Shown here: in pieces, positions 1 to 27,839 of the stretch | How the letters are laid out: each line of letters starts with the position of its first letter | How positions within the stretch are numbered: the stretch's first letter is position 1 | Source of the DNA: a phage | Assembly: GCA_023859445.1 (NCBI GenBank) | Contig: GCA_023859445.1_4337.1 | Length of the DNA stretch: 27,839 nt | Direction: 5' to 3' (one strand) | The notes under the pieces: model-generated | The model's database searches: none | Seen by the model: the letters and a program-made list of their open reading frames with translations, nothing else | Told to the model about the DNA's origin: nothing | Program-made: the position numbers and the translations under genes

Positions 1-1408
1 CAATCGTCAGGGCCAGCGTCTGGTTAAGGGTGTCGAACGCAACCATGCCAATAGGCTCGTCACCCGAGGTTTCACGCATTAACTTAATCAGGCTTTTCAG
101 TTTTCCGACTTCACCCATGTCGATAACATGTACATAATCTTTACCTTCCTCGCCATACTTAGCCGCGAGTGCGTCAATACGTGTGCGTGTAGCGGCACCA
201 CCTTCACCGTCGATATAGAAATGGTGGCAACGCTGGGTGTCTGCCCCCGCAAACCGGTACCCGGCGGCGCTAAGGTACATCATCCCCAGCGTATAGAATG
301 ATTTATATGTGCCGGATTCCCCGACGATGTCCCAGATGCAATCCGACGGCATGTACCCTTCAACGACGAAATCAGCCTTTACCGGTTCAGGTAACTCGTC
401 ATCGTCTTCAAGGTCTTCCAGTGTACAAGTTACAGGCTCCTCGTTCTCTGTGCGGTGCAGTTCTTCAATCTCTTCATCCGGTAAATCAGGCAGAGCCGCA
501 CGAATGCTATTAATACTGATAGGTTGCTTGTCTACGTTAAGCTCGTCCGGAAGGCCGCACATACGCAGGGCCAAATGTTGTCGGCGGTTAAGCTCAGTGC
601 AAGCGCCGTTGTTTGTGTGCTGGCACACGAAGCGCACCTCTTTACCGTCAAGCATGATGCTGGTGGAGCCTTTGCCTGTATGCAGATGTTCATTAGGGCA
701 TGGCACTTCATACCCTCGGCCGGAAGATAAAGCGTCAAGGCCCAGCTCGGCTTCGCAGAAATGAGCTATATCTGCGTTAAGCCCGTGCTCATCGGCGGCA
801 AGTGTCTTAGCCTCGCGTTTACGCAGCCCCATTTCTTCGGCTTTCTTGATGTACCGCTCGGCACGGATAACACGCCCTTCTGTAACCGTTATCTTCGACT
901 CTTTATGCGGCAGGTAGATAAGGCGGTTGCCGTCTTCCGTGCAGTGGTCGCGCAGCGCTTCGTCTATCCCTAACTCTGCACAAATAGCACGTTGCACCAT
1001 CCACGCGTCGTTAGAGTTAAACGGCGTGCGAGCCGGAACCAGAACGCGGAATGCGTAATCCCCGTTTTTACACGCGTGCTGATGCGATGCCGTTGTGTGC
1101 AGAATATTGAAGAACGGCGCGTTCTTGAATTTGCGGGTAAGGTCGCGGTACTGAGTACGGTTGAGGTGGTCGAAGTCGAACTTAACAACACTGTCTTCCA
1201 GAATCGCGTTCTTACGGCGACCGCCAACAGGAGCAATAGCCTTCTGCTTAATCTTGGCAGCGTCGTACTCTTCCTTAGTCCACGACGGGTCTACGGTCAA
1301 ACGCTTCGATGTATCGCAGACATACTCTACGAACTGCTCCAGCGGCATTTCACGCGCTACAGGGTTTTTATCGAATGTGTTACGCAGCGTTGCAAAAACA
1401 ATATTCAT
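1..1408 (-). CDS. DNA primase-polymerase/helicase, N-terminal part (gene continues past window start)
   Basis: Uninterrupted minus-strand frame from ATG (complement of 1406-1408) to the window edge; absent from ORF track because no stop lies in the window. SD GGAGA 7 nt upstream. Translation shows AEP-primase-like motifs (KFDFDH, TASH), a Cys/His cluster (CPNEHLH...C...C) and P-loop GESGTYKS. Plus-strand ORFs 298-1613 in the track are antisense to it. Confidence 0.65.
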   Translation of the reverse strand, partial: MNIVFATLRNTFDKNPVAREMPLEQFVEYVCDTSKRLTVDPSWTKEEYDAAKIKQKAIAPVGGRRKNAILEDSVVKFDFDHLNRTQYRDLTRKFKNAPFFNILHTTASHQHACKNGDYAFRVLVPARTPFNSNDAWMVQRAICAELGIDEALRDHCTEDGNRLIYLPHKESKITVTEGRVIRAERYIKKAEEMGLRKREAKTLAADEHGLNADIAHFCEAELGLDALSSGRGYEVPCPNEHLHTGKGSTSIMLDGKEVRFVCQHTNNGACTELNRRQHLALRMCGLPDELNVDKQPISINSIRAALPDLPDEEIEELHRTENEEPVTCTLEDLEDDDELPEPVKADFVVEGYMPSDCIWDIVGESGTYKSFYTLGMMYLSAAGYRFAGADTQRCHHFYIDGEGGAATRTRIDALAAKYGEEGKDYVHVIDMGEVGKLKSLIKLMRETSGDEPIGMVAFDTLNQTLALTI

Positions 1409-1572
1409 TTCTTTTTCTCCGCGCGTTCTAAGGCTTCCTGCATACGGCGCATTGCGCGGTTCATCTTTACCGGTGCGAAGAAATCAGCGCCGTGTTTCTG
1501 GCGGCGTAGCTGTGGAACTATTAACTTCGTCATTGTATAATCCTTGTGCTTACTTTGATGATTTGTACTTTA

Positions 1573-1604
1573 GCCCCGACGTTCTGGCGTTGGGGTTTCT
1601 TTTT
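1573..1604 (+). terminator. Plus-strand hairpin with T-tract (intrinsic-terminator-like)
   Basis: Stem 1574-1581 pairs with 1588-1595 (one G-U), loop TTCTGG, followed by TTTCTTTTT (1596-1604). The minus-strand view lacks a U-tract. Confidence 0.4.
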
Positions 1605-1893
1605 ACCGTTTAGCCAACTCTTCCAGCAAATTTTTATACTCTTCAAAATATTCCTCGACCAAATCATCGCCGAAATAGAAGTCGATATACTCGAGATTAT
1701 CTCTTACGTTAAGCGACGCCGACATGGTGCTTAGTTGGCGTAAGCTAATTAGCTTCATTTCTGTTTCTACACAGAAAGGCCGGTAGGTATCGAGGTGGCA
1801 AGAGATGTTGAAGCATAAAGCGAACTCTCCCGCCACGGAGTGAACCATATACACTTCGTTTTCTGCTTTATTGTGGAAAATTACACCTTTCAT
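1603..1893 (-). CDS. Hypothetical protein (96 aa)
   Basis: ORF track; start overlaps stop of upstream gene in ATGA arrangement (1890-1893); lies directly upstream of primase gene on same strand. Confidence 0.5.
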   Translation of the reverse strand: MKGVIFHNKAENEVYMVHSVAGEFALCFNISCHLDTYRPFCVETEMKLISLRQLSTMSASLNVRDNLEYIDFYFGDDLVEEYFEEYKNLLEELAKR

Positions 1894-2072
1894 TTCACAT
1901 TCTCCTTAATCCATTCTTCAACTTTATTACGGTCAAATGTACCTGGTAAACGGCGACCCATAACCTTAATACAGCAGTCAGGGAATTTACCACTGCGCAA
2001 CCAGTTATTAATTGTCTGACGTGTTACCCCAATACGCTCTGCTACTTCATTCTGTGTCATGTAATGTTGCAT
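1890..2072 (-). CDS. Small HTH DNA-binding protein (AlpA/excisionase-like), 60 aa
   Basis: Start chosen at ATG complement 2070-2072 (SD AGGAG 8 nt upstream) rather than track start 2186. Helix-turn-helix-like segment TQNEVAERIGVTRQTINNWL. Confidence 0.55.
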   Translation of the reverse strand: MQHYMTQNEVAERIGVTRQTINNWLRSGKFPDCCIKVMGRRLPGTFDRNKVEEWIKENVK

Positions 2073-2103
2073 TTCTATATCTCCTGTTTGTTTGGTGAAA
2101 CCG

Positions 2104-2132
2104 AGTATAGGATAGCGGGAATGTAAAAGCAA
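2104..2132 (-). promoter_or_regulatory. Candidate sigma70 promoter for the minus-strand HTH gene (TTGCTT-17-TATACT)
   Basis: -35 complement of 2127-2132, -10 complement of 2104-2109, 17-nt spacer; about 30 nt upstream of the 2072 start. Confidence 0.4.
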
Positions 2133-2169
2133 CCAATCCCTGCAATATTTAATCTTTACAAAAAAGTTA

Positions 2170-2199
2170 TTGAAAGTTCTTGACACATGTTTGTATAAT
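2170..2199 (+). promoter_or_regulatory. Candidate sigma70 promoter (TTGAAA-18-TATAAT), divergent from 2104-2132
   Basis: TTGAAA 2170-2175, TATAAT 2194-2199, TG immediately upstream of the -10. Confidence 0.45.
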
Positions 2200-2226
2200 G
2201 GTTTTGGGACTTGTATATATTACGGA

Positions 2227-2258
2227 GTTGACGAACCCTCCCCGAGGGATTCGTCAAC
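2227..2258 (+). promoter_or_regulatory. Long imperfect inverted repeat/hairpin just downstream of the promoter
   Basis: GTTGACGAACCCTC (2227-2240) pairs with GAGGGATTCGTCAAC (2244-2258): 14 bp with one bulged A, 3-nt loop. Confidence 0.55.
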
Positions 2259-2491
2259 CCCTCCCATACGGCTGAGATGCTTGCCTTGGGGTTTAAGGAT
2301 AAGTGTATCTAAATCTCATTTAAAGAAGTAACCCACTGAAATATCTACTGTTTCTTAATGTGCCGTAGATTCGCAACCATAAAAATGTAACGATTATTGG
2401 GCAGGCTTAAGGCCCGCCCTTTAGTTACCAAGTAATAAGAATAAAGGCACAACCTTCCCTAAAGAATCACAACGGCAACGTAACTATTCTC

Positions 2492-2521
2492 TTGCACACC
2501 ACAACATAATAGGGTACTATT
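2492..2521 (+). promoter_or_regulatory. Conserved phage promoter, copy 1 (TTGCAC-N17-TACTAT; palindrome AATAGGGTACTATT)
   Basis: -35 2492-2497, -10 2515-2520, palindrome 2508-2521; 35 nt upstream of the 2555 gene. Confidence 0.5.
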
Positions 2522-2554
2522 CACTTATCGAAACGAGACAGAGGAGTGAGGGTT

Positions 2555-2746
2555 ATGTTTAAACGTGGTCAGTTGGTTAAATGCGCCGACGGTGAACACG
2601 GCATAATTGAATTAAAATCTAATTTATTTCCCGGTGAGTACGTAGTGACCGTGCAAAAGGTGAGAGGGGTAAATTCACAAATATACGTAGAAGAGGAGAA
2701 CTTAAAACTCATTGGCAACAATTTTAAATTCAAAGGGGCGAAGTGA
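2555..2746 (+). CDS. Hypothetical small protein (63 aa)
   Basis: ATG 2555 with SD GAGGAG (2541-2546); track ORF 2546-2746 begins at an upstream GTG. Confidence 0.55.
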   Translation: MFKRGQLVKCADGEHGIIELKSNLFPGEYVVTVQKVRGVNSQIYVEEENLKLIGNNFKFKGAK

Positions 2747-2946
2747 TGGAAGAATTATTTGAAGAACTGAAACATCATGATTTCGAGGAAATATATTTCG
2801 TAGCTGAACGCTACGAGGTGCATCTGGCGGACGGTATAACGGTTATTACATCTACCAGCGAGCGAATGTTAAATAGCTTACGAGCAATACGAACGGCATC
2901 GAATCGTGATGCTTGTGCCGACGACTCTGAGGGAGGTTGCCGTTAA
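2743..2946 (+). CDS. Hypothetical small acidic protein (67 aa)
   Basis: ORF track; ATGA overlap with upstream gene. Confidence 0.5.
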   Translation: MMEELFEELKHHDFEEIYFVAERYEVHLADGITVITSTSERMLNSLRAIRTASNRDACADDSEGGCR

Positions 2947-3125
2947 TGCGAATCCGTATAACTGACCGCAGGCTTGTACGTATAACTGACCGCAGGCTTA
3001 TAGATTTCGGTATCTCGGTAGGTGATGTTTTTCCGGCGTTCAGCATCAACCATTATGGTTTTATGATTGAGTACAAATGGTCGTTATTGTTCGTGTATCG
3101 GGATGAATGTGAGGTTCTGGTATGA
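2946..3125 (+). CDS. Hypothetical small protein (59 aa) containing an in-frame tandem repeat
   Basis: ATG 2946 overlapping upstream stop (TAATG), SD GAGGGAGG 2929-2936; encodes RITDRRLV/RITDRRLI from the 24-bp repeat. Confidence 0.4.
   Translation: MRIRITDRRLVRITDRRLIDFGISVGDVFPAFSINHYGFMIEYKWSLLFVYRDECEVLV
2955..3002. repeat. 24-bp tandem direct repeat, two copies (23/24 identical)
   Basis: CGTATAACTGACCGCAGGCTTGTA (2955-2978) and CGTATAACTGACCGCAGGCTTATA (2979-3002). Confidence 0.9.
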
Positions 3126-3277
3126 GAGAAGCATTTGAACGGTGGGCTGTGGTCGAGGGTCTGCCGGTTAACAAGGGTTCAAAGAAAGAGTACCTGAACG
3201 TTAAGACGCGTCTCGCGTGGCGGGCGTGGAAAGCTGGTGTGCAATCCTTGATTGAAAGAGGTGTGAGGTATGGGTGA
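3122..3277 (+). CDS. Hypothetical small protein (51 aa)
   Basis: ATG 3122 overlapping upstream stop (ATGA), SD GAGG upstream; ends TGA 3275-3277, overlapping next start; under the track length cutoff. Confidence 0.4.
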   Translation: MREAFERWAVVEGLPVNKGSKKEYLNVKTRLAWRAWKAGVQSLIERGVRYG

Positions 3278-3470
3278 GTGGATTAAGTGTAGTGAGATGC
3301 TGCCGGGTAATGGGTATACGGATAAAGAGTTCCTGGTGTATGAAACGTTAAATAACGCAGTTCAGCACGATTATTACATAGTTCCTGATGACGGGAGAAA
3401 GCCTTTCTGGAATCACTACGATAAGTACGTGACGCACTGGATGCCGTTACCCGAGCCGCCAGAAGTGTGA
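3270..3470 (+). CDS. DUF551-like phage protein (66 aa)
   Basis: ORF track; C-terminal HWMPLPEPP motif typical of DUF551 small phage proteins (recalled from memory). Confidence 0.6.
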   Translation: MGEWIKCSEMLPGNGYTDKEFLVYETLNNAVQHDYYIVPDDGRKPFWNHYDKYVTHWMPLPEPPEV

Positions 3471-3604
3471 TGCTCAATAGTTTGGGATTTTACTGAGTGA
3501 CTTACGCTGCTACACAGCAGCGTACAACTTTAACTTAGTGTCGTCAAAAGGCGACACTTTCATCAAACGCAACAATCGAAGCGACTATTGCAGGAGATGC
3601 AACA

Positions 3605-3778
3605 ATGATTACTAAAGAACAGGCTGAACGACTAATCACGTTAATCGACACGATGGTTGATGCGAAAACCGATTTAGCAACGGCAACAGAGGAATCCGCT
3701 ACCTGGTCGCTTGAAGAAAGAGAGGCAGAAGCGGAAAGGGAGTTACTGGCGTTCATCGACTCTATAACACACCAATAA
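3605..3778 (+). CDS. Hypothetical small acidic protein (57 aa)
   Basis: ATG 3605 with SD AGGAGA about 8 nt upstream; codon count verified to TAA 3776-3778; not in track. Confidence 0.4.
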   Translation: MITKEQAERLITLIDTMVDAKTDLATATEESATWSLEEREAEAERELLAFIDSITHQ

Positions 3779-3785
3779 AATTTAC

Positions 3786-3815
3786 TTGCACACTAAGATA
3801 GAATAGGCTACTATT
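3786..3815 (+). promoter_or_regulatory. Conserved phage promoter, copy 2 (TTGCAC-N17-TACTAT; palindrome AATAGGCTACTATT)
   Basis: -35 3786-3791, -10 3809-3814, palindrome 3802-3815; near-identical to copy 1 over about 35 bp including downstream AAACGAGA. Confidence 0.5.
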
Positions 3816-3963
3816 CATTTACACAAACGAGAGGAGAGACAGAAGGTGAAAGATTATAGCGAAGTGACTTTAGGTGAGTTGCAGGACGGGTACGAAGATA
3901 TGTGCTACCCGTTCATCTGCGACGGGGATTACAACGGCGGCTATAACGGAGTGAGCGAAGAAT

Positions 3964-4392
3964 ATGAATAACAAAAACGAAGTATTCGAGTACTTGGTAG
4001 CGGCAATGCACCTAACGCTGGACGAACGTAAGGCACACAAGCAACAGTGCGAAGACCTGGCGCATGAGGTGCTGTCACTTAAGAATCAGTTACGTGATGC
4101 GTCAGCGCAGATTAAGGAGCTACATATGGCGCTGGTCAAAGCTACGGGCGACGCGGAGGCGTACAAACTTATCCGCAAACAGGAGCAATCCGGTTGCCGT
4201 AAAGAGGATACCCAGGAATGCGAGCATGATTGGGTGCTAGATGAAAAAGGGGACTACTTCATTTGCGCTAAATGCGGTAAGCAAGAATCGGAATTGAGCG
4301 ATTGCCAACACGCTAATACCGTCGGTTTGCGCAAAGGCTTTGCGCCGGGTTTTACTAAAAAGTGTCTTGATTGCGGGGCTAAACTGAAATGA
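3964..4392 (+). CDS. Coiled-coil protein with C-terminal CxxC...CxxC zinc-ribbon-like motif (142 aa)
   Basis: ORF track; CAKCG and CLDCG pairs near the C-terminus. Confidence 0.55.
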   Translation: MNNKNEVFEYLVAAMHLTLDERKAHKQQCEDLAHEVLSLKNQLRDASAQIKELHMALVKATGDAEAYKLIRKQEQSGCRKEDTQECEHDWVLDEKGDYFICAKCGKQESELSDCQHANTVGLRKGFAPGFTKKCLDCGAKLK

Positions 4393-4592
4393 CCAGCATC
4401 CTTTTTATCTGGGTACTGTCCGCAGGCCAGATGCAACTAGCGGCATCAGAAACGTTTTATTCGATGGAGGCGTGCCAGTCAGCGGCACGCGCCGCAGAGA
4501 ACGCGCACTTCCTGTTTCAGGGCGACAAGCCCAACGATTCGGAGGTACGCGCTATCTGCTCACCTAAGCGACTTGGTAAACAGGAGAAATAA
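4389..4592 (+). CDS. Hypothetical small protein with hydrophobic N-terminus (67 aa)
   Basis: ORF track; ATGA overlap with upstream gene. Confidence 0.45.
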   Translation: MTSILFIWVLSAGQMQLAASETFYSMEACQSAARAAENAHFLFQGDKPNDSEVRAICSPKRLGKQEK

Positions 4593-4885
4593 TGTCGTTA
4601 GCAACTGACATCCTGAAACGAAGCGGCCTTGCGCCGCTGTCGCCGAGAGCGAATACGCGTATACACAAGCGCCGCCGTAATGCACTGTACCCCGAGATTC
4701 AGGCCAGACGCAAAGCGGTCCGCGCCTGTGGATTCCAGAACGGGAAGGCTGTGAATCTCGGTGAGTTCAAAACACAGGAACGTGCAGCTATAGCTAATCG
4801 GTTATTTAATTACTGGAAATCGCTTGGATACGATGATATTCCGACGAAACCACAGAGACGACAATACATCTGGCGGCACAAATAA
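4592..4885 (+). CDS. Hypothetical basic protein (97 aa)
   Basis: ORF track; start overlaps upstream stop; Arg/Lys-rich. Confidence 0.5.
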   Translation: MSLATDILKRSGLAPLSPRANTRIHKRRRNALYPEIQARRKAVRACGFQNGKAVNLGEFKTQERAAIANRLFNYWKSLGYDDIPTKPQRRQYIWRHK

Positions 4886-4915
4886 ACAACTATTAGGATA
4901 ATTCCTACCCGTGGT

Positions 4916-4955
4916 ATCCTCCAGTTACTGCATACTTAATACGCACCTGGAGGAT
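4916..4955 (+). promoter_or_regulatory. Hairpin sequestering the SD of the first lysis gene
   Basis: Perfect 9-bp inverted repeat ATCCTCCAG (4916-4924) / CTGGAGGAT (4947-4955), 22-nt loop; right arm contains SD GGAGGA (4949-4954), 6 nt before TTG 4961. Confidence 0.45.
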
Positions 4956-4960
4956 TCATC

Positions 4961-5269
4961 TTGGATAAATTTACTGAAACAGTGACGGGGTGGCTTCTCG
5001 CTGCCGCACTGGTCGGTGGATTGGTCGGGCTAAGACAACATAAAAAGTCTATATCCGGGCCGATTGACGGACTGGTATTTCTTCTCACCGGCTTCGCGTG
5101 TGCTATTTTCGGTGCACCTCTTGCCGCTCAATGGTTCGGTATTACCGGTGAGCGTGAGATAGCTGGCCTCGGATTCATCATTGCCATTCTCTGGATGCCT
5201 ATCTATTCCCGCCTTTCTGGCATCGTATCGGGTGGCGATATTGCCCGCCCAGGAGGACCGAATGACTGA
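4961..5269 (+). CDS. Putative holin, three predicted TM segments (102 aa from TTG; alternative GTG at 4982)
   Basis: ORF track; three hydrophobic stretches and charged C-terminus; directly upstream of the endolysin; non-ATG start. Confidence 0.55.
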   Translation: MDKFTETVTGWLLAAALVGGLVGLRQHKKSISGPIDGLVFLLTGFACAIFGAPLAAQWFGITGEREIAGLGFIIAILWMPIYSRLSGIVSGGDIARPGGPND

Positions 5270-5534
5270 GCTATTCTGGTTTGTCGTAATGCTGGCAATG
5301 GGCGCTTCGTCCCTGTTCAACGTGTATAATGAACGCGTGGACGACGGGCTGTTCGGGCGTGTTCTCTATATCCTGACTGCTATCGTCTGTGCCGCCGGAT
5401 GTATTCACCTGTTACAGGGCAGCATGTCGCCTACGCTGCCTGAGACATTAATCACATTAGTCGCGCTGCGCCAGATTCGCCAGGCGTGGCTGTCATACGG
5501 AGGGCATAAGCGTGTCTCGAAACATTTCAGATAA
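5262..5534 (+). CDS. Second small membrane protein of the lysis cassette, two TM segments (90 aa; holin or antiholin candidate)
   Basis: ATG 5262 with SD AGGAGG (5251-5256), overlapping the upstream stop; two hydrophobic segments. Confidence 0.5.
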   Translation: MTELFWFVVMLAMGASSLFNVYNERVDDGLFGRVLYILTAIVCAAGCIHLLQGSMSPTLPETLITLVALRQIRQAWLSYGGHKRVSKHFR

Positions 5535-6000
5535 TGGATTGCATTTTACCGCCGCGTTCGAGGGGTTCCGTGGAACCGCGTATCGTGCTACGTCGAACGA
5601 GAAGTACCTGACTATTGGCTACGGGCACTACGGACCGGACGTAACCCCGGGTAAGACCATCACCCCGGGGCAAGGCCTCCTGTTACTGAATCGTGATATG
5701 GCTAAGGCCGTAGCTGCGGTTGACGCAGCAGCACACCATTCATTGACACAGGCACAGTTCGACGCAGTGTGCGACCTGGTGTATAACGCGGGTGCCGGTG
5801 TGATTGCGGCTACTACTGGCACAGGTAAGGCACTGCGTTCTGGTGACGTCACGACTCTGCGGGCTAAGCTGGCGCTGTTCATCAACCAGAACGGCAAACC
5901 GATACTTGGACTGCGTCGTCGTACCGCCGGTCGTCTGGCGCTGTTCGACGGTAAACCGTGGCAGGAGGCTGAGGCTATCGGGCGCGCGGTGAAAGGTTGA
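5512..6000 (+). CDS. Endolysin, GH24 phage lysozyme (P22 gp19 / T4 E-like)
   Basis: ORF track; GTG start with SD GGAGGG (5499-5504); conserved N-terminal pattern FEGFRGTAYRATSNEKYLTIGYGHYG and C-terminal RR..ALF recalled from GH24 lysozymes. Confidence 0.85.
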   Translation: MSRNISDNGLHFTAAFEGFRGTAYRATSNEKYLTIGYGHYGPDVTPGKTITPGQGLLLLNRDMAKAVAAVDAAAHHSLTQAQFDAVCDLVYNAGAGVIAATTGTGKALRSGDVTTLRAKLALFINQNGKPILGLRRRTAGRLALFDGKPWQEAEAIGRAVKG

Positions 6001-6064
6001 CACCTGAGACTAATCCGACGATACTTAAATCACCTCCTGTTCCATACCTCTGCTCTCCAGTTTT

Positions 6065-6097
6065 ATCCCGGCCCTGACCCAGCCGGGATTTTTTTTA
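6065..6097 (+). terminator. Intrinsic terminator after the lysis cassette
   Basis: Stem TCCCGGC/GCCGGGA (6066-6072 / 6082-6088), 9-nt loop, followed by 8 T. Confidence 0.7.
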
Positions 6098-6118
6098 TCT
6101 ATTTTCTGCAATGACTAG

Positions 6119-6147
6119 TTGACTATTACCTACGACCCTATTATATT
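6119..6147 (+). promoter_or_regulatory. Candidate sigma70 promoter (TTGACT-17-TATATT)
   Basis: -35 6119-6124, -10 6142-6147; about 35 nt upstream of the 6181 gene. Confidence 0.45.
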
Positions 6148-6180
6148 TACTCCATCGACAACGAGAACGGAGTAGAGAAG

Positions 6181-6429
6181 ATGAGTAACGTACAGACAAT
6201 CGCAATAACCGAGGAACTTGAAGCCAAATGTATCGCATGGACTATGGGTAATGACCCGGTTGCTATGCGTAAATTTCCAATGAAAATCACAGACATCGAA
6301 GCATTCAAAGATGCACAACTGATGGCACGCATCGCCGTTAGTAACCTGAGCAATAGCATCCCTGCGGACGCGTTCTGGTTCGCTGCAATGCAGACCCTGA
6401 AGGCCGCTTATGCAGGAGAGAAGAAATGA
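6181..6429 (+). CDS. Hypothetical protein (82 aa)
   Basis: ORF track; SD GGAG upstream. Confidence 0.5.
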   Translation: MSNVQTIAITEELEAKCIAWTMGNDPVAMRKFPMKITDIEAFKDAQLMARIAVSNLSNSIPADAFWFAAMQTLKAAYAGEKK

Positions 6430-6623
6430 AAGTTAAAGCCGCTAAAATTCTCTGGTTAGCCGCCCTTGACTATGTGACAGAGGGTAAAGTGTATGATGTA
6501 TACAACCCGACAGCTACTGGTTTCGGTTATATAGACTCCGACGACGACTGCTGTATTTTCATAGACTTTGGTAACGATGAAGGTGATGGCTTCCACGGCG
6601 TTAAATGGGAGATTGTAGAATGA
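6426..6623 (+). CDS. Hypothetical acidic protein (65 aa)
   Basis: ORF track; ATGA overlap. Confidence 0.5.
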   Translation: MKVKAAKILWLAALDYVTEGKVYDVYNPTATGFGYIDSDDDCCIFIDFGNDEGDGFHGVKWEIVE

Positions 6624-6778
6624 GCGAACAAGGTCAAGTAAGCCAACCACTACGGGTAGGCCGTAAAGTCAGCCACACCCCGTTCCCGACACGCGAGGAA
6701 CTGATGAAACGTAACAGTTTCCCTGGGCCGGACAAGAACAAGTATCTCAATCGCATGTGGGGAGAGCGTAAAGAATGA
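6620..6778 (+). CDS. Hypothetical small protein (52 aa)
   Basis: ATG 6620 overlapping upstream stop (ATGA); codons counted to TGA 6776-6778; below track cutoff. Confidence 0.4.
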   Translation: MSEQGQVSQPLRVGRKVSHTPFPTREELMKRNSFPGPDKNKYLNRMWGERKE

Positions 6779-6948
6779 CTGACCGCGAATACGAGAAGGC
6801 ATGCGTAGAGTCGGCGCTAGGTATGTACGCTATTGAAGAGTGCGACAAGACGATTGCCGAATTAGAAAAGGCGTTATCTGTGGTACAGGAGCATCGTCGT
6901 GAATTGATTAACCGCTTCAACCTGAACAAAGGTGACACCAATGCCTAA
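6775..6948 (+). CDS. Hypothetical small protein (57 aa)
   Basis: ATG 6775 overlapping upstream stop (ATGA); codons counted to TAA 6946-6948. Confidence 0.4.
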   Translation: MTDREYEKACVESALGMYAIEECDKTIAELEKALSVVQEHRRELINRFNLNKGDTNA

Positions 6949-7231
6949 AATCACAATCGCGTCACTTGAGCGTCGTATTCTGGTCCTTGAGTCAGAGAAA
7001 CAGACGTTAGGCGGGCAACTGTCAATTAACGGTGAGTTTCAACTGGAGGCGTTTAAGGAGTTACTGGCTATTAAGACGCAAGAACCGAACGTGTACGCGG
7101 GGTTGTTCGTCGGTGAAGACAGTTCTTCGCTGGCTTATTACAACACGGCAACCGCAGCTTCAAAGGATGGGGCTGATGTGATAATCCCGCTGTACGACAA
7201 TGTTGTCGGACCAGAAGATGAAAGCGCCTGA
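6941..7231 (+). CDS. Hypothetical protein (96 aa)
   Basis: ATG 6941 in frame with track ORF 6932-7231; overlaps the upstream gene end. Confidence 0.5.
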   Translation: MPKITIASLERRILVLESEKQTLGGQLSINGEFQLEAFKELLAIKTQEPNVYAGLFVGEDSSSLAYYNTATAASKDGADVIIPLYDNVVGPEDESA

Positions 7232-7400
7232 ACCGGTAGTTATTGATGGCGTCCTGTGGAAACCATACTCGGTTAACCACATCGACGCCGACGGGAAGAA
7301 GTTTAGCTTCTACATTTTTGCAATTAGCCGTGAGCACGCCGCTTGCGTGGTTTCCGATATACGAGAAACGGCGTGGCTCGGTGATGAGATAGTGGGGTGA
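7218..7400 (+). CDS. Hypothetical small protein (60 aa)
   Basis: In-frame ATG 7218 within track ORF 7200-7400. Confidence 0.4.
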   Translation: MKAPEPVVIDGVLWKPYSVNHIDADGKKFSFYIFAISREHAACVVSDIRETAWLGDEIVG

Positions 7401-7404
7401 GAGT

Positions 7405-7488
7405 ATGAGTCTCGAGGTGGTTATCGGTCTGGTTGGTCTTAGTTACTTCGTTGGGCTGTTGGTTGGATTTCTGTGGGGTAGATACTAA
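7405..7488 (+). CDS. Tiny hydrophobic peptide (27 aa, single predicted TM)
   Basis: ATG 7405, SD GGTGAGAG upstream; encodes MSLEVVIGLVGLSYFVGLLVGFLWGRY; TAA 7486-7488 overlaps next ATG. Confidence 0.3.
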   Translation: MSLEVVIGLVGLSYFVGLLVGFLWGRY

Positions 7489-7658
7489 TGTTCAGCGACA
7501 TCAACGCGGCAATCGAAGAAGCAATCTGGCGTCGCTACAACGGCGAGCAGCAGCGGCACTTCTGCCTGGTACAACGCGGTAACATGATTGCTGTGGTACA
7601 GGACCGTGATAATAAATATCCGAATGCGATGTGGACAACGAGGAATTTTTTAGGATGA
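7488..7658 (+). CDS. Hypothetical small protein (56 aa)
   Basis: ATG 7488 (TAATG overlap); codons counted to TGA 7656-7658. Confidence 0.4.
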   Translation: MFSDINAAIEEAIWRRYNGEQQRHFCLVQRGNMIAVVQDRDNKYPNAMWTTRNFLG

Positions 7659-7891
7659 TTACCAGCATTCCGAACCTGATTAAAGAATTTGGCACGATGG
7701 CCGAGACATGCCGACAAACCGGCATCAACGAAATGACGATTGCGAAGTACAGCAAAGACGTCGATTGCGAGCGCCACGTAATTTATAACAATCGTCTGAT
7801 GACGCACGTTAAGACAAGCCCGGTGTTATTCACGCGCCGGGGTATTACTAAAACAGAGCAACGTATTGCTAAAGAGGGGAGTGGGGAATGA
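7655..7891 (+). CDS. Small putative DNA-binding protein (78 aa)
   Basis: ATG 7655 in frame with track ORF 7631-7891, ATGA overlap; helix-turn-helix-like segment CRQTGINEMTIAKYSKD. Confidence 0.45.
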   Translation: MITSIPNLIKEFGTMAETCRQTGINEMTIAKYSKDVDCERHVIYNNRLMTHVKTSPVLFTRRGITKTEQRIAKEGSGE

Positions 7892-8046
7892 TTAGTATTC
7901 TGGAGTTCATCGACAACCAAGTTTGGTACGAGCCAGAGTTAAATAAGTATTCAGTTAATGGGAAAATATTTCGGCGCAAAGGCCAGGCAGAGCGTTACGC
8001 AGCTAAACTATACCGTCAGCTTGTCAAGGATGGTTTCTTCAAATGA
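7888..8046 (+). CDS. Hypothetical small protein (52 aa)
   Basis: ATG 7888 (ATGA overlap); codons counted to TGA 8044-8046. Confidence 0.4.
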   Translation: MISILEFIDNQVWYEPELNKYSVNGKIFRRKGQAERYAAKLYRQLVKDGFFK

Positions 8047-8144
8047 GACTACTAATCATCCCTAACGCCTGGGCCATTCCCGTAGCTAACGACCATTACG
8101 GCGGCGATGGTAAAAGAGCACCACGCCACGGCCCATACAACTGA
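8043..8144 (+). CDS. Hypothetical tiny protein (33 aa)
   Basis: ATG 8043 (ATGA overlap); ends TGA 8142-8144 just before a terminator hairpin. Confidence 0.3.
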   Translation: MRLLIIPNAWAIPVANDHYGGDGKRAPRHGPYN

Positions 8145-8148
8145 TACA

Positions 8149-8169
8149 AGCCCTCTACCGAGGGCTTTT
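8149..8169 (+). terminator. Intrinsic terminator-like hairpin ending the small-ORF block
   Basis: Stem AGCCCTC/GAGGGCT (8149-8155 / 8160-8166), loop TACC, then TTT. Confidence 0.5.
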
Positions 8170-8206
8170 CTGTACATCCTGCCCAATCACCCTATATAAT
8201 CCCTTT

Positions 8207-8248
8207 AGACGCGTAGGGCGCGTCTGGTGCGCTCTGATGGTCAGACGC
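8207..8248. promoter_or_regulatory. Cluster of three AGACGCG/CGCGTCT elements in alternating orientation upstream of terS
   Basis: AGACGCG 8207-8213, CGCGTCT 8219-8225 (perfect 7-bp IR, 5-nt loop), CAGACGC 8242-8248; possible -10 TATAAT at 8195-8200 just upstream. Confidence 0.4.
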
Positions 8249-8265
8249 ATATGCAAGGGGATTAT

Positions 8266-8814
8266 ATGAAGCTGAAACTCAAGCAGCCATCGCCAGAGGT
8301 GGTGCAAGCTGCGCATGAAGAAGCTGTTAGCGCAAACCGTCGCCGTAAACGACCGCGCGGTAAACAGAGCCTTTATCAATCGTCCCGTAATTCCGCCGCG
8401 TTGTGGGACCCGGACTATTGCGACGAATTAATTCGTTTCTTCGACCGCACGTCATGGGAGGCTATGCCGACAGGAGCGCACGGAGACTACAAAGCAGTCA
8501 TTGCGGATAAACCACCATCACTGGCTCGCTTCGCCTTACACATCGGTGTAACTATCCCGATTATTAAGCTGTGGCTGCGTGAGATTCCCGCATTTGCAGA
8601 AGCCTATGAAACAGCACAGGCGCTGGAAGAGGCATATTTCACTGAGACAGGGGCCGCGGGCATCTCTGCTACGTTCTCCGCAGCTAAACTGGGCCTCGGT
8701 AAAGAGAAACCAGTCGAATCCACCGAAGAAACGGCACCGACTGAGATTATTTTTAGTGTTGCAGAGCCTGTAGGTAAAATTGTAACAACGAATATGGGTG
8801 AGGTAGAGGAATGA
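8266..8814 (+). CDS. Terminase small subunit (putative), 182 aa
   Basis: ATG 8266 with SD AAGGGGA; immediately upstream of and overlapping the large subunit; basic N-terminal region; assignment by position. Confidence 0.6.
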   Translation: MKLKLKQPSPEVVQAAHEEAVSANRRRKRPRGKQSLYQSSRNSAALWDPDYCDELIRFFDRTSWEAMPTGAHGDYKAVIADKPPSLARFALHIGVTIPIIKLWLREIPAFAEAYETAQALEEAYFTETGAAGISATFSAAKLGLGKEKPVESTEETAPTEIIFSVAEPVGKIVTTNMGEVEE

Positions 8815-10061
8815 GTATTCAGCTATCCGCACCGCAGGCACTGTTCCTGAATTGCGATAACAAATACAAAGCCTATGTCGGCGGCTTCGGCAGCGGAAAG
8901 ACATTTGTTGGCTGCCTTGACCTGCTTACGTTTATGCTCAAGCATCCAGGTACGCGCCTGGGTTACTTCGGCCCGACATACCCGGCTATCCGTGACATCT
9001 TCTACCCGACATTTGAGGAAGCCGCTAACCTGCTCGGCCTCGATGTGCTGGTTAAATCTGGCGACAAAGAAGTCGTGGTTACTCGCGGTAAGACGGTGCT
9101 CGGTACAGTTATCTGCCGTTCTATGGATAACCCAGGCTCGATAGTCGGCTTCAAAATCGCTGCTGCGGTCGTGGATGAGCTTGATGTATTGAGCCGTGAG
9201 AAAGCTGAGCTGGCGTGGAACAAAATAGTCGCCCGTATGCGTCTGGTTATCCCCGGCGTAACTAACCACATCTCTGTCACCACGACACCGGAAGGGTTCA
9301 AGTTCGTCTACGCCAAGTTCAAAGAGAACCCGACGCCGAGTTACTCGATGGTGCAGGCTTCTACACACGAGAACGCGCGATTCCTGCCGCCTGACTACAT
9401 TAGCTCACTGACCGAGACTTACCCCGCGCAACTGATTAACGCGTACCTGAACGGTGAGTTCGTTAACCTGACATCCGGCAGCGTGTATTATGCGTATGAC
9501 CGTCGCAAGCACCGCAGCAAAGAGACAATTCAACCGGGCGATACACTGTACATCGGGCAGGACTTCAACGTTACGAAGAACGCCAGCGCCGTGTATGTGC
9601 AACGTAAAGACGGCTGGCACGCGGTGGCAGAACTGAAAGGTCTGTTTGATACGCCGGACACCGTGCGTGTAATTACTGAGAAGTGGAAGTCGCAGGGCCA
9701 CCGCATAGTCGTTTACCCGGACGCCAGCGGCAAGAACCGCAAGACCAACTCGGCGTCAATCTCAGATATTGCGTTACTCCAGCAGGCCGGTTTCGATGTT
9801 CGCGCTAAATCCGCCAACCCTCCGGTTAAAGACCGTGTTTTAGCCGTGAATACCGCACTGGAAAAAGGTAAGCTGTGGGTTAATGACCACTTATGCCCCG
9901 AGATAGCGAAGACGCTGGAGCAGCAGGCATACGATGATAACGGAGAGCCAGCTAAAGACGGCATCATTGACCATATGGCGGATGCTCTCGGCTATCCTGT
10001 AGTTTACGAGATGCCGGTGGTTAAACCAGTAATCAACATCCCGGTGACTTTCGCACTTTAA
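8811..10061 (+). CDS. Terminase large subunit (416 aa)
   Basis: ORF track; Walker A GGFGSGKT near the N-terminus; ATGA overlap with upstream gene; followed by portal. Confidence 0.85.
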   Translation: MSIQLSAPQALFLNCDNKYKAYVGGFGSGKTFVGCLDLLTFMLKHPGTRLGYFGPTYPAIRDIFYPTFEEAANLLGLDVLVKSGDKEVVVTRGKTVLGTVICRSMDNPGSIVGFKIAAAVVDELDVLSREKAELAWNKIVARMRLVIPGVTNHISVTTTPEGFKFVYAKFKENPTPSYSMVQASTHENARFLPPDYISSLTETYPAQLINAYLNGEFVNLTSGSVYYAYDRRKHRSKETIQPGDTLYIGQDFNVTKNASAVYVQRKDGWHAVAELKGLFDTPDTVRVITEKWKSQGHRIVVYPDASGKNRKTNSASISDIALLQQAGFDVRAKSANPPVKDRVLAVNTALEKGKLWVNDHLCPEIAKTLEQQAYDDNGEPAKDGIIDHMADALGYPVVYEMPVVKPVINIPVTFAL

Positions 10062-10072
10062 GAGGACAACAA

Positions 10073-11566
10073 ATGGTTTCCGCAAACATTAACGCAGGGC
10101 AAGGGCAGAACGTTAAAACCCGCCACCGCCAGTACGAAGAGTATTTCCCTAAGTGGCAGAAGGTGCGACATGCGCTTTCTGGCGACCTGACATCGTATCT
10201 ACGTGACGTCAGTAAGAACGAGCCGGACCCGGTTTACGGTCGCCAGCGTCAGGCTGAATACGAAGCGGGGGCAATTTGCTACAACTTCACCAAGCGAACG
10301 CTTTCAGGCATGGTCGGCAGCGTAATGCGCAAAGACCCCGAGATGATTATTCCGTCTCAGATGGAATACCTGACCACTAACTGTGACGGGTCGGGCGTTG
10401 GCCTGTGGCAGCACGCACAGGATACTCTGTATGAGATTGATGCTGTTGGTCGCGGTGGTTTGCTGGTTGACGCCCCCGCGGTAGAAGTAGCTACCATGGC
10501 AGAGCAAAACGAGGGTTTACTAAACCCAACAATCGCTTTCTACACCGCAGAGAATATCATCAACTGGCGTCTCCAGCGCGTCGGGTCTGTTAATCGTGTG
10601 GTTATGGTTGTATTGCGTGAGGAATACGAGTACACCGATGGCGCGGATGAGTTCAGCCCCAACTACGGCGAGCAATACCGAGTCCTTGATATTTTCGAAG
10701 GCCAGTATCGCCAGCGTCTGTACCGCTTTAACCAGAAAGGTGCACTGACGGAAGGTGGCTATATCGAAATATTCCCGAAACTCGGTAATATTCCGGTCGG
10801 GGTGATTCCGTTCACGTTCATCGGCGCGGGAAATAACGACTCAACCCCTGACGATGCACCTTTGCTGCCGTTGGCTGAACTTAATATCGGGCACTTCCGC
10901 AACAGCGCGGACAATGAGGAGTCCAGCTTCGTCGTAGGCCAGCCTACTCTGTTCATCGCCCCCGGTGAGAACATGAGCATGGGACAATGGAAAGAAGCCA
11001 ACCCTCACGGAGTGCGTATGGGGTCACGTTCTGGCCATAACATCGGTTACGGCGGCAATGCGTTTCTGGTCCAGGCCGGTGAGAACAACCTAGCCAAGCA
11101 GAACATGTTGGATAAAGAGAACCAGGCAATCCAGATTGGTGCACAGCTTATTACCCCGACGCAGCAAATCACCGCGGAATCGGCACGCCTGCAACGCGGC
11201 GCTGATACGTCCGTTATGGCAACAATCGCACGTAACGTAAGCATGGCGTATACCGATGCGCTGAAATGGGTTGCAGGCATGCTTGGGCTTAGTGACGGTA
11301 CTGAGATTGAGTTTAAGCTGAATATGGAGTTCTTCCTGCAACCGATGACCGCTCAGGACCGTGCGCAGTGGATGGCTGATATAAACGCAGGCCTGTTACC
11401 AGCGACCGCTTACTATGCTGCATTGCGCAAGGCGGGTGTAACTGACTGGACGGACGAGGACATTCAGAATGCTATCGAGGACGCACCTCTGCCGATTGGT
11501 GCGGTTACTCAGGTAGCGGGGGAGATTCCGCAGTCGGCGCAGCAAAAAGACCCCACCCAGCAGTAA
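10073..11566 (+). CDS. Portal protein (497 aa)
   Basis: ORF track; SD AAGAGGA; size and position between terminase and head morphogenesis gene. Confidence 0.75.
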   Translation: MVSANINAGQGQNVKTRHRQYEEYFPKWQKVRHALSGDLTSYLRDVSKNEPDPVYGRQRQAEYEAGAICYNFTKRTLSGMVGSVMRKDPEMIIPSQMEYLTTNCDGSGVGLWQHAQDTLYEIDAVGRGGLLVDAPAVEVATMAEQNEGLLNPTIAFYTAENIINWRLQRVGSVNRVVMVVLREEYEYTDGADEFSPNYGEQYRVLDIFEGQYRQRLYRFNQKGALTEGGYIEIFPKLGNIPVGVIPFTFIGAGNNDSTPDDAPLLPLAELNIGHFRNSADNEESSFVVGQPTLFIAPGENMSMGQWKEANPHGVRMGSRSGHNIGYGGNAFLVQAGENNLAKQNMLDKENQAIQIGAQLITPTQQITAESARLQRGADTSVMATIARNVSMAYTDALKWVAGMLGLSDGTEIEFKLNMEFFLQPMTAQDRAQWMADINAGLLPATAYYAALRKAGVTDWTDEDIQNAIEDAPLPIGAVTQVAGEIPQSAQQKDPTQQ

Positions 11567-11576
11567 GTTCACATAT

Positions 11577-11597
11577 AGCCCCGAAAGGGGCTTTCTT
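11577..11597 (+). terminator. Weak terminator-like hairpin after portal
   Basis: Stem AGCCCC/GGGGCT, GAAA loop, then TTCTTAT; overlaps start region of next gene so probably leaky. Confidence 0.35.
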
Positions 11598-11602
11598 ATA
11601 GT

Positions 11603-12679
11603 ATGCTATTAACTTTAGCGCCACAGGGTTTATCTATGAGCTTACTTACATCACTAATCAGCCACCAGATATGGCTGCAACGCACCGCATCCGGTGAGGT
11701 GAAAGACCTCGCGCCGTTCATTAAGGAGATGCGGGACGAAATCAAACGGCAGGTGCTGCTATTCGGCGACGACGGTCGCAGCACTGCGCGACTGAATAAA
11801 CTGTTACGTGACCTTGAAGAAGTACTGACAGGACTTACTGGTGACTGGCAAACAAAGCTGGCAGAAGACCTCAAGGAACTGGCGGTGTATGAAGCTGAGT
11901 GGAACGTAAAGACCCTGACCGCCAACGTAGATGCGGAATTTGTTACGCCCACCGCCGAACAGGTGTGGGCCGCTGCTGAGTTTCAGCCATTATCATTGAG
12001 TGGCAAGCCAGTTGATTTCACTAAACTGATGTCAGGTTGGGGTGAAACGGAAGTAGCACGTCTTGTAACCGGCGTTAAGATGGGCTTTGTACAAGGTCAA
12101 ACAACACGGCAGATTGTTAAGAATGTAGTAGGCGCCGGTGGGCTGGCTGACATCTCTGAGCGTAACGCCGCTACCGTCATCCGCACCGCGCTGTCTCACG
12201 TGTCCAACGAAGCCCGTAACGAGACGTACCGCCAGAACGACGACATCATAGAGAAGTACGAGTGGGTGTCAACGCTTGACAGCCGCACCAGTACGATTTG
12301 CAGGGTCAGAGACGGGATGACGTGGGAAATTGGTAAGGGGCCGATGCCCCCTGCCCATCCGAACTGCCGGTCGTGCACGGCTCCGGTAATCAGTTCCGAG
12401 TTCGACTTCCTCGATAAAGGCGCAAAACGCGCGGCTAAAGGCGCGGAAGGTGGCACTCAGGTAAGCGTAGACACCACTTACTACGAGTTCCTTAAACAAC
12501 AACCGGCGTGGTTTCAGGACCAGGCGCTCGGCCCGGTGCGAGGTAAGATTTTCCGTAACAGCGGTATATCGCCGGAAGAGTTTCGCGTAATATCTGTAGA
12601 TGGTTTCGGGAATCCGCTCACGCTTAAGCAGATGGCGGAACTCGATAAACGTGTTGCTGATTATCTGAAAGGGGAATAA
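11603..12679 (+). CDS. Head morphogenesis protein (SPP1 gp7 / Mu F-like minor head protein)
   Basis: ORF track; motif region DSRTSTICRVRDGMTWEIGKGPMPPAHPNCRSC characteristic of this family (from memory); alternative start ATG 11636. Confidence 0.8.
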   Translation: MLLTLAPQGLSMSLLTSLISHQIWLQRTASGEVKDLAPFIKEMRDEIKRQVLLFGDDGRSTARLNKLLRDLEEVLTGLTGDWQTKLAEDLKELAVYEAEWNVKTLTANVDAEFVTPTAEQVWAAAEFQPLSLSGKPVDFTKLMSGWGETEVARLVTGVKMGFVQGQTTRQIVKNVVGAGGLADISERNAATVIRTALSHVSNEARNETYRQNDDIIEKYEWVSTLDSRTSTICRVRDGMTWEIGKGPMPPAHPNCRSCTAPVISSEFDFLDKGAKRAAKGAEGGTQVSVDTTYYEFLKQQPAWFQDQALGPVRGKIFRNSGISPEEFRVISVDGFGNPLTLKQMAELDKRVADYLKGE

Positions 12680-13140
12680 TGATGGGCTTTTTCAAAGTAA
12701 CTGACGTACCGTCTCGTCGCGTAGTCCAGTACGCCCGCGTGTCTGGCTCTGGAGAGAACGTGGTGTTTATTGATGATGAAAGTGTACTCGGTACACCCGA
12801 AGACGATATGCCGTTTGCAGATAAAACCGGTATTGCGTTACCCGCGGCGGGCATGCTTTATGAAATTCCGTATCTGGCGGATGCAGGTGACGTGTATTTC
12901 TCGGTGCAACCGAAAGACACCGAGCTGGTCGACGGTAGCGCCACCATCACCGTCGAAGTTAAGGCGGGTAAAGCGCCGTGTGTACTGACCTGGTACAAAG
13001 ACGGTAAGGAAGTGGTAAACGCCCCGGAAGAGGCTTTGTCTCTAACGGTTAATGCAGTTGGCGAATACTTTGTTAAAGTTACTGATGCCGATGGTGTAGA
13101 GGCCGTAAGCAAAGCGGCGAAGGTTACTAAGCCAGAATGA
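12679..13140 (+). CDS. Hypothetical protein with C-terminal Ig-like (beta-sandwich) segment, 153 aa
   Basis: ORF track; C-terminal pattern TITVEVKAGKAPCVLTWYKDGKEV...GEYFVKVTDADG resembles Ig-like/BIG domains; possibly virion decoration. Confidence 0.45.
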   Translation: MMGFFKVTDVPSRRVVQYARVSGSGENVVFIDDESVLGTPEDDMPFADKTGIALPAAGMLYEIPYLADAGDVYFSVQPKDTELVDGSATITVEVKAGKAPCVLTWYKDGKEVVNAPEEALSLTVNAVGEYFVKVTDADGVEAVSKAAKVTKPE

Positions 13141-13144
13141 TAAA

Positions 13145-13169
13145 AGGCCCCTTTCGGGGCCTTATTTTT
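13145..13169. terminator. Bidirectional intrinsic terminator
   Basis: Stem AGGCCCC/GGGGCCT, loop TTTC, flanked by AAAA upstream and TTATTTTT downstream; lies between convergent genes ending at 13140 (+) and 13172 (-). Confidence 0.75.
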
Positions 13170-13171
13170 CA

Positions 13172-13273
13172 TCAAAGTTCACCATTCCCGCTATCTGCGT
13201 CCTCGACCCCGCTAACAGCCCACACAAACAATCCTAAATTAACCAGTAACACAAATGAAATTGCTACCATCAT
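13172..13273 (-). CDS. Small single-pass membrane peptide (33 aa: MMVAISFVLLVNLGLFVWAVSGVEDADSGNGEL)
   Basis: Minus-strand ATGATG at 13273/13270, SD GGAGG 5 nt upstream, own copy of the conserved promoter upstream and the bidirectional terminator downstream; hydrophobic core with acidic tail. Confidence 0.5.
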   Translation of the reverse strand: MMVAISFVLLVNLGLFVWAVSGVEDADSGNGEL

Positions 13274-13298
13274 AACCACCTCCACTATACGTTTACTT

Positions 13299-13328
13299 AA
13301 TAGTACCCTATTATGTTGGTGTCTGCAA
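13299..13328 (-). promoter_or_regulatory. Conserved phage promoter, copy 3 (TTGCAG-N17-TACTAT, minus strand)
   Basis: -35 complement of 13323-13328, -10 complement of 13300-13305; palindrome AATAGTACCCTATT at 13299-13312. Confidence 0.5.
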
Positions 13329-13342
13329 ACTATTTGTTTACG

Positions 13343-13394
13343 TATTCCAGTTATTCCACTCAATTGTAAATGTTGGAATAAGCTATTCGAATAG
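13343..13394. promoter_or_regulatory. Operator-like array of TATTCCA/TGGAATA half-sites plus 12-bp palindrome CTATTCGAATAG
   Basis: TATTCCA 13343-13349 and 13352-13358, TGGAATA 13374-13380 (8-bp IR with 15-nt spacer), palindrome 13383-13394; lies between divergent promoters. Confidence 0.4.
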
Positions 13395-13423
13395 TTGACT
13401 TTTCACCAAAAATGTGCTAAGCT
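13395..13423 (+). promoter_or_regulatory. Candidate sigma70 promoter with extended -10 (TTGACT-17-TGcTAAGCT)
   Basis: -35 13395-13400, TG 13415-13416, -10 TAAGCT 13418-13423. Confidence 0.45.
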
Positions 13424-13603
13424 CCACCTGAGCTTGTGAAGTATGAACAAGCGACCGCGGCGCGGGCAGGTAACGGAGCGGGACGTAAGTCCTGAGTGTA
13501 GTTACGCTGACGCGTTCGGAAGGGCAATACTCTATTGCTTGTGTAAAAAGTAACTGGTTTACTGAGATTACGCCGTTTCTATGTTTAAATGATAAGGACT
13601 AGC

Positions 13604-13630
13604 GCCCCGCTTTAAGGCGGGGCTTTACTT
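13604..13630 (+). terminator. GC-rich hairpin with weak T-tract just upstream of Rz
   Basis: Stem GCCCCGC/GCGGGGC (13604-13610 / 13617-13623), loop TTTAAG, then TTTACTT. Confidence 0.35.
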
Positions 13631-13647
13631 ATCGAGAAAGGGGAAAC

Positions 13648-14034
13648 ATGAATCTTAAAGCAACTGTCGTAGCGGGAGCATGTTTCATCATCCTGGCTTA
13701 CGCACACGGCATCTACCAGTATCGCAGCGGCTGGAACGGAGGCCGGGCGAATCTCGTTTCGCAGCAACAGCAGAAAGCACAGGCTGAGCTTGTGAAGAAA
13801 ACACAACGGCAGCAGCAGGATGAATCAAAGGCCGCAGCCGCCGATAACGAAGGCAAGACGAAATCAGAGGTGATCACCCGTGAAGTCGTTAAGTACATTA
13901 AAACGCCTGGCCGCAGCGTGTGCACTTTTGACCCTGAGCGCGTGCAGCTCAAGTCCCGCGCCGTCGCAAACGCCAATTCCATCCCCGGATACGACGATGA
14001 TGCAGCCGCCGTGCAAACTGGCACTGCCAAGTAA
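13648..14034 (+). CDS. Rz: Inner-membrane spanin (Rz-like i-spanin), 128 aa
   Basis: ORF track; N-terminal TM segment, then Gln/Lys/Glu-rich predicted coiled coil; contains an embedded lipoprotein gene in the +1 frame. Confidence 0.7.
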   Translation: MNLKATVVAGACFIILAYAHGIYQYRSGWNGGRANLVSQQQQKAQAELVKKTQRQQQDESKAAAADNEGKTKSEVITREVVKYIKTPGRSVCTFDPERVQLKSRAVANANSIPGYDDDAAAVQTGTAK

Positions 14035-14143
14035 CGACGCGGACGAGGATTTAGCTATTGACGTCCAGAACGCAGAATGTGTACGGCAACTGAGACTTAA
14101 AGTGTTCATGTTGCAGGATTACGTGAGGAATATTCTGGAATAG
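13880..14143 (+). CDS. Rz1: Outer-membrane lipoprotein spanin (Rz1-like o-spanin), 87 aa
   Basis: ORF track (GTG start, SD AGAGGTGA); signal peptide with lipobox LSAC followed by Pro-rich mature region; starts inside Rz in the +1 frame and extends 109 nt past the Rz stop. Confidence 0.7.
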   Translation: MKSLSTLKRLAAACALLTLSACSSSPAPSQTPIPSPDTTMMQPPCKLALPSNDADEDLAIDVQNAECVRQLRLKVFMLQDYVRNILE

Positions 14144-14222
14144 TTGCCTTGTATGTTGGAATAATTTATTCTTGACATGTAAATCCGGGTGGCCCGGATT
14201 CCAACGTCCAGGGGACATACTG

Positions 14223-14849
14223 ATGAGCGAAGAAGTGAAAGACGAAACTATCGAACAACAAGAGACTAAGACCACGTTTACCAAAGAAGAAGTTGACGCG
14301 CTGGTATCCGGTCTTAAAGCTAACAACGAGAAGCTCTTGTCTGAAAAGAAAGCTGCTGCCGCTGCTGCGAAAGAAGCCGCAGATGCGAAGCTGAAAGCCG
14401 AACAGGAACGCGCAAAACAGAACGGCGAACTTGAGGCATTCGAGAAAACGTTGCGCAGTCAGTATGAGCCAGTACTCGCCGAGAAAGACGGTAAGATTAG
14501 CAAAATGGCTGAGCGTATCCTCGGCGCAGAACGTAAATCAGTTATCAGCCAGTTGTCTGGCATGTTGATTGATGAGAGCGCAGCGGATATTATCGCTATG
14601 ATGGTCAAGACCGAGTTCGACGGCGATGACGTTGTGACCAAGTTCACAGGTGCAGATGGTAATGTCATCACCACCGACGCAGAGCAATTTAAAAAGTATC
14701 TGCGTGAGCACAAAGCATTTTCGCATCTGATTAAAGCAGATGCAGCAACCGGCGGCGGGGCTTCCGGTAACAAAAATTCTACTGGCGGGGCCGGTGGTAC
14801 GGACGTAATTCAACAAAAACTTAACGCCAAATACGGCAAACGAGGATAA
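14223..14849 (+). CDS. Scaffolding protein (putative), 208 aa
   Basis: ATG 14223 (SD AGGGGA) in frame with track ORF 14172-14849; acidic, Ala/Lys/Glu-rich helical sequence; immediately upstream of major capsid gene. Confidence 0.6.
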   Translation: MSEEVKDETIEQQETKTTFTKEEVDALVSGLKANNEKLLSEKKAAAAAAKEAADAKLKAEQERAKQNGELEAFEKTLRSQYEPVLAEKDGKISKMAERILGAERKSVISQLSGMLIDESAADIIAMMVKTEFDGDDVVTKFTGADGNVITTDAEQFKKYLREHKAFSHLIKADAATGGGASGNKNSTGGAGGTDVIQQKLNAKYGKRG

Positions 14850-14855
14850 GAGATT

Positions 14856-15824
14856 ATGGCTCTGTCAGATATGAAGGTTTATAACGACGATATCGTCGGT
14901 ACCACTATCGAACTGCTTGGTCAGAAAACTGACCAGTTTAACGCGGCCTCCGGTGGCGCAATTGTACTGTCTACTGCCTCATGGCGCGGTGATTTCTCCC
15001 GTGAGTCTTTCTTTAACCAGATTGCCTCCGCTAAACGCCGCGTTGACCGTTACGCCGCTATCGCGTCTCAGGCAGCTACCGCGCTGACTCAGGGCGAGCA
15101 TGTAGGCGTTAAAGTCGCTGGCGGCTTCGGACCGGTACTGTTCGAGCCTGCGCAAATGACCTGGCTTAACGAAGACCCGGCAAGCGCGATTCGTGCTATT
15201 TCCGAAGGGTTCTCTGACGCACTGTTAGCTGACCAGCTTAACACCGCTGTTGGTGCCGCCGTTGCCGCGGTATCAGGTCAGACTGCACTGGTTAACAATG
15301 TATCCGCGACCGCTGGCTTGTCCCTGAACGTGCTGAACAACAGCCACGCTAAATTCGGCGACCAGTCTCAGCTGCTGATTACCGACATCATGACTGGTGC
15401 TGCTTATCACACGCTGGTAGATAAAGCGCTGACTAACGCAAACCAGCTGTTCGTTGCCGGTAACGTTATGGTTGTCGATGTTCTCGGCAAGCGTTACGTA
15501 ATCTCTGACATTCCTGCGCTGTACGAGGCCGGTGCTCCGAACAAGACTAAGGTCCTGTCCGTAGTTGCAAACGGCATCATCGTTGATAATGCTTCTGATA
15601 TTATCAGCAACATTGATACCAGCAACGGTAACACCCGCATCCAGACCACCTGGCAGGCGGATTACAGCTTCGGCCTGAAACTGAAAGGCTATAGCTGGGA
15701 TGTCGCCAACGGCGGTAAATCTCCGCTGGACGCAGAACTGTTCACCGCGACCAACTGGGACAAAGCTGTTGCCGAGAGCAAACACACCCTCGGTACTCTG
15801 GCAATCGCCGACGCGGACAAGTGA
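14856..15824 (+). CDS. Major capsid protein (putative), 322 aa
   Basis: ORF track; position after scaffold and before a strong terminator; assignment by synteny. Confidence 0.7.
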   Translation: MALSDMKVYNDDIVGTTIELLGQKTDQFNAASGGAIVLSTASWRGDFSRESFFNQIASAKRRVDRYAAIASQAATALTQGEHVGVKVAGGFGPVLFEPAQMTWLNEDPASAIRAISEGFSDALLADQLNTAVGAAVAAVSGQTALVNNVSATAGLSLNVLNNSHAKFGDQSQLLITDIMTGAAYHTLVDKALTNANQLFVAGNVMVVDVLGKRYVISDIPALYEAGAPNKTKVLSVVANGIIVDNASDIISNIDTSNGNTRIQTTWQADYSFGLKLKGYSWDVANGGKSPLDAELFTATNWDKAVAESKHTLGTLAIADADK

Positions 15825-15845
15825 TACAGTTAGTGGTAAAAACAA

Positions 15846-15865
15846 AGGGGCTACGGCCCCTTTTT
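15846..15865 (+). terminator. Intrinsic terminator after major capsid gene
   Basis: Stem AGGGGC/GCCCCT with TACG loop, followed by TTTTT (15861-15865). Confidence 0.7.
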
Positions 15866-15881
15866 ACTAGGAGAAATTAAA

Positions 15882-16049
15882 GTGGAAATTAAATATGTAC
15901 CAATGCCGATTACCATCGAGCAGAAGCGAGAATATAACCGTCGGGGGTTCCGTGTAGTAGATGCTCGTTTCGCACCAGAAGGTGCCGTGGTAGAATCGGC
16001 TAAAGAAGAGACACCGCGCCGCCAGCGCCGGGCGAAATCAGAGGAATAA
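15882..16049 (+). CDS. Small basic protein (55 aa; GTG start, in-frame ATG at 15903)
   Basis: SD AGGAG 15869-15873; codons counted to TAA 16047-16049; below track cutoff. Confidence 0.35.
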   Translation: MEIKYVPMPITIEQKREYNRRGFRVVDARFAPEGAVVESAKEETPRRQRRAKSEE

Positions 16050-16052
16050 TTT

Positions 16053-16565
16053 ATGCCGCTAATCGTGGAAGATGGGTCGATAGTACCTGATGCCGACAGT
16101 TACGTTAGTCTGGCCGACGCCCGCGCGTTAGCGGCTAATTACGGTCTTGTGTTGCCGGCAGACGATACCGCCGCAGAGGTGGCCCTGCGCAACGGTGCTA
16201 CTTATGTTGGGCTTGCAGAACCTCAGATGTGCGGGCGTCGCGTATCCGCTGAACAGTCTCTGGCGTACCCACGTACAGGAACAACACTAAACGGCTTCAC
16301 CGTAGCGGATAATGTTATCCCGTCGCAGTTAATCCGGGCACAAGTAATCGCTGCGGTTACGTATGGTGCGGGTACTGATGTTCGGGCTAACTCAGATGGG
16401 CGTTCCGTGCAGACTGAGCGTGTTGAGGGTGCTGTGACAGTGACATACTTCAACAACGGCAACAGTGGCGCCACAACCGCTATTACCGCTGCGGACGACG
16501 CATTACGCCCGTTACTGTGTGGTGGTCTTAACAATGGCTTCTCATTTAACGTGTACCGGGGTTAA
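16053..16565 (+). CDS. Head completion / head-tail connector protein (putative), 170 aa
   Basis: ORF track; position in the connector block; no specific motif recognised. Confidence 0.45.
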   Translation: MPLIVEDGSIVPDADSYVSLADARALAANYGLVLPADDTAAEVALRNGATYVGLAEPQMCGRRVSAEQSLAYPRTGTTLNGFTVADNVIPSQLIRAQVIAAVTYGAGTDVRANSDGRSVQTERVEGAVTVTYFNNGNSGATTAITAADDALRPLLCGGLNNGFSFNVYRG

Positions 16566-16567
16566 AA

Positions 16568-17182
16568 ATGGCAAAGACCAAAACAGAGATGTTTGCCCTT
16601 ATCGGCGCTAACCTTCCCGATAACACCACCGGGCTTATCACACCCGAGAAGTTACGCGAAGTAATGACGCAGATGGCAGATTCGCCTATCTATGCCACTC
16701 CCGGGGTGAAAGAGGTTGAAGTTCTCCGTGCCGCGTCCACTGTAATACAAGCACCATCCGCAGTGAACACAGCATTGCAGTTAACTTTCGGTCCCGCGCA
16801 GGGTAGCGCATCTGACCCGGTAATGATTAATGCAGCGGGTCTGGTTACGTTCAACACTGCAGGCAACTACGCCGTTCGCATCAAGTTACAGGCGGGGCGC
16901 ACTGGAGCGAGCGGGACGTCCGTCCTGTTATCGCGCATTCTTCTTAACGGCGCACAGTACGGCTCGCCAGCAGCTACTAAACTGGTAAGTGCTGATACTA
17001 CAATCCCGATTGAATCTCGCGTCGTTATTAACACAACCGCAGGCCAGACGTTTGCCGTTCAGATTATGCGGGATAGTGCCGGGACCAACTTCGGCGGCGT
17101 ATATCCGCAAGTTGCTACCGTAACCGCATGGGGTACAGCACCATCCGCATTACTGGTTATTTCGAGACTGGAGGCCGCCTGA
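16568..17182 (+). CDS. Virion structural protein (putative), 204 aa
   Basis: ORF track; tightly packed after previous gene; function by position only. Confidence 0.45.
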   Translation: MAKTKTEMFALIGANLPDNTTGLITPEKLREVMTQMADSPIYATPGVKEVEVLRAASTVIQAPSAVNTALQLTFGPAQGSASDPVMINAAGLVTFNTAGNYAVRIKLQAGRTGASGTSVLLSRILLNGAQYGSPAATKLVSADTTIPIESRVVINTTAGQTFAVQIMRDSAGTNFGGVYPQVATVTAWGTAPSALLVISRLEAA

Positions 17183-17276
17183 TGAATAAGTTCACATGTG
17201 GTGTAGTTTTTGGTTTTCTTACCGCGGTAGTCTTGCACAGTTACGGTGTTCTTTTGACGCTGCAAGAGGTGCTAAA

Positions 17277-17636
17277 ATGAGCACCGCTTTCAGTAAACGT
17301 ATGCAAGGCGTCGGTACACGCCTGCTAACCAAATTCGGTAGCACGGTATCTCTGATTCGCGCTGGTTCAAAAGTATGGGATGAAGTTCTCGGTGAGTACG
17401 TCTGGTCTGCGGATGAAGTGATGCCGTTGAAGGCCGTTCCGGTTCCGGTAAACGCGGGACTGGTAAACGGTACGACGATTCAGGCTGGCGACATGATTGT
17501 TAAAGCCGATTACAGCGTCGTTCCGAAGATGGAAGACAAGGTGCAATTCGGCGGCGAGCAATGGTCCATCGTAGCTATTGAGAAGAAGATGGTTAACGAT
17601 GACGTCGTGGCGTACTTTATTCAGGTGAGAAAATGA
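17277..17636 (+). CDS. Head-tail joining protein (putative), 119 aa
   Basis: ATG 17277 with SD AAGAGGTG, in frame with track ORF 17196-17636 whose N-terminal extension looks spurious. Confidence 0.45.
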   Translation: MSTAFSKRMQGVGTRLLTKFGSTVSLIRAGSKVWDEVLGEYVWSADEVMPLKAVPVPVNAGLVNGTTIQAGDMIVKADYSVVPKMEDKVQFGGEQWSIVAIEKKMVNDDVVAYFIQVRK

Positions 17637-18028
17637 GTTTCGCGCTCGATGTCTCTAAGTTCGTGGAAAAGGCGAAGAAGAACCCTGAGAAGGTGATGCG
17701 TCAGGTGTCTATCAAGCTGTTTTCCGCTATTATAAAGGCGAGTCCGGTAGACACGGGCCGCTTTCGTATGAACTGGATGGCATCTGGCGGTACTCCTGCT
17801 TCCGGGATTACGGACGCTACGGATAAATCAGGAAACACAGCAACCGGAAACGCTACGAGTTTCGTGCTGAAAGCCGCTGACTGGCATGAGTTCACGCTGA
17901 CAAATAATCTGCCGTATGCGCAACGGCTGGAGTATGGTTGGTCGCAACAGGCGCCAGCCGGGGTTGTCAGGACTAATGTGTCTCGCTTCCAGCAACTCAT
18001 TAACGAAGAAGCCAACAAGGTGAAATGA
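17633..18028 (+). CDS. HK97 gp10-like neck / tail-completion protein (131 aa)
   Basis: ORF track; motif PVDTGRFRMNW resembles the conserved DTG...W signature of the HK97 gp10 family (from memory). Confidence 0.55.
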   Translation: MSFALDVSKFVEKAKKNPEKVMRQVSIKLFSAIIKASPVDTGRFRMNWMASGGTPASGITDATDKSGNTATGNATSFVLKAADWHEFTLTNNLPYAQRLEYGWSQQAPAGVVRTNVSRFQQLINEEANKVK

Positions 18029-18441
18029 TGGGCTACTTTGAGGACTTAACAAAAGCGTTCGATGTTCCGCTGGTAGCCTTCGGAACCGCCAACGGCATCA
18101 AGGTCGCGCTTGAAAACATCGACGCGCCGACGTCAACCGATACGCCATATCTGGCAAGTTACATGTTACTGGCGGATACCGAGCAAGCAGATTTGTTCTT
18201 CACGGAACAACGCGCGGGTGTTTATCAGGTCGACATTAACTACGCATCGGTGAAAGGTAGCGCGCCAATCAATAAAATGGCAGACTTACTTAACACGGCA
18301 TTCAAAGCAGGTAAGTCATTTTCTCGTAACGACATCTGCGCCGAGGTTCAATCGGTTAGCCTGGGGCCGCTGATTGTAGAAAACGGATGGGCCAAACGAC
18401 CATTGTCAATTAACTTTATTGCATTCACCAAGAGGCTGTGA
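18025..18441 (+). CDS. Tail terminator / tail completion protein (putative), 138 aa
   Basis: ORF track; ATGA overlap; located immediately before the major tail gene. Confidence 0.4.
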   Translation: MMGYFEDLTKAFDVPLVAFGTANGIKVALENIDAPTSTDTPYLASYMLLADTEQADLFFTEQRAGVYQVDINYASVKGSAPINKMADLLNTAFKAGKSFSRNDICAEVQSVSLGPLIVENGWAKRPLSINFIAFTKRL

Positions 18442-18443
18442 AT

Positions 18444-19610
18444 ATGGCTACAACTCCTTTTAAGGGCGCGAATACTGCGCAATTCTATGTGGCAGAAACT
18501 ACCCCTGGCGTAACACCGACTAACCCGGTCTGGTCGCCATTGCGTAACACAGGTGGCGTTCCTGCCATTACCCGCGACACGCTGACCTCCAACGAACTGG
18601 ACGGCAGCCGTGAAACTACATCCATCCGCACCGGTAACAAACAGGTTAGCGGTGAATACGCGATCGAGCTTAGCTCGAAAAGCCAGGATGACTGGCTGGC
18701 TGGTGCTTTAGGCTCTACGTGGCAATCCGGTGTTTCCCTGTCCAGTCTGTCGATTACCGTCGCACCCGCGGGCAAGACGTTCACACGCGCTACCGGCAGT
18801 TTTATCACTGACGGAGTTGGGGTAGGCGACCTGATTGCATTTACCGATTTAACAGGCGATAACGCAAAACCATTTATTGTTACTGCAGTAACGGCTACGG
18901 TTGTTACCGGTGCGGGCATCCAACACACCCTGACCACCGAGACAAAAACTAGTAAGGCTAAAACCGGCGACACGCTGGAAACCGGTAACACGTGTAAGAC
19001 GTTCTCTATCCTTACCTGGTACAAAGGCCAGTGCGGCGGTACTGACGCGTACACGTTAACCAAAGGCGTGGAAGTTTCTGGTTTTACCATCGAACAGGCT
19101 GTTAACGCGATGGTAACTGGCAGCTTCCCATTCATCGGTCGCAGTCAGGAGATTCTCACTACGCCGCCGACCGGTTCCAACTTCTCATCTGTTACTTTTG
19201 GTGATGAGCCGTTCTCTTCGGTTGACGTTTCCGTGTTCGATGGCTCTACGCCGTTGCGTTGTGATAGCCTTACCATCACCAACGACAACAGCGCGTCCGC
19301 ACAGTTCGAACTCGGCAACACTAACGTAGCGTTTGTGGAGCGTAGCCGAGCAGCTAACACCTTCTCCATCTCCGGTAAGCTGTACGACATGGCGATGATT
19401 CAGAAGTTTATCAACGAGCAGCAGGTGGAGATTAACTCTATTCTGGCGGGGGTAAACGGGGCTATGTCTTTCAGTTTGAAACGTGCAGAACTTACGGCGG
19501 TTACACCTGAGATTGGAGGACCTGAGTCAATCACTCAGTCTATTGAAGGCCAGGCTACTGGCAACCAGTACCAGTCGTCTATTGTTATTCAGCGTATCAC
19601 ATACGCATAA
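18444..19610 (+). CDS. Major tail (tube) protein (putative), 389 aa
   Basis: ATG 18444 (SD AAGAGG 8 nt upstream) within track ORF 18438-19610; followed by strong terminator; by synteny. Confidence 0.55.
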   Translation: MATTPFKGANTAQFYVAETTPGVTPTNPVWSPLRNTGGVPAITRDTLTSNELDGSRETTSIRTGNKQVSGEYAIELSSKSQDDWLAGALGSTWQSGVSLSSLSITVAPAGKTFTRATGSFITDGVGVGDLIAFTDLTGDNAKPFIVTAVTATVVTGAGIQHTLTTETKTSKAKTGDTLETGNTCKTFSILTWYKGQCGGTDAYTLTKGVEVSGFTIEQAVNAMVTGSFPFIGRSQEILTTPPTGSNFSSVTFGDEPFSSVDVSVFDGSTPLRCDSLTITNDNSASAQFELGNTNVAFVERSRAANTFSISGKLYDMAMIQKFINEQQVEINSILAGVNGAMSFSLKRAELTAVTPEIGGPESITQSIEGQATGNQYQSSIVIQRITYA

Positions 19611-19614
19611 AACT

Positions 19615-19637
19615 AAGGCCCCGTTTGGGGCCTTTTT
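19615..19637. terminator. Bidirectional intrinsic terminator between convergent major tail gene and minus-strand operon
   Basis: Stem AAGGCCCC/GGGGCCTT, loop GTTT, flanked by AAAACT and TTTTT; stop of minus gene (19639) sits in the T-tract. Confidence 0.75.
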
Positions 19638-19638
19638 C

Positions 19639-20193
19639 TTACAAACCTAATCTTAAAGCAATGCCTATAGCGTTCGATTTAACGTAACCCGGTATGATGT
19701 AGGTGTCATAATCTTTTACACCATCAATATCGTACAGGTAACCGCGGCTGTCCCCTTCAAACGTATGGCCGTCTCTGTGCAAGCGGACGATTCTCACATC
19801 ATGCCACGCGGCAACGATAGGGGCTACTTCGCTGGCGAACCCGCCATCAGACACCACAAAAACTTCGTCGCCGTCGGGCAAGTTTCCGGCAAGATACTTA
19901 CCGAAATAATCATCACCGAATACCGGTTTAATGAATTGCTCGGAAATGGCAATCATGAACTGACGCCGAGACAACCCGTTAAGGAAACCCTCTGGCTTTT
20001 CTTTCCGCGCCCGGTCGTCGTAGCCGTCGAGAAACTCGCGGTAAGCATCCTGGCCTAACGCAGCCATAGCAATATTGAACATCGGATTCTTGAAACTGGC
20101 GACACCCTTCGCAAAGCCCATTTCTACCAGCGCCCTAGCAAGTGTGTCTTTCCCGCAGCCCGCAGGACCATTAAGAATAATTACCTTAGCCAT
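19639..20193 (-). CDS. P-loop nucleotide kinase (dNMP kinase-like; possibly polynucleotide 5'-kinase), 184 aa
   Basis: ORF track; N-terminal Walker A LNGPAGCGKDT, similar in pattern to phage dNMP kinase GKDT P-loops. Confidence 0.65.
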   Translation of the reverse strand: MAKVIILNGPAGCGKDTLARALVEMGFAKGVASFKNPMFNIAMAALGQDAYREFLDGYDDRARKEKPEGFLNGLSRRQFMIAISEQFIKPVFGDDYFGKYLAGNLPDGDEVFVVSDGGFASEVAPIVAAWHDVRIVRLHRDGHTFEGDSRGYLYDIDGVKDYDTYIIPGYVKSNAIGIALRLGL

Positions 20194-20678
20194 TATTTAT
20201 CACTCCCATGTGGTTTTAAGTGTGTAGAGTTCCCGTTACAGTCGTATTCAGTAACTGCGTGAGTGGTTATGCCGAGTTCGCGGAAATGCTTTATTACCGC
20301 TGGAGAGTCGTCGAATGCACACAAGATTCTCTCCGGCCCAATAGCACGCAACACCTCTTCTTTAATTACGATGTCTTTTCTGTTGTCGTGTTTGCTGCGC
20401 ATGATTAACTGATAAAATTCGACGCGGTGGCGCTGCAACCACATTCTGGTTTCTTTTTCCGCGTCATCACTACGGCCTGTTAAGATAATAACGGCATAGC
20501 GACGATTAAGGGCGTTACACAGTTCGATGTTATCTTTAATGGGTGCATCGTCTTTGCACGCCATGTTAAATGGTTTCCACGCCCAGGTTTCGCCGTAGTT
20601 ATCTTTCGGCAGCAGGTGTAAACGATGAGTACCATCTGCCAATGTCCCGTCTAAATCGAAAATCACAATATCTTTCAT
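20193..20678 (-). CDS. HAD-superfamily phosphatase (polynucleotide 3'-phosphatase / nucleotidase-like), 161 aa
   Basis: ORF track; HAD motif I FDLDGTL, motif II ILTGRS, C-terminal FDDS; pattern resembles the T4 Pnk phosphatase domain as recalled from memory. Confidence 0.65.
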   Translation of the reverse strand: MKDIVIFDLDGTLADGTHRLHLLPKDNYGETWAWKPFNMACKDDAPIKDNIELCNALNRRYAVIILTGRSDDAEKETRMWLQRHRVEFYQLIMRSKHDNRKDIVIKEEVLRAIGPERILCAFDDSPAVIKHFRELGITTHAVTEYDCNGNSTHLKPHGSDK

Positions 20679-21805
20679 CCAAGCATCTCCGGTGAAATAG
20701 TTAAACGTGCGACCTCGCCATATTCGGCGCTATAAGTAATTACGTTTGCACTGCGGCCCGACATCCACCCACCGCGGGAGGCATATGCATCTTTAGCCGC
20801 GAGAGTGCGGTGTTGCTCAACAATCATGTTACGGCTTTCTATAATCTTTTGGTGGTGCAGGTGACCCACGTGGGCGTAGCTGTAAACACTCTCGCCGAAC
20901 GCTTTGCGGAACTTGGCGATCATAACCGGTTCGATAGCGTCGAATCGTGCTTTATGCCCATGATGGAAGAACAGCGTCGTTTTGCCGTGTTGCACCATCT
21001 TGTAAACATCCGGCGACGTATCGACGAACACACGCGGCTCATTGTCGTACAGCGTACTAAACATCTCAGCTAACCAAATCATTCCGCTTTCGTCGTGGTT
21101 ACCTTGCACGATAAGCAAGCGAACATTTTTATGTTTAACGAGAGCCATATCAATGACACGGCGGACCATACGAATCATGTAGCGTACAAGTTTCTGATAG
21201 CGGGTGTCAGCGTCAAGAACATGACCACTGGCAGGTGTAACGGCGTCCAGACTATCGAAATGCGCAAGGTCGCCCAGCAGATTAATAACTCCTGTTCCGG
21301 CATCCGGTGCTTTCTGGAACGCTGCGTCGAACCAGCGGGAGAACAGGTCTTCCGCAATCTTCATGTCCCAGTCGTCGCCGCTCTCGTCAGCCCAGGCCAG
21401 CATACCGAGATGGAAATCAGACACAGTGTAAAGGTTGAGTAGCTTGTCGTCTCGTTTGGCGCGAACGGCTTTAACAGGTGCAACTGGTGTAATCTCCGAC
21501 TTCATGCCTTCGATTACGGCTTTCATCAATTCAACCTGACGTTCGGCATCGGTGTCGGTCTTAACCCATTGCAACTTGGTGTTGCCAAACTCATCCACCA
21601 GTGATGACGTTCCTTTAATCTTGTAGCCGTCCGGCACAAGGTGACTAACGTCGCGCCCGTGGCCTACGCCTTTCTTAGCCAGCTTCGCTTTACGGATACG
21701 GATAACGCGGTCAGAGATGCCGTATTTACGGGCGATGTCGATATTCTTCATACCGGCGTTCAATTCTTCCTGTAACTGTTCGTCGGTTATTTTCTTCCTG
21801 GCCAT
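20675..21805 (-). CDS. Calcineurin-like metallophosphoesterase with N-terminal HTH-like domain (376 aa)
   Basis: ORF track; phosphoesterase motifs D-x-H (SDFHLG), GD..D (GDLAHFD), GNHDE, HHGH, GHLHH; N-terminal segment NIDIARKYGISDRVIRIRKAKL looks helix-turn-helix. Confidence 0.7.
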   Translation of the reverse strand: MARKKITDEQLQEELNAGMKNIDIARKYGISDRVIRIRKAKLAKKGVGHGRDVSHLVPDGYKIKGTSSLVDEFGNTKLQWVKTDTDAERQVELMKAVIEGMKSEITPVAPVKAVRAKRDDKLLNLYTVSDFHLGMLAWADESGDDWDMKIAEDLFSRWFDAAFQKAPDAGTGVINLLGDLAHFDSLDAVTPASGHVLDADTRYQKLVRYMIRMVRRVIDMALVKHKNVRLLIVQGNHDESGMIWLAEMFSTLYDNEPRVFVDTSPDVYKMVQHGKTTLFFHHGHKARFDAIEPVMIAKFRKAFGESVYSYAHVGHLHHQKIIESRNMIVEQHRTLAAKDAYASRGGWMSGRSANVITYSAEYGEVARLTISPEMLG

Positions 21806-21849
21806 GCTTATTCCTCGTGTTTAGGATTTGTCTTATTTAACTACAATAG

Positions 21850-22176
21850 CTATTTACTTTCCACTCCCGCCGCCCAAGCTAGAGAGACGATTTGTAAGCG
21901 AGTAGCCACCAATGCGCTGCTGTAGCCTGGTGATTTCATGTCCACAGAACTCATGACAAGGCCTGTTACAAGGTCGAAGCTAACCCCTGCTGCTCCTGCT
22001 GAATACGCGGCCTCACATTCTTTAATAACCGCATTTTTAAACATTTTTTGCGCGGCTACAGGGGCGCTTTCTATTAAACCCGCAGTTATTAATGGGGTTT
22101 CAGAATAAATCTGCTCACAAGTGGAACCTACCGCAGTAAAAGATATGAAACCTAAAGCTAAGATTAATGTACGCAT
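21850..22176 (-). CDS. Small secreted/periplasmic protein with N-terminal signal peptide (108 aa)
   Basis: ORF track; MRTLILALGFISFTAVGSTCEQ looks like a cleavable signal peptide (no canonical lipobox); SD AAGGAA; first gene after conserved promoter copy 4. Confidence 0.5.
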   Translation of the reverse strand: MRTLILALGFISFTAVGSTCEQIYSETPLITAGLIESAPVAAQKMFKNAVIKECEAAYSAGAAGVSFDLVTGLVMSSVDMKSPGYSSALVATRLQIVSLAWAAGVESK

Positions 22177-22217
22177 TTGTTAATTCCTTATTTGAGATAA
22201 CATTGTTGGTGTAAGTG

Positions 22218-22247
22218 AATAGTACCCTATTATATTTGGGTGCGCAA
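22218..22247 (-). promoter_or_regulatory. Conserved phage promoter, copy 4 (TTGCGC-N17-TACTAT, minus strand)
   Basis: -35 complement of 22242-22247, -10 complement of 22219-22224, palindrome AATAGTACCCTATT 22218-22231; drives the minus-strand accessory operon. Confidence 0.5.
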
Positions 22248-22355
22248 GTAGTGTGTTAGAATAATTTTGCACCTAGTGTCGCGCACGAAAAGCGGATGGT
22301 TACCGCCTGGTGCATTTAAGCCAAACCAACAACCTCTTAACCAAAGGATTAAAGA

Positions 22356-22772
22356 ATGAAACTGTCAGACTTCTACTTTGCGTCCAAACACGCAGCAGGA
22401 ACCAAGATGCCGATTCTGTTGCCAGACGGCAGCGATTCCGGCGAATGGCTACAGGTCATGGGGCCAGATTGCGACGACTCCATCGCAGCTGCTAAAGACT
22501 TCATCTCTGCTTATCGCGACATCCTGGACAACCTGAAGCCGCTTGACGCTGAGTGCCGCGAGAAAGGCGACTGGGCTAGATATAACACTGAGTTGAACAG
22601 TGAACTGGCGAAGCTGAATGATGCGCTTGCCGCCGTTGTAGTGATAGGCTGGTCCTTCGACGAGAAGTTCACTAAGAAGGCGCTTGTTAAACTACTCAAG
22701 GAATACAAAGGCTTAGGTGGTGCAGTGGCCCAGCATCACGCAGAGAGCCGCAAAGCGCTGTCGGTAAAGTAG
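22356..22772 (+). CDS. Tail assembly chaperone (putative), 138 aa
   Basis: ORF track; SD AAAGGA; acidic protein immediately upstream of tape measure region; by synteny. Confidence 0.5.
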   Translation: MKLSDFYFASKHAAGTKMPILLPDGSDSGEWLQVMGPDCDDSIAAAKDFISAYRDILDNLKPLDAECREKGDWARYNTELNSELAKLNDALAAVVVIGWSFDEKFTKKALVKLLKEYKGLGGAVAQHHAESRKALSVK

Positions 22773-22804
22773 AGGCGCTCTACGAATATGCGCGGTATCG
22801 CTGG

Positions 22805-23122
22805 GTGATACGTCAGAAGCGCCGGGAGTTCGACTCCATCGCGGACGGTCACAAAGCGGCTCTGACGGCGATGGGATTACCAGTCCCGCCAGAGCCGGAA
22901 GAAGACCCTCCAGAATGCCCGGCTGATATGATGCGAATCATGGACAAATACTACGCATTGAAGTTTGTAAGTCGCAATAACGTACTAATACCGAGGGAGA
23001 TGCTTCAATACCATCACCTGACAGCATATGCTGAACTACACAAGCAACCGTTCACGCTATTGGAGGTGGATTTAATCATGGGCCTTGACGCATTGTTCGA
23101 AGGCCGTAACGAGGATGAATAG
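22805..23122 (+). CDS. Second tail-chaperone-region ORF in the -1 frame (105 aa; independent gene or frameshift extension)
   Basis: ORF track (GTG start, weak SD); its frame is open from 22691 and overlaps the end of the upstream gene by about 80 nt; ends 2 nt before the tape measure start. Confidence 0.4.
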   Translation: MIRQKRREFDSIADGHKAALTAMGLPVPPEPEEDPPECPADMMRIMDKYYALKFVSRNNVLIPREMLQYHHLTAYAELHKQPFTLLEVDLIMGLDALFEGRNEDE

Positions 23123-23123
23123 A

Positions 23124-25121
23124 ATGGCAGATACCGCAAGTTTAATCGTAAAGGTACAGGCTACCGGGGCAGAGCAGGCCGCCAAGCAGCTTGATAGCCT
23201 GAGCAGTTCCGCGGGTAAGGCGGATACCAGTACCAAGAAGATGACTGACACCACATCGGCAGCGGCACCGAAGATGAACGCGCTCAAAGCGTCCATCGGC
23301 AACGCTGGATATCAGGTACAGGACTTCATCGTACAGATTCAGGGCGGGCAATCGGCCCTCACCGCGTTCACCCAGCAGGGTAGCCAGTTAGTATCAGCGT
23401 TTAACCCGATTGCAGGTACTGTGTTGACGCTGGCTACGGTTATCGGCGGCGCGCTATACGCTTCGATGTCCGACGCGAAGGACACCGCAAAGGAACTGGA
23501 AGACGCGACCAAGTTCCTCGATGATGCACTGAACGAAGCAACGCCGGGCGTGTATGAAATGAACGACGCACTGGAGAAGCTCGACGCTATCGGTGCTACC
23601 ACGGCGGAGAAGATGGCATTTCTCAACAAGGCACTGGAAGCTACTGCCGTGCAAGCCAACGCTACCGCTGACAAGATTGTAGAAGCAATCGACAAGGTGA
23701 CTAAGGCGCAGTCCATCTTCCAGAAGCTTACGACCAACCTTGCCGCGTCGCAGATAGCGCAGGGCGGTAATGCTGCTGGGGCGGTGGCGTTCCAGTACGA
23801 AGCAGCAGCAGAGGCCGCTGGACTTACCGCAAAAGAGATGCGTAGTATTGAGGTCGCACAGAAAGCTATCGCCGCTGGAGTTCCGGGCGCTCGTGAAGGA
23901 CTGATTGCGTACCTCGACGGCATCAAAGCTAAGACGCCGGAAGCGCAAATCGAGCTTAACAAGCTGCGTAATGAACTGAACTACCTAGGCGTAGAGGAGA
24001 AGACACGCGCCGCTGAACGTAAGGGCGTAGAACAGGCTGAGAAGACATACGAGAAGGACAAAGCGGACCGGGCGCAGAAGGAAATCGACCGCCAGAATCG
24101 AATCAGTGCTGCCGCCGTGAAACGTGCGTCCGCGCAGGCACGAGCAGAGGCTAAAGCGCAGGAGAGCGCACAGAAAGCCGCTGACCAGTTCATCGCGCAA
24201 CTCGATACCAACACAGGTACCGAGTTAGACAAAATCGATGCTAAAGAGAAGCAGAAGCTAGCTAAGTTGCAGGAATACCATGACAAGCAACTGGTAAGCG
24301 ACGCTGAGTATGAGCAGTCGAAAAGCGACATCATGGCCGAGTTTCAGGCACAGCGGGACGCCCTCTACAACAACGCCGATGTGTATTTACAGAAGTTACA
24401 AGCGCTTGGCGGCACTGAGTACGAGGAAATCCAACGGCAGAATGACGCCAAACTCAAGCAACTGGATGACTTCCTGAAACAGAAGCTGATTAGCGAAGAA
24501 CAGTACGCCAACGCAGTTACCGCGCTGAATGAGCAAAGCAACATTGCGCAGGCTAACGCTACAGCCAACGCGTTCGGAAGCATGGCTGCCGATGCTAAAT
24601 CCGCATTGGGTGAAACGTCCGCCGCGTATAAAGCGTTCGCAATCACCCAGGCGACCATCGCCACCTACACCGCAGCTATAGAGGCGTACAAGTCCACGGC
24701 AGCTATCCCGATTGTTGGCCCGGCGCTAGCCCCGGTTGCCGCCGGTCTGGCAGTTGCCGCAGGTGTGGCTAACATCGCCAAGATTAGCGGTGCGCGTGAG
24801 CAGGGCGGGCAGATGAACGCAGGCGGTAGCTATCTTGTCGGGGAACGTGGTCCAGAGATTATTAAGATGGGTGGTGCCGGTCGTGCAAGTAATGCAAGCC
24901 AGACGCGGGCTGAGCTGTCAGGCAGTGGTAACAGCGGCCCGGCTAACATCAGCATCATTAACAACACTAGTGCACAAATCGGCAACGTATCTACTGAACA
25001 GGATGATGAAGGGCGTCTGCGCATCATTATCTCTGAGCAGGTGGCTTCTGAGCTAATGAACAGCAACAGTCGGATTAGCAAGGCCCGCAAGTCTACGCGA
25101 AATGCACCCGGCTTTAAGTGA
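23124..25121 (+). CDS. Tape measure protein (666 aa)
   Basis: ATG 23124 (SD GAGG 9 nt upstream) within track ORF 23085-25121; long Ala/Gln/Lys-rich helical protein with hydrophobic Gly/Ala-rich segment near the C-terminus. Confidence 0.8.
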   Translation: MADTASLIVKVQATGAEQAAKQLDSLSSSAGKADTSTKKMTDTTSAAAPKMNALKASIGNAGYQVQDFIVQIQGGQSALTAFTQQGSQLVSAFNPIAGTVLTLATVIGGALYASMSDAKDTAKELEDATKFLDDALNEATPGVYEMNDALEKLDAIGATTAEKMAFLNKALEATAVQANATADKIVEAIDKVTKAQSIFQKLTTNLAASQIAQGGNAAGAVAFQYEAAAEAAGLTAKEMRSIEVAQKAIAAGVPGAREGLIAYLDGIKAKTPEAQIELNKLRNELNYLGVEEKTRAAERKGVEQAEKTYEKDKADRAQKEIDRQNRISAAAVKRASAQARAEAKAQESAQKAADQFIAQLDTNTGTELDKIDAKEKQKLAKLQEYHDKQLVSDAEYEQSKSDIMAEFQAQRDALYNNADVYLQKLQALGGTEYEEIQRQNDAKLKQLDDFLKQKLISEEQYANAVTALNEQSNIAQANATANAFGSMAADAKSALGETSAAYKAFAITQATIATYTAAIEAYKSTAAIPIVGPALAPVAAGLAVAAGVANIAKISGAREQGGQMNAGGSYLVGERGPEIIKMGGAGRASNASQTRAELSGSGNSGPANISIINNTSAQIGNVSTEQDDEGRLRIIISEQVASELMNSNSRISKARKSTRNAPGFK

Positions 25122-25129
25122 CAACAGAA

Positions 25130-25151
25130 AGGCCCTCAGGGCCTTTATTTT
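25130..25151. terminator. Bidirectional intrinsic terminator after tape measure gene
   Basis: Stem AGGCCC/GGGCCT, short loop, then TTATTTT; stop of the minus-strand gene (25145) lies within it. Confidence 0.7.
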
Positions 25152-25903
25152 CTCCAGCCTCTGGGTTTATGCCCCTCGTTACACAATTTGGTAAACTCCG
25201 CGATGATTGCGGTATCGGCTACCATCCACTCACTTGCTCCGTCAAAGTTGCTTAGCTCCGCTGATACGTGTGCGCGGTGGAAATATCGCTCCAACATACG
25301 GCAACGAGCACCATTAGCGTCTTGGTATACGCTAAGCACATGGAACTCGAATGGGGTGGCACGCTCTAGCTGGGCAAGGCGTTGCTTTAACTTGTTAGTG
25401 ATACCTATTTTGAGATATTTACCACATGCGGAAAGAAGCCCGTAAATATATCCCGGTTTGTTAGAATTGTAGCCGTGCTTGGCACATGAGGGGCATCCAT
25501 GCCCATGCACTAAAATGTTATTAACTCCCGTGACAAACACCCCGTGGTCCTTACAGACCCGTATCGCTTTTGAATTTTTGTTAAGGTACGCCCCGCCCTC
25601 AAAACCCACGAACGTATATCGAACATCCGCTGATTTTATTTGCTCAATAACCGCATTTGTATTCTTGCGGTACGCAACAGACGCGGCCTCCCTGCTGCAT
25701 TTCATGCACCCGTGACCTCCGGCGATGCTACGGGCTATAGCCGCAAATTCGCCGTGTTCTGGGCAAGTAATTCTAATCTTACTGGTCGAGTTGATATACT
25801 CGCTACCATCATAACTTGGGGATATTGTGTACTTCCCGCCGTGTTTCTTTAAATCTAACTCGACCATTTTCTTCCGTTCTTCCCAACCAATTTTAGCGCT
25901 CAT
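25145..25903 (-). CDS. Homing-endonuclease-like protein (GIY-YIG / T5orf172-MUG113-like C-terminal domain with two N-terminal Cys/His zinc-ribbon repeats), 252 aa
   Basis: ORF track; repeats CPEHGEF...GHGCMKC and CKDHGVF...GHGCPSC; C-terminal GYIYGLL...KIGIT...R pattern resembles GIY-YIG-type domains (from memory); opposite strand inside the tail module. Confidence 0.55.
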   Translation of the reverse strand: MSAKIGWEERKKMVELDLKKHGGKYTISPSYDGSEYINSTSKIRITCPEHGEFAAIARSIAGGHGCMKCSREAASVAYRKNTNAVIEQIKSADVRYTFVGFEGGAYLNKNSKAIRVCKDHGVFVTGVNNILVHGHGCPSCAKHGYNSNKPGYIYGLLSACGKYLKIGITNKLKQRLAQLERATPFEFHVLSVYQDANGARCRMLERYFHRAHVSAELSNFDGASEWMVADTAIIAEFTKLCNEGHKPRGWRK

Positions 25904-25923
25904 ACCAACCTCGCCCTTGTTTT

Positions 25924-25958
25924 AATAGCATACTATTCAACCATATGGTATCTGTCAA
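25924..25958 (-). promoter_or_regulatory. Promoter for the endonuclease-like gene (TTGACA-17-TAGTAT) carrying the palindrome AATAGCATACTATT
   Basis: -35 complement of 25953-25958, -10 complement of 25930-25935; palindrome 25924-25937 (copy 5 of the family). Confidence 0.5.
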
Positions 25959-26032
25959 CTTAAATGCAATGACGCTATGCTTCTCCCCATGATACCATTG
26001 ACCTTAACATCCAATCTATCGAGGTTTTAATA

Positions 26033-27433
26033 ATGGGTGACTTATATTTCCCACGTAGCCTTAAGCCAATTGTATCGAAAGGCTACTCAATGACCAGACG
26101 TAACAACGTCTGGAGTGTAGATTTAGCCGGTGGCGGGGTGCGTCAGGGCCGTGACACGTATTACGACGTGTTCCCTGTTAGCGTAACCCTGATTACATCC
26201 GCAATGGGGCGACAGGCGTTTCTGTCGTTCCTCGAAAAAGTAGACGGCGGTGCGTCAAGTTTCTGGATGGCGCACGACTTCGGCATGGGCATCGAAGATT
26301 ATCAGGTAACCATTACGTCCACTATCGCCGAGTCCACCGAAGACGGGATTAACTGGACAATCACCTTCACGGCAACCGCCGAGAAATCGCCGTTCCAGGA
26401 CCTTGAGAACCAGTGCCTGATTAACAATCTGCCAGATTTGTACGGCTGTTACGGGGATTGTCTGGGTAGTTTCCTGAAAATATACGCGAACTATGAGACG
26501 ACATTCCCTCGCATCTGGAGCGACGAAGGTCCTGCCGGATATCCGCCGATTAACATGCTGGCATCTACGCTTGATAGCCGCATTGTTTATGAGGGGCCGC
26601 AGGTTTATTACATCAACCACAACGGTAATCTTGTGCAGTCCGCCGTCAATGAATGGCCTCTTACGTTTATTGACGGGGTTGCTGTCGGGCGTGTGCCGCC
26701 AGAGGTATCAGTAACTAACAGATTCCTATATTCAAGCAATTTCTCTTCGTCAAACTGGAACAAAGGTTTGGTTAGTGTATCAGTATCTGAAACAGGTGTT
26801 TTAACAGCCGCGGGCACGTACGACGTAACTGCTACCGCCACAAGCGGTAACCACCTAATAAACCAGACTGTAGATGTTAGCGTCGGTGTTGGCGACAAGG
26901 TGACTTTTAGTTTCTTCGCAAAAGCAAACGGATACAATTTCATACGGATGTACGTGCGAGAACTTCCTACAGCATTAGGCTCAGCAGTTGTAGATTTGCG
27001 GGATGGTAGCATTTATTCCGGCCCAGGCGGTACAGATGTAACCGACGTAGGCGGAGGGTGGTTCCGAATATCGGAGACGGTCAACGCGACAGAAGATAAA
27101 ACAATGAGCATACGGATGGACGCATGGATATATTCAGACGGAGTTACCGGGACATTTACGGGGGATGGCGTTTCAGGGATTAAATTATCCGCGGCTACTG
27201 TAGAGGTAAACCAAAATACAACATCACCAATAATTACGGCGGCGTCTCCTGTAACACGCCCCGCGGCATCGGCAAAAGTAGTAATGAACGGCGCAACAAG
27301 CATCGGCATTACCTACTCCGACGGCTCTGTGGTAGACGTTCAGGCTGTTGACGGTTACGCCACCATCCCACAGGCGGATTCTGCGTGGGGTAGTAAATAC
27401 GTCACCCGTATTGATTTTAATGTGGACGGTTAA
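26033..27433 (+). CDS. Minor tail protein, lambda gpM-like N-terminal domain with long C-terminal extension (466 aa)
   Basis: ORF track; N-terminal pattern SVTL...FLSFLEKVDGGASSFWM resembles lambda gpM (recalled); first tail-tip gene after tape measure. Confidence 0.5.
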   Translation: MGDLYFPRSLKPIVSKGYSMTRRNNVWSVDLAGGGVRQGRDTYYDVFPVSVTLITSAMGRQAFLSFLEKVDGGASSFWMAHDFGMGIEDYQVTITSTIAESTEDGINWTITFTATAEKSPFQDLENQCLINNLPDLYGCYGDCLGSFLKIYANYETTFPRIWSDEGPAGYPPINMLASTLDSRIVYEGPQVYYINHNGNLVQSAVNEWPLTFIDGVAVGRVPPEVSVTNRFLYSSNFSSSNWNKGLVSVSVSETGVLTAAGTYDVTATATSGNHLINQTVDVSVGVGDKVTFSFFAKANGYNFIRMYVRELPTALGSAVVDLRDGSIYSGPGGTDVTDVGGGWFRISETVNATEDKTMSIRMDAWIYSDGVTGTFTGDGVSGIKLSAATVEVNQNTTSPIITAASPVTRPAASAKVVMNGATSIGITYSDGSVVDVQAVDGYATIPQADSAWGSKYVTRIDFNVDG

Positions 27434-27436
27434 CTT

Positions 27437-27839
27437 ATGAGCCAGGAATCAGTAGAAGCAGCCTACCGCCGTAAGCTGGCCTCAAATCCCGACGGCGAGA
27501 TGGACTACATCACGTTGCAAATCAGCCACCCGTTGCTGTCAAAGACGTATTATCTTGTGCGCGGGCTACAGGAACTTACAGCAACACTGGAGACGGGTGA
27601 AACAATCACATTCGAGCCAACCCCGATGGAGGCGTCGGGCGCGGCTAACAACAGTGACATGGACCAGACGACGACGTTTACTCTACCGGATATCCTCAAT
27701 CAACTTGATGATGAGATGGATAAAATCCCGATGAGTAACACCGAGTTGCCGAAGTTCGTATTTCGCCGTTACGTCAGCACCGACCTGTCTTACCCGGCTG
27801 ACGGCCCGGTCGTGTACGAGTTACAGGCCATCAACCAGG
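27437..27839 (+). CDS. Minor tail protein, gpL-like (N-terminal part; continues past window end)
   Basis: ATG 27437 four nt after upstream stop; open to the window edge (134 codons); follows the gpM-like gene as in lambda-type tail tips. Confidence 0.4.
   Translation, partial: MSQESVEAAYRRKLASNPDGEMDYITLQISHPLLSKTYYLVRGLQELTATLETGETITFEPTPMEASGAANNSDMDQTTTFTLPDILNQLDDEMDKIPMSNTELPKFVFRRYVSTDLSYPADGPVVYELQAINQ

Follow-up and report, generated by a model that had tools for sequence, protein, structure and literature searches.

The 434 Cro protein binds 14-bp dyad operators. In the OR and OL regions of phage 434, and also in lambda and P22, Cro/cI operators overlap the -35 and -10 elements of sigma-70 promoters. 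They are arranged in two clusters of three in the divergent control region of the regulator gene itself, and the half-site of 434 is ACAA. In other phages one short site is found at many promoters or operons and is served by one controlling protein, i.e., the C1 operators of P1, the conserved inverted repeats of phiC31 and the stoperators of L5. These systems maintain lysogeny, and several of them use asymmetric sites. Factor-binding elements between the -35 and the -10 of sigma-70 promoters are also known for lambda Q and AlpA; these elements are asymmetric, and they function only with a -10-like pause site and with a protein that has a length of about 150 aa or more and extends into the RNA exit channel. 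On the side of the host, the box of the MarR-family regulators SlyA/RovA, TTAGCAAGCTAA, has the palindromic core TAG-N4-CTA.

Two reports concern phages of the Guernseyvirinae. With PHIRE, seven sites of the form tgAATAGTa-ccTATTat-T were found in the Kagunavirus fBC-Eco01 and assigned to "the phage-encoded RNA polymerase" (PMC9825357), and TAATAGTACCCTATTATGTT was described as a conserved phage-specific regulatory element of the Jerseyvirus SGP-C (PMC8790156). Both are the motif that is analyzed here, and neither paper analyzes its position, its operator character, its binder or its mechanism. The motif is already known as a descriptive repeat; what is new are its operator-like anatomy, its independence of position, its replacement between lineages and a concrete candidate for the regulator.

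The DNA under study, called the window, is a stretch of 27,839 nt. Megablast placed it in the genus Kagunavirus (Guernseyvirinae, K1G/K1H-like siphophages of E. coli K1); the subfamily was reportedly defined by Anany et al. in 2015. The nearest record was Escherichia phage MirsaeidiM_Esher4 (PQ579973). Phage K1H is 94-97% identical to the window across much of the structural region, and the gene layout was read by mapping the window onto the annotated K1H genome (Table 1). An Rfam scan of the window gave no hits.

Table 1. Genes, putative promoters and palindromes of the window. Assignments of promoters to genes are predictions.
Feature	Position	Strand	Elements and remarks	Predicted target
Part of the helicase-primase gene and small HTH gene	up to 2072	minus		
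60-aa HTH_17 protein (excisionase/MerR-like winged-helix)	1890-2072	minus	First gene of the leftward helicase-primase operon	
Promoter of the HTH_17 gene	~2107-2135	minus	TTGCTT-N17-TATACT, no full palindrome	HTH_17 gene
Divergent control region	2072-2492			
About 20 small genes, then holins and endolysin		rightward		
Terminase, portal, head and tail genes	after holins and endolysin			
Three accessory units inside the structural cluster		reverse		
Class A promoter, copy 1	2492-2521	plus	-35 TTGCAC 2492-2497, -10 TACTAT 2515-2520	Rightward small-gene operon starting at 2546/2556 (ORF 2546/2556-2746)
Palindrome of copy 1	2508-2521	plus	AATAGGGTACTATT	
Class A promoter, copy 2	3786-3815	plus	-35 TTGCAC 3786-3791, -10 TACTAT 3809-3814	ORFs from 3846 (first ORF 3846-3971, plus) toward the holin and endolysin genes
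Palindrome of copy 2	3802-3815	plus	AATAGGCTACTATT	
Class A promoter, copy 3	13299-13328	minus	-35 TTGCAG 13328-13323, -10 TACTAT 13305-13300	33-aa hydrophobic ORF 13273-13172 (minus)
Palindrome of copy 3	13312-13299	minus		
Class A promoter, copy 4	22218-22247	minus	-35 TTGCGC 22247-22242, -10 TACTAT 22224-22219	Reverse-strand accessory operon, 22176 down to 19639 (108-aa ORF 22176-21850, exonuclease, polynucleotide kinase, ATP-binding protein)
Palindrome of copy 4	22231-22218	minus		
Promoter, copy 5	25924-25958	minus	-35 TTGACA 25958-25953, -10 TAGTAT 25935-25930	GIY-YIG/T5orf172 endonuclease gene 25903-25145 (minus)
Palindrome of copy 5	25937-25924	minus	AATAGTATGCTATT, about -14 to -1	
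One-mismatch palindrome	6114-6127	plus	ACTAGTTGACTATT, over the -35 of TTGACT-N17-TATATT (6119-6147)	6114-6147 (plus): probable promoter of the operon leading into the terminase genes
One-mismatch palindrome	11597-11610	plus	TATAGTATGCTATT, right after the portal-gene terminator, without a -35	
One-mismatch palindrome	13390-13403	plus	AATAGTTGACTTTT, over the -35 of TTGACT-N17-TAAGCT (13390-13423)	
Three small ORFs (one DUF2737)	6181-6948			

The original prediction had described five near-identical promoters with a palindrome AATAG-N4-CTATT (AATAGNNNNCTATT) across the -10. All five palindromes are indeed present at the predicted coordinates and on the predicted strands, and the placement upstream of genes was also correct, as each copy is followed on its own strand by a ribosome binding site and a start codon. 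The five exact matches in the window compare with 0.00 expected from 100 dinucleotide-preserving shuffles. When one mismatch was allowed, nine matches were found versus 0.60 expected, and no shuffle had more than three. The sequence TTGC(A/G)(C/G)-N17-TACTAT, which had been ascribed to the whole family, holds for copies 1 to 4, in which exactly 17 nt follow the -35 hexamer, then TACTAT, and then a T. It does not hold for copy 5, which reads TTGACA-N17-TAGTAT, with a distance from the -35 to the palindrome that is 5 bp longer. In the alignment, ATAATAGGGTACTATT is common to copies 1, 3 and 4, and copy 2 has AGAATAGGCTACTATT. Orthologs of copy 1 are present in K1H, ZCEC5 and PQ579973. In the ortholog of copy 5 in phage fFiEco02, GAATAGCATGCTACTA was kept, and the remaining spacer is diverged or unrelated.

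All five copies have the form TTGnnn-N17-TAnnnT, i.e., sigma-70-type hexamers at a distance of 17 bp. It could not be established that the family consists of strong sigma-70 promoters: the hexamers of copies 1 to 4, called class A below, match the sigma-70 consensus at three of six and four of six positions (7/12), and these copies are missing from the list of a generic promoter and terminator scan, which was itself uninformative, because promoter-like sites were no commoner than in shuffled sequence. Position, orientation and conservation suggest that the class A copies are nevertheless promoters.

Beyond the five copies, the window contains three conserved palindromes with one mismatch. The site at 6114 directly follows a terminator, and it is conserved in K1H, ZCEC5 and PQ579973 as well as in the Jerseyvirus Ent1 (AATAGTTGACTAGT). 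The site at 13390 points away from copy 3 and toward the genes for spanin, scaffold and capsid, and its putative promoter has a TG at the extended -10 position. The third site, at 11597, has ATAGTATGCTATTAA in common with copy 5.

The position of the palindrome was analyzed in four complete genomes, three from Kagunavirus and one from Jerseyvirus, and then in 188 unique contexts from about 50 Kagunavirus and Jerseyvirus loci. Two classes predominate. In class A, TTGCAC-N17-TACTAT, the palindrome extends from -19 to -6 (68 of the 188 contexts). In class B, TTGAC(A/G)-N4-AATAGnnnnCTAT-TATAGT/TATATT, it lies in the spacer from -25 to -12 (104 of the 188 contexts); this class is found at replication-gene promoters outside the window, and in relatives its hexamers match the sigma-70 consensus at 11 of 12 positions. 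A third arrangement is copy 5, with the palindrome from -14 to -1, and a fourth is a single site of the Jerseyvirus Ent1, TTGCAT-N17-TATTAT, with the palindrome from -22 to -9. Four contexts had been placed at -22 by the script, but three of these are class A copies for which it had taken the wrong strand. Promoter-like contexts make up about 94% of the unique perfect sites, and the positions, including near-copies over the -35, overlap the core promoter from about -40 to -1. The flanks of the palindrome are asymmetric (GTG-AATAG...CTATT-AT), and both orientations relative to transcription occur. The geometry is 5-4-5, with half-site centers 9 bp apart. Judged by its sequence, the element thus looks like an operator of the Cro/cI type, i.e., a dyad of about 14 bp with half-sites about one helical turn apart, a free center and an overlap with the core promoter.

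Conservation was also analyzed in samples that had not been collected via the motif. For class B, loci were fetched via the DUF2815 protein, the gene of which follows a class B promoter, and 36 unique upstream sequences were obtained. The entropy was about zero at the -35, at both arms (-25 to -21 and -16 to -12) and at the -10. High values were obtained for the N4, for the 4 nt that separate the palindrome from the -35, and for the sequence preceding the -35. At least seven variants of the N4 were present among near-identical phages. The sigma-70 polymerase makes no base-specific contacts in the spacer at these positions, and, therefore, the conservation of the class B arms cannot be explained by RNA polymerase. 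For class A, the search was anchored only on TTG-N20-TACTAT, and AATAG was found at -19 to -15 in 53 of 60 unique promoters. In class A, the identity of the copies is not limited to the palindrome but extends to other spacer bases (ACC.AA.AT) and to a leader/RBS segment, AAACGAGAGGAG, and, therefore, a part of it may reflect the duplication of a promoter cassette.

Relatives with the exact palindrome have four to seven copies per genome. The looser form AATA-N6-TATT is enriched in the window (6 observed versus 0.42 expected), in K1H (9 versus 0.44), in the Jerseyvirus Ent1 (5 versus 0.55) and in the more distant locus L094 (7 versus 0.17, all seven within 20 kb); other lineages have zero to two per locus. 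It is absent from Serratia phage Eta, which shares only the structural genes. In distant relatives with a DUF2815 protein of 45-51% identity, the -35, the -10 and even a hairpin in the 5'-UTR of the orthologous promoter were kept, and the content of the spacer differs. The group of L094, L106 and L108 has a relaxed TAATAn-N4-nTATTA at this promoter, and L090 and L095 have TTAGC-N2-GCTAA, which is present at three promoters each. These variant palindromes recur at several promoters within their own genome. No clear palindrome was found at the orthologous promoter of other lineages, among them Salmonella phage SaI_NFG_5577, the genome of which is complete. In the complete genome of a Salmonella phage that represents another lineage of the group, L006, there is no site of the AATAG-N4-CTATT type. 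Some relatives have repeats of GGTGTAACAGG next to a palindrome; the window has none. Because the palindromes differ by lineage, and because phage Eta with only the structural genes in common has none, the element travels with the early/replication regulatory system and changes by lineage, as would be expected for an operator and its own regulator.

Taken together, the same arms are found at four positions relative to the -10, they are conserved in a sample independent of the motif, and the palindromes were replaced in distant relatives. All three findings speak for the palindrome being a module of its own, distinct from the -35 and the -10. The earlier proposal of a shared regulator-binding site, made because of the dyad and the identity beyond the hexamers, is supported by the shifting position, by the invariant arms around a free N4, by the 53 of 60 class A promoters and by the different palindromes of other lineages.

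The leading candidate for the binder is a Cro-like protein, which is considered most likely and is weighted somewhat above the HTH_17 protein described below. In K1H it is gp41, a 71-aa Pfam HTH_3 protein that is encoded beside the helicase-primase gene; this position is outside the window, about 1 kb beyond its left edge. Its best match in the PDB is Cro of phage 434, which also has 71 aa (E = 1.9e-7), and a 45%-identical Cro of a lambdoid Klebsiella phage adjoins a 434-type ACAAACAAGTTTGT. The cro-like gene of K1H is flanked by a perfect class B site and a class A-like site with one mismatch, which would be sites in the divergent control region of the putative regulator gene, as in 434. The closest relative of the window has the gene, and so does every lineage, including the L094 group and all others with AATA-type palindromes. 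Lineages with other palindromes also have other Cro-like recognition helices, but across seven lineages no clean one-to-one pattern of helix and palindrome type was obtained. The putative helix reads SQGAINQ in Kagunavirus and SQSLITH in Jerseyvirus, and the two proteins are 51% identical, although the arms are identical. The promoter of the cro-like gene of Jerseyvirus has ATTAC instead of the left arm, and in the lineages G5-G7 the Cro-like protein is present, but the palindrome is not clearly enriched.

The likeness to the 434 system comprises a 14-bp dyad site overlapping a sigma-70 -35/-10, a homologous candidate binder of the same size and, possibly, sites in the control region of its gene. 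The differences are that the half-site is AATAG, that 8-10 single sites are dispersed over a virulent genome, and that the annotation contains neither a cI nor an integrase nor a lysogeny module; the role as an operator is predicted from sequence for the phages studied here. In contrast to the systems of P1, phiC31 and L5, symmetric sites are found here in a virulent phage, and all of them are located inside the core promoter.

The main alternative candidate, and a plausible one, is the 60-aa HTH_17 protein. It had been proposed in the original prediction together with the ORF at 7655-7891, the resemblance of which to NinH is weak and does not reach the Pfam cut-off. HTH_17 is restricted to Kagunavirus and Jerseyvirus (443 records, all at least 60% identical), with 80% identity between the two genera. 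Homologs outside this clade were searched for, and none were found; the protein was also not found in about 30 kb, including the early region, of the 47.6-kb L094 contig. A fold search with a structure model yielded Xis, RacA, RdfS, BldC and MerR domains, all as weak matches. Xis, RdfS and BldC mostly bind direct repeats, and RacA and MerR domains bind palindromes. Presence/absence profiles of all K1H ORFs were compared between lineages that have the palindrome and lineages that lack it. The distribution of HTH_17 follows only that of the strict AATAG form, which is confounded with the clade, and three small ORFs track the loose AATA-N6-TATT form, for which there is a single informative negative genome. 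An RNA-seq study of a Kagunavirus has a low resolution, without resolving transcription starts (PMC12645636). Judged from the gene order, the HTH_17 gene is probably the one annotated gene among the four early genes of that study, and the cro-like gene is probably middle, a pattern that would also fit an early activator.

The reading that is favored here, with moderate confidence, is that host sigma-70 promoters carry an embedded operator of a dimeric, probably phage-encoded and probably repressing regulator, for which the Cro-like protein is the most likely candidate. Host sigma-70 RNA polymerase would read the promoters of the virulent Kagunavirus, each of which would carry the 14-bp operator. 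The dimeric, probably phage-encoded protein would bind with one half-site per subunit, and binding within the core promoter, from about -40 to -1, would most likely block RNA polymerase. As a result, about 8-10 early/middle and accessory promoters would be turned down together. Repression is proposed because the sites overlap the core promoter at variable positions, including those of the near-consensus class B, and activators normally need a fixed position.

The shared class A spacer bases and leader/RBS segments would also be expected if the sites were merely related sigma-70 promoters, the extra identity of which stems from cassette duplication, gene conversion or a spacer preference of the polymerase, with no separate factor involved. 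In addition, the right arm of class A overlaps the -10, and, thus, the polymerase explains a part of its conservation. However, the same 5 + 5 bp are kept wholly inside the spacer in class B and downstream of the -10 in copy 5, the arms are invariant whereas the N4 and adjacent spacer bases vary among close relatives, the left arm is present in 53 of the 60 hexamer-anchored promoters, and other lineages have different palindromes at the same promoter, which together make this explanation improbable. Like the PeSL cassettes of T4-type phages, the conserved cassettes might also serve mainly as joints for recombination, by which gene modules are shuffled. Several unrelated sequence families are found upstream of the DUF2815 promoter, with promoter and leader constant, and, thus, the promoter marks a mosaic boundary, and copies 3, 4 and 5 head self-contained accessory units on the reverse strand. 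Yet homology-driven exchange would keep whole blocks and not two 5-bp arms with a free N4, and such a boundary is expected at any conserved element beside variable genes; this possibility is very unlikely. The lowest probability, close to negligible, is given to the reading that the sites are promoters of an RNA polymerase or sigma factor of the phage; the seven PHIRE sites of fBC-Eco01 had been attributed to a phage RNA polymerase (PMC9825357). In the annotations of K1H, Ent1, ZCEC5 and PQ579973 there is no gene for an RNA polymerase or sigma factor, every site has sigma-70-type hexamers at 17 bp, and both the two orientations and the several positions relative to the downstream gene are unlike the promoters of a single-subunit polymerase. 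A host transcription factor, by which the phage promoters would sense the state of the host, also has a low probability. The identical arms in phages of E. coli and Salmonella with only 51%-identical Cro-like proteins fit such a factor, and the L090/L095 spacer sequence TTAGC-N2-GCTAA matches the published SlyA consensus, the core of which is shared with the window motif. The window motif itself was rejected as a SlyA site, because it reads ATA-N6-TAT and not the minimal TTA-N6-TAA; it has an A instead of a T before the TAG, and in addition a free N4. A SlyA site fits the related lineage L090/L095. Also, the Salmonella phage L006 has no such site in its complete genome, and we know of no E. 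coli factor with the consensus AATAG-N4-CTATT, which was counted against a host factor.

More weight, although it is still unlikely, is given to the early HTH_17 protein as a binder that acts positively, as a middle-promoter switch or by Q/AlpA-like loading onto the polymerase. HTH_17 is restricted to the genera that have the strict AATAG palindrome and is well conserved between them, its own promoter has no palindrome, among the early genes of the RNA-seq study it is probably the only one with an annotation, the class A hexamers are weak, and Q/AlpA elements are also located between the -35 and the -10 (PMC9371919). However, sites whose position varies between about -40 and -1 are typical of repressors and not of position-dependent activators, and the class B promoters are already near the consensus (11/12). 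In L094 AATA-type palindromes are present, but HTH_17 was not found in the 30 kb, including the early region, and the nearest folds mostly bind direct repeats, though RacA and MerR bind palindromes. A MerR-type spacer operator does not fit, because the spacers have 17 bp and not the 19-20 bp of MerR-type activation, and because HTH_17 has 60 aa versus the coiled-coil MerR dimer with about 130 aa. Loading of a Q/AlpA antiterminator was rejected: the sole candidate has 60 aa and an Xis/MerR-like fold, without the N-terminal segment of the eight-helix AlpA that forms a ring at the RNA exit channel. In the leaders, which were inspected by eye only, no -10-like pause element was seen. With a similarly low probability as a host factor, a small early protein of the phage, i.e., HTH_17 or the product of one of the co-occurring small ORFs, might dock at the palindrome and have a positive effect from its position within the core promoter (-25 to -6). 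In that case the docking protein would re-program the host sigma-70 polymerase at a specific group of promoters, a middle-gene activation unlike those of T4 MotA/AsiA, Mu Mor/C, MerR and lambda Q.

The Guernseyvirinae, with Jerseyvirus and Kagunavirus, are among the phages that are most often isolated for therapy and biocontrol of Salmonella and E. coli. If one small regulator controls 8-10 promoters, as in the favored reading of an embedded 14-bp operator, this would explain how early, replication and accessory genes are coordinated in a virulent phage without an RNA polymerase of its own. It would correct the literature, in which the motif was ascribed to a polymerase of the phage, and it would offer a compact, transferable pair of promoter and operator for the engineering of these phages. 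Furthermore, it would mean that a Cro-type switch has been kept and has spread genome-wide in a phage without a lysogeny module.

The HTH_17 gene, which encodes a 60-aa candidate binder of the palindrome AATAG-N4-CTATT proposed as an operator, has a promoter in which the full palindrome is absent and only a half-site-like TATAGGATA is found. The probable early operon of this gene would thus lie outside the palindrome regulon. On the opposite strand, a near-consensus promoter is followed by two hairpins; this stretch (2170-2430, +) might encode a small non-coding RNA some 200 nt in length, and none of the Rfam families matched it.

Coordinates of the features in the window and in related phages
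Feature	Position	Strand	Context
Promoter TTGCTT-N17-TATACT	2107-2135	-	HTH_17 gene
Near-consensus promoter TTGAAA-N18-TATAAT	2170-2199	+	divergent early control region
Hairpin, ~13-bp stem	roughly 2228-2260	+	downstream of 2170-2199 promoter
Terminator-like hairpin	roughly 2400-2425	+	downstream of 2170-2199 promoter
Small ORF, phrog_2180	6181-6429	+	just 3' of 6119 promoter
Small ORF, DUF2737/phrog_4684	6605-6778	+	just 3' of 6119 promoter
Small ORF, phrog_1402	6775-6948	+	just 3' of 6119 promoter
TATAGTATGCTATT	11597-11610	+	adjoins portal-gene terminator (3' side); overlaps first ATG of head-morphogenesis ORF
Outward-turned arms CTATT-CG-AATAG	13380-13403	+	immediately 5' of -35, promoter facing spanin and capsid genes
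GIY-YIG/T5orf172 endonuclease with CapR-like domain	25145-25903	-	between tape-measure gene and next tail gene
DUF2815 5'-UTR hairpin, example	K1H 29520-29575	-	outside window
TTAGC-N2-GCTAA	L090 762, 2702, 9928
TTAGC-N2-GCTAA	L095 346, 2236, 9928

The endonuclease gene has the palindrome-bearing copy 5 as its promoter. It is common to only three phage records, with 87% identity, and is absent from the annotated relative K1H as well as from the closest relative of the window. By appearance it would be a mobile gene for a homing endonuclease, bringing its own promoter. Copy 5 has 15 nt in common with the TATAGTATGCTATT site, at which a -35 is absent; the latter may be a remnant, or else a regulator site to which no promoter belongs. 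The divergent region 13299-13423 contains three arm pairs, including palindrome copy 3. At several Kagunavirus and Jerseyvirus loci outside the window, tandem GGTGTAACAGGT repeats directly adjoin a CAATAGGTTACTATTTG palindrome for which no -35 can be recognised, and the combination may represent a region resembling iterons or an origin.

The three small ORFs are present in every lineage with the looser palindrome AATA-N6-TATT, and all of them are absent from a complete genome devoid of it. This co-occurrence is a weak lead, because there is only one informative negative genome.

The 5'-UTR hairpin CACTGGCCGGGCAG..CCCGGAGTAAAC, which precedes the DUF2815 gene by about 20-60 nt, was kept in all relatives (L008-L103). 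In the most distant ones it is replaced by TACCGGCTCGGCGGGTTCCGAGAGTTCA, which points to compensatory changes and to a structured RNA regulatory element in front of the DUF2815 and DNA polymerase genes.

In the more distant lineage L090/L095, promoter spacers are occupied by TTAGC-N2-GCTAA, which equals the published SlyA consensus TTAGCAAGCTAA, and these phages may therefore use the host SlyA/RovA or mimic its site.

Follow-up and report, generated by a model that had tools for sequence, protein, structure and literature searches.

Organization of the gene arrays

The window, a 27,839-nucleotide stretch of phage DNA, belongs to a Kagunavirus (Guernseyvirinae), a K1G-like E. coli siphophage, and shows 92–94% identity to published genomes. 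Its 2400–8300 region is 92–94% identical to MirsaeidiM_Esher4, K1G and fTaEco01 over 80–89% of its length, and contains two arrays of small genes, g01–g10 and g11–g21, separated by a lysis cassette. Promoters and terminators appear to divide the genes into three operon-like units, and all features described here are on the plus strand. Promoters were called by consensus match, and the terminator rule of the scan flagged neither of the terminators called below.

The first unit would comprise g01–g05 followed by g06, behind a predicted phage-type promoter at 2493–2527 (TTGCAC-N17-TACTAT; core motif ATAATAGGGTACTATT at 2506–2521) that is kept in about 26–29 of 34 loci. This motif occurs in 4–5 copies in the window, a number reached in none of 100 shuffles, and agrees with the PHIRE 'phage promoter' consensus of fBC-Eco01 (PMC9825357). 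The first two genes, g01 (2555–2746, 63 aa; phrog_12538; pN/pS 0.34) and g02 (2746–2946, 66 aa), are allele series with conserved termini and a centre that is hypervariable in g01 and variable in g02. They are followed by g03 (2946–3125, 59 aa; phrog_30395 at 1.6e-37), a variable cassette with a 24-nt tandem duplication inside the gene (2955–3002), and by the core small gene g04 (3122–3277, 51 aa; phrog_15836 at 1.4e-34), which starts in an ATGA overlap with a Shine-Dalgarno (SD) energy of -6.3 kcal/mol. The pN/pS of g04 is 0.21, against 1.8 and 1.65 in the shifted frames, and GenBank has entries identical to it (e.g., QNO11916.1). g05 (3270–3470, 66 aa; pN/pS 0.09) encodes a DUF551 domain protein (Pfam PF04448, 46.6 bits for a cut-off of 22). 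Two stem-loops 3′ of g05 (3503–3524, MFE -14 kcal/mol, z -3.9; 3537–3558, MFE -13.3 kcal/mol, z -5.3) are likely transcript end or processing signals; positions 3476–3520 are kept in about 27–30 of 34 loci, and 3524–3559 in fewer (15–22). Beyond these lies g06 (3605–3778, 57 aa; phrog_653; pN/pS 0.25), a variable cassette encoding a DUF7438 protein (Pfam PF24219, 49.9 bits for a cut-off of 25), identical to TE1_054 of fTaEco01 in GenBank.

The second unit would run from g07–g10 into the lysis genes. A second copy of the phage-type promoter is predicted at 3787–3821 (motif at 3800–3815 with 2 mismatches; kept in about 29 of 34 loci). g07 (3846–3971, 41 aa, GTG start; phrog_35344 at 1.9e-28) has an SD energy of -9.1 kcal/mol, is intact in 12 of 12 relatives and has a pN/pS of 0.11; this is a further gene of under 60 codons, which the preliminary description had omitted. 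g08 (3964–4392, 142 aa; phrog_6094) combines a conserved coiled-coil N-half with a variable, Cys-rich and zinc-ribbon-like C-half, for which Pfam gives weak zinc-ribbon hints only. Both g09 (4389–4592, 67 aa; phrog_3766; intact 29/29; pN/pS 0.10), with a hydrophobic N-terminus (Kyte-Doolittle mean 1.37 at residues 1–19), and g10 (4592–4885, 97 aa; phrog_9632; pN/pS 0.13) are core genes. The lysis cassette (4961–6000), named from the annotation of relatives, consists of a class II holin (4961–5269), a class I holin (5262–5534) and an endolysin (5512–6000), with pN/pS values of 0.08–0.13. A predicted intrinsic terminator follows at 6065–6097 (8-bp GC stem and U8; MFE -13.8 kcal/mol), which fBC-Eco01 has annotated as a terminator and which is kept in about 30–33 of 34 loci.

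The third unit would consist of g11–g21, behind a putative sigma-70-type promoter at 6119–6147 (TTGACT-17-TATATT; 10/12 match). Since the sigma-70 scan overall showed no enrichment over shuffles, this call is supported by its position, its conservation (about 26–34 of 34 loci, lowest at 6128–6139) and the 'host promoter' annotated in fBC-Eco01. g11 (6181–6429, 82 aa; pN/pS 0.09) has a variable N-terminal part of 30 aa and a core C-terminal part, and matches phrog_2180 over residues 29–82. g12 (6426–6623, 65 aa) is a variable cassette found in 6 of 37 loci and intact in 6/6, with no PHROG or Pfam match and a pN/pS of 0.43 obtained from few variants. It is followed by the core gene g13 (6620–6778, 52 aa; pN/pS 0.17), which matches phrog_4684 over its full length as well as DUF2737 (Pfam PF10930, 38.9 bits for a cut-off of 25) and is identical to an NCBI entry named 'DUF2737 family protein', and by g14 (6775–6948, 57 aa; phrog_1402), identical to JSSK01_06 in GenBank, in which conserved termini flank a centre with at least 5 allele classes. 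In g15 (6941–7231, 96 aa), the N-terminal 42 aa are conserved and the C-terminal half is swappable, and phrog_9023 and phrog_10200 match residues 1–50 only. For the core gene g16 (7218–7400, 60 aa; intact 36/36; pN/pS 0.08), the phrog_10509 alignment begins at residue 7 of the frame opened at 7200, and 7218 appears preferable to 7200 as the start.

Following g17, described below, g18 (7488–7658, 56 aa; phrog_5407) is the most constrained core small gene (intact 37/37; pN/pS 0.04), of a family found only in Kagunavirus-like phages. g19 (7655–7891, 78 aa; phrog_268; pN/pS 0.08) is a core gene encoding a NinH-like helix-turn-helix protein; its Pfam Phage_NinH match (E 5.5e-5, 23.4 bits) is under the 29.8 cut-off, and relatives have it annotated as NinH. 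g20 (7888–8046, 52 aa; phrog_22059 at 7e-42) is a variable cassette in 6 of 37 loci, and g21 (8043–8144, 33 aa; full-length phrog_32259 match at 2.6e-16) a core small gene with a pN/pS of 0.13 over 22 haplotypes, annotated as a 102-nt CDS in fTaEco01 and Bas73. A terminator-like hairpin at 8148–8172 (MFE -13.5 kcal/mol, z -4.5) would end the unit just 5′ of the terS promoter and gene; fBC-Eco01 has a terminator annotated at the same place, and the hairpin is kept in about 32–34 of 34 loci.

Structure prediction with fold search had been proposed in the preliminary description. The AF2 model of g18 is unusable (pLDDT 62). That of g20 (pLDDT 92.8) has a predicted alpha-beta3-alpha fold like that of AP2 domains, and its BFVD matches (E 4e-4 to 5e-3) are small uncharacterised proteins of the unrelated phages GAP31, SSE121, 9NA and Ro157lw, with 29–39% identity.

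Coding potential of the small reading frames

Nine reading frames had been singled out in the preliminary description as members of translationally coupled chains: g04, g06, g13, g14, g17, g18, g20, g21 and one in the head block. All nine are open as listed, and the stop/start junctions are as described, with overlaps of 1 nt (TGATG, TAATG), 4 nt (ATGA), 8 nt and 14 nt, the last being that of g15 and g16 with the 7218 start. The overlaps have an exception in g16 and g17, which are 4 nt apart. In addition, 2555–4885 does not form a single chain, as gaps are present at 3471–3604, which holds the two hairpins, and at 3779–3845, which holds a promoter. Among 300 shuffles, in which the chain averaged 3.35 ORFs and peaked at 10, none reached the 11-ORF chain at 6181–8144, and the same statistic yields a chain of 3 on the real minus strand.

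An SD site is present at each small-ORF start, and the anti-SD duplex energy upstream of the proposed starts, -7.4 kcal/mol on average, is lower than the -2.5 obtained for the remaining ATG/GTG codons (Mann-Whitney p = 6e-14). Both synteny and reading frames are kept in related genomes, as the preliminary description had suggested checking: the frame is intact in 29/30 relatives for g04, 9/9 for g06, 35/36 for g13, 32/36 for g14, 17/18 for g17, 37/37 for g18, 6/6 for g20 and 26/27 for g21, and antisense ORFs are broken. The pN/pS of the small ORFs is 0.04–0.25 in frame, versus ~1–4 in the +1/+2 frames, with g12 and g20 having too few variants for a pN/pS test of selection. The SD energies, frame integrity and in-frame pN/pS therefore identify the small ORFs as genes, not chance ORFs. 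These tiny back-to-back frames are real, conserved protein genes, and as judged from sequence variation the array proteins (27–142 aa) are under purifying selection.

These genes are not new; the annotations of related phages list nearly all of them as hypothetical proteins. They had been described as missed, which is correct for the 60-codon ORF track used at the time, but not for public annotation, with the exception of the 27-aa peptide g17. Same-sized CDSs are annotated in the GenBank records of fTaEco01, Bas73, fBC-Eco01 and K1H, and 8 of 10 exact protein sequences are public. All small ORFs but g17 have a PHROG or Pfam family match, as does every gene of the whole arrays except g12 and g17.

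A 27-residue membrane peptide in a polymorphic slot

g17 (7405–7488, 27 aa) encodes a single-pass membrane peptide, the transmembrane (TM) prediction of the preliminary description being borne out by a 19-residue Kyte-Doolittle mean of 2.44. Its SD energy is -6.8 kcal/mol, and its pN/pS is 0.17, versus 1.09 and 2.18 in the shifted frames, over 13 DNA haplotypes with many synonymous changes; stops crowd the remaining frames, and the RNA shows no unusual structure (z = +0.8). A tblastn search found g17 in 65 phage records. In three of these studied closely, the site is annotated as an antisense ORF, as the neighbouring gene, or not at all, and g17 is the only small ORF missed by public annotations among those inspected. 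It has no PHROG or Pfam family. Two alleles exist, of 27 aa and 30 aa, and the longer overlaps a g18 version with a GTG start by 11 nt.

The suggestion that g17, g21 and g20, of 27, 33 and 52 aa, are chance frames or non-coding spacers draws on their falling under common gene-caller thresholds, on the absence of g17 from PHROGs, Pfam and the inspected annotations, on the emptiness of the g17 slot in a third of relatives, and on the few variants of g20. It is extremely improbable given the constraint on g17, its own SD and the maintenance of its frame in two alleles with different ends, the pN/pS of g21 over 22 haplotypes, its PHROG match along the whole protein and the integrity of its frame in 26/27 relatives, and the confident compact fold of g20 with relatives in unrelated phages.

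Of 37 loci, 12 have nothing in the slot between g16 and g18, in which g17 is an accessory gene, and some related phages have other small genes there. Natural deletion fusions are also found, of the form g14::g18 and, in Salmonella phage CTH7, g16::g18. The empty slot and these fusions together indicate dispensability. One alternative occupant, a ~80-aa coiled-coil protein found in four loci (L014, L017, L021 and L028), ends in a similar TM segment, SILIGVAVGMLVTWGIGY, which abuts the g18 start. g17 could then be what is left of this candidate parent, its C-terminal membrane anchor in decay, and not an independent functional peptide; both are TM by hydropathy. However, the sequence similarity between them is weak and could be convergent, and g17 starts from an ATG and SD of its own, is retained in 65 phage records as two maintained alleles, and is under purifying selection, all of which makes such an origin very unlikely.

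Probable translational coupling, and array mosaicism

The genes of the three units are packed stop to start (ATGA, TAATG and 8–14 nt overlaps), with each SD inside the upstream gene. Stop/start overlaps with internal SD sites are a classic translational-coupling layout. With this geometry, a ribosome ending one gene could re-initiate on the next, and the genes may be coupled in this way.

The arrays are also mosaic. g04, g09, g10, g13, g16, g18, g19 and g21 form a core present in nearly all relatives, while g01–g03, g06, g07, g12, g14, the C-half of g15, g17 and g20 are swappable cassettes or have swappable centres. Exchange breakpoints are at or close to gene junctions, with junction sequences conserved and gene bodies variable. 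Between alleles with divergent centres, the termini of g02 show 100% and 94% nucleotide identity, third codon positions included, and junction-proximal identity, again including third positions, is 92% for the 3′ end of g14 and 82–83% for g01.

Possible functions of the array proteins

The recognisable pieces (the NinH-like helix-turn-helix, DUF551, the AP2-like fold and the zinc-ribbon-like tail) point to nucleic-acid or regulatory binding, while g17 and the N-terminus of g09 look membrane-associated. The preliminary description had placed host-takeover and anti-defence functions in such arrays. The proteins would then inhibit defences or host functions, and the cassettes would reflect an arms race. 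The array genes are indeed small, accessory and dispensable, and show high cassette turnover and hypervariable centres flanked by conserved ends, a pattern that is also typical of counter-defence loci elsewhere among phages. DUF551 is also portable, and occurs in proteins linked to host physiology, the Ea22 V2 variant of Stx phages (PMC10834534) and the prophage protein YfdS (PMC4776307).

However, none of the array proteins matches a family for which a role in takeover or anti-defence is known: the PHROG matches all fall in the category 'unknown function', the Pfam search returned DUF families and the sub-threshold NinH only, and NCBIfam and PDB sequence searches gave no matches. Junction-guided recombination explains the mosaic breakpoints equally well. 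Takeover genes are expected in an immediate-early position, whereas g11–g21 lie between the lysis genes and terS. In the sole Kagunavirus RNA-seq study, a coarse one with 57 genes annotated, the NinH gene is not among the four early genes but is classed as 'middle', with lysozyme and structural genes (PMC12645636). Finally, the BASEL study reports high sensitivity of Kagunavirus isolates to RM systems, and variable sensitivity to Old (PMC11990801). Host-takeover or anti-defence islands are thus an unlikely explanation, and in my opinion the arrays are no dedicated anti-defence island; some of their genes may have a specific host-directed role.

I favour, with a probability of about 0.88, the explanation that the small genes of the region are ordinary accessory genes of a K1G-like Kagunavirus. 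The best guess is that they modulate the physiology of host or phage and can be dispensed with, much like the small genes of the lambdoid nin and exo-xis regions. The initial observation is confirmed, and its interpretation only partly supported.

The ninth listed frame, at 15882–16049, is a 55-aa gene with a GTG start, located between the major capsid and head-tail connector genes. It matches phrog_16180 at 1.8e-34, has an SD energy of -7.3 kcal/mol, and has been annotated since K1H ORF9. Its counterpart in Enterobacter phage phiEap-2 shows 69% nucleotide identity, with all indels in-frame, and both versions share the motif PITIxxKxEYxRxGFRVxDARF.

Genome identity and gene order

A megablast search of the region 2400–8300 against GenBank phages matched 420 records, mostly from the genera Kagunavirus and Jerseyvirus (subfamily Guernseyvirinae), and the Escherichia phages MirsaeidiM_Esher4, K1G and fTaEco01 showed 92–94% identity over 80–89% of its length. 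The window therefore comes from the genome of a K1G-like E. coli siphophage; it is syntenic with K1G-type genomes and highly identical to them in nucleotide sequence, in keeping with the Kagunavirus backbone. A divergent control region is followed by a small-gene array, then by the class II holin, class I holin and endolysin genes and a second array, after which terS and terL precede the head genes; this order agrees with that of the annotated relatives.

The small genes, labeled g01–g21 and all on the + strand, have counterparts in fTaEco01 (TE1_049–072), Bas73 (Bas73_0056–0081), fBC-Eco01 (gp57–78) and K1H (ORF9, equivalent to the head-block ORF at 15882–16049), with identical gene order, sizes and overlaps, and with 90–100% protein identity for the core members. 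What is specific to the window is its combination of cassettes, namely g12, allele A of g14, the C-terminal half of g15, the 27-aa form of g17, and g20. Same-sized CDSs are annotated for nearly all of the small ORFs in fTaEco01, Bas73 and fBC-Eco01, and an exact-sequence look-up found 8 of 10 queried proteins to be already public with GenBank accessions. The arrays are an ordinary feature of a known genus of phages and are for the most part already annotated. The preliminary description had considered the shortest ORFs to be missed by a length cut-off; in public records this is true of g17 (7405–7488), which is annotated in none of the Kagunavirus records checked, and partly true of g07 (3846–3971) and g21 (8043–8144) in sparsely annotated records such as the K1G RefSeq entry, but not of the rest, which are annotated in relatives. 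These small-gene findings leave the current understanding of phage biology unchanged, and the sole modestly new item is g17, a conserved, unannotated 27–30-aa predicted membrane peptide in a hot-swappable slot.

Reading frames and junctions

The small genes are arranged in three units: g01–g06 (2555–3778), g07–g10 (3846–4885) with the lysis cassette, and g11–g21 (6181–8144) up to terS. The nine ORFs of fewer than 60 codons listed previously, g04 (3122–3277), g06 (3605–3778), g13 (6620–6778), g14 (6775–6948), g17, g18 (7488–7658), g20 (7888–8046), g21 and the head-block ORF, are all open, and g07 (41 aa, GTG start) is a further gene of this size. The junctions have the geometry that had been claimed, with overlaps of 1 nt (TGATG or TAATG), 4 nt (ATGA), 8 nt and 14 nt. 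The proposed chain at 2555–4885 is not unbroken, as there are intergenic gaps at 3471–3604 and 3779–3845; that at 6181–8144 comprises 11 genes, of which g16 and g17 lie 4 nt apart instead of overlapping. Within the three units, overlaps of 1–14 nt are found at 16 of 18 junctions, the other two being gaps, one of 134 nt separating g05 (3270–3470) from g06 and one of 4 nt separating g16 from g17. For g16, the start at 7218, giving a 14-nt overlap, is preferred because the alignment to PHROG 10509 begins at residue 7 of the longer reading frame.

Shine-Dalgarno (SD) energies within the units range from −3.2 to −12.1 kcal/mol, with a mean of −7.4. Stop and start codons that overlap or abut, with the SD site inside the upstream gene, are the anatomy of a translationally coupled operon. 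The view of these arrays as coupled small genes stands, with coupled translation itself inferred from the overlaps and internal SD sites.

Coding evidence

Five independent lines of evidence establish that the small frames are more than chance ORFs. The 11-gene chain at 6181–8144 was reached in none of 300 shuffles (mean 3.35, maximum 10), and the real minus strand holds a chain of only 3. Predicted anti-SD pairing averages −7.4 kcal/mol at the 26 proposed starts, versus −2.5 at the 176 other ATG/GTG codons of the region (p = 6e-14), and every listed small ORF ranks within the best 0–9% of control codons.

I then compared the frames across 37 related loci (5 from GenBank and 32 IMG/VR contigs retrieved via g18). 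Frame conservation, the check that had been proposed for these ORFs, is evident throughout: complete frames are present for g04 in 29/30 relatives, g06 in 9/9, g07 in 12/12, g13 in 35/36, g14 in 32/36, g17 in 17/18, g20 in 6/6 and g21 in 26/27, as well as for g18 in 37/37, the gene through which the IMG/VR loci were retrieved. Pooled Nei-Gojobori pN/pS was calculated in the annotated frame and, on the same alignments, in the +1 and +2 frames; g12 and g20 had too few variants for an estimate of selection. In-frame values are 0.21 (g04), 0.25 (g06), 0.11 (g07), 0.17 (g13), 0.17 (g17), 0.04 (g18) and 0.13 (g21), against mostly about 1–4 in the shifted frames of these genes (0.67–4.6), and the positive controls, holins and endolysin, give 0.08–0.13. 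The head-block ORF is also kept in Enterobacter phage phiEap-2, where it is 69% identical in nucleotide sequence and all indels are in frame, and the two products share the N-terminal motif PITIxxKxEYxRxGFRVxDARF.

Two other interpretations of the frames were considered. As the fifth line of evidence, long minus-strand frames are interrupted in 7–10 of ~35 haplotypes while the sense genes remain intact, and antisense ORFs were rejected as the true genes. Also, g04 and g05 are unlikely to be a single frameshifted DUF551 protein, as g05 has its own SD and each gene is separately conserved. The small frames are real genes and therefore belong in any annotation of the window, g07 (41 aa) and g17 (27 aa) among them.

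Mosaic organization of the arrays

A per-base conservation profile over 34 loci was used to map the mosaic structure. Core blocks, found in nearly all loci, consist of g04, g09, g10, the lysis genes, the C-terminal part of g11, g13, residues 1–42 of g15, g16, g18, g19 and g21. Variable blocks, found in only 3–15 loci, consist of the centres of g01, g02 and g14, together with g03, g06, g07, the C-terminal half of g08, the N-terminal part of g11, g12, the C-terminal half of g15, g17 and g20. Transitions between the two lie at or near gene junctions. In the allele series of g01, g02 and g14 the N- and C-termini are conserved, while the centres fall to 40–60% identity or lower. Between alleles with divergent centres, the terminal 30–45 nt are mostly 82–100% identical, with a third-position identity of 0.76–1.00, the exception being the 5′ end of g14 (67%, third-position 0.49). 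This junction-proximal identity, third positions included, points to recombination near the junctions, beyond what protein-level constraint alone would be expected to give.

Natural deletion fusions, g16::g18 in Salmonella phage CTH7 and also g14::g18, show that the array can lose some of its parts. Kagunavirus phages are employed in phage therapy and serve as a chassis in synthetic biology, and the map of core and swappable blocks marks the parts of a 41–44 kb therapeutic phage genome that are likely dispensable or exchangeable. Separately, g03 contains a 24-nt tandem duplication (2955–3002, + strand) encoding the repeat RITDRRLV/RITDRRLI, which is single-copy in some relatives.

The lambdoid nin and exo-xis regions likewise consist of short, tightly packed, mostly dispensable ORFs (NinH, Ea22, orf60a-73). 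The arrays described here resemble them in their close-packed small ORFs with overlapping stop and start codons, in the presence of a NinH-like HTH protein and, in other members, of DUF2737 and DUF551 domains, in mosaic exchange among relatives, and in the combination of fixed ends with swappable C-terminal domains, as in Ea22 variants (PMC10834534). They differ in position, being located before the lysis cassette and between endolysin and terS, whereas the lambdoid regions lie between the replication genes and the antiterminator gene. In addition, g19 (7655–7891) matches the NinH profile below the Pfam gathering score (23.4 vs 29.8 bits), and no lysogeny genes were reported in the related Kagunavirus fBC-Eco01 (PMC9825357).

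A predicted membrane peptide in a polymorphic slot

The product of g17, MSLEVVIGLVGLSYFVGLLVGFLWGRY, is 27 aa long and forms a single predicted hydrophobic helix (Kyte-Doolittle 19-residue mean of 2.44). A potential membrane-spanning helix is thus combined with selection on the peptide, as shown by its pN/pS of 0.17 and its frame kept in 17/18 loci, which is what would be expected of a small membrane protein. By tblastn it is present in 65 phage records, most of which have no annotated feature beneath the match; of the features listed there, the two inspected are, in phiWAO78-1, an antisense ORF (gp79) and, in SZH-1, a neighbouring gene whose end overlaps the match. Annotation pipelines missed g17 because of its length, and cut-offs of at least 30 codons conceal this conserved predicted membrane peptide in all Kagunavirus records inspected.

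Two alleles are maintained. The 27-aa form has a TAATG junction with g18, and the 30-aa form of the K1G type, MSLEVVIGLVAAGYFIGVLIGFMWGRDSVQ, has an 11-nt overlap with a GTG-start g18. Stop codons occur throughout both of the segment's other frames. A structured RNA in place of a peptide is not supported, with an MFE z of +0.8, and Rfam has no match anywhere in the window.

The interval between g16 and g18 is empty in 12 of 37 loci, with a 2–4-nt spacer. It holds the 27-aa peptide in 11, the 30-aa peptide in 6 (in 4 of these along with a DUF3850/ASCH protein), a 22-aa variant in one, the DUF3850/ASCH protein alone in 3, and a coiled-coil protein of ~80 aa, anchored by a TM segment at its C-terminus, in 4 (L014, L017, L021 and L028). 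The DUF3850/ASCH-type protein (L002, L003, L020, L030, L033, L035 and L036) is 72–76 aa long and PUA-like, and is labeled ‘RNA-binding protein’ in PHROG. This polymorphism, with a third of the loci lacking any insert, together with the allele, frame and RNA data, indicates that g17 is a real, dispensable gene for a predicted small membrane protein. Two further proposals failed: slot state is not associated with holin allele, as it would be for an antiholin tied to holin type, and an 86-aa database entry suggestive of a g17–g18 ‘Rosetta stone’ fusion extends g18 upstream in another frame and does not include the peptide.

Bacteria and phages have a general class of single-pass membrane peptides, shorter than 50 aa, that target membrane proteins or keep out superinfecting phage. 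The predicted g17 product would resemble this class in its length of 27–30 aa, single hydrophobic helix, basic C-terminal end and accessory status, but has no sequence relationship to any described family in PHROG or Pfam. It is conceivable that g17 is an expressed, functional accessory protein with a host membrane target, for instance in superinfection exclusion, lysis timing or the blocking of a membrane-bound defence, and that arrays with conserved junctions and variable centres provide an inherent means of exchanging cassettes for host-interaction factors of this kind; I assign this joint reading a probability of only about 0.15.

Protein families and possible functions

Every small gene except g12 and g17 has a PHROG match, many of them full-length with E values of 1e-25 to 1e-42. 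Pfam matches above the gathering threshold were obtained for g13 (DUF2737, 38.9 bits, E 8.2e-10, threshold 25 bits), g06 (DUF7438, full-length, 49.9 bits, E 4.3e-13, threshold 25 bits) and g05 (DUF551, 46.6 bits, E 6.3e-12, threshold 22 bits). The Phage NinH match of g19 covers 50 of 60 profile positions at E 5.5e-5, and relatives annotate its homologue as NinH. All of the PHROG and Pfam families matched are of unknown function.

The arrays had been proposed to encode host-takeover or anti-defence functions. A high turnover of cassettes would fit roles in host interaction, and the proposal is retained for this reason; however, it has found no positive support, no homologous family in PHROG, Pfam or NCBIfam carries such a function, and I consider it improbable. 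Among the PHROG matches of the window's small ORFs, all of ‘unknown function’, none is classed as ‘moron, auxiliary metabolic gene and host takeover’, none is a named inhibitor, and no takeover or anti-defence family was found among them in Pfam and NCBIfam. PDB sequence searches of g04, g05, g10 and g19, and NCBIfam, gave no meaningful match. In BASEL phenotyping, Kagunavirus isolates are described as highly sensitive to RM systems and variably so to Old (PMC11990801). In a coarse RNA-seq time course of Kagunavirus K1B4, the NinH gene is of the ‘middle’ class, with lysozyme and structural genes, and only four genes peak early (PMC12645636).

The AF2 model of g20, which is confident (pLDDT 92.8), has the topology helix, three strands, helix, and its structural relatives in BFVD are small uncharacterised proteins of phages GAP31, SSE121, 9NA and Ro157lw. 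An AP2/ERF-type DNA-binding fold is defined by a three-stranded antiparallel sheet against a C-terminal helix and by a significant structural match to AP2 domains of solved structure; the predicted g20 fold is here provisionally called AP2-like. The g18 family is limited to Kagunavirus-like phages, and its structure model was set aside because the family is too narrow and the pLDDT low (62). DUF551 is described as a portable domain, occurring in variant V2 of the Ea22 protein from Stx phages (PMC10834534) and in the prophage protein YfdS (PMC4776307). The core gene g09 (4389–4592, + strand), two genes upstream of the holins, encodes a hydrophobic signal-like start, MTSILFIWVLSAGQ, and two conserved cysteines, and its product may be exported or membrane-anchored.

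Predicted promoters, terminators and hairpins

A 16-nt core, ATAATAGGGTACTATT, recurs within a TTGCnn-N17-TACTAT promoter-like element with the conserved spacer ATAATAGGG. On the + strand it occurs at 2506–2521 and 3800–3815, 30–45 nt upstream of g01 and g07 respectively, and as a weaker match at 25922–25937; on the − strand it occurs at 13299–13314, before a micro-ORF in the head block, and at 22218–22233, before an operon starting at 22176. This count was reached by none of 100 shuffles. The same consensus was reported in fBC-Eco01 as seven PHIRE ‘phage promoters’ (PMC9825357), but a phage RNAP promoter is doubtful because the phage has no annotated RNA polymerase. The element may instead serve as a promoter for the host RNAP to which a phage regulator also binds.

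In front of the second array the promoter is of another type, sigma-70-like (6119–6147, 10/12 match), and is preceded by a strong terminator (6065–6097); a hairpin at 8148–8172 closes the array. Two conserved stem-loops, 3503–3524 and 3537–3558, lie downstream of g05. These non-coding elements are kept in about 26–34 of 34 loci, except for the second g05 stem-loop (15–22/34).

The micro-ORF in the head block (13172–13273, − strand) would encode a hydrophobic 33-aa product, MMVAISFVLLVNLGLFVWAVSGVEDADSGNGEL (Kyte-Doolittle 2.43). It has a GGAGG SD and immediately follows the promoter copy at 13299, running antisense to the head block in the interval between a structural gene and a spanin-like gene; promoter and SD are kept in relatives, the ORF body is not. 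The spanin-like gene (13648–14034, + strand) encodes a protein of 128 aa that has a TM segment at its N-terminus and is named ‘putative spanin’ in fTaEco01. It lies within the head-gene block, distant from the holin-endolysin cassette, which has no spanin gene of its own.

At 2170–2430 (+ strand), a ~15-bp inverted repeat (2227–2258) and a GC-rich hairpin (2400–2420) lie downstream of a strong sigma-70 promoter (TTGAAA-18-TATAAT, 11/12), with no convincing ORF between promoter and hairpin. The segment is poorly conserved (1–7/34 loci) and could specify a short non-coding transcript or leader. Finally, a conserved hairpin at 4916–4955 (+ strand) belongs to a fold of −22 kcal/mol (z −3.95), in which the upstream UCCUCCAG pairs with CUGGAGGA in the SD region of the class II holin gene (TTG start, 4961), and may exert translational control over lysis timing.

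Follow-up and report, generated by a model that had tools for sequence, protein, structure and literature searches.

The window, by which we mean the whole stretch of 27,839 nucleotides analysed here, comes from a Kagunavirus (Guernseyvirinae), a K1H-like coliphage. Its region 4500-6100 shows 95% identity to Escherichia phage K1H and related Kagunavirus genomes, with 252 phage records matching, and the gene order is the same as in the K1H annotation, namely a 97-aa ORF, a 'holin', a second 'holin' and an endolysin. All of the features described below are located on the + strand. The 97-aa ORF of the K1H annotation occupies positions 4592-4885 and ends in the stop codon 4883-4885. It is followed by a class I-like holin gene (4961-5269), which starts with TTG and encodes a protein of 102 aa with three hydrophobic segments. 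The next gene (5262-5534), a candidate for a class II-like holin or antiholin, starts with ATG at a position overlapping the holin stop (ATGACTGA), has a Shine-Dalgarno sequence (SD) of its own (AGGAGGA, 5251-5257) and matches PHROG 2508 (E = 1e-34). The endolysin gene (5512-6000; phage lysozyme, PF00959) has a GTG start and the SD GGAGGG (5499-5504), and no N-terminal hydrophobic signal was found in its product. The gene at 4961-5269 is thus the first of a holin/holin-like/lysozyme cassette with the PF00959 lysozyme two genes downstream, and the genes that follow it have strong SDs of their own.

An earlier note on this DNA had called the gene at 4961-5269 holin-like, and this is borne out by its position at the head of the lysis cassette, by the three hydrophobic segments and by the match of the 102-aa protein to PHROG 2359 'holin' (E = 2e-32). 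The Pfam search with the same protein returned sub-threshold noise only and matched no Pfam holin family. A TMHMM note in the Snoke annotation likewise gives three TMDs for the holin. Judged from its TM segments, hydrophilic C-terminus, endolysin neighbour and family profile, the product can be classified as a class I-like holin. The N-terminus is acidic (charge -1) and the first loop carries a charge of +3, a distribution which under the positive-inside rule makes an N-out/C-in topology likely. The TMHMM note in the Snoke record gives the opposite orientation. Experimental work on the PHROG 2359 holin family was not found in the literature.

Transcription may enter the cassette from upstream. 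A putative promoter-like repeat, TTGCAC-N17-TACTAT, is present at 3786-3814 with a second copy at 2492-2520, and this motif family is listed among 'phage promoters' (PMC9825357). The copy at 3786-3814 is the likely source of rightward transcripts entering the holin gene. Since no + strand terminator is predicted between the upstream repeats and 4961, read-through transcripts are expected.

The leader hairpin and its conservation

Sequence inspection, inverted-repeat search, folding and covariation all identify a hairpin in the holin leader. Its 5' arm (ATCCTCCAG, 4916-4924) forms the anti-SD strand, the 22-nt loop given by the fold spans 4925-4946, and the 3' arm (CTGGAGGAT, 4947-4955) is the perfect reverse complement of the 5' arm, so that 9-bp arms stand 22 nt apart. 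The 3' arm contains GGAGGA (4949-4954), which ends 6 nt before TTG 4961 and is the sole SD of the holin gene. The coordinates that had been given for the 9-bp inverted repeat, the SD, TTG 4961 and a second in-frame codon, GTG 4982, are all correct.

MFE and centroid folds both contain the hairpin (z = -2.5), and its predicted energy is -14.2 kcal/mol when it is folded alone. The predicted unpaired probability of the holin SD is 0.00, the lowest of all 56 ORF starts with a recognisable SD in the window. Opening of 4947-4975 is calculated to cost 14.9 kcal/mol on a long leader versus 6.1 kcal/mol if the RNA begins at 4927. The earlier claim that initiation at TTG 4961 requires melting of the hairpin therefore holds for any transcript which carries the 5' arm. 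Under the rules of de Smit and van Duin, a helix of -14 kcal/mol over an SD is expected to cut initiation by orders of magnitude. Among representatives of the clades described below, the SD region has a predicted accessibility of 0.03-0.42 when the transcript is long versus 0.28-0.60 when it is truncated, and 5' truncation gives a gain in every representative, the smallest being that of Cornellvirus L075 (from 0.42 to 0.46). Removal of the 5' arm is not predicted to free the SD completely; owing to possible pairing with downstream codons, it would still be no more than 30-60% open.

Perfect inverted repeats of 9 bp are not unusual per se, as the window holds five of them and shuffled sequences hold 3.6 +/- 2.5. 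It is the position exactly over the SD, the extreme conservation and the covariation across clades that make this hairpin non-random. A search of the window for other copies of the 5' arm region, allowing up to 3 mismatches, gave one weak and unrelated match at 18165, and an Rfam search with 4700-5300 gave no match at E up to 1.

Within Kagunavirus, the hairpin arms are invariant in 34 related loci, in which conservation is about 99% over 4916-4975 and likewise over the whole stretch of about 4910-4985. The loop hardly varies either, and synonymous change is suppressed over the whole of 4961-4985. In the holin gene, third-codon positions vary freely and protein identity falls to about 80%. Of 121 phage records, 114 match an 86-nt element with at least 95% identity, and for element and holin gene together only 25 reach this level. 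The leader module is unchanged with either type of upstream gene, ORF41-like or HslV-like peptidase.

A profile search identified distant relatives of the holin, and the stem is kept in the homologous leaders of Jerseyvirus, Cornellvirus, Dhillonvirus and an unclassified contig, with compensatory and G-U changes. In the contig, L039, which shares the cassette and shows 36% identity at the protein level, the arms read ATCCCCCAG...CTGGGGGAT, a U-A pair being replaced by C-G; the stem has grown to 13 bp, and UUUAUUUU and a TTG start come after it. In L038 (78% identity), ATCCTCTGG pairs with CTGGAGGAT by means of two G-U wobbles; the stem of TU03 has one G-U wobble, and loop-proximal changes in L010 and L022 lead to a longer stem. 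The Dhillonvirus leader reads GTCCCAGTGAG...CTTACTGGGAC with a U-run before ATG (158 records, the holins being about 54% identical to P0019), the Jerseyvirus leader AATCTCCGAAGGT...ACTTTCGGAGATT with a U-run before GTG, and the Cornellvirus-like leader CTCCGTATGG...CCTATACGGAG before ATG without a U-run. The inner stems of these three genera differ yet stay complementary. Loops are 6-13 nt long in L038, L039, Dhillonvirus and Jerseyvirus as compared to 22 nt in Kagunavirus. The start codon is weak in three lineages, being TTG in Kagunavirus and L039 and GTG in Jerseyvirus. The module is absent from more distant homologues with ATG starts (L042-L046 and Erwinia RF1), and no further relatives of P0019 were found in IMG/VR or the protein database. 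The holin of Serratia phage Eta is unrelated and P22 gp13-like.

For the tabulation of pairs, all leaders were anchored on the invariant U-A pair. Pair positions -1, +3 and +4 are canonical in all 21 sequences, with three or four pair types at each. In an arms-only alignment, whose register was taken from each sequence's own fold, 95% of the cells are paired and 7 of the 10 pairs have changed on both sides. The covariation score of 0.767 compares with 0.199 for shuffles (none of 500 as high) and with at most 0.113 for slid registers, in five lineages which share the module by descent and are not independent trials. The helix is maintained by compensatory and wobble changes across Kagunavirus, Jerseyvirus, Cornellvirus, Dhillonvirus and one unclassified lineage. 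Folding and comparison together make it highly probable that a conserved RNA helix masks the holin SD.

In several clades the stem also takes the shape of an intrinsic terminator. In L039, Dhillonvirus and Jerseyvirus, a stem of 11-13 bp with a 6-nt loop and a U-run lies directly before the holin gene. These features are lacking in the window, where the terminator scan of 4300-5600 returned none and the hairpin has a 22-nt loop and the tail UUCAUCUU with no U-tract.

A promoter-like element over the 5' arm

The DNA of the 5' arm overlaps a sequence resembling an extended -10 element, TGGTATCCT (TGnTAnnnT, 4912-4920), the hexamer of which (TATCCT, 4915-4920) runs into the arm. TGnTAnnnT occurs exactly once in each of 28 distinct leaders from five clades, and in all of them the hexamer overlaps or abuts the 5' arm. 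The motif has the form TG[G/C]TATCCT in Kagunavirus, where only the 'n' varies (G/C), TGCTACTAT in L039, TGATATAGT in Dhillonvirus, TG[T/C]TAATCT in Jerseyvirus and TG[A/C]TAA[T/C]CT in Cornellvirus. At the 5' end of a plain MAFFT alignment across clades, the columns without variation are T, G, T, A, T and C (TG.TA...TC) and no others. The defining positions of an extended -10 are among them, and those written 'n' are variable. Counting 7 nt onward from the end of the hexamer leads in every clade to a purine where the 5' arm ends, even with stems that range from 9 to 13 bp. From this geometry only, transcription from an embedded promoter would start at about A4927, in the loop and 7 nt past the hexamer. 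The only decayed copy of the motif is that of Jerseyvirus VT223, located before a 48-aa holin remnant, in which TG has become CG and the outer pair is broken.

Other observations weaken the resemblance. A strict sigma-70 scan of 4300-5600 found no promoter, the -35 region fits poorly, at 2-3 of 6 positions, and TGnTAnnnT is common by chance, being present 52 times in the window when both strands are counted. The final T of the hexamer (in Kagunavirus also the A) belongs to the stem as well, so that the anti-SD sequence by itself dictates part of the similarity to a -10. Taken together, the evidence leaves the existence of a promoter embedded in the arm evenly balanced.

In the Kagunavirus genome papers examined, neither a promoter nor a terminator is predicted at the holin leader, and a search of the literature on these genera for transcription start sites, RNA-seq, transcript mapping, promoter activity or structure probing found none. 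The promoter-like element, the terminator-like form in relatives and the sharing of the module by several genera had been missed in the earlier note. Just upstream of the -10-like element lies a small palindrome (TTAGGATAATTCCT, 4893-4906), partly conserved with TTAAGA variants, which may be a regulator site or a small hairpin. Two further candidates for control of the leader were rejected. Translational coupling to the upstream gene is at odds with the placement of its stop codon (4883-4885) 31 nt ahead of the 5' arm and with the variation of that gene among phages. For CsrA-type GGA sites (4896-4898 and the SD), the upstream GGA is missing in about half of the Kagunavirus loci.

Proposed transcript selection and its alternatives

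It seems plausible to hypothesize that the leader 4912-4960 is a conserved cis-regulatory module which selects the transcripts that can be translated into holin, and as a complete model we give this an even chance of being right. Transcripts from upstream genes would carry both arms, their SD would be masked and little holin would be made. In the clades with a U-run (Dhillonvirus, Jerseyvirus and L039), many of the read-through transcripts would also terminate at the stem. The DNA of the 5' arm would double as an extended -10 promoter (TGGTATCCT, 4912-4920), and RNA polymerase starting at about A4927 would produce a 34-nt leader lacking the 5' arm. Only such transcripts would expose the SD, and holin would accumulate from a single, probably weak, promoter and a weak TTG start, serving as a lysis clock. 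Under this model, a single DNA stretch of 9-13 nt would at once provide a lysis promoter with its -10, a terminator-like hairpin with its 5' arm, and the anti-SD strand, so that transcripts are discriminated by their origin. We advance this triple role tentatively, at slightly less than even confidence. If the embedded promoter were constitutive, it is not obvious how lysis would stay late.

The best model, with read-through transcripts masked and embedded-promoter transcripts translated, appears by analogy to resemble the control of T4 gene e. In T4, the ribosome-binding sites of gene e, soc, 49 and I-TevI are covered by an inhibitory helix when the transcript is a long early one (PMC3014915). 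A T4 late promoter lies in the DNA of the 5' strand of the helix and gives rise to transcripts which are unable to form it (McPheeters et al. 1986, reviewed in PMC3014915). As in T4 gene e, a lysis gene of a virulent phage is controlled, the SD would be sequestered in a helix on transcripts initiated upstream (here by prediction and comparison), a promoter-like element lies in the DNA of the 5' strand and its transcripts would lack that strand, and the arrangement is conserved among relatives. However, the regulated gene is a holin gene here and an endolysin gene in T4, the element is of the sigma-70 extended -10 type (TGnTAnnnT) as compared to the gp55-dependent TATAAATA of T4, the helix is also shaped as an intrinsic terminator in several clades, and promoter and start site are inferred here, whereas they have been mapped in T4. 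The T4-type late promoter TATAAATA, which is used with gp55/gp33, is absent from 4886-4960 and no sigma-like late factor is annotated in these phages; the holin module would therefore be an analogue of the T4 type and not a member of it. It also differs from generic SD-occluding hairpins in the covariation across genera, the coupled promoter-like motif and the terminator tail of some clades.

The earlier note had instead likened the locus to lambda S, a reading in which TTG 4961 and GTG 4982 would yield a holin and an antiholin and the hairpin would set their ratio in the manner of sdi. The locus does share with lambda S (S105/S107) and S21 (68/71) a holin gene at the head of the lysis cassette, a leader RNA stem-loop involving the SD and a class I-like protein with three TMDs, and lambda S offers a precedent, since Blasi and co-workers are said to have reported in 1989 that its leader hairpin controls initiation. 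The two non-ATG codons do exist in frame, GTG 4982-4984 (Val8, codon 8) is invariant at the nucleotide level within Kagunavirus, and a small 6-bp hairpin (4971-4985) could cover it. The GTG, however, is not a supported start. It has no SD within 5-13 nt, no SD-like sequence was found upstream of it in GGATAAATTTACTGAAACA (4962-4981), and the only SD is 27 nt away, so that a second start with its own ribosome access, as in lambda S and S21, is missing. The two starts of lambda S and S21 are 2-3 codons apart as compared to 7 codons here. The invariance of the GTG is unspecific, given the suppression of synonymous change across 4961-4985. Val8 is confined to Kagunavirus, being absent from the P0019-P0033, Dhillonvirus and Jerseyvirus homologues and from more distant ones. 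In contrast, the clades have in common an N-terminal 'MD..' and a short hydrophilic stretch at the first start, an argument for initiation there. As a conserved structure, the small hairpin at 4971-4985 was rejected, since natural variants at 4975 and 4981 disrupt it and do not compensate. The N-terminal extension MDKFTET (D, K, E) has a net charge of -1, as had been noted correctly, and is thus acidic and not basic; the hallmark of S107 and S21-71 is an additional positive charge at the N-terminus (PMC9636201). Homology to lambda S in sequence is lacking (no match to a Pfam holin family), and a separate class II holin-like gene (5262-5534) is present, which is the more likely place of an antiholin function, if there is any. 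In itself, an in-frame GTG within 7 codons is a trivial occurrence. GTG 4982 is most likely an ordinary valine codon and not a second start, and the dual-start reading has become very improbable. No more credible is the proposal that the inverted repeat is a DNA operator, the site of a dimeric DNA-binding regulator, with an incidental overlap of the SD. The repeat is perfectly palindromic, its arm centres being separated by 31 bp or roughly three turns of the helix, and the near-invariance of the loop in Kagunavirus is more than a simple hairpin requires. However, G-U wobbles, which are not complementary in DNA, are kept in L038, TU03, Dhillonvirus and Jerseyvirus, and the arms differ between clades in sequence, length (9-13 bp) and spacing (6-22 nt) while complementarity stays. 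These G-U pairs and the variable arm length and spacing point to an RNA helix and not to a DNA operator.

The remaining alternatives accept the RNA hairpin and dispense with the internal promoter. In lambda the order of elements is pR'-tR'-S, and the stem and U-run that immediately precede the holin gene of Dhillonvirus, Jerseyvirus and L039 resemble it. The hairpin could accordingly be a tR'-like terminator and TGnTAnnnT a -10-like sigma-70 pause site at which a phage factor is loaded onto polymerase arriving from an upstream promoter, so that the modified polymerase alone reads through; clade-specific small palindromes, which would favour this reading, are present just upstream of the motif. 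Against this, no conserved promoter is seen 10-30 nt upstream of the motif, where the end of a gene differing between phages is located, no Q-like gene is annotated, the hairpin is without a U-tract in the window and in Cornellvirus, and the SD would still be masked on read-through transcripts. Unlike in intrinsic terminators, the 3' arm is itself the SD and the start codon follows only 5-12 nt past the stem. We regard antitermination as improbable, if a little less so than the two readings above. The main rival of the embedded-promoter model is a pure attenuator, in which upstream promoters would supply all holin mRNA, every molecule bearing the hairpin, and the hairpin, acting as partial terminator and SD occlusion, would together with the weak TTG throttle holin synthesis until the lethal level is reached late. 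Its parts (hairpin, SD masking, covariation and weak start codons) are demonstrated, the consensus scan of 4300-5600 for sigma-70 promoters came back empty, the U-run forms of Dhillonvirus, Jerseyvirus and L039 resemble ordinary leaky terminators, and the downstream genes have their own strong SDs. However, such an attenuator leaves unexplained why TGnTAnnnT keeps exactly its T, G, T, A and T amid clade sequences that cannot be aligned, and why the distance from the motif to the end of the 5' arm is fixed as the stem length changes. A 13-bp terminator 6 nt before the start codon would also leave very little holin mRNA. We therefore consider the pure attenuator unlikely, though a serious competitor, and prefer the model with an embedded promoter.

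Implications for lysis timing

Lysis timing is a major fitness trait of phages and a practical variable for therapeutic coliphages and for Salmonella phages of these genera, and many candidates for phage therapy belong to genera which conserve the module. The control of holin synthesis is understood in few models, namely lambda and phage 21 (dual starts) and T4 (RI/T). The control proposed here is of a known kind, and the leader matches no Rfam family. Annotation can be corrected as well, as the leader is unmarked as promoter, terminator or RNA structure in the records and literature examined.

If the embedded-promoter model is true, only RNA born inside the module would make holin, and read-through from early genes would be terminated or silenced. 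The module would then be the switch of a lysis clock in four genera of virulent siphoviruses that depend on sigma-70 (Kagunavirus, Jerseyvirus, Cornellvirus and Dhillonvirus), with more than 600 sequenced phages, and the first counterpart of the T4 gene e mechanism at the level of the holin. A working module would provide a mutable handle on lysis time through stem strength, the TG/-10 and the TTG start. It would also explain how lysis genes can lie downstream of early genes without premature killing of the host, and would mean that the logic of T4 gene e is used beyond the T-even phages.

Lysis cassette and a possible second masking structure

The three lysis genes of the window overlap (5262-5269 and 5512-5534) and start, in order, with TTG, ATG and GTG. 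The sequence ATGACTGA holds both the holin II ATG and the holin I stop (5262-5269), and the endolysin GTG precedes the stop of holin II by 23 nt (5512-5534). Rz/Rz1-like spanin genes, mapped from ORF5/ORF6 of the Kagunavirus K1H, are located outside this cassette, at 13648-14034 plus an embedded frame, within the head-gene cluster about 8.4 kb off.

Once the 5' arm of the leader hairpin is removed, partial pairing is predicted between the holin SD (4949-4953) and CUUCU 4994-4999 in holin codons 12-13, and the predicted unpaired probability of the SD without that arm is about 0.34. Conservation of this pairing is only moderate. It is possible that it forms a second, weaker masking structure.

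Upstream flank and a decayed module in VT223

The gene 5' of the module varies: the window has an ORF41-like 97-aa protein there, other Kagunaviruses an HslV-family peptidase. The junction of this mosaic coincides with the stop codon, and the intergenic module itself stays the same (window flank 4886-4911). A small palindrome directly 5' of the TGn motif differs by clade: TTAGGATAATTCCT at 4893-4906 in the window, TGATCA just upstream of the motif in L039 (an unclassified contig), and ATTGACAAT about 25 nt 5' of the hairpin in the Cornellvirus-like leaders L075-L079, where it includes a perfect TTGACA at a spacing wrong for a -35 element. These clade-specific palindromes may be regulator sites.

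In Salmonella phage VT223 (L035), a Jerseyvirus, the region 2000-2270 includes a Kagunavirus-type module in decayed form, with TG changed to CG and the outer pair broken. Behind it lies a 48-aa remnant in which the first 17 holin codons are kept, and directly after this come the hairpin module and holin of Jerseyvirus type that are resident in the phage. The remnant protein is also found as a separate cluster (P0034). The arrangement is a scar of recombination at this regulatory module.

Promoter-like sites elsewhere in the window

A promoter-like family, TTGCnC-N17-TACTAT, is repeated at 2492-2520 and 3786-3814 (plus strand) and at 22247-22219 (minus strand), with looser copies near 13299, 25922 and 11597. 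Its spacer is conserved and quasi-palindromic (ATAATAGGGTACTATT), and its 16-nt core has 12 matches at ≤2 mismatches against a chance expectation of 1.8. The motif corresponds to the PHIRE 'phage RNAP promoters' of the literature (PMC9825357); no RNA polymerase gene is annotated in the phages with this motif. The family looks like a regulated sigma-70 promoter combined with an operator.

Directly 3' of the endolysin stop, two near-consensus sigma-70 promoter-like sites are present on the plus strand, TTGACA-17-GATACT (5997-6025) and TTGACT-17-TATATT (6119-6147), which were predicted as HP5 and HP6 in the fBC-Eco01 paper. Extended -10-like elements are found on the same strand at 15988 (TGGTAGAAT), 22254 (TGTTAGAAT) and 25990 (TGATACCAT), all intergenic and with structural or tail gene starts 35-57 nt downstream. 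Their positions hint that extended -10-like promoters may serve late genes of this phage.

Follow-up and report, generated by a model that had tools for sequence, protein, structure and literature searches.

A conserved pair of RNA hairpins between a predicted promoter and the small terminase gene of Guernseyvirinae and other phage lineages, and its candidate role as an mRNA leader

The window analysed here, a stretch of 27,839 nucleotides of phage DNA (contig GCA_023859445.1_4337.1), corresponds to about two thirds of a Kagunavirus-like genome (Guernseyvirinae). Its region 7900-8900 shares 98% identity with Escherichia phages MirsaeidiM_Esher4 and K1H and is matched by about 300 Kagunavirus and Jerseyvirus records. 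The repeat element under study sits in a 220-nt gap, with small rightward ORFs on its left and the structural genes on its right (Table 1). On the rightward strand of Bas73, a fully annotated relative, a divergent region is followed by small ORFs, holins, the endolysin, further small ORFs, terS, and the head and tail genes; the replication genes are leftward. No sigma factor, activator, or Q- or N-like antiterminator was annotated in the genome of this one relative. The gene upstream of the element varies by lineage, being NinH-like in some and an endolysin or a phosphoesterase in others, and none is constant.

Table 1. Features of the terS locus in the window (nucleotide positions of the 27,839-nt stretch).
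Feature	Position	Strand	Remarks
NinH-like ORF	7631-7891		Among the last of the small rightward ORFs before the gap
Intrinsic-terminator-like hairpin	8148..8169	+	AAGCCCTC-TACC-GAGGGCTT, then TTTT; closes the rightward unit that precedes it, made up of small ORFs beyond the lysis genes
-35-like hexamer	8171..8176	+	TGTACA; 18 nt upstream of the -10
Outer stem, 5' arm	8193..8205	+	-10 and C-rich discriminator; only in transcripts read through from upstream
-10 hexamer	8195..8200	+	TATAAT; TACAAT in Jerseyvirus
hp1	8206..8226	+	9-bp stem (U·G, AGACGCG/CGCGTCT, U·G), triloop AGG; holds copies 1 and 2 of the preliminary description
Predicted transcription start, A	8207	+	7 nt past the end of the -10; opens the Watson-Crick part of the hp1 stem; placed by sigma-70 promoter geometry
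hp2	8227..8250	+	5-bp lower stem GUGCG/CGCAU, bulged C8232, 5-bp upper stem UCUGA/UCAGA, triloop UGG
Shine-Dalgarno (SD) of terS	8255..8260	+	AAGGGG
Outer stem, 3' arm	8256..8268	+	SD, spacer and AUG of terS
terS (small terminase)	8266..8814	+	PHROG 3064; ATG 8266-8268 as start
terL	8811-10061		Terminase_6N/6C
Portal gene	10073-11566		
Terminator-like GC hairpins with T-rich tails	11577-11592, 13144-13163, 13604-13623, 15845-15862	+	Inside the late operon

As DNA, the element contains two perfect 7-bp inverted repeats, one formed by AGACGCG (8207-8213) and CGCGTCT (8219-8225) with arms 5 nt apart, the other by GCGTCTG (8220-8226) and CAGACGC (8242-8248), 15 nt apart. A direct repeat is formed by AGACGCGTA (8207) and AGACGCATA (8243). 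The 27.8 kb contain a single AGACGC-N5-9-GCGTCT palindrome, where 0.00 were expected; the bare 7-mer shows no enrichment in the window (8 seen, 4.7 expected). Matches in a metagenome scan with GGGCTTTTCTGTACA were mostly random, and only about seven further Kagunavirus copies were recovered. A similar palindrome, AGACGCGTCT at 3204-3213, falls within a coding region. The coordinates that the preliminary description gave for the repeats, the TATAAT and the terS ATG were all borne out, as was its upstream terminator hairpin. Overlooked in that description was a 13-nt inverted repeat that encloses the whole element (ATATAATCCCTTT, 8194-8206, with AAGGGGATTATAT, 8255-8267) and links the -10 to the SD and AUG.

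RNA spanning 8140-8290 was predicted to fold into four parts, namely the terminator hairpin, an outer helix, and the two hairpins hp1 and hp2. Pair probabilities were 0.8-1.0 for hp1, and 0.6-1.0 for hp1 and hp2 together in the window RNA. The first 45 nt of the predicted transcript consist of these two adjacent triloop hairpins, after which come 4-5 free nucleotides, the SD and the terS AUG. The free energy of the 94-nt leader is ordinary for its composition (z = -1.1), so support for the structure comes from covariation and not from energy. No covariance model of Rfam 15 matched over the element, either at the gathering threshold or with E up to 10. A switch between hp1 and a helix of copies 2 and 3 was considered and rejected: its probability in the window was 0.0, it showed no covariation among 34 homologues, and no sequence from outside Kagunavirus keeps the helix intact. 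The repeats had been described as a 7-bp element present three times in alternating orientation. The positions stand, and the idea of a single repeated element does not: copies 1 and 2 are the arms of hp1, copy 3 (8242-8248) is part of the 3' arm of hp2, and the pairing of copies 2 and 3 is unsupported. The three copies are therefore a by-product of two adjacent hairpins that share AGACGC by chance.

The hairpins follow a terminator and a promoter. The terminator hairpin, with a dG of -12.8, came from our own hairpin scan and was not reported by the standard terminator scan; it shows a compensatory change, from CCCTC/GAGGG in Kagunavirus to CCCGC/GCGGG in Jerseyvirus and the Cornell type. Ten of 12 positions matched in the promoter scan for the terS promoter, TGTACA-18-TATAAT. 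TGTACA is invariant in Kagunavirus and Jerseyvirus despite a diverging spacer sequence, and in the other lineages the hexamer is TTGCCT, TTGCTA or TTGCCA at a distance of 17 nt; Dhillonvirus instead shows an extended -10, TGTTATAAT. Across lineages the hexamers and their spacing are kept and the spacer sequences are unrelated; a -10 was found before hp1, at a fixed distance, in every lineage examined. Judged from its sequence, the promoter behaves as a genuine one of the host sigma-70 type. The gap from the -10 to hp1 is 5-9 nt overall, hp1 starts at the 6th to 8th nucleotide after the -10 in most lineages, and this spacing holds in lineages with differing discriminators. The hp1 stem of phage eiAU is longer and would be trimmed to begin at +1. 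No hairpin lies at +1 of the other promoter-like sites in the window. A literature search found no mapped transcription starts for Guernseyvirinae; promoter geometry predicts that hp1 forms the extreme 5' end of the terS transcript.

Homologues of the region were gathered from 50 IMG/VR contigs, from Jerseyvirus- and Cornellvirus-type phages in GenBank, and from Enterobacter phiEap-2, Hafnia TS33, Pantoea AH01, Serratia Smarc3, Edwardsiella eiAU and Dhillonvirus. A common order of terminator hairpin, -35, -10, 5-9 nt, hp1, hp2, SD and terS ATG was found in all collected lineages, that is, in Kagunavirus, Jerseyvirus, Cornellvirus-type, phiEap-2, Hafnia, Pantoea and Serratia phages, Eiauvirus and Dhillonvirus. 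Phage-database records with the element number about 386 for Kagunavirus and Jerseyvirus, dozens for the Cornell type, 156 for Dhillonvirus, five for Serratia and four for Edwardsiella phages. One copy is present in the window and one in the whole Bas73 genome. In a MAFFT alignment of 34 sequences (A1), 94.7% of cells were paired and both sides had changed in five pairs. MAFFT misaligns the 3' arm of hp2 in Cornell-type sequences, and a covariance model (CM) was hence used. The CM alignment A5, whose model was seeded with Kagunavirus and Jerseyvirus sequences only, had 97.5% of cells paired among 20 sequences, with both-side changes in four pairs. For the broad CM set of 25 sequences (A8) the corresponding value was 96.8%, with compensatory changes in 11 of the 19 pairs and a covariation score of 0.377 against 0.164 in shuffles. 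On all five measures used, each of 500 shuffles of A8 stayed below the observed value; when the register was slid, pairing in the same set was at most 56%. CM alignments lean to the structure of the model; the MAFFT-based and single-sequence results agree with them. RNAalifold independently predicted the same two hairpins, and the same fold was obtained individually in 17 of 18 distinct homologues.

The pattern of change differs between stems and loops. Six of the nine hp1 pairs show compensatory changes across lineages, and the hp1 stems are wholly replaced in Smarc3 (AAGGCCC/GGGCUUU), eiAU (GGGGCGGGCC/GGUCCGCCUC) and Dhillonvirus (AGAUGGC/GCCGUCU). At 8234/8244 in hp2, Kagunavirus has C-G, Jerseyvirus and the Cornell type share A-U, and Pantoea AH01 has G-C. 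Even where stems have been replaced, both triloops (AGG, UGG) and the GAUGGUC core are nearly invariant, as are the top two pairs of hp2. Structure rather than sequence is kept in the stems, and sequence is kept as well in the loops. The surrounding proteins diverge far more. Between the window and phage TO17 the 47-nt element is 79% identical, against 29% for TerS over 127 residues and 52% for TerL. TerS identity is only 23-29% across lineages, with a different putative recognition helix in each. The element co-occurs with one TerS family, and more distant TerS relatives in IMG/VR were found without it. The two hairpins are a conserved structure, present in single copy at a fixed place after a conserved promoter in many lineages of enterobacterial siphoviruses.

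Whether selection acts on RNA or DNA, and on which strand, can be read from the substitutions. G·U pairs occupy 41 of 357 paired cells in A5 (about 11%); examples are GUGUCU in Jerseyvirus, the Cornell-type arms GAGGUGCGC/GCGCGUCUC, and U8250, whose partner at 8227 is either G or A. As DNA, variants such as GTGTCT (Jerseyvirus) and GAGGTGCGC/GCGCGTCTC (Cornell type) break the symmetry and keep the RNA pairing. Such G·U changes are mismatches in a DNA cruciform, abolish dyad symmetry and give C·A on the opposite strand. In 16 of 18 sequences the plus strand folded more stably than the minus strand. Because the G·U pairs fit only the plus strand and the plus-strand fold is the more stable, these comparisons indicate that the selected object is the plus-strand RNA, the terS leader.

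In many records terS is started at an RTG equivalent to 8227, which is the first base of hp2. A TerS extended at its N terminus from GTG 8227 was rejected, as this frame is closed by TGA in TO17, SE1 and TS6, ends right after its start codon in Pantoea AH01 (ATG-TAG), and is shifted out of register with terS in Hafnia TS33. Between Kagunavirus and Jerseyvirus the changes 3' of 8266 are synonymous (MKLKLKQP is kept) and those 5' of 8266 are compensatory. Because the upstream frame is closed or shifted and the upstream changes are compensatory and not synonymous, the alignments place the start of terS at 8266 and mark the longer ORF from GTG 8227 as noncoding. This corrects a recurrent annotation error, in which terS is started at an upstream RTG inside hp2. 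In RNA starting at 8207 the SD was predicted to be mostly unpaired (0.66-0.71), and values of 0.4-0.9 were predicted for promoter-initiated RNA. With the SD predicted open in promoter-initiated RNA, the hairpins themselves would therefore not block translation.

The outer helix concerns a different transcript. Its pair probabilities were 0.78-1.0 in RNA 8100-8300, and in the window the SD was 0.05 unpaired in read-through RNA versus 0.66 in promoter-initiated RNA. The 5' arm is made up of the -10 and discriminator of the terS promoter itself, so transcripts from the predicted start at 8207 would lack it and only RNA initiated upstream would carry the inhibitory arm. On such read-through transcripts 8193-8205 would pair with the SD and AUG, and terS would be silenced; this is a secondary and weaker part of the proposed mechanism. 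Across Kagunavirus read-through RNA the SD was 0.00-0.05 unpaired, below nearly all random replacements of the upstream segment. In Jerseyvirus, TO17, Hafnia and Pantoea phages it was no more occluded than with shuffled upstream segments. The outer stem showed 12 double-change cells versus 2.9 in shuffles, with 85.7% of cells paired; the pair 8197/8264 is mismatched in most Kagunavirus sequences and 8203 varies without compensation. The pairing of a C-rich discriminator with a G-rich SD could be coincidental.

The explanation that we favour, and to which we give roughly an even chance, is that the repeats specify a structured leader at the 5' end of the terS mRNA, the message of the late packaging and head operon. 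The sigma-70-type promoter at 8171-8200, directly after the terminator, would start transcription from about 8207, and the nascent 5' end would fold into hp1 and then hp2, followed by the open SD and the terS AUG. By analogy with the ompA and papA leaders, in which pairing of the 5' end is the recognised determinant of protection, a base-paired 5' end would shield the long late mRNA from 5'-end-dependent decay by RppH and RNase E, and such end protection is probably one function of the leader. The near-invariant loops and the GAUGGUC core would in addition be candidates for recognition by a protein or by the transcription or translation machinery. Neither invariant loops nor a second hairpin would be needed for stabilisation alone, which thus falls short of accounting for the conservation; the conserved sequence of the loops and of the hp2 core suggests an additional binding partner. 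Three possibilities had been raised for the repeats from the outset, and the one that fits best is a 5' stem-loop on the packaging transcript: the hairpins lie at the predicted +1, 6-8 nt past a conserved -10, and are kept by compensatory and G·U changes. The other two, a TerS-recognised pac site and a late-promoter operator, fared poorly, as set out below.

The binding partner might itself be the point of the element. A protein-binding translational or regulatory operator, in which the AGG and UGG triloops and GAUGGUC are bound and translation or decay of terS or the late operon is tuned, is a possible but unlikely account; it overlaps the leader explanation and could be its missing half. The protein could be TerS or TerL in an autogenous role, a regulator of the late genes, or an RNA-binding protein of the host. 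The near-invariance of the loops and of the top two hp2 pairs where stems have fully changed speaks for such an operator, as do its location 5-20 nt upstream of the SD, its conservation far above that of the neighbouring genes, and the SPP1 terminase, which according to an entry in the reference list of PMC6316719 represses its own synthesis. Against it, no candidate partner emerged, none of the upstream genes accompanies the element in all lineages, and an operator does not require the fixed +1 position. The loops also lack GGA, which CsrA requires. Less probable again is a cis-acting antiterminator like HK022 put, whose nascent hairpins would, by analogy, stay on RNA polymerase and let it read through the terminators of the late operon. 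Two adjacent stem-loops do stand right after a promoter at the head of a long operon, terminator-like hairpins lie downstream (at 11577, 13144, 13604 and 15845), the annotation of Bas73 includes no Q- or N-like antiterminator, and the invariant loops could be contacts for RNA polymerase. The resemblance to put is, however, a putative one; the element is 45 nt long whereas put RNA is about 65-75 nt, it is single-copy in each genome, capsid genes are commonly followed by partial terminators where no antitermination operates, and a fixed +1 position would again be unnecessary. Taken more generally, a new class of cis-acting riboregulator in the leader of a late operon, either a put-like RNA on RNA polymerase or a site at which a dedicated factor of phage or host docks, is in our view rather doubtful.

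The DNA-level readings fare worse. It is very improbable that the element is a pac site, a segment recognised by TerS on the concatemer for the start of headful packaging that might double as a site of autoregulation of the terS promoter, like pac of SPP1. The TerL is of Terminase_6 type, the element is tied to one TerS family, and relatives are reported to package by headful: packaging of Jerseyvirus K47 was called 'P1-like' by PhageTerm (PMC10783031), and fBC-Eco01 has no fixed termini (PMC9825357), with no packaging position given in either paper; a positional precedent exists in SPP1, whose pac sequence overlaps the gene 1 promoters and RBS (PMC6316719). The substitutions are nevertheless RNA-like, with G·U tolerated at the cost of cruciform mismatches and broken dyads, and the hp1 stems have been swapped wholesale with pairing kept. 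The core is invariant even where TerS identity has fallen to 29% and below and the recognition helix differs in each lineage, and the more distant TerS relatives do without the element. The starts of many records and IMG/VR contigs, at equivalents of 8227, 8201 or 8256, were considered as physical ends and rejected, as they follow annotation conventions: the upstream ATG or GTG of the longest terS ORF, or a point 50 nt (fBC-Eco01, Kenya-K47) or 10 nt (Kenya-K3) before terS. Least likely of all, and hardly credible, is a DNA operator that spans +1 to +19 of the late promoter and would be bound by a dimeric repressor. A perfect 19-bp palindrome does cover the predicted start, and its total of 19 bp is kept in Jerseyvirus. 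Against this, the widespread G·U variants lose the DNA symmetry and keep the RNA pairing, the half-sites are entirely different in Serratia, Edwardsiella and Dhillonvirus phages, the conserved part is the loop, that is, the supposedly non-contacted centre, and no second copy exists in the window or in a full genome.

Guernseyvirinae and Dhillonvirus are small virulent siphoviruses, isolated as often as almost any other coliphages or Salmonella phages, and have found use in therapy and synthetic biology. To our knowledge the control of their late genes is essentially undescribed, and we know of no late activator, sigma factor or antiterminator in these phages. An element that is present in several hundred sequenced genomes and is more conserved than the terminase genes offers an easily mutated handle on expression of the late operon. 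It also carries a caution, in that inverted repeats upstream of terS should not be taken as pac sites. We regard the interest of the finding as moderate; it would be far higher if the element did act on RNA polymerase or dock a late-gene regulator. A docked factor would set the timing and amount of late gene expression, and a put-like RNA would carry RNA polymerase through the internal terminators of the terS-to-tail operon.

Among known systems, the favoured leader explanation is closest to the 5'-terminal stem-loops that stabilise the ompA and papA mRNAs of E. coli (Emory, Bouvet and Belasco 1992, as listed in PMC3997798). As in both, a stable hairpin would lie at the (predicted) 5' end or within 1-2 nt of it, and the order of the parts beyond it, a second hairpin and then a free SD, is that of the ompA leader. 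Unlike in ompA and papA, the loops and the hp2 core are conserved here beyond the needs of end protection; the 5' end is a predicted one, and the element has no sequence relationship to either leader. The outer stem recalls T4 genes e, soc, 49 and I-TevI, in which the RBS is sequestered in early read-through RNA and a late promoter lies inside the 5' arm (PMC3014915). As in gene e, the -10 and discriminator in the window are predicted to pair with the SD and AUG and so to provide the 5' strand of a helix. The window promoter is, in contrast, of sigma-70 type and not a T4 late promoter, two extra conserved hairpins lie inside the helix, and the pairing has flaws in most Kagunavirus sequences and does not exceed chance in several lineages. 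With the SPP1 pac site (pacL-pacC-pacR) the element shares its location in the promoter and leader of the small terminase gene of a headful phage; SPP1 pac is double-stranded DNA bound by TerS, whereas the constraint here is on RNA pairing and is independent of TerS divergence. HK022 putL and putR likewise place two adjacent nascent stem-loops between promoter and terminators, but the element is shorter and occurs once per genome. A lambda nut site also has a promoter-proximal leader hairpin, and the 5' arm of Kagunavirus hp2, CGCTCTGA, matches seven of the eight bases of lambda boxA, CGCTCTTA. The boxA-like string is, however, confined to Kagunavirus, the others having CGCTATGA, CGTTATGA and TGTTGCCGA, and the triloops differ from the pentaloops of boxB. 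A lambda-type nut site, with a conserved boxA and a boxB hairpin, was rejected on these grounds, and we know of no N-like gene in these phages. Likeness to CsrA sites, RfaH-ops or the MS2 operator was also rejected, the defining bases (GGA; GGCGGTAG) being absent or not conserved. The element is a previously undescribed example of a conventional object, a cis-acting structured mRNA leader, that is unusually conserved and widespread.

In many GenBank records, and in the compared sequence records L234, L236, L228 and L231, terS (the small terminase gene, ATG at 8266) is taken to start at an upstream GTG or ATG equivalent to 8227, a choice that would add about 13 residues (window 8227-8265). Several records are cut open at the equivalent of this position. 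Because the upstream start codon falls on the first base of hp2, the second of the two leader hairpins (8227-8250), and because several lineages have the reading frame from it either closed or out of register, terS annotations beginning there are probably wrong. The leader region of Salmonella phage vB_SenS_4FS1 (L230, PP537413) is mosaic: its promoter and discriminator are of Kagunavirus type (TGTACATCCCGCCCAATCCCCTTATATAATCCCTTT), its hairpins, Shine-Dalgarno sequence and terS are of Jerseyvirus type, and the recombination joint lies near +1.

The sequence of boxA in phage lambda is CGCTCTTA, to which the 5' arm of hp2 (8229-8237, CGCTCTGA) is a 7/8 match. This likeness is restricted to Kagunavirus and is therefore probably a coincidence. 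A perfect 10-bp palindrome, AGACGCGTCT, with a half-site identical to that of the first leader hairpin, hp1 (8206-8226), was observed within a coding region at 3204-3213. No enrichment of the hp1-type 7-mer was found in the window.

An automated terminator scan of 7000-9500 returned zero sites despite the obvious hairpin and T-run at 8148-8169, upstream of the terS promoter, likely because the maximal stem takes up two tail T residues. A second terminator-then-promoter junction (6065-6147) was found in the window, and a hairpin at +1 is absent there. The highest-scoring sigma-70-like match of all plus-strand sites in the window is at 2170-2199; a long perfect hairpin, GUUGACGAACCCUC...GAGGGAUUCGUCAAC, follows at about 2224-2258 (roughly +19 to +53), and the predicted fold of +1 to +60 has a dG of about -27. 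GC-rich hairpins with T-rich tails were also observed within or ending the terS-to-tail gene block, located 3' of the portal, Hoc-like and major capsid genes and at the block end. Those at 13144 and 19615 appear bidirectional. From their sequences, these hairpins may terminate, attenuate or stabilise.

Promoter-like, terminator-like and leader features in the window and in compared records
Feature	Record	Coordinates	Strand	Remark
Promoter-like, TTGAAA-18-TATAAT	window	2170-2199	+	sigma-70 match 11/12
Strong terminator-like hairpin + T8	window	6065-6089		3' of endolysin gene
Promoter-like, TTGACT-17-TATATT	window	6119-6147		between endolysin terminator-like hairpin and small ORFs
GC-rich hairpin, T-rich tail	window	11577-11592	+	
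GC-rich hairpin, T-rich tail	window	13144-13163	+	
GC-rich hairpin, T-rich tail	window	13604-13623	+	
GC-rich hairpin, T-rich tail	window	15845-15862	+	
GC-rich hairpin, T-rich tail	window	19615-19634	+	
Two-hairpin leader	L244	431-479		non-Guernseyvirinae
Two-hairpin leader	L245	419-467		non-Guernseyvirinae
Two-hairpin leader	L246	362-406		non-Guernseyvirinae
Two-hairpin leader	L285-L299			non-Guernseyvirinae

Two genes upstream of terS, an 86-aa NinH-like ORF (7631-7891) matches Pfam PF06322, under the gathering score, and PHROG 268. A NinH-like gene occupies the same place in phages TO17 and phiEap-2, and is not in this place in Dhillonvirus or eiAU. Outside Guernseyvirinae, the same leader, in which a TATAAT promoter is followed by two hairpins and then terS, was found in the Serratia phages Smarc3, Tsm2 and Otaku, in Edwardsiella phage eiAU, and in about 156 records of Dhillonvirus. 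The AGG and UGG triloops are retained in all three groups, with hp1 stems that are wholly different.

Follow-up and report, generated by a model that had tools for sequence, protein, structure and literature searches.

A minus-strand open reading frame (ORF) of 33 codons at positions 13172–13273 of the DNA analysed here, a 27,839-nucleotide stretch of a phage contig (GCA_023859445.1_4337.1; hereafter the window), is very probably a real gene. Judged from its sequence, the gene together with its predicted promoter and terminator is a minimal moron of approximately 180 bp in a K1H-like Kagunavirus. As to function, the evidence leans slightly towards an exchangeable accessory cassette whose inner-membrane peptide would modify the envelope of the infected cell, most plausibly excluding competitors.

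The cassette and its slot in the structural operon

The region from 12600 to 14100 shares 99.0% identity with Escherichia phage K1H (Kagunavirus, Guernseyvirinae) and 91–94% identity with approximately 115 further Kagunavirus-group phages of Escherichia and Salmonella. Homology to K1H identifies a Hoc-like head-decoration gene at 12679–13140 (+) and the Rz/Rz1 spanin genes at 13648–14143 (+), and the K1H gene neighbours, which comprise the head-morphogenesis, Hoc-like, Rz/Rz1, scaffold and major head protein genes, all lie on the plus strand. The peptide gene and Rz are transcribed divergently, the former being situated about 370 nt from the Rz start, and between them stands a conserved unit of 300 nt that carries a promoter-like site and a terminator of its own. 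Holin and endolysin are encoded at 4961–6000, approximately 7 kb from the peptide gene. A neighbouring annotated ORF of 36 aa is evidently non-coding, and an Rfam scan of the whole window returned no family match. The K1H record carries no annotation at all between the Hoc-like gene and Rz, and the 33-codon ORF is missing from it. A gap in the K1H RefSeq record is thereby corrected; a sequence-only reading of the window had noted that the gene is too short to appear in the ORF track.

That reading had described a self-contained minus-strand unit composed of a conserved-family promoter, a Shine-Dalgarno sequence (SD), an ORF and a bidirectional terminator, and all four components are in place, the promoter as a prediction. 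The repeated phage promoter box (TTGCAGACACCAACATAATAGGGTACTATT) occupies 13299–13328 on the minus strand and is defined by its repeat copies and by a PHIRE consensus. It can be read as a predicted −35 element TTGCAG (13328–13323), a 17-nt spacer and a −10 element TACTAT (13305–13300), and it contains the palindrome AATAG-N4-CTATT. With at most one mismatch, the pattern TTGC..AC.C.AA.ATAATAGGGTACTATT is present at three sites in the window, 13328–13299 (−), 2492–2521 (+) and 22218–22247 (−), against a chance expectation of 0. K1H carries seven copies of the box, weaker ones included, of which two lie upstream of a gene for an HTH regulator and one upstream of an exonuclease/kinase operon; the rightward small-gene region is also preceded by the box. 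The conserved-family promoter is thus genuine in the sense of a repeated element. Reverse-complemented, the window box corresponds to the PHIRE "phage promoter" consensus tgAATAGTa-ccTATTat-T published for phage fBC-Eco01 (PMC9825357). A generic sigma-70 scan of the window made no call at the box, because its −35 element fits at only three of six positions. Transcription from the box would start at about 13293.

The SD (GGAGG, 13283–13279, minus strand) precedes the first ATG by 5 nt. Sites of the form GGAGG-N4-9-ATG number only four in the window (five pattern matches), that of the peptide gene among them, and the same SD spacing is found in a second, Golestan-type allele of the gene (GGAGGCCGTCATG). 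At the other end, an intrinsic terminator with an 8-bp GC-rich stem and a 4-nt loop occupies 13144–13163. Read on the minus strand, the hairpin (13163–13144) is followed by UUUUAUCAUU and scores as a terminator, and the plus strand scores too, in agreement with the bidirectional element that had been proposed; the hairpin is predicted to end both the Hoc-like transcript (+) and the peptide transcript (−). The run AAAAATAAGGCCCC after the stop codon was considered as a deletion scar and rejected, as it represents the U-tract of the backbone Hoc terminator on the opposite strand. In the folded RNA of the predicted transcript the terminator is the sole strong structure, and no unusual structure hiding the SD was found (z = −1.34). 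On the plus strand inside the cassette a promoter-like site was not found, which leaves read-through from the Hoc operon as the only candidate antisense source.

Comparison with related genomes delimits the cassette. Thirty-eight related loci were retrieved from IMG/VR with the Hoc-like protein as query, and window positions 13100–13660 were aligned to them by BLAST. End-to-end alignment of this interval is confined to K1H itself and phage M01. In the other loci, homology breaks at the terminator and returns at the promoter box (13277–13299) if a cargo is present, and in relatives with an empty slot the terminator is joined straight to the sequence that begins at window position 13343. The whole accessory cassette, consisting of the promoter, the 5′ UTR and the 33-codon gene, spans 13164–13342 (−) and forms an insert with the Hoc-gene terminator on one side and the conserved TATTCCAGTTATTCC sequence of the backbone on the other. 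Its GC content is 39.7%, compared with 50.7% for the window and 51–55% for the flanking genes.

The slot is empty in 9 of the 38 IMG/VR relatives. In filled slots, no fewer than 13 unrelated cargoes were counted, all of them led by this promoter box and a strong SD, and the box is found only where the slot is filled. These cargoes include a DNA methyltransferase of 242–246 aa, an HNH-like protein of 179 aa and a beta-clamp/RusA-like protein of 173 aa (phrog_3007), along with ORFans of 57, 67, 81, 83 and 94 aa, a signal-anchored protein of 70–75 aa and sets of two or three genes. A second slot, at the junction of the portal and head-morphogenesis genes, receives the same cargoes behind the same box and is empty in this window. 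The peptide gene itself is missing from most Kagunaviruses. Members of the genus keep a pool of promoter-led cassettes moving between at least two antisense slots in the structural operon.

The distribution of the K1H-type allele was read from a collection of 15 billion proteins with the exact window peptide. The peptide is listed by 69 index blocks and present on at least 38 contigs, and seven minority variants occur on 13 further contigs, counts that carry an ascertainment bias because the protein index records intact ORFs only. The variants comprise W18R (three contigs), D25G, V3I/V20I/S29R, N31S, M2T/F7S/G22E, a one-residue extension and an in-frame duplication of seven residues (21 nt); W18R, N31S and G22E affect positions that are conserved between the alleles. 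In all ten K1H-type contexts inspected, the gene stands alone in the slot and is followed by the terminator and the Hoc-like gene, while the backbones vary in scaffold length and in the presence of a head-gene intein.

Within this allele, a cargo block from 13156 to 13297 (−), which covers the 3′ half of the terminator, the ORF, the SD and the 5′ UTR, shows 0 differences in eight contigs. In the same contigs the Hoc-like gene differs at 43–59 of 462 nt (87–91% identity) and Rz at 22–27 of 386–387 nt. The eight loci were chosen by exact protein identity, a choice that cannot explain the missing synonymous and UTR changes. Mismatches restart in the terminator loop (13151–13155) and at 13298, beside the −10 element. 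Since the block is identical amid diverged backbones, the cargo has moved recently, by recombination inside the promoter and the terminator that flank it.

The peptide and its second allele

The ORF with its TGA stop codon (13172–13273, minus strand) translates to MMVAISFVLLVNLGLFVWAVSGVEDADSGNGEL; a length of 33 codons is by itself no better than chance. Residues 1–21 are hydrophobic, with a predicted transmembrane helix at about that span, and the best-scoring segment (residues 1–17) has a mean Kyte-Doolittle value of 2.5 and a summed Hessa dG of −1.1 kcal/mol. The tail contains four acidic and no basic residues and ends in a conserved GNGEL. An AlphaFold2 model places residues 2–31 in a single helix (pLDDT 86.8). 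These values agree with the hydrophobic helix and acidic tail first read from the translation; by hydropathy and AlphaFold2 the peptide has a predicted transmembrane domain, as a holin or antiholin would, and it is also a small hydrophobic peptide of the kind that includes type I toxins. The ATGATG start to which attention had been drawn is present (first ATG at 13273–13271), but the double Met that it encodes is not conserved, being replaced by ML in the other allele and by MT in one variant.

That other allele (MLVVISVVIAVDAVMFLWACSGIGEIDTGNGEL) was recovered by a tblastn search of the peptide against 50,697 phage records, in which 15 records matched, all of them Kagunavirus: K1H (two records), M01, AMO_3701M and eleven records of the second allele. 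It occurs in Golestan, phiEc4, fBC-Eco01, phiSD1, SZH-1, HSE2, K-02, BUCT823 and SCS44, and it shares 51.5–54.5% identity (52–55%) with the window allele over residues 1–33 without indels (E 6e-5 to 3e-3). In several of these genomes it is annotated as a hypothetical protein of 33 aa (Golestan gp06, YP_009620086.1; fBCEco01_08; QYU43855.1; SZH-1 gp74).

Searches beyond these phages yielded no further members. The peptide had no match in Pfam, PHROGs, NCBIfam, PADLOC or PDB sequences, and no similarity to toxin families was found. An exhaustive HMMER search of 1.84 billion representatives returned its own cluster only, plus a spurious tandem-repeat protein, and a word-indexed protein search with a padded query returned only the same cluster. 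A degenerate back-translated motif was sought in IMG/VR, GTDB genomes and JGI metagenomes and found in Kagunavirus contigs only; six other matches to it were set aside as chance occurrences inside unrelated ORFs. Complete E. coli genomes gave zero matches, and the sole match in a plasmid search was a 44-kb record that resembles a Kagunavirus genome. Across the collections searched, the peptide family is therefore restricted to Kagunavirus, already labelled hypothetical in the annotation of relatives and omitted from the K1H record.

The two alleles provide the main evidence for coding. They differ at 39 of 102 nt (11, 8 and 20 at the first, second and third codon positions) and have identical start, stop and length, with pS of 0.62–0.77 and pN of 0.28–0.30. 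In a neutral substitution simulation, the ORF stayed intact in 3.5% of cases and the observed amino-acid identity was reached in 0.3%; the reading frame has been kept intact across saturated synonymous divergence. An F-x-W-A-x-S-G core and the GNGEL C-terminus are conserved between the alleles. The pS/pN values were rejected as proof of the coding strand, because both alleles also have an open antisense frame with the same wobble positions, for which pS and pN come out much alike. Sense substitutions are more conservative (BLOSUM sum 93, versus 59 for antisense). Assignment to the minus strand rests on these conservative changes together with the predicted promoter and the SD, the fixed start and stop, and a bona fide lipoprotein gene, of an unquestionable protein family, that is ATGA-coupled on the same strand in the second allele.

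The second allele sits in the same slot behind the same promoter box, as the first gene of an operon in which its TGA overlaps the ATG (ATGA) of a gene for a 114-aa lipoprotein (lipobox LSGC; phrog_13472). At the far end of the lipoprotein gene, its stop codon shares bases with the start of an unannotated ORF for a hydrophobic transmembrane product of 23–25 aa. The window contains no coupled phrog_13472 gene, and the terminator directly follows the peptide stop. The ribosome-binding site of the lipoprotein gene (GGTGAACTATG) falls on the GNGEL codons, so their conservation may derive in part from that site and not from peptide function.

The lipoprotein family has 20 homologues in several phyla, characterized by an invariant N-x-x-LGVTG-F-x-x-VP-x-FFMD motif and a Cys pair; the AlphaFold2 model is weak (pLDDT 62.5). 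Homologues with 39–45% identity are encoded in P22-like prophages of Citrobacter and relatives, immediately after a homologue of the gene-16 ejection protein and before arc/mnt/ant and the tailspike gene, a position occupied in P22-like prophages by sieA (PMC10883804). On plasmid-like contigs, other homologues have relaxase and ProQ/FinO genes as neighbours. The modules can occur apart from one another: one Kagunavirus contig carries the lipoprotein gene and the short ORF without the 33-aa gene, P22-like prophages carry the lipoprotein alone, and K1H carries the peptide alone. The presence of homologues in the sieA slot suggests that the lipoprotein, and by association the whole operon, has an exclusion-type envelope role, and this partner is the sole lead to a function. 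For the peptide, the link to exclusion is weakened by its two steps of association, from peptide to lipoprotein and from lipoprotein to the sieA slot.

Possible function and alternative explanations

In the proposed mechanism, host RNA polymerase would produce a minus-strand mRNA of approximately 155 nt (~13293 to ~13138) in the early or middle phase. An RNA-seq time course of Kagunavirus K1B4 classed the HTH gene as early (PMC12645636); since the box is common to the HTH and DNA-metabolism genes, expression of the peptide gene is probably early or middle and not late. The peptide would then insert in the inner membrane as one helix, where Asn12 in mid-helix (Asp12 in the other allele) and the conserved face formed by Trp18-Ala19...Ser21-Gly22 could suit helix-helix contacts. 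The conserved Asn/Asp12, Trp18-Ala19 and Ser21-Gly22, together with the acidic GNGEL, would be the pattern expected of a peptide that docks on a membrane protein. Its acidic tail, free of Lys and Arg, is most likely periplasmic, because acidic tails undergo pmf/YidC-type translocation, as those of the Pf3 and M13 coat proteins do.

The most speculative step is that the peptide binds another membrane protein and thereby alters the envelope of the infected cell. For the Golestan type, the partner would be the co-translated 114-aa lipoprotein; for the K1H type, a protein of the host inner membrane or the DNA-delivery apparatus of an incoming phage would presumably take that part. The most plausible outcome would be the exclusion of superinfecting phages rather than control of lysis timing.

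Of the alternatives, the one that survives best, unlikely as it is, holds that the gene is a functionless remnant of a three-gene membrane operon that lost its two downstream genes and now hitch-hikes through a recombination hot spot. The ORF may once have been chiefly a leader for translational coupling or an accessory subunit, and may now be expressed but useless. In keeping with this, the sole other allele invariably heads an ATGA-coupled operon, the lipoprotein functions elsewhere without the peptide, and the conserved GNGEL codons are those of the lipoprotein-gene ribosome-binding site. The seven minority variants, several of them at allele-conserved positions (W18R, N31S, G22E), and the indels in the ORFs of M01 and AMO_3701M point in the same direction, but the frameshifts of M01 were rejected as evidence of decay, as they are unreliable in an assembly that has single-base indels in essential genes too. 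Against a remnant, every recorded copy is in frame, the 21-nt duplication included, and stand-alone copies of the cassette are frequent, with the exact protein on at least 38 contigs, and identical in nucleotide sequence in backbones that are 10–13% diverged at the neighbouring gene; the empty slots show that a useless 180-bp insert can be lost.

A membrane-active toxin or host shut-off peptide, which would have the shape of a type I toxin and depolarise or permeabilise the inner membrane early, is quite improbable. Fst, with 33 aa, one transmembrane helix and a charged tail, illustrates the resemblance: size, single hydrophobic helix and charged tail all fit, the gene has a strong SD and its own predicted promoter box, and convergent read-through from the Hoc operon could supply an antisense RNA. 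Most type I toxins have Lys or Arg, however, and this peptide has neither. The cassette contains no dedicated antisense promoter that could be found, the mRNA lacks unusual SD-sequestering structure by the fold given above, no toxin family resembles the peptide in the searches above, and in the other allele the gene is coupled to that of a lipoprotein and not to that of an antitoxin.

It is also very improbable that the unit acts without a protein product, either as a short antisense RNA or as a convergent promoter that insulates against or attenuates read-through from the head operon, with the ORF incidental. The perfect identity of the block across backbones would be compatible with such a role, the codon-position signal is ambiguous because the antisense frame shares the wobble positions, and the non-coding 36-aa neighbour shows that small ORFs annotated locally can be spurious. 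Nevertheless, alleles that are 38% diverged in nucleotide sequence retain start, stop, length, SD spacing and the hydrophobic-helix pattern, with conservative replacements. Apart from the terminator there is no stable structure and no Rfam match, and other cargoes of the same slot, such as the methyltransferase, are obvious proteins.

Proximity to the spanins had led the sequence-only reading to propose a lysis-timing factor (holin, antiholin or lysis inhibitor) that works with the adjacent Rz/Rz1. About 370 nt separate the gene for this small membrane peptide from the start of Rz, and many holin-family proteins are small membrane proteins, but the proposal fares poorly and is now highly improbable. 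The slot is general and hypervariable, empty or filled with unrelated cargo in most relatives, and nearness to the spanins is therefore uninformative on lysis; the gene is, moreover, divergent from Rz with an independent conserved unit in between, and the holins and endolysin are 7 kb away. Holin C-termini are typically basic, whereas this tail is acidic (four Asp/Glu, no Lys/Arg). The double Met is not conserved, and two start forms would carry equal charge. The promoter box is common to HTH and DNA-metabolism genes and is no late element. A small membrane-active or defence-related peptide, which had been offered as a second possibility, fits the accessory-gene context better than lysis timing.

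Least probable of all is a pre-peptide whose hydrophobic N-terminus would serve as an export signal, cleaved at a signal-peptidase-like (V/L)-W-A | x-S-G junction so that the acidic C-terminus D-x-G-N-G-E-L would be freed outside the cytoplasm as a diffusible signal or decoy, that is, an arbitrium-like or receptor-blocking peptide of a strictly lytic coliphage on a freely exchangeable 180-bp cassette. In a less exotic version, the gene may be the smallest known stand-alone superinfection-exclusion determinant.

Were the peptide active by itself, it would rank among the smallest autonomous phage accessory genes, with 33 codons in approximately 180 bp including regulation, and would offer an easy handle on envelope remodelling or competitor exclusion by lytic siphophages. 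This would be relevant when cocktails are designed for phage therapy against K1 and uropathogenic E. coli. The peptide is modestly interesting in itself and more so as an entry to cassette shuffling across the genus, and it marks a set of unexplored accessory genes that includes the widespread lipoprotein family in the sieA slot of P22-like prophages.

Comparison with known systems

The closest counterpart is the Golestan gp06 family, which resembles the window peptide in full-length homology, length, slot, promoter box and SD spacing. The two differ in organization, with a three-gene ATGA-coupled operon in the Golestan type and a stand-alone gene with its terminator here and in K1H.

Lambdoid morons, in the definition of Hendrix and Juhala, include HK97 gp15, an inner-membrane superinfection-exclusion protein (PMC3594210). 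The cassette shares with them a promoter-gene-terminator unit (predicted here) placed between genes that are adjacent in relatives, a lower GC content and a patchy distribution. It differs in belonging to a strictly lytic phage and in using the phage's own repeated box instead of a promoter active in the lysogen; its cargo is only 33 codons and has no similarity to gp15.

The shuffling of cassettes parallels that of the promoter-early stem-loop (PeSL) cassettes of T4-type phages, in which a conserved promoter and a stem-loop terminator flank small, non-essential ORFs, and exchange takes place by recombination within these elements (PMC2839356, PMC4122927). As in PeSL cassettes, the exchange has its breakpoints in the promoter and the terminator on either side of the gene, and the same cargo is found at different sites. 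The Kagunavirus cassettes, in contrast, belong to a siphovirus (Guernseyvirinae), carry another motif sequence and are antisense inside a structural operon.

Several superinfection-exclusion proteins are small phage-encoded envelope proteins in variable accessory positions, a description that would also suit the peptide. P22 SieA and T4 Imm are inner-membrane exclusion proteins, and T5 Llp and TP-J34 Ltp are exclusion lipoproteins. The peptide has no homology to them. SieA measures approximately 19 kDa, crosses the membrane several times and carries an FxRYPxEAxxFNK motif (PMC10883804). The peptide has 33 aa and a single helix, and this motif is absent from it.

Single transmembrane helices in proteins of fewer than 50 aa are also found in AcrZ, MgrB, MgtS, KdpF and SgrT and in the toxins Fst and TisB. 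The small regulators act, or are thought to act, by helix-helix contacts with larger membrane proteins, and the toxins by membrane perturbation. No sequence relationship to either group was found, and the peptide is without basic residues. By its setting and its predicted product, the peptide gene joins a known class, that of moron-borne small membrane proteins.

Promoter box and antisense cargo slots

The promoter box, a repeated phage element that precedes cargo genes, encloses a perfect palindrome (AATAG-N4-CTATT; 13300-13314, 2506-2520 and 22219-22233 of the window) overlapping its -10 element. A related palindrome, CTATTCGAATAG (13382-13393), adjoins the plus-strand promoter. In the related phage K1H, two copies of the box precede the gene for a helix-turn-helix (HTH) regulator, and on this arrangement the box may double as an operator for the regulator, which would make an early regulon. 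The same element has been published as a "phage RNA polymerase promoter" (PMC9825357), a label that seems doubtful because the K1H annotation lists no gene for an RNA polymerase.

The box is also common to two cargo slots. The first is the hypervariable site between the Hoc gene terminator and the Rz region. A second antisense slot separates the portal gene from the head-morphogenesis gene; this slot is empty in the window (11566-11603) and corresponds to approximately 1100-1420, in locus coordinates, of the related loci L007, L015, L017, L019, L022, L024, L025 and L029. Both slots share the box and the same cargo types, namely a 173-aa protein, a methyltransferase, and 57-aa and 61-aa ORFans; therefore, cassettes shuffle between them.

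Reading frames and conserved sequence around the cassette

Two mechanical ORFs run antisense across this region: a 105-aa minus-strand frame (12858-13175) through the Hoc-like gene and an 85-aa plus-strand frame (13137-13394) through the peptide cassette and its terminator. The latter appears "conserved" because its wobble positions are common to the peptide gene, and it is most likely spurious, since it crosses the terminator within its span and has no SD.

In the Golestan-type cassette, which carries the second peptide allele, a third ORF of 23-25 aa (MQMTNSVMFYVVLWVSAAVITAMFI) has escaped annotation; it is found at approximately 1635-1712 in the Golestan locus (L044), and also in L066, at 2172-2249. 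Its start overlaps the lipoprotein stop codon (ATGA). A cassette encoding a lipoprotein of 82% identity retains this ORF, the substitutions being conservative, and it is likely a further micro-gene missed by annotation.

Just upstream of Rz, a highly conserved plus-strand unit (13397-13625) comprises a promoter-like site (TTGACT-N17-TAAGCT) and its own terminator (13604-13623), and retains 96-98% identity even among relatives with different cargo. The unit probably acts as a non-coding RNA, or else as the regulatory leader of the spanin/head operon. The 36-aa ORF within it (13443-13553), annotated in relatives as Bas70_0007 and fBCEco01_09, does not behave like a coding sequence: variation falls almost evenly on the three codon positions (15/16/14 variable columns), and the ORF is truncated to 9 aa in 11 of approximately 47 distinct variants.

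Records of related phages

Comparison of the cassette region requires caution, as some records contain annotation or assembly artefacts. The assemblies of phages M01 (L003, OR061069.1) and AMO_3701M (PQ474795.1) contain numerous single-base indels, by which essential genes are broken up, including those for head morphogenesis and the major capsid protein. In the record of phage K-02 (L046, PQ436005.1), the cargo cassette appears as three short ORFs placed on the wrong strand. Additionally, CP088689.1, filed in PLSDB as a non-mobilizable plasmid from an E. coli blood isolate, encodes a Golestan-type peptide at 33292-33387; at 44,086 bp it is the size of a Kagunavirus genome, and it is probably a phage genome, present in a carrier state or as contamination.

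The 114-aa lipoprotein family

The 114-aa lipoprotein family (phrog_13472) combines a lipobox with a conserved pair of Cys residues and the invariant hydrophobic motif NxxLGVTGxFxxVPxFFMD, and its AlphaFold2 model is of low confidence (pLDDT 62.5). Members are encoded in the Golestan cassette (L034/L044) and in L050-L054 and L067-L071; the settings of the family include plasmid-like contigs, beside relaxase/ProQ, and Deferribacteres. The family, a candidate exclusion lipoprotein, occupies Kagunavirus cargo slots and, in P22-like prophages of Citrobacter and its relatives, the position of sieA.

Follow-up and report, generated by a model that had tools for sequence, protein, structure and literature searches.

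Mor and C of phage Mu, Ogr of P2, and p4 of phi29 are activators of phage late promoters, and their dyad or repeated sites lie just upstream of the -35 element, or overlap it, in weak sigma70 promoters. The locus described here is similar in that its sites stand at promoters of lysis and morphogenesis genes and are few in each genome, but the motifs are unrelated and one of the palindromes covers the -10 element of its promoter (P2), and no homolog of these activators was found among the proteins of the window, by which we mean the whole 27,839-nucleotide stretch of phage DNA that was analyzed. The PR'-6S RNA-tR' region of lambda exemplifies late control by Q antitermination, with a Q element located between the -35 and the -10. 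At our locus, too, lysis and head genes are preceded by a promoter, a roughly 200-nt RNA, and an intrinsic terminator, and a putative binding element is linked to the promoter; unlike in lambda, the sites at the first promoter (P1) are upstream of the -35, and the RNA is conserved and structured, with covariation. No Q-like protein was seen among the small proteins of the window, and the Serratia phage Otaku has the leader without the terminator. The promoter-RNA-terminator layout is the one property shared with a lambda Q/PR'-type module. In the lambdoid OR and OL regions, which are bound by CI and Cro, several palindromic sites are spread along promoter DNA, as they are here, and one protein activates or represses depending on where it binds, as may also hold at our locus. 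Unlike OR and OL, the sites reported here are divided between two promoters that are separated by 750 bp, and they lie in the structural part of a virulent phage genome; the palindromes are mixed with direct half-site repeats, and there is no immunity function.

Two further comparisons concern the motif itself. Lambda NinH binds DNA as a homodimer and bends it; like E. coli Fis, it prefers a palindromic site of 15 bp, 5'-G-N13-C-3' (PMC7166090). The palindromes of our locus resemble NinH and Fis sites in having G/C ends and an A/T-rich center with TpA steps, and the setting is also similar, as a NinH-family-like protein is encoded just upstream of the structural genes. They differ in that the conserved dyad is G(-6)/C(+6) rather than +/-7, which makes it 13 bp instead of 15, and in that the half-sites are sharply defined while those of NinH and Fis are degenerate. 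Nor is NinH known to act in late transcription. In the window, the first palindrome (O1) reads G-N13-G and the second (O2) G-N13-T, the invariant dyad being G-N11-C, and G-N13-C fits the O1 of Cornell-type phages only (GGAATAAATTATTCC). The TpA steps of the operators are at -3/-2 and +2/+3, one base inward of the consensus -4/-3 and +3/+4 (PMC7166090). A "phage promoter" repeat, tgAATAGTa-ccTATTat-T, has been derived for Kagunavirus with PHIRE (PMC9825357). It is similar in being an A/T-rich dyad with an AATA/TATT core at promoters of these phages; its form is AATAG-N4-CTATT, lying over the -10 of early-class promoters and occurring 5 times in the window and 7 to 8 times per genome, and the two copies of GAATA-N3-TATTC, at P1 and P2, are a separate set. 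For promoters, start sites, and transcriptomes of Kagunavirus and Jerseyvirus, the literature yielded only PHIRE-type predictions and one low-resolution RNA-seq study in Kagunavirus without promoter resolution (PMC12645636).

The window is from a K1H-like E. coli phage of the genus Kagunavirus and matches phage K1H at 99%. Its repeats form two clusters, site 1 and site 2. The heptamer TATTCCA is found at 13343-13349 and 13352-13358 and TGGAATA at 13374-13380, 14136-14142, and 14157-14163; the palindrome CTATTCGAATAG occupies 13383-13394; the 12-mer ATGTTGGAATAA is repeated exactly at 13370-13381 and 14153-14164; and TTGACT (13395-13400) and TTGACA (14172-14177) come after the respective copies of the 12-mer. 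A preliminary description had placed all of these elements correctly and also had GAATAGTTG following each 12-mer, which holds at site 1 (13389-13397) and not at site 2, where it precedes the 12-mer (14138-14146). It had further treated the heptamer as the unit of the array, and here our analysis departs from it: the basic unit is a 13-bp palindrome, GAATA-N3-TATTC, to which extra TATTCC/GGAATA half-sites are added. The two copies of the 12-mer also occupy different promoter positions (about -60 to -49 at P1 vs -26 to -15 at P2). Site 1 and its promoter comprise the following features.

13343-13348 and 13352-13357, unstranded: pair of TATTCC half-sites in direct repeat (period 9 bp), at about -87 to -73 of P1.
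13366-13372, plus strand: TGTAAAT block separating the distal half-sites from the proximal ones; Kagunavirus and Jerseyvirus conserve it, Cornellvirus does not.
13375-13388, unstranded: putative operator O1, GGAATA-AGC-TATTC, centered at about -48 of P1.
13383-13394, unstranded: palindrome CTATTC-GAATAG adjoining the P1 -35, centered at about -41.5.
13395-13423, plus strand: predicted promoter P1, with -35 TTGACT (13395-13400), a 17-bp spacer, and extended -10 TGcTAAGCT (13415-13423).
13430-13627, plus strand: predicted P1 transcript, a structured RNA of about 200 nt with an intrinsic terminator (stem 13604-13623).

Site 1 thus spans approximately -87 to -36 of P1. Both TATTCC half-sites are kept in Kaguna-, Jersey-, and Cornell-type phages, even in relatives that lack the neighboring minus-strand cassette, and for this reason we rejected the possibility that they are part of a minus-strand promoter at 13300-13328. 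The half-sites of O1 are invariant across the three genera, while its 3-bp spacer is AAC/AGC, CTT, or AAT. The palindrome at 13383-13394 is conserved in Kagunavirus only, and Jersey- and Cornell-type phages have TATTCAAAAAG. The elements of P1 and their spacing are conserved across the three genera; by a rough position weight matrix P1 has the fifth best sigma70-like score of the window, and with 8 of 12 consensus matches it falls under the 9/12 threshold of a simple scan and went uncalled. Transcription from P1 would start at about 13430. For the resulting RNA, RNAalifold predicts 22 base pairs, and 7 of these show compensatory changes; the folding z-score is -2.7; Rfam returned nothing credible, either for the window at the gathering score or for 13380-13660 at E values up to 10. 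Site 1 had been described as lying directly upstream of Rz, but it sits on P1, and the structured RNA and its terminator, 20 nt before Rz, come in between. The spanin cassette and site 2 follow.

13648-14143, plus strand: Rz (13648-14034) and the overlapping Rz1, whose frame runs to the TAG at 14141-14143, from the list of open reading frames.
14127-14135 and 14137-14143, unstranded: upstream half-sites of P2, GGAATATTC and GGAATAG, at about -52 to -36.
14144-14172, plus strand: predicted promoter P2, with -35 TTGCCT (14144-14149), a 17-bp spacer, and -10 TATTCT (14167-14172).
14158-14171, unstranded: putative operator O2, GGAATA-ATT-TATTC, centered at about -14 of P2.
14183-14199, plus strand: hairpin atCCGGG-tgg-CCCGGat, at about +5 of the P2 transcript.

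Rz and Rz1, annotated as spanins in the K1H and Bas70 records, are bracketed by the two arrays, and the Rz1 coding sequence of Kaguna- and Jersey-type phages extends into the distal part of site 2. The half-sites at 14127-14143 cover the last five Rz1 codons and the stop and show almost no synonymous variation among 35 sequence variants, while the codons just before them vary. GGAATAG and the site-2 core are kept in Cornellvirus even though they no longer overlap Rz1 there. O2 covers the 3' part of the P2 spacer and the -10 (-21 to -8) and is invariant in 34 of the 35 variants, with the 6 bp upstream of it varying; because its right half is the -10 hexamer, part of this conservation requires no extra factor. 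The elements of P2 are invariant across the three genera, and the predicted start site is at about 14179. TATTCT is also the -10 of the tail-operon promoter of phage SE2. In Otaku, which has no array, TTGCCC-17-TATATT aligns with P2 and is followed by the same gap of 11 to 13 nt to the downstream hairpin; the two promoters are homologous. The P2 core is weak, and weaker than its Otaku counterpart: it has 8 of 12 consensus matches (4 of 6 in each hexamer), below the 9/12 threshold and hence uncalled, and in the same rough matrix it ranks 20th in the window for sigma70-like score. In the hairpin, the stem is conserved, any of the four nucleotides occurs as the loop base, and in one relative a change is compatible with G-U pairing; it is no terminator, because it is without a U tract. 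While TTGACT and TTGACA do follow the two 12-mers, as had been noted, the one at site 2 is not the -35, the conserved -35 being TTGCCT; TTGACA is unconserved (TTGTTA in Jersey-like phages) and falls between the -10 and the start site.

The overall number of heptamers is unremarkable (6 in the window vs 2.8 expected, a count that 5 of 100 shuffles reach), and it is their clustering that is remarkable. Of 300 dinucleotide shuffles, one reached three GGAATA/TATTCC copies within 60 bp and none had two separate clusters of this kind; five GAATA/TATTC pentamers within 60 bp occur only at the two sites, whether one takes the window or the complete K1H genome (41.6 kb); and by arithmetic about 0.003 exact 12-mer repeats are expected per window. 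The palindrome GAATA-N3-TATTC is present exactly twice in each of the Kagunavirus and Jerseyvirus genomes of K1H, Bas70, Golestan, and SE2, where about 0.04 copies are expected by chance, and three times in the Cornellvirus FSL SP-031, and it is absent from the two outgroup genomes searched, those of Otaku and Kp4886-1. A random occurrence of the motif at similar density elsewhere, which the preliminary description had named as grounds for abandoning its proposal, is not what we see, since the motif clusters nowhere else in the genome. We rejected a third look-alike at 22250-22270 as an operator, as it is an extended -10 (TGtTAGAAT). Among IMG/VR contigs, the site-1 architecture was found in 47 and the site-2 operator with its hairpin in 58, one copy in each, and all contigs with arrays are Guernseyvirinae-sized or fragments. 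In an alignment of Kagunavirus, Jerseyvirus, and Cornellvirus, all 23 half-site columns are conserved compared with 10 of 44 other columns (Fisher p = 2e-10), for a Cornell-type set that was retrieved in part by the motif pattern and in which FSL SP-031 was found independently via Rz. Chance can be excluded as the source of the motifs because they are kept in relatives from three genera.

To judge from comparisons among relatives, the array is a module that can be separated from its promoter. In Golestan, the P1 core promoter and the 5' domain of the RNA occur a second time, without an array; in the Cornellviruses Shemara and W5, site 1 is replaced by a different strong promoter and site 2 is retained; and in the L093 lineage a full palindrome lies upstream of the P2 -35 at the distance that O1 has from P1.

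These observations suggest that the repeats are probably a protein-binding regulatory array. In this respect the earlier proposal holds up in part, with invariant half-sites, variable spacers, and an occurrence at two promoters only; the regulator itself, and its action on late genes in particular, is something that we infer. We also favor, with somewhat less assurance, the complete model, in which operator arrays for a dimeric regulator act on two sigma70-type promoters. A sequence-specific and probably dimeric DNA-binding regulator would occupy both arrays flanking the spanin cassette, and host RNA polymerase of the sigma70 type would use P1 and P2. Half-sites at steps of 9 to 10 bp may let additional copies bind cooperatively or bend the DNA. 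P1 would make a structured leader RNA, and as this RNA ends in a terminator, the spanin genes would be reached by read-through only, while P2 would drive the scaffold, the capsid, and the downstream head-tail genes. With the palindromes at -48 in one case and at -14 in the other, neither a pure activator nor a pure repressor fits. Activation is the sign that we favor for the net effect on late transcription, because P2 has a weak core and half-sites lie directly next to the -35 in both cases, and we consider the chances of it about even. A strong promoter of phage MB78 without a -35 consensus was reportedly found to interact with a phage-specific factor, in a 1997 paper in Virus Genes.

The opposite sign is rather unlikely and yet the most serious of the alternatives. 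If the palindromes were repressor operators, protein bound to O2 would occlude the -10 of P2, and protein bound to O1 and its flanks would block or loop P1, so that the spanin and head genes would be kept off early in infection or would be limited. The location of O2 at -21 to -8 of P2 is a classic repressor position, the array-less P1 core of Golestan is in an early region and so probably fires unaided, and the phage encodes Cro-like and Xis-like helix-turn-helix proteins. However, the P2 core, with four matches per hexamer, is weak and weaker than in the array-less Otaku, half-sites directly at the upstream edge of both -35 elements correspond to the geometry of an activator, and lytic phages usually turn their late genes on instead of de-repressing them. 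The Cro-like protein also occurs in Otaku, and the Xis-like HTH_17 protein (1890-2078, minus strand), which we disfavor as the regulator, is missing from FSL SP-031, which carries arrays.

It is also conceivable, but improbable, that there is no dedicated factor at all and that the motifs are parts of core promoters, namely an extended -10, a -10, and UP-element-like contacts for the alpha subunit. TATTC of O2 is indeed part of the P2 -10, TATTCT does serve as a -10 at the SE2 tail-operon promoter, TGgAATAAT can be read as TGn plus AATAAT, and the sites at -40 to -60 are A/T-rich. We rejected TGgAATAAT as an extended -10 mainly because AATAAT as the -10 would put the invariant TTGCCT 10 bp upstream, too close for a -35, so that TTGCCT would be left without a role and the homology to the Otaku promoter would be lost. 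Moreover, the P1 palindrome at -48 is outside the core elements, with both halves invariant around a variable spacer, the direct TATTCC repeats at -87 to -73 are beyond any core element, and the UP consensus is an A/T-tract in which invariant G and C bases are out of place.

We think it very improbable that the repeats are recombination linkers between mosaic modules, or remnants of a duplication, without a role in expression. Both sites are module joints, with variable minus-strand cargo to the left of site 1 and two different scaffold/capsid modules joining just past the site-2 region, Cornellvirus has exchanged RNA modules, and the spanin cassette is flanked by the exact 12-mer direct repeat; but linkers should be conserved as blocks, whereas here the half-sites are invariant and the intervening bases change, Jersey- and Cornell-type sites keep the half-sites and not the 12-mer, and the motifs are in fixed register with promoter elements. 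We know of no E. coli regulator with a motif that matches the half-sites, and to our knowledge none of sigma54, sigmaE, RcsB, ArgR, Fur, CpxR, TyrR, ArcA, IHF, or the DnaA box provides a fit. That the sites are bound by a protein of the host (Fis, a different nucleoid protein, or a response regulator) is equally remote. In its favor, the palindrome, A/T-rich and flanked by G/C, is loosely Fis-site-like (consensus in PMC7166090), the motif is absent from the gene regions of the phage regulators, and arrays occur in E. coli and Salmonella phages and not in a Serratia phage. Against it, the half-sites are far sharper than the degenerate consensus of Fis, and their dyad is spaced 2 bp more closely.

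Returning to a phage-encoded regulator of the two arrays, we regard the following protein as the best candidate.

7655-7891, plus strand: NinH-like, predicted helix-turn-helix protein of 78 aa, encoded three short open reading frames upstream of the small terminase subunit.

It is possible, and we suggest it tentatively, that this NinH-like, Fis-type protein is the factor that binds the arrays. Slightly more doubtful still is the full scenario, in which a dimer of it would bind both arrays, at a proposed DNA target GGAATAATTTATTC, and would switch on P2 as well as the promoter of the leader RNA that gates the spanins. The protein scores 23.4 bits against PF06322 (NinH), below the gathering cut-off of 29.8, and its ortholog P0009 scores 31.4; NinH is the sole Pfam hit of the protein and of each of the six orthologs, and orthologs are named NinH by their sources. 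All genomes with arrays that were tested have the gene, and Otaku and Kp4886-1 do not, a co-occurrence that is not independent evidence because it lies within one clade, and four small conserved open reading frames have an identical presence/absence profile. Further candidates for the regulator are the open reading frames at about 4389-4592, 6620-6775, and 6775-6948, together with the Cro-like and Xis-like proteins. The three genera share a conserved predicted recognition helix in the NinH-like protein. A structure model has three N-terminal helices at poor confidence (pLDDT 58.7); a fold search with this model gave helix-turn-helix domains as the best matches, at non-significant E values of at least 0.66, and a PDB sequence search with the protein was uninformative. 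In our own alignment, the residues that presumably correspond to two DNA-contacting arginines of Fis differ. Among T1-like phages with a NinH-like protein of 49-50% identity, EKq1 contains no operator, and ATCEA23, which has the gene, contains a single copy, which lies within a coding region and is probably there by chance.

Kagunavirus and Jerseyvirus phages have been sequenced by the hundred and are proposed for use against E. coli K1 and Salmonella, yet these intergenic regions carry no annotation. Our analysis provides two predicted promoters, a putative operator motif (GAATA-N3-TATTC), a leader RNA, and a shortlist of candidate regulators for this group, and it points to two apparent annotation errors, in the scaffold start of the K1H record and in a 36-aa "gene" of the BASEL record. 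If the NinH-like protein is indeed the late switch, the two promoters would form a new late regulon in the Guernseyvirinae, a group with about 500 sequenced phages that are therapeutic candidates, and the widespread NinH family would gain its first physiological function, with a possible in vivo role for NinH-like proteins.

The region discussed here shares 99.2% identity with Escherichia phage K1H, a Kagunavirus of the Guernseyvirinae (K1H position + 8810 gives the window position), and it contains the following features, in which site 1 and site 2 are the two repeat arrays, O1 and O2 their palindromes, and P1 and P2 the predicted promoters at each.

Ends at 13140: Hoc-like head decoration gene
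13144-13170: terminator after the Hoc-like gene
507 bp, next in order ahead of Rz: unannotated stretch in the K1H record
13172-13335, minus strand: variable cargo slot, between the Hoc-like terminator and site 1
13343-13357: extra half-sites of site 1, TATTCC-N3-TATTCC
13375-13388: O1 palindrome, GGAATAAGCTATTC, adjoined by a further half-site, TATTCGAATAG
13395-13400 and 13415-13423: P1, TTGACT, 17-bp spacer, TGcTAAGCT, downstream of site 1
13430-13627, plus strand: structured RNA, conserved and about 200 nt long, between P1 and Rz
13648-14034: spanin gene Rz
Ends at 14143: spanin gene Rz1, with the scaffold and then the major capsid genes downstream
14127-14143: extra half-sites of site 2, GGAATATTC and GGAATAG
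14144-14149 and 14167-14172: P2, TTGCCT, 17-bp spacer, TATTCT, the conserved elements at site 2
14158-14171: O2 palindrome, GGAATAATTTATTC

In the window the cargo slot encodes a hydrophobic peptide of 33 aa (13172-13273), served by a strong ribosome-binding site and preceded by an early-class promoter; in relatives the slot is empty or carries genes such as a Dam-type methylase or a sliding clamp.

The positions in the preliminary description of five heptamers (TGGAATA/TATTCCA), the palindrome CTATTCGAATAG and an exact 12-mer repeat, ATGTTGGAATAA, are all correct, while GAATAGTTG, said to follow both 12-mers, does so at site 1 and precedes the 12-mer at site 2. The heptamer total is not unusual (6 versus 2.8 expected, with at least 6 in 5 of 100 shuffles), but the clustering is: none of 300 shuffles produced two separate 60-bp windows that each contain three GGAATA/TATTCC, and a motif scan of the window and of full K1H found five GAATA/TATTC pentamers per 60 bp only at the two sites. 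Read jointly, both sites resolve into a 13-bp palindrome, GAATA-N3-TATTC, with extra half-sites around each. Against a chance expectation of about 0.04 per genome, this palindrome occurs twice in each of the Kagunaviruses K1H, Bas70 and Golestan and in Jerseyvirus SE2, three times in Cornellvirus FSL SP-031, and in neither of the outgroups, Serratia phage Otaku and Klebsiella phage Kp4886-1. The third FSL SP-031 copy, TGAATAAATTATTCC at position 26068 of that genome, lies at the o-spanin gene start, where it encodes MNKLFL, and may be coincidental or functional.

Conservation was assessed in annotated relatives and in 48 IMG/VR loci that were retrieved by their Rz protein, without use of the motif. 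At site 1, half-site columns are identical in 23/23 cases in the consensus of the three genera compared and promoter columns in 11/14, versus only 10 of the 44 remaining columns (Fisher p = 2e-10 against the half-sites), and the 3-bp palindrome spacer differs by genus (AAC/AGC, CTT or AAT). Of the 35 variants of site 2, nearly all have the blocks GGAATAGTTGCCTT and TGGAATAATTTATTCTT(G) unchanged, and it is the six bases separating these blocks that vary. In Kaguna- and Jersey-type phages the final Rz1 codons extend into the distal part of site 2. Coding constraint, however, does not explain the conservation, since Cornellvirus has an insertion behind Rz1, made up of a terminator and a minus-strand gene, and still keeps the site-2 core ahead of the scaffold gene. 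When 2.9 million viral contigs were scanned by pattern, 47 had the site-1 architecture and 58 the site-2 operator with its hairpin, one copy each, all of them Guernseyvirinae-sized contigs or fragments. Because the half-sites are invariant, the spacers variable, and the sites palindromic, in fixed register with promoter elements and present only twice per genome, they bear the signature of operators to which a dedicated dimeric DNA-binding protein would bind.

Site 1 precedes Rz in order, as first described, but not directly, since P1 and a terminated leader RNA come between, so that it lies in the upstream part of a promoter for the leader RNA and the spanins. The hexamers, TG and spacing of P1 are common to all three genera. 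Relative to an inferred P1 start at 13430, the palindrome is centered at -48, CTATTC|GAATAG at -41.5, and the directly repeated TATTCC half-sites occupy -87 to -73; these repeats belong to P1, as they are kept in relatives that lack the neighboring minus-strand cassette. Transcription from about 13430 would yield a 200-nt RNA that stops at an intrinsic terminator (stem 13604-13623), leaving 20 nt to the Rz start. This RNA folds better than shuffles (z = -2.7), has 22 consensus pairs with compensatory changes in 7, and matched no Rfam family; in Jersey-like phages, the 36-aa ORF that the Bas70 record places within it has lost its start codon, and Otaku has a shorter version that continues into Rz with no terminator. 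The window RNA may act in cis, as a leader or attenuator for the spanins, or may be a small RNA.

At site 2, the TTGACA (14172-14177) noted initially is replaced by TTGTTA in Jersey-like phages and is not among the conserved elements. Otaku, which has no GGAATA motifs, carries TTGCCC-17-TATATT at the aligned P2 position, and in all four lineages a hairpin, CCGGG-nGG-CCCGG, begins 11 to 13 nt past the P2-type -10. By a rough sigma70-like matrix, P1 ranks 5th and P2 20th in the window; each has 8/12 consensus matches, and a simple consensus scan therefore calls neither. Relative to an inferred P2 start near 14179, GGAATAG lies at -42 to -36, GGAATATTC at -52 to -44 and the palindrome at -21 to -8, so that the -10 is formed by its right half. 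In the K1H record the scaffold gene begins at TTG 14172, between the P2 -10 and +1, but indels among relatives mark 14172-14222 as non-coding, and the start is likely ATG 14223, behind a conserved GTCCAGGGGACATA. A mosaic joint falls exactly at this codon (14223 onward), where one and the same P2 region leads into either of two unrelated scaffold/capsid modules; the 322-aa capsid of the K1H type most resembles that of Otaku (79%), rather than those of most Kagunaviruses. The tail-operon leader (22254-22306, plus strand) has an extended -10, TGtTAGAAT, which in SE2 is TGtTATTCT and thus contains the P2 hexamer TATTCT, and a conserved hairpin, GCGGATGGTTACCGC, similar to that of P2, CCGGGTGGCCCGG; the two hairpins may represent a shared 5' element of late mRNAs.

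The observation of the repeats is confirmed and now on firmer ground than when it was made; the initial interpretation, an array bound by a late-gene regulator, is partly supported. Repression by the bound protein would fit the palindrome covering the -10 of P2 and the existence of the P1 core elsewhere without an array, yet we consider it unlikely. Half-sites abut the -35 of both promoters and the P2 core is weak, as would suit activation, which we favor over repression and give about even odds.

The array is a separable module. The early region of Golestan repeats the P1 core, together with about 40 nt from the 5' end of the RNA and with no GGAATA site, within a promoter-RNA-terminator unit (37600-37850 of that genome) paralogous to the P1 core and RNA 5' domain. 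The Cornellviruses Shemara and W5 have exchanged site 1 and its RNA for another promoter and RNA while keeping site 2, and in one lineage a full palindrome, TGAATAAATTATTCC, sits 5 bp upstream of the P2 -35, nearly matching O1, which is 6 bp upstream of the P1 -35; this 15-mer lies upstream of the P2 -35 in contig IMGVR_UViG_2706796649. The window's own early unit (2170-2424, plus strand) encodes an RNA different from Golestan's, with a long hairpin (2227-2258), and its promoter, TTGAAA-18-TATAAT, is the top-ranking sigma70-like one in the window. Shemara and W5 have this promoter type upstream of Rz instead of in the early region, and promoter/RNA modules thus appear interchangeable between the two loci.

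Only two of the window's small ORFs show DNA-binding signatures. An Xis-like HTH_17 protein (1890-2078, minus strand) is missing from the array-bearing FSL SP-031 and is disfavored as regulator. The other, a 78-aa protein (7655-7891) encoded three short ORFs ahead of the gene for the small terminase subunit, has NinH as its sole Pfam match (23.4 bits, below the cut-off of 29.8; one ortholog scores 31.4), and its orthologs are named NinH by their sources. Its recognition helix is conserved across the three genera. All array-bearing genomes tested encode the protein, as do 47 of the 48 near-complete IMG/VR contigs with arrays (uncalled in one), while Otaku and Kp4886-1 lack it. The NinH of lambda, a Fis-like homodimer, binds DNA and bends it, preferring palindromic G-N13-C (PMC7166090); the operator dyad is 2 bp narrower. 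For this reason, and because co-occurrence is confined to one clade, four conserved small ORFs show an identical distribution, T1-like phages have a 49-50% identical protein without the operator, the structure model is of poor quality and no fold match is significant, the NinH-like protein as candidate binder is a lead, not a result.

The sole such description in the searchable literature is a PHIRE repeat, tgAATAGTa-ccTATTat-T (PMC9825357), which corresponds to an AATAG-N4-CTATT dyad over the -10 of early-class promoters and is separate from GAATA-N3-TATTC. It has 5 copies in the window (2508, 3802, 13299, 22218 and 25924), 7 to 8 per Kagunavirus genome, 3 in SE2 and 0 to 1 in FSL SP-031 and Otaku; the promoters beneath it (TTGCAC-17-TACTAT) are highly conserved, and it is probably the operator of another regulator. 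The same literature yielded no description of the GAATA-N3-TATTC arrays, P1 and P2 or the leader RNA. Operator arrays at phage promoters are already well known; what is new is the motif, its layout and a possible link to NinH.

Follow-up and report, generated by a model that had tools for sequence, protein, structure and literature searches.

A new family of structured RNAs, with a candidate function, occupies a key regulatory position in a large subfamily of phages, the Guernseyvirinae, and one of its members lies between the head-decoration and spanin genes of Escherichia phage K1H. We think it likely that this interval encodes a functional, non-coding leader RNA on the plus strand, and the explanation we prefer, tentatively, is that the RNA is the conserved, multi-domain 5′ leader of the late operon, with a core domain that would promote read-through in cis. 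The stretch of DNA analysed here (27,839 nucleotides, hereafter the window) is that of K1H (Kagunavirus; NC_027994) in rotated form, with 99.8% identity over the region. Kagunavirus and Jerseyvirus phages rank among the coliphages and Salmonella phages isolated most frequently, and they have uses in therapy and biocontrol; a literature search turned up no publication on their transcription or their non-coding RNAs. No RNA polymerase, sigma factor or recognisable antiterminator is encoded by these phages, and the leader RNA is a candidate for the missing control.

Position of the leader at the head of the late operon

The leader interval of K1H sits between a Hoc-like head-decoration gene (12679–13140) and the overlapping spanin genes Rz (13648–14034) and Rz1 (13880–14143), both on the plus strand. 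Rz, with its ATG at 13648, is the first gene of the late operon, and the two spanin genes are followed on the same strand by the scaffold, major capsid, head-tail and tail genes. A predicted strong bidirectional terminator (13144–13163) lies directly after the Hoc-like gene and upstream of the leader promoter. Two terminator-like hairpins elsewhere among the rightward genes, one after the portal gene (11577–11592) and one after the capsid gene (15844–15863, followed by UUUUUAC), are similar in style to the hairpin within the leader, and both look like partial terminators.

No tRNA or tmRNA is found by ARAGORN in the whole window, and no Rfam 15 family reaches its gathering threshold there; below threshold, the best match to positions 13150–13700 at E ≤ 10 is wcaG, with 16.7 bits against a threshold of 42 and E = 1.3. 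The site just 5′ of the leader locus is an insertion hot spot, occupied by an HNH endonuclease, RusA, Dam, beta-clamp or small membrane ORF. The small membrane ORF is specific to K1H, other phages having other inserts at that spot, and for this reason we rejected a type I toxin-antitoxin pairing between it and the RNA.

The predicted leader promoter and start of the RNA

The initial annotation placed an extended −10 promoter at 13395–13423, and the sequence is as it described: a predicted sigma-70 promoter on the plus strand with a −35 of TTGACT (13395–13400), a 17-nt spacer, the extended element TGc (TG at 13415–13416) and a −10 of TAAGCT (13418–13423). A generic promoter scan makes no call here because the −10 fits the consensus at three of six positions only. 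The layout of the promoter (−35 TTGACT or TAGACT, 17 nt, TGn, T-A-n-n-n-T) is kept, with different spacer sequences, in all three sequence classes of the leader described below, and in each class the RNA element begins 6–8 nt past it. Judged from the position of the −10, host RNA polymerase would start the leader transcript at G13430 or A13431. Between the −10 and 13428 the sequence is free to differ among phages (CA, AG, GT or GA), and constraint starts at about 13428.

Two operator-like palindromes lie beside the −35, GAATA-AGC-TATTC at 13376–13388 and CTATTCGAATAG at 13383–13394. Classes A and C both have the form GAATA-N3-TATTC 6 nt upstream of the −35, and a related palindrome, AATAG-N4-CTATT, occurs at nine sites in the window where 0.6 would be expected. 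Such sites may bind a protein, and they could by themselves account for timing.

Three classes of the RNA element in the Guernseyvirinae

The spacer is conserved in related phages: the 256 nt at 13395–13650 are 95–99.6% identical in 180 phage records, whose hosts are E. coli, Salmonella, Shigella and Raoultella. Between K1H and Salmonella phage SETP13 the segment 13420–13619 is 96–100% identical and the adjoining genes 29–90%; identity drops to 58% no more than 50 nt from the Rz start and lies at 29–58% in the scaffold gene. Part of this near-identity within class A may come from recent exchange of the module rather than from selection.

Pattern scans and BLAST reveal three classes. Class A, the K1H type, occupies the late locus in 181 phage records. 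Class C, with 271 records, supplies the late-locus leader in most Jerseyviruses; it is beyond the reach of BLAST from K1H, and scores 36–42 bits (E about 1e-8) with the covariance model. Class B is a second copy, present in some Kagunaviruses; it has the same promoter, heads the early rightward operon by a divergent HTH gene (in Golestan, for example, at 37593–37983) and exists in several sub-variants. K1H has the late copy only, and its early locus (window positions 2170–2545) carries an unrelated 5′ domain. Mosaics also occur, as in one class A locus (L015) that contains a class-B-type stem. About 450 Kagunavirus and Jerseyvirus records carry the RNA element at the head of the late operon, and what the initial annotation saw in a single sequence belongs to a family that has, in related phages, an additional copy in the early region.

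In viral contigs, three pattern scans return only Guernseyvirinae and chance matches, and the 86 pattern matches in 185,579 bacterial and archaeal species genomes are all chance matches. Metagenomes yield 37 true matches, which by their scores look like more Kagunavirus elements of classes A and B. No copies outside Guernseyvirinae-like DNA were found in the viral contigs, the species genomes or the metagenomes. Mimicry of a host RNA was likewise rejected, as 5,426 E. coli genomes contain no sequence similar to the leader.

A covarying core domain at the 5′ end of the RNA

From its inferred start to the base before the Rz ATG the untranslated leader is about 218 nt long (13430–13647, plus strand), and its first 108 nt or so (13430–13537) form a core composed of a 5′-terminal hairpin, a long bulged stem and a tail. 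The 5′-terminal hairpin P2 (13432–13452; GCUUGU paired with ACAAGC around a 9-nt loop) is 100% paired in all sequences, with changes of U-A to U-G only, and in every class it begins 2–3 nt from the inferred 5′ end. Class C carries a different short hairpin at this place (UACGC-UUUCA-GCGUA), and the sequence of the P2 loop is therefore not conserved. The long bulged stem P3/P4 (13455–13519), supported by covariation, runs from a base of CCG..CGG through GGCGC/GCGUU, CAG/CUG and GUAAC/GUUAC, with an internal loop GGAG / AGUGUA, and bears a variable cap, P4 (13479–13494), whose stem is rebuilt in each class and whose loops differ. The core is completed by a purine-rich tail, AAGGGC-N-UAUUGCUU (13520–13540), which contains a Shine-Dalgarno-like AAGGG and a UUG and shows the strongest conservation of any stretch in classes A, B and C. 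Besides the tail, the base of P3 is kept across classes; the P2 and P4 loops are not. The tail is predicted to be able to fold as a small hairpin, GGGC/GCUU, for which there is no covariation.

The structure was compared with related phages using 41 distinct sequences, in which standard pairs fill 95.6% of cells, as against 28–41% after the partners have been shifted by one to three columns. Changes on both sides are seen at 12 of the 29 pairs, in 101 cells, although this covariation rests mainly on a few deep classes and not on many independent events, and none of 500 shuffles reaches the observed covariation score. These pair counts were taken on a model-fitted alignment, and a plain MAFFT alignment gave the same direction. 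One pair, for example, runs C-G, U-A, A-U, and another U-A, A-U, G-C. Covariation across the three classes strongly supports the proposal in the initial annotation that this is a structured functional RNA rather than a coding region or a plain spacer. Its strand is given by two pairs that are G-U in 38 sequences; on the minus strand these would be C-A, and a minus-strand RNA is excluded.

RNAalifold suggested that the 5′ end pairs over a long range with the ACUUAUCGAG segment; this pairing was dropped, as classes A and C are misaligned there and full-length folds form without it. The bases of that segment instead form the better-supported lower stem of the long hairpin described below.

These patterns bear on two further explanations. 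Conservation might act on the DNA alone, as a target for recombination or for a homing endonuclease, or as a recently exchanged module whose RNA has no function. The insertion hot spot just upstream and mosaic copies such as L015 are in keeping with this, but compensatory changes, strand-specific G-U pairs and stems rebuilt in classes A, B and C are inexplicable at the DNA level, and we find the idea hardly credible. The other explanation is a riboswitch, in which the core would be the ligand-sensing aptamer and the downstream hairpin the expression platform. The arrangement is the usual one, with conserved junction and tail nucleotides, variable covarying stems and a hairpin by the ribosome-binding site. 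We nevertheless regard a riboswitch as very unlikely: no Rfam family matches even at E ≤ 10, there is no conserved alternative pairing between the core and the hairpin, which are separated by about 65 nt of other conserved sequence, and the element is confined to one phage subfamily.

Coding potential of the leader

The initial annotation saw no convincing coding potential in the interval apart from a 36-codon ORF, and comparison with related phages agrees. The ORF (13443–13553) exists in K1H, but its frame is broken in relatives: 1-nt indels shorten it to 9 or 17 codons in four variants (L006, L010, L019 and L027), its ATG is lost in another (L084), and it is missing from class C. A protein-coding ORF at this position, annotated in Sciku and other phages, is ruled out by the frameshifts and the ATG loss in close relatives, and the 36-codon hypothetical protein that many genome records place at the RNA element is a misannotation.

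The conserved tail raises a different coding possibility. Its Shine-Dalgarno-like AAGGG (13520–13524) is followed by a near-invariant UUG (13535–13537), which in K1H opens a 3-codon mini-ORF ending at 13546. If the tail were the ribosome-binding site of a tiny leader ORF, then ribosome loading or stalling, rather than the peptide, could control the downstream hairpin or the access of Rho. The UUG is present in 26 of the 28 distinct tails, always 10 nt past the AAGGG, the frame is always closed within 1, 3, 6, 9 or 10 codons, and the predicted pairing of the tail with the 16S anti-Shine-Dalgarno sequence (−6.2 to −10.2 kcal/mol) compares with −7.8 kcal/mol for the Rz Shine-Dalgarno. Two variants, however, have UUA or CUG instead of UUG, and the distance between AAGGG and UUG is near the upper limit of what is usual. 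The tail has an alternative fold as a small hairpin, and tertiary contacts of the RNA explain its invariance equally well. A mini-ORF would leave the covarying 90-nt structure upstream unexplained, and we judge it improbable.

A common 3′ module between the core and Rz

Downstream of the core, a weakly supported middle hairpin (13541–13573; GUGUAA..AGUAA-CUGGU-UUACU..UUACGC) appears in predicted folds of class A only; its variants show wobble-compatible changes only, and class C is shorter by 10 nt here. It is followed by the GCCGU block (13572–13579), which is common to all early and late leaders of the subfamily and which classes A and C share in the form CU(G/A)AGAUU(A)CGCCGU. The minimum free energy fold suggests that GUUUC at 13575–13579 may pair with GAAAC at 13643–13647, in the spacer between the Rz Shine-Dalgarno and ATG, as a closing helix. 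One compensatory change, read by eye, separates the classes in this helix, with GUUUC/GAAAC in class A corresponding to GUAU/AUAC in class C.

The long hairpin (13591–13633) consists of a lower stem, GAUAAG (13591–13596) with CUUAUC (13628–13633), a middle stem, and an upper GC stem-loop (13604–13623), with an internal loop separating the lower and upper stems. The upper stem-loop, GCCCCGCTTTAAGGCGGGGC followed by TTTACTTATC, is the GC hairpin and T-stretch that had been noticed before Rz, and it is the top terminator-like match of the scan. Its stem covaries (GCCCCGC, GCCCUGC, GCCCAGC, GCCCGGC and GCCCGAC, each with the matching 3′ arm), and in some copies it has GNRA or UNCG loops. In class C the lower stem is UAUACG/CGUAUA, in which by eye all six pairs are Watson-Crick and five of the six differ from class A, and in the early leaders it is GUAAC/GUUAC. 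The hairpin is followed by three U in class A (UUUACUU) and two in class C (UUAGCGU), and these are paired in the conserved lower stem; the class C hairpin with its following UUAGCGUAU has no U-tract, and the class B hairpin is followed by ACGUUCG. A class A variant (L016) carries a perfect 19-bp hairpin in the canonical form of A-tract, hairpin and U. Rather than standing free as a terminator, the stem-loop at 13604–13623 caps a longer conserved hairpin. The initial description of a terminator with a weak T-tract and likely read-through consequently survives in part: the U-tract is weak, but the picture of a simple terminator falls short, since the T-tract of K1H is partly paired in the conserved lower stem.

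The long hairpin ends 4 nt 5′ of the Rz Shine-Dalgarno AAAGGGG, and the sequence of the segment containing the Shine-Dalgarno and the Rz ATG (13637–13650) is conserved in classes A and C, which can be aligned over the full length of the leader to the Rz ATG. The GCCGU block and the long hairpin are present in every early leader, including leaders that have no core, and the leaders are modular, with an exchangeable 5′ domain and a common 3′ module.

This arrangement invites the alternative that the leader acts after transcription, as modelled on the phage lambda N leader and the processing sites of phage T7. The 5′ hairpin and the compact core would protect the late mRNA from decay that depends on its 5′ end, and the long hairpin would be a putative RNase III-type site or a translational operator of Rz. 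Such a role fits the location of P2 so close to the inferred 5′ end in all classes, and it fits a 19–20 bp hairpin with both stems conserved around an internal loop, 4 nt before the Shine-Dalgarno. The possible helix between GUUUC and the spacer of the Rz start, with its compensatory change in class C, and the recurrence of the long-hairpin module in all early leaders are further points in its favour. An mRNA stabiliser, however, needs no 100-nt structure with invariant unpaired nucleotides. Moreover, the hairpin of the early leaders is about 100 nt from the first gene, and control of a ribosome-binding site is therefore not its general role. On balance we consider post-transcriptional action rather unlikely.

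A proposed cis-acting leader that may promote read-through

The anatomy of the locus imposes a minimal role on the RNA. With only 24 nt between the hairpin and the ATG there is no other promoter for Rz, and because the terminator at 13144–13163 lies upstream, the RNA must at least be the Rz leader, and the late operon as a whole depends on read-through of the hairpin. Read-through is also expected, since the U-tract is weak in class A and absent in class C. The initial annotation had left the choice between a leader and a small RNA open. The distance to Rz, the upstream terminator, the class C sequence UUAGCGUAU and the partly paired T-tract of K1H all favour a leader, and we retain the small RNA as a rival.

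In that rival explanation the interval is an independent gene of about 190–205 nt for a trans-acting small RNA, with its own promoter and terminator hairpin; it might bind a protein or an mRNA of host or phage, and read-through into Rz would be incidental. The layout of promoter, structured body and GC hairpin is indeed gene-like, L016 has the canonical terminator form, and conservation is very high with unpaired bases included. The early-region copy has a further promoter-like motif between its hairpin and the first gene, so that there the RNA can stand alone and could be a self-contained gene. Yet the termination signals are weak or absent in class C (UUAGCGU) and class B (ACGUUCG), and Rz would be left without a promoter. 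There is also no seed-like region with a recognisable target, E. coli genomes hold nothing similar to the leader, and the 3′ half is common to leaders that lack the core. A trans-acting small RNA is, in our view, unlikely.

We prefer a cis-acting read-through leader for two reasons. One is the logic it shares with put and nut elements, since the structured RNA always stands at +1 of a conserved promoter and heads one or two long operons that bear terminators; the other is the lambda-like layout of the locus, considered below. In the mechanism we envisage, host RNA polymerase would make the leader from the extended −10 promoter at 13395–13423, and the core (13430–13537, approximately) would fold on leaving the polymerase into the 5′ hairpin, the long bulged stem and the single-stranded tail. 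The core would then act in cis on the transcribing complex, either alone, as put does, or as a site for loading factors, as nut does, and the polymerase would read through the leaky hairpin at 13591–13633 and the similar terminator at 15844–15863. The second domain, comprising the GCCGU block and the long hairpin, might serve as a basal stop or as a processing site and set the translation of Rz.

Antitermination as the specific mode of action is a possibility that we hold with considerable doubt, and it would be like put or nut in logic and not in ancestry. The terminator-like hairpins within the rightward genes, the second copy at the head of the early operon in some Kagunaviruses and the lack of a Q- or N-like match among 20 early-region ORFs argue for it, and the lack of any resemblance to put in either direction of search argues against it. 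The early leaders of K1H and Ent2 have unrelated 5′ domains, and if the core is an antiterminator then other modules must do that job there. It is unlikely, though conceivable, that the core represents a second, unrelated class of RNA-only processive antiterminator that needs no phage protein: the nascent 108-nt structure would bind host RNA polymerase where the late operon begins, and in some phages the early operon too, and render it resistant to terminators. If that RNA-only reading is true, the timing and balance of late genes in the virulent Guernseyvirinae are set by RNA modules that can be swapped between operons. Under the more ordinary readings, too, the element founds a new, well-covarying RNA family that is ready for Rfam.

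Comparison with known regulatory systems

Several known RNA motifs were considered and rejected. By eye, no likeness to boxA or boxB, a k-turn, a T-loop or a CsrA site fits across the classes. A packaging RNA like that of phi29 was discarded, as complementary loops are absent and the loops are not conserved. A −10-like pause element (AAGTAT), as found in putL and, as a conserved feature of the first transcribed bases, expected of lambda-type Q/qut control, is present in the P2 loop of classes A and B, but class C has UUUCA there and another class B variant has GAGAUAUC.

The GCCGTAG block of the early leaders resembles the RfaH ops/JUMPStart leaders in being a short conserved block in the 5′ leader of a long E. 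coli or Salmonella operon. The changes G4C, A7T and G8C each abolish RfaH recruitment (PMC5995543). Unlike the ops sequence GGCGGTAG, GCCGTAG carries G4C, which rules out an RfaH ops site in the shared block, and the late leaders deviate further (GCCGTTT, GCCGTAT). The sole perfect ops match in the window, at 27459–27470 on the minus strand, is by coordinate offset and annotation antisense inside a tail gene.

The PL leader of phage lambda contains nutL and an RNase III hairpin upstream of N. The leader described here is similar in its length of about 220 nt, its promoter-proximal RNA element and its large hairpin by the ribosome-binding site of the first gene; it differs in that no boxA or boxB is recognised and no N-like protein was found. 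Reading of a loop by an arginine-rich peptide is unlikely because the hairpin loops are not conserved. A PHROGs scan of 20 ORFs in the early region recognises one excisionase-like HTH protein and otherwise families of unknown function, with no Q- or N-like protein, and no Q is annotated in the K1H record.

The late leader of lambda comprises PR′, qut, the 194-nt 6S RNA and tR′, followed by the lysis and head genes. The K1H locus is laid out in the same way: from the promoter, some 200 nt of leader run to a hairpin or terminator that immediately precedes lysis and head genes. Late transcription in lambda depends on the Q protein and on a DNA site located at the promoter; the structure of its leader RNA is not known to be conserved. 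Here, unlike in lambda, the RNA structure itself is selected and the U-tract is weak.

The closest parallel in logic is with the put RNAs of phage HK022 (putL and putR), cis-acting antiterminators that require no factor and act through the zinc-binding domain of the beta′ subunit. Each put RNA is about 70 nt long, with two similar stem-loops joined by a single nucleotide. We searched for kinship in both directions. A covariance model for put, trained on 12 putL variants together with HK022 putR, scores HK022 putL at 100.7 bits and putR at 49.2 bits, and with filters off it finds nothing at E ≤ 10 at 13430–13640 or at the class B and C loci. The covariance model of the new element (R1) likewise finds no match in the HK022 put region, and membership of the put family is excluded by these searches. 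PutL starts at +2/+3 of the PL transcript (PMC9378689). Like the put RNAs, the new element is promoter-proximal, contains stem-loops with conserved bulges and unpaired bases, is present in some genomes as two copies that head two operons, and has terminators downstream with no phage antiterminator protein known. Unlike put, it has a core of about 108 nt that combines a 6-bp hairpin with a stem region spanning about 65 nt and a tail of 20 nt, and it is found in virulent siphoviruses rather than lambdoid prophages. To our knowledge put is the only family of RNA-only antiterminators, and if the element of the Guernseyvirinae were a second and unrelated one, this solution would have evolved more than once and would offer a new handle on the regulation of RNA polymerase.

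Variation and probable exchange among leader copies

At position 13526, within the conserved 3' tail of the leader core, the K1H window has A where the reference record NC_027994 and most of the late-locus class A copies have C (GGGCAAUAC vs GGGCCAUAC). No other base differs across 13100-13700. With A at this site, the small hairpin GCAAUA/UAUUGC in the tail is perfectly paired. When two loci from related phages, L015 (2212-2328) and L033 (1602-1718), are compared, a late-locus class A copy is seen to contain the middle stem of class B, the second copy found at the early promoter of some Kagunaviruses. The presence of a class B stem in the class A copy of L015 gives it a mosaic sequence, suggesting that inside Kagunavirus genomes the two copies have recombined or undergone gene conversion.

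Modular early leaders

The early leaders are modular. In K1H (2170-2545) the promoter matches the consensus, with TTGACA at approximately 2181 separated by 17 nt from a TATAAT ending at 2209, and leads into an unrelated 5' domain, which contains a long and almost perfect hairpin, GUUGACGAAcCCuC...GaGGGaUUCGUCAAC. Beyond this domain lie, in order, the GCCGUAG block that the leaders share, a GC hairpin with UUUAGUUACC after it (~2400-2430), and then the TTGCAC..TACTAT motif ahead of the first early gene. The early leader of phage Ent2 (L069, 500-700) has yet another 5' domain. In class B early leaders the hairpin GGUGCCUUCGGCACC is immediately preceded by a (CTCA)n repeat (at ~4340-4370 in related-phage locus L011, and also in L013, L018, L046, L052, and L057), whose number of units, 3 to 7, varies among otherwise close phages.

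Regions flanking the leader

In the interval that separates the Hoc-like terminator from the leader promoter, K1H has a small unannotated minus-strand ORF of 33 aa (13172-13273; MMVAISFVLLVNLGLFVWAVSGVEDADSGNGEL) with a strong Shine-Dalgarno sequence, GGAGGTGG, and a product that looks hydrophobic. Related phages carry different inserts at this position: that of Salmonella phage SETP13 is a 141-aa ORF, read as a putative HNH endonuclease from its HIDH...N...N motif, and further phages have RusA-like, Dam, or DNA polymerase III beta-clamp genes (BLAST annotation). This interval is a hot spot for gene insertion.

The gap between Rz1 and the scaffold gene (14138-14215) is a compact repeat of promoter-region motifs, namely GAATAGTTGCC, ATGTTGGAATAA, and the palindrome GAATAATTTATTC, which immediately precedes TTGACA and is followed by the hairpin CCGGGTGGCCCGG. 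The annotated scaffold start, TTG at 14172, falls within this promoter-like sequence, and an in-frame ATG approximately 50 nt downstream (MSEEVKDE...) looks the more likely start. Elsewhere in the rightward operon, hairpins after the portal gene (11577-11592) and the major capsid gene (15844-15863) resemble the leader hairpin in having a GC stem and then UUUC/UUUUUAC..UA; these are probably partial terminators that set gene product ratios.

A recurrent palindrome

The palindrome AATAG-N4-CTATT occurs at nine sites in the window where 0.6 are expected, five of them exact (2508-2521, 3802-3815, 13299-13312, 22218-22231, and 25924-25937) and the others with one mismatch (4881, 6114, 11597, and 13390). 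A longer form, TTGCAC-N17-TACTAT, is present at 2492-2530 and as the reverse complement at ~13299-13340, and a gene with a good Shine-Dalgarno sequence lies immediately downstream in both cases. In fBC-Eco01 the TTGCAC-N17-TACTAT motif was labelled 'phage promoter' by PHIRE (PMC9825357), a label that contrasts with these phages encoding no RNA polymerase, and the motif represents either a class of promoter or an operator bound by a regulator that the phage encodes.

Follow-up and report, generated by a model that had tools for sequence, protein, structure and literature searches.

A predicted spanin gene pair among the head genes of a Kagunavirus phage and the structured RNA encoded upstream of it

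Introduction

Spanin genes typically lie directly 3' of the endolysin gene, although this position does not define them. In the phage DNA described here (27,839 nt in all, referred to as the window), holin-like genes and an endolysin gene had been recognized at 4961–6000, and the only spanin candidates, an overlapped pair at 13648–14143, about 7.6 kb away. The original prediction took this split to imply that the spanins are expressed with the late structural genes rather than with the holin and endolysin. The locus raises the questions of whether the pair is a genuine spanin, whether its displacement is peculiar to this genome, and what governs its transcription. Phages of the Guernseyvirinae, the subfamily to which this phage is assigned below, are often isolated as therapeutic agents against K1 E. 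coli and Salmonella. They must time their gene expression without an RNA polymerase of their own, and we found no transcriptome study of a Jerseyvirus or of the Guernseyvirinae in the literature.

The source phage and its lysis genes

Nucleotide identity assigns the source phage to Kagunavirus, subfamily Guernseyvirinae. Over the 801 nt of the spanin locus (window positions 13400–14200), identity is 98.8% to Escherichia phage K1H and 98.8–98.9% to the whole set of K1H, fKuEco01 and further Kagunavirus isolates, and a match to this segment is present in 198 phage records. The complete record of K1H, the start of which falls inside the window, lists in order the terminase, portal, head morphogenesis and Hoc-like decoration genes, two genes annotated 'Rz-like spanin', the scaffold and the major head protein; its two holins and endolysin lie near the opposite end of the linear map from the spanin and head genes. 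The corresponding genes of the window are as follows.

4961–5269, + strand: holin, first of two; phrog_2359, E 2.3e-32; holin in the K1H annotation
5262–5534, + strand: second holin, or antiholin; phrog_2508, E 2.4e-34, to residues 28–117 of the ORF beginning at 5181; K1H 38177–38449
5512–6000, + strand: endolysin, lysozyme family; Pfam PF00959, E 8e-27, and PHROG endolysin families
11603–12679: Mu-F-like head morphogenesis gene flanking the spanin pair; Pfam/PHROG
12679–13140: Hoc-like Ig decoration gene flanking the spanin pair; Pfam/PHROG
13648–14034, + strand: i-spanin, 128 aa; ATG start; phrog_2536, E 4.7e-56; 'Rz-like spanin' in K1H
13880–14143, + strand: o-spanin, 87-aa precursor; GTG start, +1 frame; phrog_5672 and phrog_1267; lipobox scan
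14223–14849, + strand: head scaffolding protein; phrog_206, E 6.8e-43

Pfam and PHROG matches agree with the assignment of holin-like genes and an endolysin to 4961–6000, and the pair does lie between head morphogenesis and Ig-like genes on one side and the scaffold on the other, with the Mu-F-like and Hoc-like genes upstream of it. From the endolysin stop codon to the i-spanin start is 7,647 nt, in line with the 7.6 kb first reported, and with at least 14 genes in this interval the layout is not the canonical contiguous holin-endolysin-spanin cassette. The nine small ORFs between the endolysin and the terminase match families of unknown function only, and no lysis family. The scaffold probably starts at the ATG at 14223, not at the TTG at 14172: a ribosome-binding site (AGGGGA) lies 8 nt upstream of this ATG, and the phrog_206 alignment begins at residue 20 of the long scaffold ORF.

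The description of the pair as the only spanin candidates holds for the window and for the K1H genome. All ORFs of 25 aa or more in these two sequences, the K1H genome being complete, were scanned for a lipobox; there was no second spanin and no other lipoprotein gene in a credible gene context, the remaining matches being antisense to or embedded in known genes. The same scan, over the same two sequences, found no ORF elsewhere that combines a lipobox with a C-terminal transmembrane helix, and the K1H genome carries no other annotated spanin or outer-membrane disruptor.

The spanin genes and their products

Both ORFs are present exactly as originally described, and both match PHROG families labelled 'Rz-like spanin', the i-spanin over its full length (phrog_2536, E 4.7e-56) and the o-spanin with E values of 7.4e-30 (phrog_5672) and 6.1e-20 (phrog_1267); the pair has weaker matches to three further Rz-like families. 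The two genes are adjacent and, among the embedded, overlapped and separated architectures, have the overlapped one: the o-spanin start codon lies 232 nt inside the i-spanin gene, the two genes have 155 nt in common, and the o-spanin gene extends 109 nt past the i-spanin stop codon. Shine-Dalgarno sequences precede each start, AAAGGGGAAAC 5' of the i-spanin ATG and AGAGGTGATCACCC 5' of the o-spanin GTG.

The i-spanin has a single N-terminal transmembrane helix by hydropathy, with a 19-residue maximum of 1.72 at residues 5–23 and no second hydrophobic segment. A single-sequence AF2 prediction likewise has a helix from residue 3, continuous to residue 63 (pLDDT 67–85), with residues 64–128 at pLDDT below 52. 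The o-spanin N-terminus, MKSLSTLKRLAAACALLTLSA followed by CSSSPAPS, consists of a basic N-region, a hydrophobic core and the lipobox L-S-A-C at residues 19–22 (Cys22), which by sequence reading and the lipobox scan is a signal-peptidase-II signal. The mature protein begins C-S-S-S, with Ser rather than Asp at position +2, as for sorting to the outer membrane, and continues with a Pro-rich linker and two further cysteines. Periplasmic cysteines for intermolecular disulfides, described as universal in spanins in the heading of section 12 of the spanin census (PMC6139136), are thus available in both partners (Cys92 of the i-spanin, Cys45 and Cys67 of the o-spanin).

In sequence the pair stands apart from the classical examples. 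No Pfam spanin family matches either protein at E values up to 0.1, and the best Pfam match, to DUF2514, is sub-threshold (E 0.021; 15.3 bits against a cut-off of 26); with no Pfam match above threshold, the pair lies outside the lambda Rz/Rz1 sequence family. It resembles lambda Rz/Rz1 in joining an inner-membrane protein anchored at its N-terminus to an outer-membrane lipoprotein encoded in the +1 frame, both with periplasmic cysteines, but differs in having no Pfam-level match and in layout, since Rz1 is fully embedded in Rz and that pair directly follows S and R, whereas here there is a 109-nt overhang and a 7.6-kb separation. The unimolecular spanin gp11 of T1, also a siphovirus of E. coli, serves the same lysis step, but gp11 combines a lipobox and a C-terminal membrane helix in one polypeptide; in the 87-aa protein the signal peptide is the sole hydrophobic segment, and there is none at the C-terminus.

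Conservation of the pair and of its position

Fifty related loci were compared, including those of Jerseyvirus, a Klebsiella phage of the Guernseyvirinae and Dhillonvirus. All 50 have a +1-frame ORF with a cysteine following a lipobox-like motif (LSAC, LASC, LSGC, LNGC or TGC), and all 50 also keep the upstream GGAGG and the C-terminal motif DxDEDLxxDVxNxxC of the o-spanin. The frame and the lipobox-like motif persist even where i-spanin identity is only about 33–65%; for the Dhillonvirus and Klebsiella phage homologues it is about 33–48%. Cys92 of the i-spanin and Cys45 and Cys67 of the o-spanin are common to the Kagunavirus, Jerseyvirus, Klebsiella and Dhillonvirus homologues. By tblastn, the i-spanin is matched in 666 phage records.

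The pair belongs to a family that has been described. Kongari et al. (2018) define an overlapped 'Jersey' family of 27 members, including K1H, K1G, K1ind1-3, Jersey, SETP3, HK578 and SSL-2009a, in which K1H is named for both the i- and the o-spanin (PMC6139136). The present locus is near-identical to that of K1H, the i-spanin differing at one residue (V48 here, A48 in K1H), and falls in the same family with phrog_2536 and phrog_5672; it has the overlapped architecture, lipobox and cysteine pattern in common with the Jersey-family members, from which nothing material sets it apart.

The position is conserved too. Spanin genes follow the Mu-F-like head gene and precede the scaffold in Jerseyvirus Shelanagig, Klebsiella phage VLCpiS11a and Dhillonvirus SSL-2009a; in SSL-2009a the holin and endolysin are about 6.6 kb from the spanins around the circular map. 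The same split in these three groups makes it an old and stable trait of a large clade: judged by gene order, it is ancestral, conserved in the Guernseyvirinae and Dhillonvirus, and no peculiarity of this genome.

The pair and its displacement are both already known, from RefSeq, the spanin census and genome announcements. RefSeq annotates K1H gp06 and gp07 as Rz-like spanins, and the 2019 genome announcement of Schulenberg, a Guernseyvirinae-like phage of Escherichia, states that the spanins are genetically separate from the holin and endolysin (PMC6763661), which is the same observation on a different isolate, given with no regulatory analysis. In the Jerseyvirus SeF1 the split is implied by gene numbering, with spanins Gp_009/010 and holins and endolysin Gp_063-065 (PMC9409062), and the SeF1 lysis genes belong to the same PHROG families as those of this phage. 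A published precedent outside the clade is T4, in which the spanin genes PseT.3/PseT.2 lie away from the holin (t) and endolysin (e) genes according to the legend of Fig. 8 of the spanin census (PMC6139136). The T4 spanin genes do not overlap (the 'separated' architecture), and the lysis genes of that phage are all dispersed, whereas here the two holins and the endolysin still form a compact cassette and the spanins alone lie elsewhere. Annotated, published and clade-wide as it is, the arrangement is therefore an ordinary finding. It is also a clean example of lysis cassettes whose split has been stable in three or more related groups of phages (666 records), and annotators should expect such splits.

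Function of the pair

Two readings would deny the pair a role as spanin. A membrane protein and a lipoprotein could instead serve superinfection exclusion or receptor masking, in the manner of T5 Llp or Cor, as an accessory insertion in the head operon, and the distance from holin and endolysin, the separate promoter and the ~30-nt direct repeats with palindromes (see below) do make up a 'moron'-like layout; the lack of a Pfam spanin match also fits, as does the literature, in which we found no experimental test of this pair or of any Jersey-family spanin, the family assignment being bioinformatic. We nevertheless consider such a role very unlikely. A type-II membrane protein, an overlapped +1-frame lipoprotein gene and periplasmic cysteines together are the signature of spanins (PMC6139136), several independent Rz-like PHROG families are matched, the genome is otherwise without a spanin or annotated outer-membrane disruptor, and conservation is universal across several genera, unlike that of an accessory gene. 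The other reading takes the o-spanin ORF for a chance open frame within and beyond the gene of a single membrane protein, as its GTG start and the abundance of short ORFs in all frames might suggest. This can be dismissed with near certainty and is already refuted by the conservation data: the frame, the lipobox-like cysteine motif, the GGAGG and the C-terminal motif recur in every one of the 50 loci, including those with i-spanins only 33–48% identical, and the PHROG family match has an E value of 7e-30.

We hold with high confidence that this is a genuine two-component overlapped spanin of the Jersey family in its ancestral position among the head genes, probably transcribed from its own promoter into the scaffold and capsid genes, with the split tolerated through a post-translational gate. 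Spanin subunits assemble across the periplasm late and are inactive while the peptidoglycan is intact; the outer membrane is fused or disrupted only once the wall has been destroyed by holin and endolysin. By analogy with this spanin biology, the inner-membrane-anchored i-spanin and the lipoprotein o-spanin would link both membranes through the wall, and would be held in check by intact peptidoglycan until the holin and endolysin act. With the gate acting after translation, the spanin genes need neither linkage nor common timing with those of holin and endolysin, any location from which they are expressed in the late phase would do, and the split is tolerated. Displaced spanins fit the accepted view that these proteins are gated by the cell wall, for which gene linkage to the holin is unnecessary.

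Transcription signals

The pair had been said to be preceded by its own regulatory island, which is real and more elaborate than described, with a promoter and a structured RNA of ~200 nt. The elements around the pair are:

13144–13163, + strand (scores on both strands): hairpin terminator after the Hoc-like gene; 8-bp stem with 6 G-C pairs, then ATTTTTC
13376–13388, no strand assigned: palindrome GAATA-N3-TATTC, first copy; 6 nt 5' of the -35 hexamer
13395–13423, + strand: sigma-70-like promoter, read from the sequence; TTGACT, 17-nt spacer, extended -10 TGcTAAGCT
13428–13537, + strand: 5' domain of a structured non-coding RNA; hairpin P1, long bulged stem-loop P2–P4, single-stranded UUCGGAAGGGC; covariance model score 139.8 bits
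13602–13623, + strand: G+C-rich hairpin, weak terminator or leader structure; ends 24 nt before the i-spanin ATG; weak U tract
14159–14171, no strand assigned: palindrome GAATA-N3-TATTC, copy 2; 15 nt after the o-spanin stop; conserved in Shelanagig
14182–14200, + strand: scaffold 5' UTR hairpin AATCCGGG-TGG-CCCGGATT; no U tract

The promoter is the sole TTGAC-N-TGnTAnnnT site in the window, and its TG and both hexamers are conserved in relatives; some 200 untranslated nucleotides separate it from the i-spanin ATG. The terminator at 13144, the promoter at 13395 and the 80-nt gap from the o-spanin stop (14143) to the scaffold ATG (14223), in which no terminator-like site is predicted, together suggest a unit composed of leader, spanins, scaffold and major capsid gene. 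The pair would most likely be transcribed from this sigma-70-type promoter, and the transcript would run through the structured leader of ~200 nt and on into the scaffold gene and the major capsid gene. Promoter, start site and read-through of the hairpin at 13602–13623 are all predictions.

The original proposal ties spanin expression to the late structural genes and not to holin and endolysin. Expression with structural genes is plausible, with the pair inside the head-gene block, no terminator predicted ahead of the scaffold and, in Dhillonvirus, an overlap between the i-spanin start and the 3' end of the head morphogenesis gene. Other features complicate the proposal. The terminator at 13144–13163 is a strong hairpin predicted to end the transcript of the upstream head genes, and with a promoter of their own and the structured leader the spanins could be timed differently from those genes. 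The holin and endolysin genes, moreover, are on the same strand, and from 2200 onwards no + strand terminator is predicted until a weak five-pair site at 9823 and then the site at 11577 after the portal gene, so that the timing of the cassette is not clearly distinct from that of the packaging and head genes. Downstream of the pair there are two opposite-strand genes between spanins and scaffold in Dhillonvirus and a canonical terminator after the o-spanin in the Klebsiella relative; co-transcription of spanins and scaffold is therefore not a conserved property.

A structured RNA upstream of the spanin genes

Positions 13395–13630 are 96–99% identical in nearly all relatives that carry the stretch, and this holds where the i-spanin is only 66–75% identical in protein sequence and the scaffold side about 60% in nucleotides. 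A diverged RNA homologue occupies the same place in Jerseyvirus behind a promoter of the same design (TAGACT-17-TGtTACGCT), so that the RNA heads the spanin-scaffold-capsid unit in both Kagunavirus and Jerseyvirus. Four RNA sequence types can be distinguished, namely the spanin copies of Kagunavirus and of Jerseyvirus, one type each, and two forms of the second copy (described below). Folded without constraints, all four adopt one shape, with P1, one or two bases, and the long bulged P2-P3-P4 stem-loop, and in the four types an invariant single-stranded UUCGGAAGGG and CUAUUG lie 3' of the stem-loops.

With MAFFT the inner helices of the four types came out misaligned, and a model-guided alignment of 22 distinct sequences was used instead, which is fitted to the model and so favours the modelled structure. 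In this alignment 96.3% of paired cells are complementary, against 81.5% in shuffles and 29–43% with the partners slid, and both sides have changed in 16 of 29 pairs, a count reached in none of 500 shuffles; one P2 position cycles through C-G, U-A and A-U. The margin is large despite the model-fitted alignment, and we regard the covariation support for the RNA structure as strong.

The covariance model finds one copy in the window, at 13428–13537, and none in the Dhillonvirus and Klebsiella loci. Rfam contains no corresponding family: a gathering-threshold search of the whole window and a search of 13100–14250 at E of at most 10 returned chance-level matches only, and ARAGORN found no tRNA or tmRNA. 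A distant blastn search detected no counterpart of the island among 5,426 E. coli genomes, and the island is therefore not a copy of a host sRNA. Two ORFs in the region were rejected as coding. A 36-aa ORF at 13443–13553 has 1-nt indels in relatives, and its substitutions are compensatory for RNA pairing; an 85-aa ORF at 13137–13394 spans the Hoc terminator, has no PHROG or Pfam match and falls where indels are densest in the locus. The structured RNA is unannotated and, set beside the known spanin pair, is the new item here.

A second RNA copy in relatives

Some Kagunavirus genomes contain a second, paralogous RNA copy with the same promoter. These were found by scanning IMG/VR with the loose pattern ACCGCGG-N40-65-TTCGGAAGG, the matches to which are mostly chance occurrences in unrelated contigs; among 120 pattern matches, the covariance model accepted contigs of Guernseyvirinae size alone. 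In one relative (L123) 240 nt separate the second copy from the homologue of window gene 2546–2746 downstream of it. From this copy it is about 3.0 kb to the holins and endolysin, downstream on the same strand, and 11.6 kb to the spanin copy, also downstream. In relatives with a second copy, the same promoter-plus-RNA module precedes each half of the split lysis system, and a paralogous module at the head of the holin/endolysin unit points to shared rather than separate control. At the corresponding place the present window, which is of the K1H type, has an unrelated leader of ~350 nt behind a near-consensus promoter at 2170–2199.

The layout recalls putL and putR of HK022, cis-acting antiterminator RNAs with two stem-loops just past the promoter (PMC9378689). 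As with putL/putR, two adjacent stem-loops (here P1, then P2–P4) come right after a sigma-70 promoter, less than 10 nt from the predicted start site, there are up to two paralogous copies per genome at two operon heads, and hairpins lie downstream. The domain differs in being about 90 nt long, against about 70 nt for put, and the resemblance is one of layout, not of membership. We suggest only tentatively, as a rather improbable reading, that the RNA could be a new cis-acting regulator, either a put-like processive antiterminator or a leader for read-through or stability, which would couple both lysis halves and the capsid genes, with the palindromes as operator.

An alternative view of the expression of the pair is that it is a real spanin transcribed early and independently by host RNA polymerase, with most transcripts ending at 13602–13623 to release a free small RNA of ~200 nt and the spanins made by leaky read-through. 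Such a scheme is unlikely on balance, if far from implausible. It would suit the near-consensus promoter (TTGACT-17-TGcTAAGCT), the hairpin at 13602–13623 followed by CTTTACTTATC with five U in eight positions, and an RNA conserved at 96–99% while its flanks drift, and early expression would be tolerable, as spanins are harmless until the wall is degraded. The hairpin has a compensatory C-G to U-A change in one relative (L009). Its Jerseyvirus counterpart, of different sequence, and the G+C-rich hairpins downstream of the second (B-type) copies are without a U tract and hence poor intrinsic terminators, which favours a leader over a terminated small RNA. The palindrome 6 nt upstream of the -35 hexamer also speaks against this scheme, in that it suggests regulation. 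We prefer transcription through the structured leader into the spanin, scaffold and capsid genes.

For phages of this kind, an operon-head RNA supported by covariation and palindromes confined to the cassette borders offer concrete handles on the timing of expression. We consider the RNA element, the paralogue that some relatives carry and the palindromes around the cassette to be of more interest than the split of the spanins itself.

Borders of the spanin cassette

The whole K1H genome contains only two exact copies of GAATA-N3-TATTC, one at each border of the spanin cassette (site sequences GAATAAGCTATTC and GAATAATTTATTC); with up to one mismatch allowed, about 0.6–0.9 matches would be expected by chance. 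Jerseyvirus retains the half-sites. Each palindrome sits inside a direct repeat of ~30 nt (TGTA(A)ATGTTGGAATAA...TTGAC), and the two repeats bracket the cassette. A TTGACA at 14172 was considered as a second promoter and rejected, having no acceptable -10 16–18 nt downstream and a hexamer that is unconserved in Jerseyvirus and the Klebsiella phage.

Just past the second palindrome, many relatives drop from more than 90% identity to about 60%, and this copy thus marks a mosaic joint. Beyond it, the scaffold 5' UTR hairpin at 14182–14200 is identical in Klebsiella phage VLCpiS11a, and the Shelanagig version, ACACCGGG-TGG-CCCGGTGT, contains a compensatory change.

Putative leader RNAs of the spanin and lysis genes

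A promoter and an unannotated structured RNA precede the inner-membrane spanin (i-spanin) gene, with 96–99% conservation of the stretch across ~180 phage records; the RNA has no match in Rfam, and covariation support for it is strong, with 16 of 29 pairs compensatory. Some Kagunavirus genomes have a paralogous second copy of this promoter-plus-RNA module, ~240 nt ahead of the gene that opens the rightward unit containing holin and endolysin. The leader at the equivalent place in the window (2190-2545) is unrelated. The window appears to have a second long leader there, containing long hairpins such as GTTGACGAACCCTC-CCC-GAGGGATTCGTCAAC at ~2228-2258.

13395-13623: promoter and ~200-nt structured non-coding RNA, directly 5' of the i-spanin gene
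L123 11808-11919 (-): second module copy in a related phage locus; further carriers are L063, L105, L109, L115, L126 and L149
2170-2545: near-consensus promoter TTGAAA-18-TATAAT, followed by ~350 nt without an ORF

Borders of the spanin cassette

The spanin cassette is bordered on both sides by a palindrome that occurs exactly twice in the genome, each copy enclosed by a direct repeat of ~30 nt (…ATGTTGGAATAA…TTGAC). The palindrome might serve as an operator or mark a boundary of recombination. Directly downstream of the stop codon of the outer-membrane spanin (o-spanin) gene, identity to many relatives (in this comparison L013, L015, L019, L028, L034, L035, L037 and L048) falls from >90% to ~60%. 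The region 14143-14250 contains a mosaic breakpoint, and from this fall in identity we conclude that two scaffold and capsid alleles have been swapped at the joint.

13376-13388 and 14159-14171: palindrome GAATA-N3-TATTC
14182-14200: hairpin AATCCGGG-TGG-CCCGGATT, 22 nt 5' of the scaffold ATG

The hairpin lacks a U tract, and it may serve to process or stabilise the mRNA; the same sequence is present in a Klebsiella phage, and compensatory changes are seen in Jerseyvirus. In the RefSeq K1H record the scaffold start codon is a TTG equivalent to window position 14172, and this longer reading frame would span the conserved hairpin. The ATG at 14223 has AGGGGA 8 nt upstream and agrees better with the PHROG alignment than does the TTG.

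Other repeats and small genes

A motif, AATAGTACCCTATTAT(A/G)T, is found in four intergenic regions, each upstream of gene blocks, and at 6119-6147 it overlaps a promoter-like TTGACT-17-TATATT. An exact direct repeat occurs both at the 5' end of the spanin leader RNA and within the i-spanin gene. The copy in the gene spans the codon for Val48, a position occupied by Ala in most relatives; the repeat could have arisen by chance or through a small gene conversion.

13299-13315 (+), 22218-22237 (+), 6135-6148 (+, partial) and 2505-2522 (-): AATAGTACCCTATTAT(A/G)T
13428-13441 (leader RNA) and 13784-13797 (i-spanin gene): 14-nt direct repeat CTGAGCTTGTGAAG
2955-3002: two tandem copies of the 24-nt unit CGTATAACTGACCGCAGGCTT(G/A)TA, in the small-gene region 5' of the holin genes

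Many small ORFs on the + strand at 6000-8200 and 2546-3470 match PHROG families of unknown function, and their equivalents are largely unannotated in the K1H RefSeq record.
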